A stretch of DNA of 34,407 nt from Basidiobolus meristosporus CBS 931.73 (GCA_002104905.1 MCFE01000802.1:1-34407), one strand, 5' to 3'. Positions 1-34,407 are shown, counted from the first letter of the stretch. The notes: a model not told the origin generated them from the sequence alone. A program made the numbers and translations.

Positions 1-125
1 CCTTTGCCGCATTTCACACTAGCAGCGTTTCTTTACTTTGTATATTTCTCTATACCTCCACACTGGTTGGAATAGTTGGCTTTCTGCACTAGATCTCTCC
101 TCTGCATCTATATTCTTTACGTGAC

Positions 126-2155
126 ATGACGATACACAACATATCCCCAGTCCGTTTTCATCATAATAAGTCAAAGGTAGTGTATCCAATCCCTATGTCA
201 GACTCGGCCGCGGAAAGGTGGTATTCAACCCTCGTCCTTTTTAGTTGAACGGCCACTTTTCGGAGCTGGTCAGAGAGCTAACTTCTACAGAAGTCACCGT
301 GGTTGGCAACTATGATTTGTTGGAGACGATAGGCAAAGGTACGCCACATATACATTCAATCAACCTTGACCTCCTATTAGTGTCTAAGGACCTAATGCTG
401 AACTGTGTGTAGGTGCCTACGGTAAAGTGAAATTGGGAATGCACAGGCTCACTGGACAGAAGGTACACAGTCTAGTTAGGACCTATCCTGTTTCTTCCTA
501 TGCACTCAACACGCCAACGTTTACCAACCAGGTTGCCATCAAAATCGTGGATAAAACTCACGCGCACACAGTAGCACGAGAAATCGAGATGTGGCGTCAC
601 TTGCACCATCCGAACATCACGCAGCTTTTGGAGATTCTGACTACCGAAACCAAAATCTACATGGTGATGGAACACGTTACTGGAGGGGAGCTTTTTGAGC
701 ACATAACGAACAATGGTGCTTTGAATGAGCCTTGCGGAAGAAGCATCTTCAAAAAGCTCCTCCTAGCTGTAGAATATATTCACAAGAAACGATACGTTCA
801 TCGTGACCTCAAGTTAGAAAACATCTTGCTGGACAAGAATTTGGATCCGAAGATCATTGATTTTGGGTTTACACGCGGTATTCAAAGTCGGAGACTTTTG
901 GATACCTACTGTGGCTCTTTAGCTTACGTAGCACCGGAAGTCATTGCTGGTGGCCAATATTCCGGTCAGGAGTCTGACGTCTGGTCGTTGGGCGTTATCC
1001 TCTACACCATAATGTGCGGATATCTCCCTTTTGACGACGAGGATGAGAGTGTTATGCAACGCTTGATCGTCAACGCCGACGTCTCATTTCCTGAAGGGTT
1101 CCCCAAAGGTATGTGATTGCGATCCTTGACTGAACCTTGCTAGCATCTGCTAAGACAGTGCTTCCACCCCCCCCCCCACAGAATGCCAAGATTTGATATC
1201 CGGCGTCTTAAAAAAGAACCCAATGGATCGACTGACAGTTGAGGAGATACTGAAGCATCCGTGGATGGCCGATCCGGAAACCCCGATGGATTACGAGATG
1301 GGTGCAGCTGCTCCGTCCCACACTGCTTTTGGTGATCAAAGCCAACCTGGCATGGGCATGCGAGCTAGTTTGAAGTCTCCATGCCAGCAAGAGCCTGCTT
1401 CCGCAGCGAGCCAGTCGGTTTCTGAACTTCGATTATTCTCTTTATTGACCTCAGCAGGGATGAGGGTGGAGATGATGAAGAAATCGGTTCAAGAGAATCT
1501 ATGTGATTCTCTTTCTGCCCTGTACTACTTGCTGCTGAAGAAGAACCATGAGGCGCTTGACAATGACAAGCATGACACGGGGGCACAGAAGAGAAGACCA
1601 ACCAACAACGAGATGAACTTCTTTCGCCAACCCCGGAGCCTACCCCGAGCAAGCGAGCTGTTGTTCAATGAATTTAAAGGCAACGACAAGAAAGCCCCCA
1701 GCGGAAAACGCAGCAACATACAGAAGCTTAAAACCCGAGCTGGCATTCATGATTTTAAGCTACCGTCGCCACCGTTTTTCAAAAGATTCGATCTACACTT
1801 CATCCGAAAACACAAGCCGATGTACTCAAGCGATGACATATCTAACAAACTTACCGTGACCATAACTCCACCGACCTCACCCAATCCTTTGGACAAGGCA
1901 AAGGCCCAAGCAACCACCCCGCTCACCCTCCACAAAGCCACCGCACCTCCCCTGCCGGTGGCTGGCGTCGACGACATGCAGAAGCAGCACACGCGGCTCC
2001 GGAATATCCGAGGGCTGACGGTGATATCCAATGAACTGCACGACGAAAGGTCCCAACGCAGCCAAGTGATCACGAACCTTCAGCGGAGCATGGACAAGCC
2101 AAGCTTTCGAGCCATTCAGACGACGATCACTGAGGAAGAGGAAGATGAGATGTGA
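126..2155 (+). CDS. CAMKL/AMPK-related Ser/Thr protein kinase (fungal Ppk16-like), 5 exons, about 581 aa
   Basis: Exons 126-176, 245-338, 413-462, 532-1108, 1182-2155 with GT-AG introns and consistent phases. Spliced start reads MTIHNISPVRFHHNKSK-LNGHFSELVRELTSTEVTVVGNYDLLETIGKGAYGKVKLG. Kinase motifs VAIK, HRDLKLEN, DFG, YCGSLAYVAPE. UBA-like segment (LFSLLTSAGM...CDSLSALYYLLL) and a disordered C-terminal tail. Confidence 0.9.
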
Positions 2156-3530
2156 ATGCGCAGGTCTAACTCGGGTCTTGAGCCTGCAGGGTCTCTGCCT
2201 CGAACCCTAGAATAGGCCATCGGATAACCACAGTGTTGTTGACAATATAACTGAACATTTATATTGATATATCCAATAAAACCTTTGACTCATCCCACTC
2301 GTATGGCAGCAACCATATGCAACCCTGTTGGTTCCAACGTGTTACATTCGCTACTGCCCAATCCTACGAACGGCGCGGCATCACAGCAGAATCTCGGCCC
2401 ATCCCTTCTAGATACAGGCGCTTGCAAGCATTTTGGGCCACACTGGCTTGCTTCTAGGTCCAACATCGATTCATCCGATATGGATCGTTTGGCCCCGATC
2501 CCTGTTGTCCTTGCGGCAGGCCCCTCCCATGCACCAAAGTGGTTGTATCAGGCTACACATGAAGCGTTTCCTTCCCAGCCCAGCAGTCAACTGAGGCCTA
2601 CCGACCCCACTCCCCACAGCAGGGGATCTTCAAGCGTCCTTGGAATGTTTATCAACATCAGCCAATGATCGTGGAGACGTTTCATTATTGCATAGCGTTA
2701 CATCATCCGGTCGGTAATACGATGGATCAATATGCTCATGCATCCATTCATGAGGACACCTGATTTCCTGTGGGTTTACCGGCGATCGTTGGCGATAATT
2801 GGTTCGTGGCAGCAAATTTTACGCTGTTCATTTAAGGTGAGAAAAGCGATGAGGACGTGGATGTGGATGTGACGAGTGAGACCAACCATCCCCATGCCCG
2901 CCTACGCCCGCCATAGGGAAGGGATTGTCATCGATACTCGGATAAGCCTTGTTCAACTCAGCACAGCATTAGGCAATAGGCGTCACTCGCTCGCAGGCTT
3001 TTTTTTAATCTGGAAATACGATTGTGGGGATAGGGAACAGGTTCTCCTGCTGGATTAGGCAAGTGGTCGACAGGCTTCGTTTCACTGGAGCGCTTGCCTA
3101 TTCATTCCTTAATCCCGAGTTCTGGGAAGTCTTCTGGCATGGTGTCTTGGGTTGGAAGACAGAAAGAGCAGTGTGCTGCAGGGTATAGCGTGTCTGCAGA
3201 GCAGCCGAAGCGTGGGCCGTATTGTTCTGCGGTGCTAGCGCACTGCGCGGTACATCGAGAATGAGGAAGGCGGCGGATTCCTAAGGCTACCTTCCACAGA
3301 GTCAAGCAGACACACAGATGCTTGTTTCAAACCGAATATACTGGGATTTCAAGAGGCGCCAAGATCCATACGTGGGAACAACAAACATGCCAATCATTAC
3401 CATTATTCGATGGGCCATCATCAATGAGACACCAGCTGCTCGATCTTCCCCGCAAAGAGATCCCAATAAATACCCATCAGACACCCCATTCGTGAACACT
3501 ATCCCTTCGCACCTCAAAGATTATCAGGCC

Positions 3531-6157
3531 ATGGTAAAGCGCATAAACATTCTGTGTGTTTGCCTTGGGTTCTCCGCACTCGCGAATGCGCAGTACCGAA
3601 ACTCCACCCAGGTAGGCTCCGCCGATTGTCCCGGGTATAGCGTCACCAGCGTTCAGACCCGCGGCAACTCCTTGTTCTCCAGACTCTCACTGCGCGGTCA
3701 GCCTTGCAATCAATACGGGAAAGACGTCAAGGACCTTCTGTTGGAGGTTGATTATGAGAACTCTCGCTTACGGGTAAAGATCTCCGATGCGGACCAGAAG
3801 CACTGGGAGGTCCCTGTATCCATGTGGAGTCCAGACAAAAGCTACCGCCCGAAAACTTCCATGGGACAGTTACTCGAGTTCGCCTATCAGAAGGACCCAT
3901 TTTCGTTCCAGGTGAAACGCAAAGACACGGGCGAAGTGCTCTTTGACACAAGCAAGCATCGGCTAGTTTTCGAGGACACCTATCTGGAGCTGACGTCTAG
4001 CCTTCCGGAGAATGCGAATATCTACGGACTTGGCGAGGTGGTTGACACCTTCCGAAGGGACCCGACAAACACCACCCAAGCCATGTGGGGTAGAGATGTC
4101 GCGGACCCGGTACGAGAAAATCTCTATGGAACCCACCCCTTCTATATCGAACTGAGAAACGGCAAGGCTCACGGTGTCCAGATTCTTAACAGCTACGGAA
4201 TGGACGTGATCTTGGAGAAAAACTCCGTAGCCTACAAGGCTATCGGAGGGGTTCTTGACTTCTCGTTCTATCCTGGCTCAGACGCATACGAGGTCATTAA
4301 CCAGTACACCGCAACGGTCGGCAGGCCTCACCAAATTCCATACTGGTCTCTGGGCTTCCATCAATGTAAGTGGTGAATTCGACTGCCTTGCACATAGAAA
4401 ACCTGATCGCTAACATCTCCGCAGGTCGTTACGGCTACGTTGACATCGATGAAGTGGAAGGGGTGGTGAAGAACTACTCGCTTGCCAAAATCCCCTTGGA
4501 GACGATGTGGACTGATATAGAGTACATGGATATGTTCAAGGACTTCACCCTGGACCCCATTAATTATCCACTCGAGCGCGTCCAGAAGTTCGTTTCCGAG
4601 CTTCACGACAATGGCCAGCAGTATGTGTTGATCATCGACCCTGCCATCCAACGAAACGAGAGCTATGCTACCTGGACAGAAGGGGTGAAACAAGATGTAT
4701 TCATCAAGAACCCCGATGGATCTATATACATTGGCCAGGTTTGGCCGGGGTACACTGCCTTCCCCGATTGGTTCGCGCCAAACACGCAACAATGGTGGAC
4801 GTCCCAAATCAAGAACTTCATGGACGACGTGGCGATCGATGGTCTATGGATAGACATGAATGAACCGGCATCGTTCTGTGTTGGCTCGTGCGGGTCTAAC
4901 CGCACCGGTATTCCACCCTATCCTTGGGAGGATCCCAACTACAAGCCGGACATCCCTCAAACTTTCCCAGAACCTCCCTATGCCATCCACAACGCTTACG
5001 GCAATCTCTCGGTGAAGACCGTTAGTACAGAGGCCGTCCACCATGGCGGGCTTACCGAGTACCAAGTCCACAATCTGTACGGCCATATGGAAGCCATAGC
5101 CACCAGAAAATCTTTGCTCTCCGTCAACCCCAACAAGCGACCATTCCTGCTGGGCCGATCCACATTTGCTGGATCTGGTGCGCACGAAGGCCATTGGACC
5201 GGCGACAACTGGTCCACTTGGGAGCAGCTCCGATACTCCATCTCCGGGGTTCTAAGCTTCCAGATGTTCGGGATTCCGTACGTTGGCGCGGATATCTGCG
5301 GCTTCAATGGCAACACCACAGAGGAACTGTGTCTACGCTGGATGCAGCTGGGCTCGTTGTATCCGTTCTCGCGCAACCACAATGGCAAGGGGAACATCGC
5401 CCAAGAGGCCTATGTTTGGCCCTCCGTGGCCGAAGCCAGTCGCAAGGCGCTTCACACTCGCTACGAAATCCTGCCATACCTGTACACCCAGTTCCAGCAT
5501 GCACACGAGACCGGCCATCCCGTATGGAGACCGTTGGCCTTCGAATTCCCCAACGACCAGGAGATGCTGAACAACGACTTGCAATTCTTGGTGGGTCCAG
5601 GGATTTTGGCATCCCCCGTTCTCGCGGAAGGGGCGACCACTGTGGACGCCAAGTTCCCCGAGGGGATTTGGTATGACTACTACAATTGGAGTCCCATAAA
5701 CGGCACCGCCAAGCGGACCCTCTCCGCACCACTGGATGGAAATCTACCACTCCACATTCGCGGTGGACACATCATTCCGACCCAGGAGCCAGCAATCACC
5801 ATCGCACAATCGAGGGAAAATCCATTCAGCCTGCTAGTGGCCTTGGATGAGCAAGGCAATGCCGAAGGGGGCCTCTATTTAGACGACGGGCAGAGCATTC
5901 ATGTGGGCCAGCAGTTCAGCAAGATCTTCTACCGGGCCACCTCCCGCGGCGTCCAGGCCCGTGGTCACTTTGGATATCGCAGCAAGGCTCTGCTGAAGAA
6001 CATTACCATATTGGGGCTCAAGGCCCAACCCAACGAAGTCCGGGTGGATGGACGTGCCATATCTCCTAATCAGATATTCTACCACGCGGAAAAGAGGACA
6101 TTGATCATCGCTCAGCTGAGCGCCTCCATGAATAGGCCACTCCGAGTGACCTTCTAG
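3531..6157 (+). CDS. Secreted glycoside hydrolase family 31 alpha-glucosidase, 2 exons, about 855 aa
   Basis: Exons 3531-4365 and 4425-6157; the 59-nt intron (GTAAGT...GCTAAC...GCAG) restores WSLGFHQCRYGY. Signal-peptide-like start MVKRINILCVCLGFSALANA, then DCPGY. GH31 nucleophile motif WIDMNEP, acid/base motif HWTGDN, plus GADICGF and YPFSRNHN. Confidence 0.95.
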
Positions 6158-6837
6158 GCGCGGGGGCTGGGGAGAGGCGAGGACGAGGCTGATCATTGAT
6201 GAACGAACCTACTCAGCCTCCAGCGTTCAAGTGATGTTCGCACCAATGTCAATTTTGATTTGCAAACAAATAAAGGCCTATTAGCACTGTACCTGTTGCA
6301 GCAGCATGTAGAACGGCGGTCCCGTCAGAATATTCGCGGTATTCATTTTGTGAACTTACCCCGCGACCATGCCACACGCGGACGTATGGCTTAGATGCCC
6401 ACCTGGTCGAAGCCTGGGAAATTTCGATGGCTTGTTGGCAGCACAGGGTCTTACCAATTACCTCGATCCGCTTGTTTTGTATGTCATGGAAGCCGCTGAC
6501 AAGCATCGTATCTGGATTGGTCCGACTGATGGATAGGGAACTTGGAATCTCGATGGTGTAAATTGAGCGGAATGATTCATATTCTGTGGGTGGCGTGTAG
6601 CAAATTCTGATGTATTTTGCCAGATACAGGTGGTAGGAATTACGTCTGAAGTATGAGATTATCCCCGAAATCATCGACCATTCGTGGGGAGCTGTGGGAT
6701 TCCGAAATCGAGGGATGGTACGTACTCCTTCGTGACGTCAATTCAATTAGGATCTACAATAAATGTCCTTTGGGAACCCACCTCACTCCTCTTAGGTCTA
6801 GTCAACAACCCAGTCCCGCCAACTCGTTTATAAGAAT

Positions 6838-8539
6838 ATGTTTTCTGCCTTGAGAAATGAATCACTATCTCTACCCAAACGCATACTCACCAGTCAGCGC
6901 TATCTAGCCACCATGACACCACAGGTATTTCCATTTGGCTCTTTGCCGTGGCCCAGTAGCTGAGACTCTCCCTTGCTCTAGCTGAAGAAAACCAACTTGC
7001 TGAAGGAAGCGGCCTTTATCAACGGAAAGTTCGTTGGCGCCTCCACCAACCAACGCTTCGCGGTGAAGGGTGAGACTAGTTCTTGGTTTCTCTTGAATAT
7101 GCATACTGATACCGTGGTCACATAGATCCCGCCACTGGAGAGGTCATTGGAGAAGTGCCTGAAATGGATGTGACTGATTGCAAGAAAGCCATCGACGTTG
7201 CCTCAAACACCCTGAAAACCTGGAAGAAGACCACCGCCAAGGTAAAGCGACCGTCGTCTTCCTCGTGTGGCCTGCACCTTGAACTTACTGTACTCTATAG
7301 GCGCGCAGCGACATGCTGGAACGGTGGTATGACCTCATGATTGAGAACAAGGAATCGCTAGCGCAGATCCTGACCGCCGAAAATGGAAAGAACCTGACCG
7401 AATCGCGGGGGGAGATTGAATACGGCGCGTCGTTTATCAAGTGGTTTGCGGAGGAGGCTCGCCGTGCCTACGGCGATGTGATCCCCTCCCCGGTAGCTGA
7501 CAAGCGTCTGATCGTTATCCAGCAGCCGGTCGGTGTGGTTGGAATCGTCACCCCCTGGAACTTCCCCAACGCCATGATCACTCGGAAGCTAGGGGCCGCC
7601 CTCGCGGCAGGATGCACGGCGGTGGTCAAACCAGCCCACGAGACCCCGTTCTCTGCGCTGGCCCTCTGCGAATTGGCCAACCAGGCGGGCATACCCGAGG
7701 GGGTCATCAACATGGTTACCACCCAGAAGCACACCAAGGACATCGGCAAGGAAATGGCAGAGAGCGAGAAGGTGCACAAGCTGTCATTCACCGGCTCCAC
7801 CGGGGTTGGCAAGCTGCTGATGGAGCAGGGCGCCTCCACCATCAAGAAGATCTCCCTGGAGCTGGGTGGCAACGCCCCATTCATCGTATTCAACGATGCC
7901 GACGTGGATGCGGCCGTCGAGGGGGCGATTGGCTCCAAATTCCGTAACACTGGCCAGACCTGCGTCTGCAGCAACCGACTATTGATCCAGTCGGGGATCT
8001 ACGACGAGTTCGCGAAGAAATTGGTCGAGCGAGTCAAGAAGTTCAAGGTTGGGCATGGCTTCGAAGAGGGGGTCACCCACGGGCCACTGATCAGCGAGGC
8101 GGCGGTGGAAAAGGTGAAACGCCATGTGGATGACGCGGTGAGCAAGGGAGCCAGCATCGCCCAAGGTGGCAAGCACATCAAAGGAAACTTCTACGAGCCC
8201 ACCGTATTGCTGGACATGAACACTTCCATGGCGATCACCACCGAAGAGACCTTCGGGCCAGTGGCTGCCTTGTATAAATTCAGCAACGAAGACGAGGCCA
8301 TCGAGTTGGCGAACGACACACCATTCGGATTGGCCGGGTATTTCTACAGCAGAGACGTGGGCCGCATATGGAGAGTTGCTGAAGCGATGGAAGTGGGCAT
8401 GGTCGGGGTCAACTGCGGCTCAGTCAGCTTCGAATCGGCGCCGTTTGGCGGCATCAAGCAGTCCGGTCTGGGCCGCGAAGGGTCGAAGTACGGCCTGGAG
8501 GAGTATCTTGAGAAGAAGTTTATCTGCATGTCTATCTAA
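6838..8539 (+). CDS. UGA2: NAD(P)-dependent succinate-semialdehyde dehydrogenase (ALDH5/GabD family), 4 exons
   Basis: Exons 6838(or 6913)-6924, 6982-7069, 7126-7241, 7301-8539. Spliced N-terminus [19 protein letters not shown]...[12 protein letters not shown]. Motifs [23 protein letters not shown] (catalytic Glu), GQTCVC (catalytic Cys), [22 protein letters not shown]. Confidence 0.92.
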
Positions 8540-11500
8540 GGGCGGCGGATGATTGGAAAGAGCTTGCTTGCTTTCACCAGCGGTTCTGTGGATTGTAAAA
8601 ACTGAAATAAATCGATTTTTGCTTTTGTTCTTCTGACAACCATCAGTATCGCTCTTGGAGATTGGATTGGTAGATCAGGTAGCATACCTTGCAGGACCAA
8701 ATACGGCCATTCTGCCGTGACAACGCCGTAATCATAAATATGCTTCGATTCCGGAACGGCCATTTCTGCTGCCATATATACGGATACAGCGACTCCAGAA
8801 GCCCAATGGGGGAAACCTGCAGCGCCACTCCCTCGTCTGAGCTGTCAGGACTGGAAGCTTCCGTTTTTGCTCCAAGCTGTTGATGTGGGTTTCTGGAGTG
8901 GTGGGGCACAAAGTCCATAGATACATCAAGTCGTTGGATTCCCCGGGATGCCTCTTAGTAGCATTCAGTCACAGCCCAGGCACACCACTTGGATGCTTAT
9001 CAGCAGAGCTGCACCCCGGGGGCTGCCACCAAGACGGATATCGTAGCGGGCCTGAGGTTGCCGAACGGAGGGGGTGTTTTCGGCTGGGAATAGTGTGAGA
9101 CATGGGTGCGTAACTAGGGCATCAATATCAATTCGGTTGGCAATTTAAGCAACAGTTGTGAAATGCGGGATCAGTGTAGACGGGAGATAATCAGTCATGT
9201 ATAACGAGAGTGATTCGAATTTTCGATTCACCAAATATGCCCATGATGTATCGAGTGTGCCCCAACCAGCAGGATTGTGGCGTACGTATATCAATTGCGG
9301 CGATACAAGATTGCCCCGCGAGTGGCGACATTCCATTTGCTGCACATCCTTAGCCGTGATGTCTCACGAGCTAATCATCCAGCGGTTACGTTGTGGACGG
9401 ATTTCAAGTTTTAGAGTGGTTCGGAGGGAGAGCTGCTTTATCAGGCGATCACTCTCCGACCACAGCAGCAAACTACTAGGGGAGCTGTCCATGGCAAAGG
9501 GGTGATTTGAGCGCTCCATGGAAGCCAGAATCTGAATCGTAGCTTCAGCCTGGTGCCGCATTGGTAAGATGCTTGTCTCCGTAGGTCCGCGAAATATGCT
9601 GCCTTAAGGGTGCAACACTAGTTCCAAAATGCGGAGACCGAGGCCAGCCAATCTCCTGGCGCAGATGCCACTAAAGAGAGAACTGTGAACGAGGTGCTCG
9701 GAAGTCGGATCTGATGAACTTCCAAGCATCTTTGCAGCCCTACAATCATGAATGTTGATAGCATGTGTTGTTCCCGAGTGCAACGTCTTACAGCATTGTA
9801 GCCGATTTGAGGTTCACTCACAACGGTTCGAATACCTGGCCGAAACCTGATATCGCTCGTAGATGGCTCTGTGCCACCGTCAATTTCATTTAGACCTCAA
9901 GATGTACAGGGCAGCGTTTGATTTCGTTGTAGCGATGTCACATGTTAATTGAGGACTCATGATGGAATACTTCCATCTCCATGGCACCTCTAGTAAGGCT
10001 CGGCTATCCGGTGGTCGCTTGTTTGCTCCAATGTGTAGCGGAGTCAGTGCACCTGATATCCCTACTGGGCCATCTCTATACTGGACATCAACATATGTGG
10101 AAGATTGAGTGGGCAAAGGCTGCCTTTCAGCGCCATCATGAACTCCTTGCACTAGCATTGGTAGGAGAACCCAAGGCTCAGTAGGCTGACTTTGAGAAGA
10201 CCCATTGATGCAGGAATCGAACAATCAACATCTAGATGCATATGCAGGATGCTTGGAAGGTAATAAAACAGTACGGACGTCGGTTGGCTGGCCATGACGA
10301 AACGGCCCAGTCATACATTGGCCATTATTTGGGATTTCAATTAAGCTAGGCCATCACCACCACTACTGTCCCCCGGTCGCCCGGCGATACACTGGACTAA
10401 CCGCTTGCAAATATGGTTGTGATCGTTGCTGAGTGTCACGCGCCCCCGCCGGTGTAAAGAATAACTTGCTTAGCCATCCAGTGGCACATCTAAATTGAGA
10501 CTAGGGTTAGGGGCGGCCATCATGGGCCAGGGCTGTGGCCAGATTGCAAGAATTGGAAGGAGATCACCACGCTTTGTAGAAGAGCTGAGCCTCCGCAACA
10601 CCGCATTGGTGTCAGCACCGCTTTAATGAGGAGGAGCTTGAACGAGCTTCGGGTCTTGTTGGATGCATCCTGCTGCCAATACCTGGAGTTCCGTGATCTG
10701 AAGGGACGCTGATAATTCACTAGTTTCCACCCATCAACGACTCGCAAGCCAATTCGTTGGCCAATCCTCCCGTGTATATCGTTGACAAGGAAACACAAGC
10801 GGACTGATTGTGTACGTGGTACAGCACAGGTTTGGCTCTGCAGCAGTGAGGCACGCAGCGCGATAATCACCCAAGTGCTTACCTTGTGGTACGAGGCCAT
10901 CGCCACTCCTATGATCCAGCAGACTCCGAATGAGATGACTTTGAAGCCAAAAGGAGCAGCCATCCCGCCGGACGCTGTTTGCTGCGTGGAACCAAGGCCT
11001 AATTGATCACAAACCAGTTCTCGTGTGTGGAATCGATGGCAGCCACGGAACTACTCCAGGCGATTTCCTTGAGCGGCGTGCATGAGCAATCTTGTATCGT
11101 TTCTCCAATCGGCTTGTGGGACCGGAAATTGCATTGGTGCGTCTTCATCTGAAGCTTTCCATGACGATTCTAGCTAGAGTCATCCCACGATTGAGCCCCT
11201 CTCGCAGATGGGGATTGGTGGATCTGCCTCAGAACATTAGCGTCAAGTCATCGTCAGAGGGGATTTCCCACAGTAATCACCGTTCCAGGTGGACTGGAAC
11301 AGTTTGCACGGCGCGATGGGCTAAACCCTAAGGGACTTCAGAGTAAATATCGGTTTGGCCTCCTATTTCCATCCTCAGGGTGCAAGATTCCGTGAGATTT
11401 GGGCCAGTGGGAAGGCGTGCATGAAACAAGAACCAAAATACCAGGACTGATTGGCGGTGCGGAATAAAACTGTATCATTTGGCAATGACTTGGATCATCC

Positions 11501-11697
11501 TTTTTTTCGCCTCAGTCATCAGTGCCTGAGGGCTGTTGCTTCCTGCTTCTCTTTAACGATATATAAATCGGTTCCCGTTGGCCGGACTCGCCCAGAGCCC
11601 CGAATCTTTTCCTCTCAAGTTTTATTTATTTCCAGATATCTGATTGTACCTTAGAGATACCAGCCCCCGTAAACCCTCTGTTTGCCCCGCTTCTAGC

Positions 11698-12390
11698 ATG
11701 TTGGATCTAGCGCGACGGTTTCCTAAAACGACCTCTGCCTCTCCACCTACCCTTTCACTAGCAAACAGCACCAACTACCAGTCCCAGCAAACCGCTCATA
11801 GCGTCAAGCCGTTTGGCGAACTCCAGTTGGACGAAGATGACTGGGAGGAGGACTTTGCGTTTGAGCAGGAGCTCGCGATCCCCAGCTCGCTCCAAAACAC
11901 CCAGGCCTCCTTAAACAAGGACAGACAGAGCTTTCTGCAAGTCACCAGCAAAATCCAAGAGCTGAAGCTGACCCTTCACCAGGTTCAAACCTCATTCGAC
12001 CCACTCATGGAGCCGCAGGACTCAGCTCACCTGTCGACTCCCTTGTCGAGGGATATCCAGCTATCCAAGATTCTCATTGACATGAGTGAAGATTCTTCTT
12101 GCCTGCTGGAGTCGGTCCAACCGGATACCTCTTTCCGGACCCACATCCACCGGTTTCTGTTTTTCTGCGACCTCGCGACCTGGGAAACCCTGGCACACAG
12201 CCCCACCCTCAATCTGGACAACCTATTCTACACCCACTCGGCGTTCCTCAGCTCGACCAAAGATGCCTCGCCAATCGCCAGTATTCAGTGGGTCGATTTG
12301 CTAGCTTCCAAAATCGAGGTGTTGCAGTCTCGTCTGGAAAAATACCTGACCGAGTTGCACTGTGTCTCCCGAATGGCGTCCCACGTCTAG
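11698..12390 (+). CDS. Hypothetical protein, about 230 aa, with an acidic EDDWEEDF motif followed by a predicted coiled-coil/helical region
   Basis: Single ORF from ATG 11698 (the ORF-track start at 11644 is a TTG) to TAG 12390. Protein-like composition: S/T-rich N-terminus, LDEDDWEEDFAF, then QVTSKIQELKLTLHQV heptads. No family recognised with confidence. Confidence 0.6.
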   Translation: MLDLARRFPKTTSASPPTLSLANSTNYQSQQTAHSVKPFGELQLDEDDWEEDFAFEQELAIPSSLQNTQASLNKDRQSFLQVTSKIQELKLTLHQVQTSFDPLMEPQDSAHLSTPLSRDIQLSKILIDMSEDSSCLLESVQPDTSFRTHIHRFLFFCDLATWETLAHSPTLNLDNLFYTHSAFLSSTKDASPIASIQWVDLLASKIEVLQSRLEKYLTELHCVSRMASHV

Positions 12391-13206
12391 CCTGTTTCGG
12401 GCCATTCTCCCCGTACGCGCGTCGTATGTCCCTTGTGAGCTAACTAACCCGGCTCCTACCCTAACTCCACCACCGAACCCACTAAATTCCCGTGTAAATA
12501 TTTGCCGGTTGCTAACCCCGTCCCAACCATTCCGAATAGACCTTCATTCCTGTTGATATTTGCTGGCTTGACTGTAACTGTACCACTCCATATTCCTAAC
12601 ATCTAACCCCTTGACCGACTTGCAGCGTCGATGTAGATATTCTTTGATAGAGCAGCACCCCCTCCCCTCTAATATACATCTAACCCTGACTGTACCTACA
12701 TACCACACCTAAACCTAAAAGCCCGCTAGACGCGATTCCGTAGCACCGATTTAATCCAATTTAACAGGATGCGCAAATAAATTGGTTTCTCTGCTAATCA
12801 CACCCAATCCGACGCACTCCCTGGACCATTGCTATCATGAATCCCCATTCCCCCAACGACACGTGACCAAGCCGCAACCTTGGTGGCAGCTATGAGGATG
12901 GGTGAGCAAGCGACTAATTCTGTACTGATGAGCCTCAAGGCCAGACCGATGTTCCCTTCCGGCTCTGTACTGCTACGGGTGGGCTTAGCCCTCTGTGGCA
13001 TTCAACGACACTCGGCTTTTACATCGCCCTGAAGGCCAAGCGGAGATGGGCCCAGTGACGAGCGCACACATATCACATACAAGTCCACCCAAACATCGAC
13101 ACAAGCCGCATCCCGATAATGCGCCTCCAGGCAACGAACTGGTCAAATGATTAGATTATATATTACCGATTAGAATCCTATGATACAATGCTATCTCTTT
13201 CGCAGC

Positions 13207-16200
13207 CTATGCGGCGATCTCGATTTGTGACTGTTGGCCAGTTACCGGGATGCCGGCGCCGGATGGTCTGGTCTTCCCGGGGAGCCTCCTATCCACCGGT
13301 TGGGGATCAGGGTAGATCGCTGGCTTGTTAATGTCCAGGTCTCCCACAAACGTCGTGTTTTTACTGTCGAGCACGGTCAGCATTTTGGATCTTTTGTAGA
13401 TGACCTTACCGTCCAGGACGAACTCTAGGCCATCAAGTACCCAGGAATCCTTGAATATACCGAACTTCTCGAACTTGATGGCGAAGTGGCGTATCTGATT
13501 GGGCCTGAACACCCCGGCGACGTCGATGAAAAATGAGTCGGTGTCCCCACGCCCGAAGGATTGCCGAAGCAGGGATTCCAGGGGATAGACTCGCACGTAG
13601 TACGATTCTGGCCGGATGTCTCCCAGCTGAAGGCTGACCCGACCCCAGGTCCCCGCACCATCGAAGTGGTACCATGGGGCGAGGGAGTTCTTCCCCGTGA
13701 CAAGGGTTATTTGCATTAGTCTTAGATAGTTAGTGTTGGTGCTGGGGGGAAGCAACTCCTGGAGGAGATTGATGTAATTGAGAATGCGATGTCCCTCCCC
13801 CTTCCGGAGCCTGATGGCCGAAGGGACATGGTTGTAGCCAAGGGTGAACAGATTGACCGGAAGGCTATGTATAATACTTGCATCTCCATGGCAAACGTCA
13901 TCGCTCGGGTCTTGGAAATGATAGCCGCGCATGACAGTCTGAAGCGTGATCCAATACTGCCTAAACTCACTGTTCCCAACTGGCGGCGCTCCGTATGTCA
14001 GACACTGTACGAAATTGGGGCATCTGGGGCCGTAATGCTCCACGACGTAGGTGGTAATATCCAGGGAGCAGAGGATGGCCATAGCGCCCCCGAGGGAATG
14101 TCCCGTGACAAAGATATGCTCGATCTTTTCAGACCCGCCGATTTCCGCGATCAACGTGTCCAGGTTTTCGAAGATCTGGGATTTGAGTGCCGTGTAGTAG
14201 CGAAGGAATCCCCGATGCACTCGGATGTTGCTATACGACTTCTCAGCATAGAAGTCGGTCATCACCAGATCGATGTCGGCAAACACATCCTTCCAAGTCT
14301 TTGTGCCGCGGAAGGTTAGCACGATCGAGTTGGTGTTGCTGGCCAAGAACCCGAACGAGTCCTGAACCCTCCTTCCACCCTTCAGAAAGGCCTTGATGGT
14401 CAACCCCATGCTGTCCAGCCGTTCTTTGATCTTGTCTGGCGTATCATACGCGATGGAAGACAGGTTTGCACACAGTAGCGCGTTTTTTGTGAAATCCTTG
14501 TCCTGGCATGTGTCTGGAGTGGTGAGCGACCTTCTCCATACGCTACCGTCGCTCCCCAACCCCCATATGTTGTTGCTGTTACCTGTGTGTACACTTCTTA
14601 GCTTTCCGCTCTCAGTGGTGAACTTCCCGTTGCCGGCGTAGCGATAGACATCCATAAATGAGTCAGTTCCCCAGATAGCTCCATCGTTTCCAACCGTTAT
14701 GCTGTTCAGTCTGACCCTCGGGACGATTTTCCAGCCGTACTGCGAAGTGTACTGATAGACCTGGTTGTAGACAGTGATGGCCCAGATGTTTTCTGCGTTG
14801 CCAACGGCAATACTTTTTAGATTCCCTTGAACGTTCCTCCAGCTCAGTACCTTCTCTTCGTTTTCGCCTGAATCCATGTAGAATTCCTCTGGTACCACCC
14901 GCTTCCACCCATTTTCTGCTCTTTGCCAAAGATAGCCAGAAAGGTCGAGTCCCCAGATGACACCGTCTGAGCCGACGTTTACGCATTTGAATCCGTGAGA
15001 CTTTCCGTCCTTGACCCAAACGTTGTCCTGAAGTTGGTAGTATGCATCGCCCTCAACATCCACCGCCCAGATATTATTTCTCATTCCAACGGAGATGCAG
15101 GTGAACTGTCCACTGACCGGTTTCCACCACCCACTTCCTTCTGCACCCAAGCTCCAGACGGACTTGTCCTTGGCCAAAGCCCATACCGCGCCATCTCCAC
15201 TTACACTAAGGTCGCGAAATCCGCCAGTTTGGGCCAAGTCTCTTTCAGTACCATCCTCACAGACGCGGAGTGAAATTTTCTCCCATCCCACGTTGCCATT
15301 GAGATGAGATGCCTTCTCTGGCATAGGCAGCAGCCAATTTTCCACCCATGGTTCATCTGCAACTGATGCGTCGATGGTTTTGGAATAGAGCGTATTGAAG
15401 GAATCCACGCCAAACAGCCTCCACCCCTTCTCCGTTTGGACAATTGTGGTGTGGGTTAGCAGGTGATCGATGGAAAGATCCACCTTTTTCCAGCGGAACA
15501 TCGATAAATAGTTCAGGTAAATTTGAGTGGTTCCTTTGTCAGACTCCTGAATGTTTACTATCATCGGGTGTCCTGAGAAATGCAGCATGAGCTGCGTGAG
15601 TTGGCCCATGTTAACATCACCCTTCAGGATTCTCCTCGCCTTCCCCGTCTCAAAGTTCAAGGATAAGACATTACTGTTAGCGTCAAACACTAGTAGTCTT
15701 CCCTCCCCGATTTCTATGGGGAAATCAAGATATCTGTTAGTATTAATGGACAGATTATGTAGGACAGTGTATGTCGTGCTACCTGATGGCATGAAATTAT
15801 TCACGATCCCCGAGAATTTCCTATTTGCAAACTGCTGAACAGACATCACTCCAAATGGATTGTCGAGTTTAAGCTTCAATACGCTCCCATCCTCGGTCAT
15901 CCCGAACACTGCATCATCTTGTCCATGCAGCATACGAAGGCGCTTGGGCGGGCTAGGATCCATCGGGACCTCCCGCCATTCAGCGATGTTTTTCTCCTCA
16001 GTGGCCCCCAAAGTAATGATGTATACTTTCTCGTTGGTGCCCAGGGCGTACAGGGTGTTTCTATTGACAGCAATGGAGCATAGCGTAGTTGGGGGAACTC
16101 GTGGCCACGATTTGTTCCATACAGGTTCTGACTCAGAAGTGAAGTCCAAGCACCAGAGATCACTGTTCTCAGTAAGTAGTATTAGATGGCGACTCCAGTG

Positions 16201-16209
16201 CAGCATCAT
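13207..16209 (-). CDS. Intronless 1000-aa multidomain protein: divergent N-terminal propeller-like region + six tectonin-type beta-propeller repeats + class 3 lipase + PLAT/LH2 domain
   Basis: Six repeats of W-x(5-9)-[FL]-x2-[ILV]-x-[VT]-[GS]-x4-W-[GA] at about aa 309-560. Lipase_3 motifs FRGTKTWKD, VHRGF, VTGHSLGGA (Ser about 705), DDVC (Asp about 770), HRILNY (His about 807). PLAT signature ITLVTG...GAGT.G.VSLQL...FGRGDTDSF...WVLDGLEF. No signal peptide evident. Confidence 0.88.
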   Translation of the reverse strand: MMLHWSRHLILLTENSDLWCLDFTSESEPVWNKSWPRVPPTTLCSIAVNRNTLYALGTNEKVYIITLGATEEKNIAEWREVPMDPSPPKRLRMLHGQDDAVFGMTEDGSVLKLKLDNPFGVMSVQQFANRKFSGIVNNFMPSGSTTYTVLHNLSINTNRYLDFPIEIGEGRLLVFDANSNVLSLNFETGKARRILKGDVNMGQLTQLMLHFSGHPMIVNIQESDKGTTQIYLNYLSMFRWKKVDLSIDHLLTHTTIVQTEKGWRLFGVDSFNTLYSKTIDASVADEPWVENWLLPMPEKASHLNGNVGWEKISLRVCEDGTERDLAQTGGFRDLSVSGDGAVWALAKDKSVWSLGAEGSGWWKPVSGQFTCISVGMRNNIWAVDVEGDAYYQLQDNVWVKDGKSHGFKCVNVGSDGVIWGLDLSGYLWQRAENGWKRVVPEEFYMDSGENEEKVLSWRNVQGNLKSIAVGNAENIWAITVYNQVYQYTSQYGWKIVPRVRLNSITVGNDGAIWGTDSFMDVYRYAGNGKFTTESGKLRSVHTGNSNNIWGLGSDGSVWRRSLTTPDTCQDKDFTKNALLCANLSSIAYDTPDKIKERLDSMGLTIKAFLKGGRRVQDSFGFLASNTNSIVLTFRGTKTWKDVFADIDLVMTDFYAEKSYSNIRVHRGFLRYYTALKSQIFENLDTLIAEIGGSEKIEHIFVTGHSLGGAMAILCSLDITTYVVEHYGPRCPNFVQCLTYGAPPVGNSEFRQYWITLQTVMRGYHFQDPSDDVCHGDASIIHSLPVNLFTLGYNHVPSAIRLRKGEGHRILNYINLLQELLPPSTNTNYLRLMQITLVTGKNSLAPWYHFDGAGTWGRVSLQLGDIRPESYYVRVYPLESLLRQSFGRGDTDSFFIDVAGVFRPNQIRHFAIKFEKFGIFKDSWVLDGLEFVLDGKVIYKRSKMLTVLDSKNTTFVGDLDINKPAIYPDPQPVDRRLPGKTRPSGAGIPVTGQQSQIEIAA

Positions 16210-16404
16210 AGGCAGTCGACTGCAACGTGGGTTAGTATTGGCTCCGCTAGAATGCAGTGATTTCTAACTTACGGTGGATAGACGAAGTTGTTTTTAGACT
16301 CCTTTGGGAACGGCAGATCTAAACTGGGAAATAATCAGCATATTGTGGTGACGGTTTACGTTTCACCTATCTCCACTTCGCATGCACAAATAATCAAATG
16401 CCAC

Positions 16405-17052
16405 CTACCGGATTCTGCGTGGCTTATTTTGAACGGATTTCTTCAAACGAGACCACTTTCGAAGAAAGCGACGAATAAGTCTCAGGCACGTACGCTTGAT
16501 CTTCGGCTTGACTTCGACTAGAGAATCCAGAGTAGACTCGGCATTTTTGTCGTCGGAAATGTGCGTGGGCTCCCCCTCCTCTTCTGGTTCGTTTCCTGGC
16601 GATAGCTTCAGATAAGCATCAACCCATAGCCCAGCCGCAAGTGGATCATCAAAATGGAGTTGAAACTGACGTTTCCGGCTCTGAATATGTAGAGTACTCC
16701 CTGGTGTATCCGATGGCTGGATGAGTTCGAATCTTTGCACGTTGTTGCAGCTAATGATTTTTGGGTTCTCCAACTTTTCGGGGCTTTGGCAGATGAACAG
16801 CGTACGCGAGTCCATATTGACAGAGTTGTAGAACTCATAAATATCCTCCAGATCACACTGTGCCGCTCCGATGGCATGCCGTGTGAGCATCACCTGGGTA
16901 TCCTCGATACTAAGCGGGTGCTCATAAAGTATAAGGTAGCAGGGAATCTGGTCTTGAGTAGCATGGCCTTCGTATAAAATCAAGTGACTTGATGGTGTTT
17001 TTTGTGTGGGTGGCGGATTATCAAGCCTGTTGGCTCGCCGTAAAACAACCAT
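16405..17052 (-). CDS. Hypothetical 215-aa protein with a PH-like domain and a basic C-terminal tail
   Basis: ATG at 17052, uninterrupted ORF. The segment TLHIQSRKRQFQLHFDDPLAAGLWVDAYLKL resembles the last strands and Trp-containing helix of PH folds. It is followed by an acidic linker and a K/R-rich amphipathic tail. Confidence 0.6.
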   Translation of the reverse strand: MVVLRRANRLDNPPPTQKTPSSHLILYEGHATQDQIPCYLILYEHPLSIEDTQVMLTRHAIGAAQCDLEDIYEFYNSVNMDSRTLFICQSPEKLENPKIISCNNVQRFELIQPSDTPGSTLHIQSRKRQFQLHFDDPLAAGLWVDAYLKLSPGNEPEEEGEPTHISDDKNAESTLDSLVEVKPKIKRTCLRLIRRFLRKWSRLKKSVQNKPRRIR

Positions 17053-18143
17053 TAGTAGCTGGGGTTCGAGTCAGTTGGAGTTACTTCAGTGTAATGAAAT
17101 GGCTAAACGGTAGCTTTCGAATAGACGGCAAAGCAGGAAAAAAGCGATAAGCCCCCACTGGGTAACCGAAGGTATTTATATAACACTACGGCTCAGAGTG
17201 GTATTCGTTTGTCCACGATTGTACGCATATTGTGACGCCTCATTCAGAAAACTGGATCTTTGATTGGGATTTCAGAAAATCCCTTGAAGATTTCAGTGGA
17301 AACTCAAGGATGGATAAGCGGTCATGCCCCCAAACACCAAACTCCATTGGTGTTCTGCCTAAAGTGTCCGTGTAACCATTTCATGATGAGTTCGCACCAA
17401 CCCGGTATCTGGGCTTATATTGCAACTTTAATTCGCAAGAGCAAACAGATCCACTGAAACCAAAGTTAGTTGTGATGCATGAGGTAAGAAACAGTTAAAG
17501 TGATGGCAAAATATGGATACATACTCCAAATGGCAGTCATCATCATATCCAATAAAGCTAATATCTTAAGCCCGCCTTGCTATGGGTTGGTAGTGGATCA
17601 ATAGAATATAATCTCAGCTTGTGACTCCGCTAACGGTGGCACAGTCTCTCATATGGACATAACTGTTCATCATAAATAAATTGTCTATAGCGATTAGTTA
17701 CACCGTTGTTATTGTAAGGGAAACGCTGTGTCAGGGAGGAGCTTTCATGGCTTTTGGAGCAGTACGAACCTACAGCTGTAATCAGTCAATTTTAGCATGC
17801 CTTGATCGAAGAGCTGCAGATACTTTGTATGATTCAAGCTATGACAGGTACATAGCTGGAATCCCAGACAAATGACTTCCCAATCAACCGAGCTATTCGT
17901 AGTTGCCAGCTACTCCGCATCCAACAAATGCCGCTGCAATCAGCCCTTCCGAATCCCTTTAATTTAATAGAAATAGGCATTCCGAGATGTGGATGTCCCA
18001 CCATCTCAAATGCCTAAGTACTGCGTCTCCAGGACTTTTGATTTGCTCCATTCGTCTTGATGGATCATATAAAGGCGAGTGGAAGGCATGATAAATGATG
18101 GACGAGATCACGTGGCGAACGATTTAATTCAATCCGAGCGAAG

Positions 18144-18153
18144 TTCGCGCGTT
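18144..18153. promoter_or_regulatory. MCB/SCB-like CGCG element upstream of the MutL gene
   Basis: TTCGCGCGTT (reverse complement AACGCGCGAA contains ACGCG and CGCGAA) lies 40 nt upstream of ATG 18193. A CACGTG box is at 18109-18114 and TATAAA at 18068-18073. Short motifs, could be chance. Confidence 0.3.
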
Positions 18154-18192
18154 GTATTCTGTCGAATTCTTAATGTATCAGTGCTGTAAAGA

Positions 18193-21100
18193 ATGATCCA
18201 GCCATTAGAAAAGGAAACAGTCAGAAAAATAAGTTCAGGGCAGGTGATCATCGAGGTCGACAATGTAGTCAAGGAGCTTTTTGAGTAGGTATCTTCCTCC
18301 ATTACAGCCTGTTTCAACTGGTTTCCCCGGCTTACTCATTGGCTGATTCTTTCTTTTCCAACAAGAAACGCCTTAGATGCCAAGGCGACCTCAATCACCG
18401 TCCGACTTGTCGATGGAGGTCTCACCTCAATCTCGGTATACGTTCAGAAGTAGATTGCTCATTCTTTGTCTAATTTGCTAATAGACCGTTTGAAGGTCAA
18501 GGATAACGGTCAGGGTATACCAATCTCGGATCGTCCTAATATGGCTAAACGTTATTATACTTCCAAAATTGAGAAATTTGAAGACTTGGATTCGGTTTCT
18601 TCGTATGGGTTTCGAGGTTGGTATTGCATTCCTGTTGAGCTTGAACAGAGCTTCTAAAATCGCTTGTTTATTAAGGCGAGGCCTTAAACTCCATATGTGC
18701 TGCTTGTCAGCTTGTTCAGATCACAACGAAAACGCCGGAAGACCCGACAGCCATCATATACGATTTAGATAAAACTGGTGCAATCGTGAGGTTTTCCTTT
18801 CTATGCATCTATCAATAGCGTTTTCGGCAATGTTAACCATATTGTTCCGCTTTCCAGTTCGAAATCTGTTGGAGGAGAGCAAGGAACAACAGTCAACGCT
18901 CTTAAACTCTTTCAATACTTTCCTGTCAGAAGACAGGTACAAAATTAGAGCTAGAGAATGTGCTCGGATACGATTACTCATGATACTTTTCTGGCCGTCA
19001 GGTTGCTCAAAAGACCGTGAACAATGCCATTAAGCGGATCATGGACTGCCTCATGTCGTATGCTTTGATTCACCCCACCATCAGACTATCGTTTAAGAAT
19101 ACCGAAGTGAGTACCAAGAAACGAGGACCAAACAAAAAAGAGTGGATCAAAATCAGCACCAAACATATCATGGAATCGATCACGGCTGTTTTTGGCAAAG
19201 AGCTCACCTCACAGCTTCTCCACAAAACTGAAGCCATCTGTGATTCAAACAATGATGCAACCGGGGTCACTTTGGAGGTTGTTCTGCCTAAGCGGGATTC
19301 AGGTGTCGTGTCGTATGGCTATCTCAGGCGACGGACAGTTCACTGATCTTTCGTATCCTAATAGATTCAGCGATTGTGTGCAAGGGTGATAGATCGTTCT
19401 TCTATATTAATGAGAGGCCTGTTTCAGCTAACAAAGGGGAGATGAAGCAGATCCTCGGAAAGATTCGGGACAAGTACAACAGTATCTCACAAGAGGATGC
19501 CGGTAAGTAAGAGGGAGGTGTTATGCTTGTCTTTCCATGGCCACATCGTATTTATGCCACTGAACATCAGGGACCAAAAAGTCTCCATTCGTGCTGTTCC
19601 ACATCAGGCTACCGTTGGGAAGTTTCGATGGTAGTGTATATTTCCCATCTCATTCTGGCTTCAACTTAATTAATGCATGCATCCTTTAAAGTGAATGTGG
19701 AACCAAGCAAAAATGTTGTGTTGCTTCATCGGCCGGAGGCAATATTTCAAATTGTCGACGATTTTCTTGACGAGTTTTATGCCGAAAGCGCCCCTATTCC
19801 ACCACAAACGATCGCAAATGAGGGCGCTTCGACCCCAGCTTCACCAGAGTAGGTGGCAGATCCCAAGATTTTGTTGGGTTTGTACTAACCTTTCCGCATA
19901 GAGCGCAACGACAACAGCCCGAGCAAGTCACAAATGAGCATACATTGCGGCGTGAGGAAGAAGCGGGTATCTCTCGCATAGAAGAGCTGCCTCAGGGAGC
20001 TGACCCAGAACCGCATTCAAACATAGTTTCAGCAGACACAGAATCAACGCCTGCTGCGGCACAACCTATGCCGAACAATGAGGACGGGGTCCAGTTGAGA
20101 GGAATATTCAACGATAACCGCGATACTTCAGATGATAAGTTGAGCTTTTTACCCACCAAGCTGATTGCTCGTGAGGATTGGAGTAAAGGCCATGTGGAGG
20201 GTCTAAATAATCCAGTTCTTGTCTGTAGCGCAAATGCCGGATTAGAGAATGATGAAAAGGAATTGGCCGAAGTTTCACGCAACCGCAGAGCTGGAGATTC
20301 TCTTTCCAGACCATCTCTTCGCCTTGGTCATTCTAACGACTCGAACACTTCTAAAATATATAACCATCCTATAGCTGGCCCATCAAGAGCCTTCGATGAT
20401 TCATCCAAATCATTGGACAACGCTTTGACCGGTGTGGAGTTTGAATCGAATCCCTTTGTATCACATTACTCTTCGAACAGAGTATCAGCCTCCTCTCCAT
20501 TTACATTAAAGCTAAACTCCAGTGCAGATAATGAGCCAGACCTGGACGAGGAGTTCTCGCCTGAGCGACTGAAAACCTCGTCTGTTACTTTCAATGACGA
20601 TCTCAACCGCACCAGTGCCGATGGCCCTCAGTCTAGCCCAAAGTTTACGCCGTCGTCACGGCATTATCCTATATTCGACCCGGAGCATAGGAGGAGTCGA
20701 ATGGAGGCAGAGCAGGCATATCCCAGTGATGATGATGATGATGAGTCCTATTCCGTAAAGCGAAAGAGTGTTGTTACTACCACATTAACCCCTACAAAAC
20801 GGCATCGAGCCAAGCTGAACCCATTCGAACGGCTAATGGATGCCAATCAGCTTACTCTTCACGAACTACTCAAATCGCCAAGCTCTTGCAAGATGGTAAG
20901 TCGTAAACGAGCACTCGGAATGGTCGACACCCTTCATGAAGAGCTCTCGCACACCTTCAATTTATCGGCTACCGGTCGGAAGTACCGTACCATTAGAAAA
21001 AGATGGGAGAAGAAAGCAAGTGCTCGAGATGAGAACGACCTACTCCCGCAGCCTCTTTATCGCTTTATTGGGAACGTCGACAAATTCTGGGTTATCAAGA

Positions 21101-21808
21101 ACGAGAACGATCTGCTGATTGTGGATCCCATCAGGTATTTCATATTCACCTGACGCTATGAGCATCACCGACTCTAACACTGATAGCTCACAGGTCCCAA
21201 TATCCCTACCTACACACGAAGCTGATGGAAAGCTATGAGTTCGCTCTGGCGCCTCTCGAATCTCCCATCCTTGTCTCACCAAAGTAGGTTTACTTGCCAG
21301 ACTCGCCTAGGAGGAGTGTATTAACCTTTCTATAGCTCTATCGGAGGGCTTGTGAATCTCAATTTTCTCAGCAAGCTCCCTTCAACCGAGGAAGGATTTC
21401 GCTATACCATTCAAGACCGTCGGGTGTTGGCCAATGGATTCGAGCTTTGTTTGACCAAAGGTAGGGCTCATTTCAGAATTCCTGCTGAAGCAGTGCCCAC
21501 TGACCTTTAGATGGCTAGGTCCTGCGAACAAGACTCCGCTCCTCGAAGTGACCGCCATGGCCACGCAGCTACCCACCCTCGGCATTTCAGATTTGTCCGA
21601 GTTGATCTCACTCTTGGTTGAGCACAAGTCCAGCCAAGACCTGACGAAAACTCGCATCGCGAAGGCGGTGGCGTTCTTCGAAGAGGAAAGCAACCGGCTG
21701 GCCAAACTCAGCCTTCAAAACGAACACATCCAGGAAATAGTCAATGAGATTTTCCCCATCGATGATCCATCACAAGAGATCACGAAGGTCATTTGGTCAA
21801 TGAAATAA
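18193..21808 (+). CDS. PMS1: MutL-family mismatch repair protein of the human-PMS1 (yeast Mlh2-like) type, 13 exons, about 956 aa
   Basis: Exons 18193-18284, 18366-18435, 18496-18616, 18676-18790, 18858-18936, 19002-19302, 19365-19502, 19571-19630, 19692-19848, 19902-21134, 21194-21283, 21336-21460, 21519-21808; phases are consistent. GHKL ATPase motifs VKELFENALDA, VKDNGQG, YGFRGEAL, QGTTV, PVRRQ, DVNVEPSK. C-terminal PLESPIL, DRRVLANGF and LPTLGISDL recall human PMS1. The symbol refers to the human nomenclature, not yeast PMS1. Confidence 0.88.
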
Positions 21809-22224
21809 GCCCCAGAGCTACACGGCTCATTTGTATATCGTAGAGTGGCGGCTGATCTTTCTGATGGTGGTTGCCTCCATTGTTGCCTCCAATAAAGAGC
21901 CAGGCTGTTTAATAGACCTGTGGTGTAATCTATATTGCTTAACTGCTTTCCCCCAGGTTTTTACTCGACACCCTAGTTGTGGAAATGTTGGATATGAGGG
22001 CTTTTTTGTCCATGGGATAAGAGTCTGGTCTGCGATAACGGATGCCAGAGATCTGACACGGACGCATGTATTTGACACACCCATGCTGTCTGGCTTCATC
22101 ACTCAGCGCATTGCACACCCAAGTTCGAATGGGAACACATCATGATGTCAGCTTGTCTTGGGTGGGCAGAGAAGGTAAACCAAGCAGTATGATAATAAAT
22201 TAAACCTTTAATTCAAAAGTCCAT

Positions 22225-23724
<1,500 letters not shown>

Positions 23725-24972
23725 GGTTTTGAAGCTTCTTTCTCGCCGCTAAATAACCGAACTTGCGGAGAACTAGCTACCGACTGGCCTGACCTGAGCA
23801 CAACTACGGTGGGGGGGATCAAACTTTGACGAGCAAATTTTCACTCGCAAGATCCTTTTTTTCCGCATCGACCATAAGATCTGCGTACATGCATACGTTA
23901 GAAAAATCTACAAAACCGGCGATGATCATTCGCATAGAATGGGCAAAAAATAGCCATCCATGGCGGTGATCGATCCCCCAAGCATCCATTGGCTGGGTTC
24001 AAGAAAAGCCAACCACAGCCTCCCTTGAGAATTCCGTGTCAAGTTGGGAATTCTGCGACGATTTCTGCAGCACTGGCTGGGTTGCTTGCTTGAACAGCCT
24101 AATGAATAGCAGATGGTATTTGGTGGTATCGACCACACCGCTATAATGCTCCCCTTCTGTATCGGATTCAGCAGCTACTGCAGACGGAGATATCTTCTCG
24201 GTGCTACGAAGGACAGAGAGTTGCTACTGGATGTGCTTCAGCCGGCCACCACCTTCACCGGCCATGGCACAACAACCAGGATCCCTACGCACATCCAATG
24301 CCCGGTTTGTATACGGATTGTCCGGCTAATGCTGAATCAATCAATGGTCACAGCATCAAACTCCGATGTGCGCTAGGTGATAGAAACTTCTGTTTCTCGT
24401 AACCAGTACCTGCTTGTAGCAAGATCATGGAAGACAAAACCCTGAGGGTTTAAGGGAAAAATCGATTAGAGGAGGTGGTTTCATATTGATGTTGCATCCG
24501 TTTCTGAGAATCTAGATTGACATTTATAAATTTGAACCAATACAGCACTGCTCCAGCCACGCAGGGGCCGAAGTCTCGCGTTCCCTTGGAATGCGCTCGT
24601 GGTGGCAACAGGTGAGATGAGTTGGCGTCCAAGCACATCTCCCTGGTAACCCAGTGCGCGACAGGGACGGCCTGTTGGCTGGAAAATAGATAGGAGATGC
24701 TCGATTCACGTGGGATTCCGTATTTTTTACATAGCTGATAGAGAATTACAGGGGGAAGCCGGGAAATAAACACATAACGAACTGGCTGGTTTAGGTGGAT
24801 TTTGGTGTATGAACATCACTTTCAGATTAAATTGCAAATTATATCTGACAGTATTAGGGCGGCCCTGCACTTTGAACAGAGCCTTGGGAATTGGGTGGGT
24901 GGTGGTAGATGTTAGGCGGCTGAAATGAAAGTGATGCTCAGTCTATTCAAAATGGCGCAAAAGCAAGTGGAT

Positions 24973-25811
24973 TCATTGCTGACCAACATCGATGTCCGAC
25001 TCATCCAAGGAGAGTATGCTAAATGAATCCCCGTGGAGGTCGTCGTCCGTCATGTTGGATGCGACCTCGTTCCAGCTTGAGAACGAGAGGTCCGAGTTGA
25101 CGGTGCTGACCGAACACGTGGAGACTCTCCTCATGATGGCCGACGGTGGCAACGGGAAATACTCGTCTGATGAGACGGGTTGGAAATCCGAGAAGGTTGG
25201 CGAGGGGCAGGAGGAGCACATTCGGAACTCCTCCTCCCGCTGAGTAGCTATCTGCTGAATCTCCGAATTAATCAAGCTGTCGTGGAATCTATCCATCTCC
25301 ACCTGAGAGTACTTGCCGCAGTCCCGCGACTTCTTCGTCGTCTTTCTGGCCCGGCGCTTCTGGATTTCGTTTTCAATCCTTAGCAGGAAGAGCTTCTCCT
25401 CCTCCAGCAACTGCTTCCGTCGTAGGTTCTCTCGTTGGTGAGTCAGCAGCTGTTTGAACTCTGCCAGGATCTCTTCCTTTCGCGTAAGCAAGAGCTCCAC
25501 TTGTTGCTCCACATTGGATGACTGATGGGTTGGGTGATTAGGACTGCGGGGAACGCTACGCGAGGGCATGTGGGAAGGGCACTTACCATGGGCTTCTTCA
25601 AGGGCTCCAAGGCGGAGTCGTCAAGGCTCTCCTCTAGATACTCGCGACGCCGTCTGTAGTCGAGTTCGTTCAAGTCTTGCCAAAATGCCTCATCCAGGTC
25701 TTCGAACAATATGTTGGGGATGTGAGCAGTGTAGGCTACGATCCCCATGAGAAGCGCACCCACAGTGAATCCGTAGCGAACCATCAAATATACTGGACTC
25801 GACAGGCGCAT
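24973..25811 (-). CDS. Hypothetical 257-aa protein: N-terminal hydrophobic anchor, acidic segment, coiled coil, Ser/Asp-rich tail; 2 exons
   Basis: Exon 1 25811-25587 (MRLSSPVYLMVRYGFTVGALLMGIVAYTA...), a 65-nt intron (GTAAGT...CCTAAT...CAG), exon 2 25521-24973 (SSNVEQQVELLLTRKEEILAEFKQLL...). The splice joins two ORF-track frames in phase 0. Confidence 0.7.
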
Positions 25812-28800
25812 ATCCTGGTGGTTGGGATGATATGTACGCGCTCTAAACTACTGTACAGGGGAATTTTGACGGAAGGAATGGTATTCAAGTCGAAGGGTGA
25901 GTGAATCAGGTAGAGCGGAGGATCTGAGGATGGCTCTGCTTTATACTCAGATGTGACGATAAGCTTTTCTATCATCACCCCGGGAAATGACACCATCCAC
26001 TTAAATTTGTGTGCTCCCTCGAAAATCATTTGCGGCTATCCAGTTCATCAAACCAAGCGCTTGAACTCATGCCTTAAGAGTCATGTGAAGAGGCGATTTG
26101 GGGGACACCTGGCAGACCAGATTCGTGTTCAGCATGTTTTCCTGGCCAGCCCGGTCCACAGAAATCATCGCGATTCTCGAGCAGAGGGAAATCCCTACCA
26201 CCTCATGGGTAGGCCAGCCACCACAGAGCAGCACAAATCCATGAAATATCCAGTGGGCGAGTCAGGGGAGCCAATAGGCGCTCGCTGGAGGGCTCGGAAT
26301 CCAACTGCAAACCTCCACCTCTGTCGCCAAATCACATTCCTTGTGCTTCTCAAGGAAGCGGATTCCAAACTGTCGATCCGACAAATGGAATTTCCCCATC
26401 GGTCCAGAGCTCGCATGCGAGGCATTCATTAAAACGAGTAGCATTGGGATCATGCCGGCCATTCGCGCCGTCTGCACGATCCTCAAGAGCAAGAAAAGTC
26501 TGGTTTGCCGCGAGCCGTGTTTGCAGAGAATTTGTCACTCGAAAAAGGAGGATTGATCATCTGACGGAATCGGGCTCGGCGATTCGTCATTGCTGTAGTC
26601 ATTTGCTCTAAATACCTCATATCAACAGCCATATTTGGGGTGACCCTGATGTCCCAAATGGTTCATCATGACTGCATATCTAATTAAGCTTCGCTTCATG
26701 ATGGGCCGTTTGTGATGGCTACGCTGATTGCATGTCCAGGGATGGCTTCTGTAGGACTGCTGTCGCGCTGGTCGGCGTCACCGTCTCTCGTCTTGCCAAA
26801 CACAGTCAAGTATCTCCGATGGCCAGCCATCAGATCGGGTCTTGTCTGATTCGAGACTTACTTGGTAAGAAGCTGCGTCTCCTGTGGTCTTATCTGTGAT
26901 GCGACTTGTGTACATGCTGGAGAGCAGCTGGCGAATCCGCTCCCCACCAGGCCAAGTGTGACCGGTGTCGGAGTTGCTGAATGGGTGCCATCCGCTCACC
27001 ATCCACGGCCATTGGCTGACCTGCGCAAGCAAGTCTAGGTCCGCGCATATTGATAGGCCTCCAGGAGCCCACTGGCTGTCCAATGAAGCTGAGGGGGACT
27101 GCTTAAAATGGTATCACGTCAGTTGAACCTTGAAGCAGGTAATGGGCCCGCTAATTTGTGGTACAAATAGCGTAATAGAGCTTAGCGCAGTGCTTCCACC
27201 GAATCTGGCCAAATCAGGAGAGCTGTCGATTTGTCTGACAAATGGGAGTGGACCAGCAATATACGGCACCACGTAAATGGCGAATCCCCAAATCCAGCCG
27301 TAGCACTGTAGGAAGCTTCGATGCTGAGGAACCAGGGATTCCAGGAGATCCTTCAATGGAAGGCGATTCCTGATTGTCAGGTTCCTTGACGGTTTCTGCT
27401 TTGAGGATTGGGGAGATCATCGACGGGACAAATGGGTAAATGCAGTCACTTTTGATGGCACATACCCAGGCTGCGTGGCTGGCGTCTACCGTTGATTGCC
27501 CTGGATTGGGAATCCCGTTTATCATTCATTTCCAAATCCGATAAACTAGTCTCGAGCCGAGCAATCCCACTCCGCCACCAAGCGCAAGCAAACAAAATGG
27601 AACTGGATTTCGCAAAGGGGAATTCGAATCCCGAAAATCCCCCTGTGTCCCTGGGAGCATCTGGGCCTTGGGACGTTCTTGCTTTCCGAAACTTATCTGC
27701 TATCACGCTCGTGAGGCCCACCTCGCTGCGGCTCAATTGATTTTAGGGTACATTGTGTACATGCCCAGCGAGCGAATAGAAGCCTGATTTCCCGAGATTC
27801 CCATCCCCCTGAAATCACCTACGTGACATGGCGGATTTTGCGTGGAGCCCCCATGATGATAGATATGCTTGAATATTTGCTTCGGATTCGCGTGATCCAT
27901 TTCTACTATGTTCTGAGGTATGCTCATGCCAACGGATCCTCTTGCTTCAATGTCTGGAGCGGGTCCTACCAAAGGCACCCGGGACCAGCCAGAACACACT
28001 GCGCCTTGGAAAACCCGTTGGTCATGGTGCGTTTCCGCAAACGATGGCTATCCCTAGTGGATGAATCCGGTAACTAGCATACATTGCCAGTTCCGCTAAC
28101 TCCCCTTCAGGAACAAGTGGTGTGCTACTCTTAGGTAGGGGTTTAGTGAGTTATTCTCCAACGAACGGTCTAGCTACTGTGCTGCAAGTCAAGTGCTGAG
28201 GGAAGTCTGGTTTCCTTCGTCCGGGTACGTTCCATAATCGTAAGATGCAAGGATTTCCGGGCGCTTTCCTAGGAAGGGTGGGATCGAGTTCAGAGCGCGT
28301 TGCCGCTTGCACATATTTGTGTACATGAGATGATCAGTTCTTGTCTCCTTAATGAACACCTGGTTGTTATGGCCTAGAAGACTCGCCAGACAGCATGTAC
28401 GATCGAATGGGATGCTAATCAAGCTATAACTACAAACCAAGCTACGTTTGGCAGCAGATATTTGGTATCATTATGTTGTGGGTCACTCGTTCTCTCAATC
28501 AGATTTGTATCTGGAGTGCATAATATGGGAATTAAACTTATTTCGGTAGTCCGACCAGCTCCGTAATTCTTACCTGAAGGGAATCGTCCAGGTGTAGGTT
28601 TGTCGCCATTCAGGAAGCTGGTCCCTCTATATCGTTGGTCCACAACAGACTTCATTTCGCAATGGGCAGCACATTACAGTATACACGGCACACTCTTGAA
28701 GCCCCTGGATACCGGGCCAGGCTATGCGCGAAATCCAGATAAGGGTTTTGACATCGGTCATGGGAGCCTCTGCATTAGTTAGGCATGATGGTCCTGCCAG

Positions 28801-29799
28801 ATATATGCGACCTGCCCCGCTTTACATGTTACCACCAGTAACTCTCAAGGCTATCTGGGTACCAATTAATTTGCATCGCAGTTAATGCTACCGCATTATG
28901 GGGATCATATAGCTGGGAATGCTCGGGTTTGCGCCTGAATGAAATCGTTGTCAATCTTCTACCTTGTATCGCCTTCCGGCCATGGTGTTGCTGATTCAGT
29001 AGCACCAGTGTCTTATCATGCACAGTCCCATTCCATCGATTGCACTGGATAAATTCCGTCAGAACCTTGACAGTGGCTAAGGTTGTTGTAATCTGCTATT
29101 CAACAACATCGTTGTTTTTCTGGTTTCCAACGAAGGTGCCATGGTGAATGCCTTTCGTACCCGTGTACCAGTACGCACGGCATCGTCGGTTAAATTTGTC
29201 ACGGTCCACAGTAATCCCCAAATCTCCTATCCATGCTTAGCAGCCTATTAGTATTGCTCGCCTCAACGGTGCGGTCATGAGTTGTGAATTTCAAGAAACA
29301 TCAGTATTTGGATGTTGGACTTAGGCATAAATAGCTAGATGCCCACCCAACTAGAGTTCCTCCCTCTGAACTGAACCAATGTTTCTCATTTCCCCATGAT
29401 TACGCCAACCATAAGGGATTACATTGACAGAAGCCTGAGATTTGGGGCGCATAAGACAGAGCCCTGGTCACCGTCTACCTCAAGAGTGGGTCACTGAGGG
29501 GATGCGCGGCTTTTATTCAACCTGATTTGGAAGATCTTAGCTGCCCATTGTTCAGCTATGATACCAGTTACTAGCATGGTGTCCTTTTGGTTATACAAAT
29601 TCATCGATTGAGCCCTGGGGACATAGGCGGGTGAGAACAGCTTCTATAAGTTGACAGAATTTTACTGAGACTTGGGTTGACTATTCGGACATCAAATAAA
29701 TTTGCTTCCTACCTGCCAAGAGGTCCCTTACTTTGCGCATAACTTCCGGAGTCCTTTTGCAAAACATTCTTATCTGTACTATTGCAAAGTTCACTCAAA

Positions 29800-30950
29800 A
29801 GAGTAAAACATCAGCTTTGGCTTGGTCAGTTGATTAGTGGGAAACTAGCCTCTTCTCAAAATATTCAATACTTGCAGGCTCAGATCTATCAACAATCCAA
29901 ACTATTCATTAAATTTTCTTAATGCCAAAGATATTGGTGTCTCAATGTGCCCATCTGTGCTAAGTTTTCTCCAACTCTTCCCAGCTGTCCTCCATATACC
30001 AACTCATCATATCCATGACAGACTTGAAGGTAATATTCTTGATGAGATTAGAATATTTCTTCCTATCCTCCCACATATCTGCCTCATAGGAAGCTCCCAA
30101 AAGGTGAAGTAAGGTCCAATGTTCTCTACACAACAAGCAAGATGGAGTAGAGAATGAATGTAGTAGTGGCAGAGATCTATGCAGTCAGCTTTATGCTTGT
30201 AGTATAGTGGCTCAAATCCCATCTGAAACCCCTTGCATAAAAGCTGTAGATGTGCTAAGTTAGCATTAGTGATCTGCTTCTGGACAAATATTGCTACAAT
30301 GGCAACATATAACTCCCAATGCTATTGGCATACTCTGGGTAGAAATCACTTTAAAAGGCCACCTGAATAAATACATATTCAGTGCATCCAGTCCTTGCAT
30401 TTGTATTGTTGCATATGTTTATGAATACTAATTGAGGTTTGAGAGAAGTGTTCTAGGAAACAGATACTTGGTAATATCTTGCCAGTTGTTTTGAGTATCT
30501 CTGATATCCAAAAGGGCTCATTTAGCATGAGATGCCTCATGTGCAACTTGGTCATTAGTTTTAAGATATTGTTGAAGTACAGATGCATTACTCCTGGTGT
30601 AAAGCTTTTGCTCCTACAGATTCCATCCATCTCAAGTGTCTCAGCATTTAGATTAAATTCATATTCTTGCCAAAAGCATACAAAAATCATCCAGTAATAA
30701 ATGCAAGTAGCTATCCAGGTTTGACAAAATAGGCCCAGATATCAGTGAGACTACCATTGGATTTCTGTTGTGATACAGTAACATTGGAGGCAGACTCACT
30801 TTGATGATAAATTGTGGGCAGCAGGATTTGAAGGTAGAGTACTTGTTTAATGAGAAACTTGTAAAAATTTGTATTTCCACCTAAATATTCACCTAACTTA
30901 GTCACTTAGATCATCACCTTCAAATCCTAGAGAATACTGACCAAGTTCCT
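29800..30950 (-). pseudogene. Decayed CACTA/En-Spm (Tnp2-type) DNA transposon transposase fragment
   Basis: Minus-strand fragments in the expected order across frameshifts and stops: LPP...MVVSLISGP..SNLDSYLHLLLDDF (about 30790-30680), GVMHLYFNNILKLM (about 30595-30555), YKCKDW (about 30405-30388), HSLLHLACCVENIGPYFTFWELPMRQICGRI (about 30160-30065). These match CACTA transposase patterns from memory. The lower boundary is approximate and no TIR was identified. Confidence 0.75.
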
Positions 30951-31205
30951 TGTTGGGATTTACTTAGAATATTTTCACCAAAATACCAGGTACCCAGAAC
31001 ATGAAAATTTGATAAGTTGTCCAAACAGCCCCAAACTTTGCACACATGTTCTTGGGACCTTCCTTAACCCATTCTATGTGTTTGTAATGCCAAGACCAGG
31101 TAAAAGTATAAATACTACTTTTACATTCAATAAATCATTAAGTGAAAACCACATAATCTACTTGTTCTCCAAATCACTTCCAATATCTCCAAGACTCTCA
31201 CAACA
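30951..31205 (+). repeat. Putative 5' LTR (255 bp) of the Ty1/copia element
   Basis: Starts TGTTG (30951) and ends CAACA (31205), a 5-bp terminal inverted repeat. Contains TATAAATA (31107-31114) and AATAAA (31129-31134) and is directly followed by a PBS. The 3' LTR is outside the window, so the direct repeat cannot be confirmed. Confidence 0.75.
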
Positions 31206-31217
31206 GGTTATGAGCCC
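31206..31217 (+). other. Primer-binding site complementary to the anticodon stem-loop of initiator tRNA-Met
   Basis: GGTTATGAGCCC directly abuts the LTR-terminal CA. It is the reverse complement of GGGCUCAUAACC, the fungal tRNAiMet anticodon arm, which is the priming mode of yeast Ty5 and Drosophila copia. Confidence 0.8.
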
Positions 31218-31236
31218 CAAGCTGTCACTCTCTGCA

Positions 31237-34200
31237 ATGTCTACTACTGCTATTACTGGAATTTTTCCCTCTGCTGAAAAGTTGGATGGATCTAACTACC
31301 AAGTGTGGAAGGTGAAGATGAAGATGCTGCTACAAGAAAGTGGCCTTTGGGATATTGTCATGGGAGAAGAATGCCCTCCTAAAAACGTGGGAGAGGAAGC
31401 CTTAAAGTACCAGAAGAAAGAACAAAGTGCCTTTAACTGCATTTGCCTTAATGTTAAAGACAAATTGCTAATTCAATGCTCAAGAGCAAAAACGGCAAAG
31501 AATGCCTGGAAAGCATTAGAAGACACCTACCAGTCATGTTCAGCTGCCAAGAAAATGTATCTGAGACAAAAATTCTTTACTACAAAGATGCTGCCATGAG
31601 AAGAAATGAAAAATCTAATTAACAGAATTACCCTGCTGGTAGATGAGATGGAATCTGTGGGCATACCAACTACTGATGAGGATGTGATAGTTACCATCCT
31701 GAATAGCCTGACAGACAAGTTTCAGGGCCTTGTATCAGCCCTAGAGTCCAGAACTGAAGATTTGACCTTAAATTATGTATATGGAAGGCTCCTGGATGAA
31801 GAATTAAGAAAATCAAGCGCCAATAAGAAGGAAGAAGAAAAAGCTTTAATAAGCAATGATAACCAACAAAGGAGGTGCCCAAGACCCTACAAAGGCAACA
31901 GCAACCTGTTTTGTAACTACTGGAAAAGGAAAGGACACACATCAGACCGGTGTCTCAAAAAGAAAGATAATCAGCAAAAGAAGCCTGAATATGGAAATGC
32001 TGCAACAACTGAAGATAGACTATTCATATCTGCACTAAATATGACCACAAACAAGGATTCTCAGATGTGGTATATTGACTCTGGAGCATCTCAACACTTT
32101 ACACACCAAAAAGAACTTTTTACCCAATATCAAGAAATCCCAATTAAGAAGGTTTTCATGGGTGATGGTAGAACACTTGATGCAGTGGGAGAAGGAACTA
32201 TCCAAGTAAACCTTAGAAGCAGTGAAGGAAGCCATACACTGACCTTTAAAGAAGTACTCTATGTACCAGAAATAGCCAAGAACCTACTCTCTGTAAGCAA
32301 GGCCACAGCAGAAGGACTCAGTTTCAGTTTTGACAATTCTGGATGCAGGATCACTGATCAAAATGGTGCCCATATTGCTTTGGGCAGCAGAGATCAAAAT
32401 CTATACAAGTTGACTTATATTCCATCATATCTGGAAGCCAATATAAGTAACTTAAATGAAGAAACACCAATGCTTTGGCACAGGAGATTTGGGCACATCA
32501 ATTTTGATTATTTGTGTAAAATGATCAAAGATCAGCTAATTTCTGGAGTGAAAATTGATCCCCCAGCTAATTTGGAGCACTGTGAAGCCTGCATATATGG
32601 GAAACAAGCCAGACAACCGTTCAAGAGCTCTGGGTTAATCAAAACTAAGAAAAAATTAGATCTAATTCACTCAGATCTGTGTGGACCTATGCAAAATTTA
32701 TCCTTAGGCGGGATGAAGTATTTAATCACTTTTATTGATGATTATACAAGATACACATGGGTCTACTTCATGGAGAGAAAGGAAGAAGCTCTGTCTAAGT
32801 TCAGGGAGTTTAAAGCCATAATGGAGAGAGAAACTGGTGAAAAAATCAAGAAAATACGCTCTGACAATGGTGGAGAATATACCTCAAAACTCTTCATCCA
32901 CTTCTGCAAAATTCATGGGATAAAGCAAGAGACTACTGTACCATACTCCCCACAGCATAATGGAGTAGCAGAACAAGCTAACAGATCAATAATTGATATG
33001 GCAAGATCTATGATCCATGATCAAAAATTATCCTATGATTTTTGGGCAGAATCAGTTGCCACTGCTGTATACCTTAAAAATAGGAGTTATAACAGAATAC
33101 TTCGTGATTCTACTCCATTTGAAGCATGGTATGGATACAGACCAAGTGCAGAACATCTAAGAATATTTGGGTGTACAGCATATGCCAAAAAACTGGCCAG
33201 AAATCAGTCAAAATTTGAGCCAAAAAGTGTAAAATGCATATTTTTGGGCTACTGCAATGAGAGTAAGGCATACAGACTCTACAATACCAAAGCAAAGAAG
33301 CTGATCAAGTCCAGGGATGTGTTGTTTGATGAAAATTCAAAATTTTCACAAAAAATGACATCAGATGATGACAAAAATTTGATCTCAAGTCCACCAATTG
33401 TCAGGATTGAATCAGAGCAAAACAATGAAAATTTTTTCACTCCAGAGGACTCTACAACTGTGGTTCAGCCAGAATCAGTGCCCAGGAATATCCCAGAAGT
33501 GATCATTCCAGTATCAAATGCCCGGAGATCAAATCGGACAAGAAATAGCCCAAATCACTATATTAATGAGGGTACAAACTTAGCCTATGCCTATTCAGTC
33601 CATATTGATGAACCCCAGACTGTAAAAGAGGCCCTAAATAGCCCTCAGACAACGTTTTGGAGATCTGCAATGACTGAGGAATATCAGGCACTGATGGAAA
33701 ATCAAACTTGGGACTTAGTCAAATTACCAATCAACCAAAAATCAATTGGATGCAGATGGGTCTTCAAGACAAAATACAAGGCTGATGGTACAATTGAAAG
33801 ATACAAAGCAAGACTTGTAGCCAAAGGATACTCTCAAACAAAAGGACTTGACTATACTGAGACCTTTGCACTGTTAGCCAAGTTTAATTCCATCAGACTA
33901 ATATTGGCTAATGCAGCCAAATATAAGTTTTTATTCATCAAATGGATGTAAAAACTGCATTTTTGAATGAAGAACTTGATGAGGACGTGTATATGGACCA
34001 GCCTGATGGGTTTGCTGACCAAGATAACCCCCATTTGGTCTGCAAGCTTAAAAAGTCACTATATGGTCTCAAACAATCACCAAGAGCCTGGAATTGCAAG
34101 ATAGATTCTTATTTGGAATCTTTGAGTTTCAAAAGGAGTAATGCTGACTATAGTATATACTATAAGCCAGATAGAGCAAATCCAGTTCTATTAGCTCTAT

Positions 34201-34407
34201 ATGTGGATGATCTTATTATAGCCGCCAATAACCTAGAAACATTGGAAGAGACTAAATCCAGCCTATCTAAGGAGTTCAAGATGTCCGATCTAGGAGAACT
34301 TAGTTACTACTTAGGGATTAAGTTCTCCATAGACAGAAGTACCAGACTATTACCCTAAGCCAGTCCAAGTATATTCAAGATATACTAAAGAAGTACAAAA
34401 TGGAAGA
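31237..34407 (+). pseudogene. Disrupted copia gag-pol polyprotein
   Basis: In-frame TGA at 31597-31599 within gag. A 1-nt loss in the T5 run near 33930 (AAG TTTTT ATT CAT CAA ATG) shifts the frame just before IHQMDVK. A second 1-nt loss near 34345 shifts the frame before TITLSQSKYIQDIL. Confidence 0.85.

Follow-up and report, generated by a model that had tools for sequence, protein, structure and literature searches.

Which protein is encoded on the minus strand of this locus at positions 13207-16209, and what might it do for the fungus? The window, that is, the whole stretch of DNA analyzed here (34,407 nucleotides), had been described in an earlier note as carrying at these positions one uninterrupted ORF that joins tectonin repeats, a lipase and a PLAT domain. 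Our preferred answer, which we hold tentatively and with a little less than even confidence, is that the gene encodes a four-exon protein of ~1212 aa, devoid of signal peptide and membrane span, that acts as a propeller-targeted, PLAT-docked interfacial serine lipase whose lipase-PLAT core was most likely transferred.

Gene structure and N-terminal region

The reading frame at 13207-16209 is real and stays open for 1000 codons as described, but the coding sequence differs from it. Orthologues and GT-AG sites outline a four-exon gene spanning 17052-13207 (minus strand) that encodes 1212 aa, starts at 17052 and contains three introns (16408-16324, 16272-16220 and 15782-15714), each bounded by GT-AG; the B. 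meristosporus orthologue has introns at all three positions. The ATG taken as the start in the earlier note (16209) is the internal Met236 of the full protein. Exon 1 (16409-17052; 644 nt, ATG at 17052) encodes the N-terminus, a PH-like domain, an acidic linker and a polybasic helix; its product aligns with the first ~215 aa of the orthologues P0001-P0003 and its donor site is GTAGGT at 16408. Intron 1 (16324-16408; 85 nt, GT..AG) has a same-position counterpart in the B. meristosporus locus L088, where a 51-nt exon is placed just like the 51-nt, 17-codon exon 2 of the window (16273-16323). This short exon encodes the LDLPFPKESKNNFVYPP stretch, common to the orthologue P0003. The position of intron 2 (16220-16272; 53 nt, GTAAGT..CAG) also recurs in L088. 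Exon 3 (15783-16219; 437 nt) encodes the first part of an N-terminal propeller and is followed by intron 3 (15714-15782; 69 nt, GT..AG), which contains a TACTAAC branch-site-like motif and matches in position a 63-nt intron of L088. Intron 3 keeps the frame and holds no stop codon, so the ORF reads through it as aa 143-165, a 23-residue stretch missing from all three orthologue models. The intronless exon 4 (13207-15713; 2507 nt including the stop codon) encodes the rest of the N-terminal propeller, the tectonin propeller, the lipase, the PLAT domain and a Pro/Gly-rich C-terminal tail of 35 aa (13210-13314). The tail is not present in P0001 or P0002, and a B. ranarum fragment (P0032) has one with a similar ending. 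The gene is flanked in the window by fungal genes, and its neighbors TGT and Aldedh are common to B. meristosporus, in conserved synteny.

The corrected gene model also changes the architecture. The tectonin, Lipase_3 and PLAT parts reported previously stand, but ~560 N-terminal residues comprising a PH-like domain, a basic helix and a second propeller had been overlooked. The PH-like domain (16603-16989, minus strand; exon-1 aa 22-150) is a weak assignment: its ESM-feature neighbors are all PH families (score 0.88), while its profile matched the PH region of intersectin-2 (E 0.22) and the PH domain of TAPP1 (E 0.51) in the PDB at levels that are not significant, the region had zero Pfam matches and its AF2 pLDDT lies below 56. 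Its C-terminal helix carries a Trp that is invariant in the five aligned Basidiobolus sequences. Downstream lies the polybasic helix (16411-16527, minus strand), with 15 K/R and 2 D/E in 39 aa; it is conserved in the orthologues and is predicted, at low confidence, as a helix at residues 185-208 of an orthologue model. The N-terminal propeller (15235-16209, minus strand; ORF aa 1-325, split by intron 3) looks like a degenerate tectonin/Hyd_WA-like beta-propeller. Pfam returned no match for it, and its ESM-feature neighbors are Hyd_WA/Tectonin (0.90-0.92). Many propellers superpose at Z 13-15 on residues 233-538 of the AF2 model of the orthologue P0001, whose pLDDT is 60-87 across residues 240-410. 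Congruently with the earlier note, we found no signal peptide, also when the true N-terminal exon was considered, and no TM segment in the fungal protein; the maximum 19-residue hydropathy was 0.55 in that exon and 1.48 in the ORF.

Lipase, PLAT and tectonin domains

The class-3 lipase alpha/beta-hydrolase (13732-14499, minus strand; ORF aa 571-826) matched the Pfam model PF01764 (Lipase_3) with 82 bits against a cutoff of 22 (E 5e-23). As proposed, its Ser-Asp-His triad is intact: GHSLGG runs from aa 703 and contains Ser705 (codon 14095-14097), DDVC lies at aa 770 (Asp770, 13900-13902) and HRILNY at aa 807 (His807, 13789-13791), all with codons checked. In alignment A2 the G-H-S-L-G residues (Gly133-Gly137, in which Ser135 is ORF Ser705) and Asp200 (ORF Asp770) are at least 90% conserved, and alignment A5 shows no variation in GHSLGG, the Asp or the His; B. 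ranarum, the paralogues and the bacterial relatives all keep the triad and GHSLGG. Rhizopus and Rhizomucor lipases matched the domain with E-values from 5e-12 to 1e-10. The structural model (pLDDT 83.8) superposes on solved class-3 lipases at Z 23-25 and rmsd 2.5-2.8 A over 211-218 residues, the top neighbor being feruloyl esterase A (FaeA, 1uwc_A; VIA Z 25.2, Foldseek E 6e-14), and plant PLA1 (7x0d, Z 22.7), DAG lipases and EDS1 are also among its neighbors. Sequence and fold thus show a class-3 lipase domain with an intact triad, directly followed by PLAT, which we predict to be an acyl-ester hydrolase; the fold does not fix the substrate class, since feruloyl esterase, TAG, DAG and PLA1 lipases alike are the closest structural neighbors. 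The Rhizomucor and Rhizopus class-3 TAG lipases (1TGL, 6A0W, 1LGY) and Aspergillus FaeA (1UWC) share the fold and the Ser-Asp-His triad. However, they are small, secreted, single-domain enzymes with propeptide and signal peptide and are 20-24% identical to the window lipase, which has no signal peptide, is flanked by propellers and PLAT and finds its nearest sequence relatives in bacterial lipase-PLAT proteins rather than in fungal lipases. Plants have Lipase_3 + C2 proteins, an analogous combination of a lipase with a membrane-binding sandwich.

PLAT is known as a domain of enzymes acting at lipid interfaces. The one claimed at the C-terminus proved correct (13339-13725, minus strand; ORF aa 829-957), even though the Pfam PLAT model (PF01477) gave no match to the window sequence at E up to 10. 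Two colinear homologues do score above the PF01477 cutoff of 23, P0006 with 28.4 bits and P0038 with 24.8 bits, and the window C-terminus aligns colinearly with the Pfam-positive PLAT of P0006. The family profile built from alignment A4 matched residues 270-355 of the alpha-toxin PLAT (E 1.1e-4) and residues 31-113 of 11R-lipoxygenase (E 3.3e-4), and residues 259-387 of the structural model superpose on residues 255-370 of 1olp_A (VIA Z 13.7, rmsd 2.4 A, 115 aa). Other matches to this beta-sandwich fold were 5-LOX (Z 12.1), 15-LOX (Z 11.1) and the Rab6IP1 PLAT (Z 9.3). Between the first strand and a conserved GT motif lies a family-specific aromatic APWY loop that is conserved in A4 and, as APW[WY], common to fungal and bacterial members. 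A lipid-cleaving domain followed by a C-terminal PLAT is likewise found in the Clostridium perfringens/absonum alpha-toxin (a zinc phospholipase C with PLAT) and in pancreatic and lipoprotein lipases; a loose alignment spanning both domains was obtained with pancreatic lipase-related protein 2 and LPL (Z 8.0). Nevertheless, the catalytic domain of alpha-toxin is unrelated to that of the window protein, pancreatic lipase belongs to another alpha/beta-hydrolase family, those proteins are secreted, and the window PLAT has the extra aromatic loop compared with the alpha-toxin and pancreatic lipase domains.

The six tectonin-like repeats reported previously form a six-bladed propeller (14524-15225, minus strand; ORF ~aa 329-562) that matched PF19193 with 100.5 bits against a cutoff of 30 (E 1.2e-28) and Laccaria Tectonin 2 (PDB 5FSB) with E 9.4e-22. 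Its six tandem blades, of ~37-57 aa each and with a [VI]W[AG] core (W[AG]xx), are known here from sequence. Laccaria bicolor Tec2 (5FSB/5FSC), a fungal lectin for O-methylated glycans, has a homologous six-repeat propeller and is, like the window protein, fungal, of cytoplasmic type and without signal peptide; it is however a 227-aa stand-alone lectin, whereas the window propeller is one of five modules. The sugar contacts at each Tec2 blade interface are Ser, the Asn of the WGVN motif, Tyr and Trp, with that Asn hydrogen-bonding the sugar (PMC6359319). This residue set is not found in the six blades of the window: the Asn position is occupied by A, D, D, T, D and G and the stacking-Tyr position by W, Y, W, Y, Y and W (three Tyr, three Trp). 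With none of the six blades retaining the Asn, glycan binding cannot be taken for granted, and the protein is a member of the tectonin fold whose Tec2-type lectin activity is, at most, putative and predicted from sequence.

Relatives and origin of the lipase-PLAT core

Orthologues and paralogues of the gene are present in B. ranarum and B. meristosporus as hypothetical proteins. Basidiobolus has at least two old paralogues, and two at ~39% identity keep the full architecture. No eukaryote besides Basidiobolus had the family in our searches, and outside this genus the relatives that span lipase and PLAT and have a judgeable source all lie on bacterial or bacteria-like contigs. P0040, on a bacteria-like metagenomic contig of 69% GC, combines tectonin, Lipase_3 and a PLAT-like domain; P0108, P0110 and P0159, on bacterial contigs, combine tectonin with Lipase_3; and P0006, P0038 and P0104, also on bacterial contigs, combine Lipase_3 with PLAT. 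The lipase-PLAT gene of the P0104 contig is preceded, on its own strand and after a gap of 58 bp, by a gene that encodes Laminin_G_3 + tectonin. The earlier note had recognized its three-part architecture in no characterized protein; the literature search indeed gave no paper pairing tectonin with Lipase_3 and no characterized family member, but the architecture itself is present in the Basidiobolus paralogues and in P0040.

These uncharacterized relatives, together with Cohnella faecalis WP_119152682, share with the window protein a colinear lipase-PLAT homology (26-32% identity) and the APW loop, and those that bear a tectonin have it N-terminal to the lipase, as here. The bacterial relatives, examined over their first 60 residues, show no obvious signal-peptide-like start. 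They differ in having no PH-like domain, basic helix, second propeller or introns, and their tectonins are not the closest to the fungal one: the window tectonin scored 35, 29 and 13 bits against those of P0040, P0108 and P0110, compared with 60-72 bits against many other tectonins. The fusions may therefore be independent, and an en-bloc transfer of tectonin plus lipase is unsupported. The lipase tree places the tectonin-lipase fusions of Basidiobolus, P0040 and P0108/P0110/P0159 in three different subclades.

Since the lipase-PLAT core lies in an otherwise bacterial clade, its acquisition by horizontal transfer is probable, albeit unproven; the direction is likewise unproven because the lipase tree is unrooted, the Basidiobolus sequences are the only ones in it labeled as eukaryotic, and the deep branch support is 47/30. 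Most likely, the core would have been gained by a Basidiobolus ancestor and followed by N-terminal extension, intron gain and duplication. HGT candidates make up 2-5% of Basidiobolus genes (PMC7466969).

Gene neighborhoods of the relatives contain conflict-type genes: P0108 is adjoined by NB-ARC/nSTAND in two contigs, and P0038 has SIR2_2 and nSTAND1 at a distance of no more than 6 kb. PADLOC returned no matching defence family. Carbohydrate-type modules recur as well, as a weak Ricin_B match in P0040, DUF5648 in P0006 and the Laminin_G_3 upstream of P0104.

Possible roles of the protein

In our preferred reading, the tectonin propeller and the degenerate propeller would select the target by binding a ligand, perhaps a glycan (the Tec2 case) or a protein. 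The PLAT domain, by analogy with clostridial alpha-toxin, lipoxygenases and pancreatic lipase, would dock the enzyme on a bilayer or lipid surface through the conserved APWY loop, perhaps assisted by the polybasic helix and the PH-like domain, and at the place bound by the propellers the lipase would then hydrolyze acyl esters of membrane glycerolipids. The recurrent fusions and the adjacent genes of P0104 count for this reading as signs of a functional coupling of tectonin with the lipase clade, as do the two full-architecture paralogues and shared neighbors, which point to long-term retention, the conflict-type neighbors of the bacterial relatives, the APW[WY] loop of fungal and bacterial members, and the lack of an export signal. 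The replaced Tec2 Asn, the weak PH-like assignment and the absence of a PADLOC match count against it. An antagonistic or defence role, directed at foreign or marked membranes, appears somewhat more likely than a housekeeping one.

The housekeeping alternative is possible, though on the unlikely side: an endogenous regulated lipase, recruited by its PH-like domain, polybasic helix and PLAT to the cell's own endomembranes or plasma membrane, with a PLA1 or diacylglycerol-type activity in lipid signaling, membrane repair or turnover, and with propellers serving as protein-interaction or damage-sensing scaffolds loosely resembling TECPR1. Metazoan TECPR1 is cytosolic, contains a PH domain and tectonin propellers and acts at membranes; like the window protein it is large and pairs tectonin propellers with a PH or PH-like domain, a likeness known at the repeat-family level, but it has DysF domains and no hydrolase. 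The absence of a signal peptide, the PH-like and polybasic additions found only in the fungal proteins, the loss of the Tec2 Asn, the ordinary fungal neighbors in conserved synteny, the plant PLA1 and DAG lipases among the structural neighbors and the analogous plant Lipase_3 + C2 proteins are all consistent with such a role. On the other hand, a family seen in no other eukaryote would be odd for a core membrane function, the lipase-PLAT core groups with sequences of bacterial or bacteria-like origin, the PH call lacks significance, and the tectonin pairing recurs in bacteria, which have no endomembranes, and this argues for an external or foreign ligand. A narrower form of our preferred reading, which we consider unlikely, is a stored cytoplasmic chimerolectin toxin, freed when hyphae are damaged by a fungivore or gut animal, whose tectonin would bind foreign (e.g., O-methylated) glycans and whose lipase action would kill. 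Known fungal lectin toxins are compact; the Marasmius oreades agglutinin (MOA) joins a lectin to a protease in ~290 aa and has a proven glycan-dependent toxicity. The window protein resembles MOA in fusing a lectin-type domain to a hydrolase without signal peptide, and its tectonin is homologous to the nematotoxic Tec2; moreover, the organism inhabits the guts of animals together with bacteria (PMC7466969, PMC10964425). Nevertheless, lectin fold and enzyme differ from those of MOA and toxicity is putative here, the Tec2 binding-site Asn is absent from all blades, 1212 aa in five domains are far from the compact toxins, and a PH-like domain with a polybasic helix is unusual in stored lectin toxins; these two elements would suit an enzyme recruited to membranes inside the cell about as well as a defence toxin.

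Two further accounts concern the hydrolase itself. That it acts on a non-membrane ester, deacylating a glycoconjugate (a lipoglycan, glycolipid, acylated polysaccharide or cutin- or feruloyl-type ester), with the propellers on the glycan part and PLAT on an acyl-rich surface, is very unlikely: FaeA tops the structural neighbors and carbohydrate-type modules recur in the relatives, but FaeA and the lipases score within ~2 Z units, too close for the fold to tell them apart, PLAT is a known feature of lipid-interface enzymes, and a protein without signal peptide has no evident access to wall polymers. We give hardly any credence to a pseudoenzyme scaffold, as in the lipase-like domains of plant EDS1 and PAD4, or to a gene being lost. 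EDS1 is among the structural neighbors, and two short pseudo-introns had to bridge frame breaks in the B. meristosporus orthologue model, one of them taking the catalytic His out of the predicted protein; these breaks may however be assembly errors, while the window frame is open for 1000 codons with its triad intact, and the triad and GHSLGG are kept across the family.

Returning to the propeller-targeted lipase that we prefer, a bolder version, which we regard as quite unlikely, would make it a one-chain sensor and executioner of fungal cell-autonomous immunity descended from a bacterial conflict-system lipase. A ligand signaling non-self or damage, in or at the cytoplasm, would be sensed by the propellers, and the PLAT-anchored lipase thereby released would destroy the membrane so marked, be it that of the invader or, in a suicidal response, that of its own cell. 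Were this true, the bacterial pairing of tectonin and lipase beside STAND NTPase genes would be its prokaryotic counterpart.

Gene structure at the locus and its Basidiobolus relatives

The earlier note had described a three-part protein encoded by a single ORF, a description that has to give way to a four-exon gene which also encodes a PH-like domain, a basic helix and a second propeller. The open frame of 1000 codons lies on the minus strand (13207-16209), and ~240 additional N-terminal amino acids present in the orthologues aligned to an upstream ORF (16405-17052). From the orthologue alignment and the reading of the DNA we placed exon 1 at 17052-16409 (644 nt), followed on the same strand by intron 1 (16408-16324, 85 nt), exon 2 (16323-16273, 51 nt), intron 2 (16272-16220, 53 nt), exon 3 (16219-15783, 437 nt), intron 3 (15782-15714, 69 nt) and exon 4 (15713-13207, 2507 nt). 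The exons add up to 3639 nt, that is, 1212 codons plus the stop. The three introns have GT..AG ends, and in the annotated B. meristosporus orthologue at locus L088 introns of 63, 54 and 63 nt interrupt the coding sequence at all three of these positions, the second exon being likewise 51 nt long. On the basis of the orthologue alignment, the GT-AG ends and the conserved intron positions we infer that the window gene is spliced from these four exons, and the gene model at this locus can be corrected accordingly.

The ORF seemed uninterrupted because intron 3 is in frame and contains no stop. Its read-through product comprises 23 residues (ORF aa 143-165) that are missing in every orthologue model. 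Since its retention would add these residues to the first propeller, an isoform that keeps intron 3 (window 15714-15782) is possible. The homologous intron in B. meristosporus, of 63 nt, is likewise divisible by three. Where the two propellers meet we observed an 11-residue insertion relative to three orthologue models (window 15229-15270, ORF aa ~314-327); it starts with RVCEDG, lacks splice-like ends and is below intron size. The C-terminus carries a Pro/Gly-rich tail of 35 aa (window 13210-13314) that ends in GQQSQIEIAA. It is absent from the two closest orthologue models, but a B. ranarum fragment (P0032) ends alike (GQSQVKVA), so we consider the tail to be real.

The closest proteins were the hypothetical P0001 of B. 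ranarum (1170 aa, 65% identity) and P0002 of B. meristosporus (1091 aa, 59%), the latter being the model at L088; the window accordingly derives from a Basidiobolus-like fungus. P0001 served as the full-length stand-in for searches and folding in place of the joined spliced window protein. An exhaustive phmmer search with it against 1.84 billion representatives returned 4233 matches, among which only Basidiobolus proteins covered the full length. Residues 1-510 had no match outside the genus among the best 150 of the 4233, and within that set the N-terminal module appears to be Basidiobolus-specific.

A paralogue with the same order of PH-like domain, propeller, tectonin, lipase and PLAT and ~39% identity to P0001 lies in B. 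meristosporus at L087 3240-7029 (contig MCFE01000110.1), where the annotation splits it into five short models (ORX98624-ORX98626 and two more). A single in-frame stop separates its ORFs 4120-4596 and 4609-7029. A second copy is also present in B. ranarum, as the fragments P0003, P0005 and P0032; together with the L087 paralogue, this marks the family as an old one that was duplicated within the genus. The P0002 model contains two extra short "introns" that bridge frame changes, L088:10047-10087 (41 nt) and L088:11051-11118 (68 nt), the second of which leaves the predicted protein without the segment that contains the catalytic His. Either the assembly is in error at these breaks or the copy is decaying; unlike L088, the window copy is open throughout. 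The public models of the orthologues and paralogues are thus fragmented or bridged across frame breaks.

The window and L088 are syntenic, both loci being flanked by a queuine tRNA-ribosyltransferase (TGT) gene and, on the opposite side, by an aldehyde dehydrogenase gene. In the window these ordinary fungal neighbours lie at 22225-22908 and 7313-8539, respectively, and a Ser/Thr protein kinase (427-2155) and a GH31 alpha-glucosidase (3318-6157) are also present. A fungal LTR retrotransposon of the Ty1/copia type occupies 31009-33951 on the plus strand (gag, integrase and the start of RVT_2), within a low-GC (37-39%), A-rich stretch that reaches the window end.

Domains of the predicted protein

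The protein contains an intact class-3 lipase followed by a PLAT sandwich, with a tectonin propeller ahead of both. Pfam Lipase_3 (PF01764) matched with E 5e-23 and a score of 82 bits (cutoff 22), and the region also matched the Rhizopus and Rhizomucor lipases (E 5e-12 to 1e-10). The first residues of the motifs GHSLGG, DDVC and HRILNY are aa 703, 770 and 807, which places the triad at Ser705, Asp770 and His807, complete as the earlier note had read it; counted along the spliced protein, Ser705 is Ser917. In one alignment of the lipase region with fungal and bacterial relatives (A2) conservation is at least 90% for both the GHSLG motif and the Asp, and in another (A5) the complete triad is invariant. 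ORF aa 571-965 were modelled with AlphaFold2 from a 21-sequence alignment; the model had a mean pLDDT of 83.8, and its residues 1-258 matched FaeA and class-3 lipases with Z 21-25.

The PLAT domain, also proposed earlier, could be identified from homologues, a family profile and the fold only: neither the entire ORF nor its C-terminal 197 aa gave a Pfam or NCBIfam PLAT match at E<=10, and the C-terminus returned only noise in a phmmer search of the PDB. A 557-aa metagenomic homologue, P0006, shared 31% identity in a colinear alignment of 389 columns (E 5e-46), and its counterpart segment (28.4 bits) as well as the bacterial relative P0038 (24.8 bits) passed the Pfam PLAT cutoff of 23. The profile of ten C-terminal domains (A4) matched the PLAT domains of C. 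perfringens alpha-toxin (E 1.1e-4) and 11R-lipoxygenase (3.3e-4). Residues 259-387 of the AlphaFold2 model superposed on the alpha-toxin C-domain (1olp_A) with Z 13.7 and an rmsd of 2.4 A over 115 aa, and also on 5-lipoxygenase (Z 12.1), 15-LOX, coral 8R-LOX and Rab6IP1. We therefore assign the domain to PLAT by fold and profile, the Pfam model itself having no match. An additional aromatic loop, APW[WY], near the PLAT start is common to the fungal and bacterial lipase-PLAT members.

Congruently with the first reading of the sequence, the tectonin region matched Pfam PF19193 (E 1.2e-28; 100.5 bits, cutoff 30) and, among solved structures, Laccaria bicolor Tectonin 2 (5FSB, E 9.4e-22), and ORF aa 328-562 could be divided into six blades, all of which have a [VI]W[AG] core. 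In Tectonin 2 an Asn contacts the sugar (PMC6359319). This residue is substituted in all six blades of the window protein, which by its binding-site residues does not qualify as a Tectonin 2-type lectin. A glycan therefore is a possible ligand of the propeller, but not one that these residues support.

The region encoded by exon 1 had no Pfam match. Its protein-language-model neighbours were all PH-domain families (score 0.88, to be read as a lead only), a five-sequence profile matched intersectin-2 (E 0.22) and TAPP1 (E 0.51) in their PH regions, in neither case significantly, and all five aligned Basidiobolus sequences share a Trp in the predicted terminal helix. The fold model of P0001 residues 1-540 (five sequences, pLDDT 50) is usable for the propeller part only, since the PH-like part, with a pLDDT below 56, is too poor for a decision. 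An acidic linker follows the PH-like domain, and then a predicted-helical basic stretch with 15 K/R in 39 residues. In the same model, residues 233-538 (ORF aa 1-325) matched many propeller families at Z 13-15, and the language-model neighbours were Hyd_WA/Tectonin (0.90-0.92). The breadth of these matches means that the model supports a beta-propeller fold class for this segment, and the fold class only. We detected neither a signal peptide, as had been noted before, nor a membrane span in the window protein.

Relatives outside Basidiobolus and the lipase tree

Several bacterial and metagenomic proteins share parts of this architecture. P0040 (961 aa) combines tectonin, Lipase_3 and a PLAT-like C-terminus, with a weak Ricin-B match ahead; its contig seems bacterial because of its 67-70% GC and the lack of introns in the gene. 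P0108, P0110 and P0159 (517-538 aa) combine tectonin and Lipase_3, P0108 being located on a 108-kb bacterial contig. Lipase_3 is joined to PLAT in P0006, P0038 and P0104, and to a PLAT-like C-terminus in P0134 from Cohnella faecalis; the neighbourhoods of P0038 and P0134 are clearly bacterial. On the P0104 contig (JGI 3300050821) a gene for a 928-aa Laminin_G_3 and tectonin protein (350-3136) lies 58 bp upstream of the Lipase_3-PLAT gene (3194-4441) on the same strand, an arrangement that corresponds to the fusion proteins in unfused form. Fusions of tectonin and lipase occur in three lipase subclades, and in one bacterial contig the two are encoded by adjacent genes. A ~190-aa phage-tail Collar (PF07484) gene directly follows P0108 and P0110 (L005:9691-10254, L006:3757-4320 and L090:5152-5739).

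In the lipase(-PLAT) tree the Basidiobolus proteins formed a single clade (support 93/99), placed beside a tectonin-lipase group with Cohnella (99/97) and a lipase-PLAT group with Microbulbifer (81/86). The tree is unrooted, its deep node is weak (47/30), and Basidiobolus is its sole source labelled as eukaryotic. The window tectonin scored 35, 29 and 13 bits against P0040, P0108 and P0110, while many other tectonins reached 60-72 bits; on these scores a transfer of tectonin, lipase and PLAT en bloc is unsupported. With the window tectonin showing no particular closeness to its counterparts in the bacterial fusion proteins, tectonin and lipase may have become fused more than once. In the GTDB species genomes, scanned with the GHSLGG pattern of A5 only, local HMMs found tectonin or PLAT in the same ORF in none of the 80 loci listed, and the matches listed pointed to no named donor lineage.

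Proposed role of the protein

Basidiobolus lives as a symbiont in the gut of amphibians and reptiles, occasionally acts as a pathogen, and is noted for having acquired bacterial genes. The function of PLAT domains is known from alpha-toxin, lipoxygenases and pancreatic lipase; by analogy, the PLAT domain of the window protein would use its conserved aromatic loop to keep the catalytic domain on a lipid surface. The propeller would supply target recognition, a role suggested by the repeated fusion or adjacency of tectonin to this lipase clade, and the recurrence of the pairing argues, in the manner of a Rosetta-stone-type argument, that propeller and lipase act together.

An antagonistic or defence role, counted together with its version as a stored toxin, has in our judgement about an even chance. 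It is favoured by the probable bacterial ancestry of the lipase and its recurrent pairing in bacteria, by the STAND and SIR2 genes located near two bacterial relatives and by the apparent restriction of the protein to one gut-dwelling genus. The PH-like and polybasic additions point instead to an endogenous membrane lipase, which we regard as rather unlikely. Around the bacterial genes, P0108 has, in two contigs, an adjoining NB-ARC/nSTAND gene of divergent orientation, and P0038 (L004:8139-11090) has a SIR2_2 gene and an nSTAND1 plus CHASE2 gene within 6 kb, a defence-island-like setting. PADLOC found no defence-system family match for the window protein and three bacterial relatives.

The four recognised domains are all members of known fold families, and it is the union of tectonin propeller, class-3 lipase and PLAT that had not been studied. 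The architecture was indeed one not recognised from characterised proteins, as the earlier note had it, the orthologues being only hypothetical proteins in GenBank. Our literature search found no paper pairing tectonin with Lipase_3, and the papers mentioning tectonin, lipase and PLAT among the matches listed seemed unrelated by their titles and abstracts; two papers on horizontal gene transfer mentioned neither lipase nor tectonin. The protein offers a concrete, testable model in which a lectin-type propeller would aim a membrane-degrading enzyme. If the proposed history is true, a bacterial lipase core was remade into a five-domain, intron-bearing fungal gene and retained as two old paralogues, which would make it a clear case of post-transfer domain accretion. 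An analogous pairing of class-3 lipase and membrane-binding beta-sandwich occurs in plants, which have sizeable Lipase_3 and C2 families (ESM Atlas clusters).
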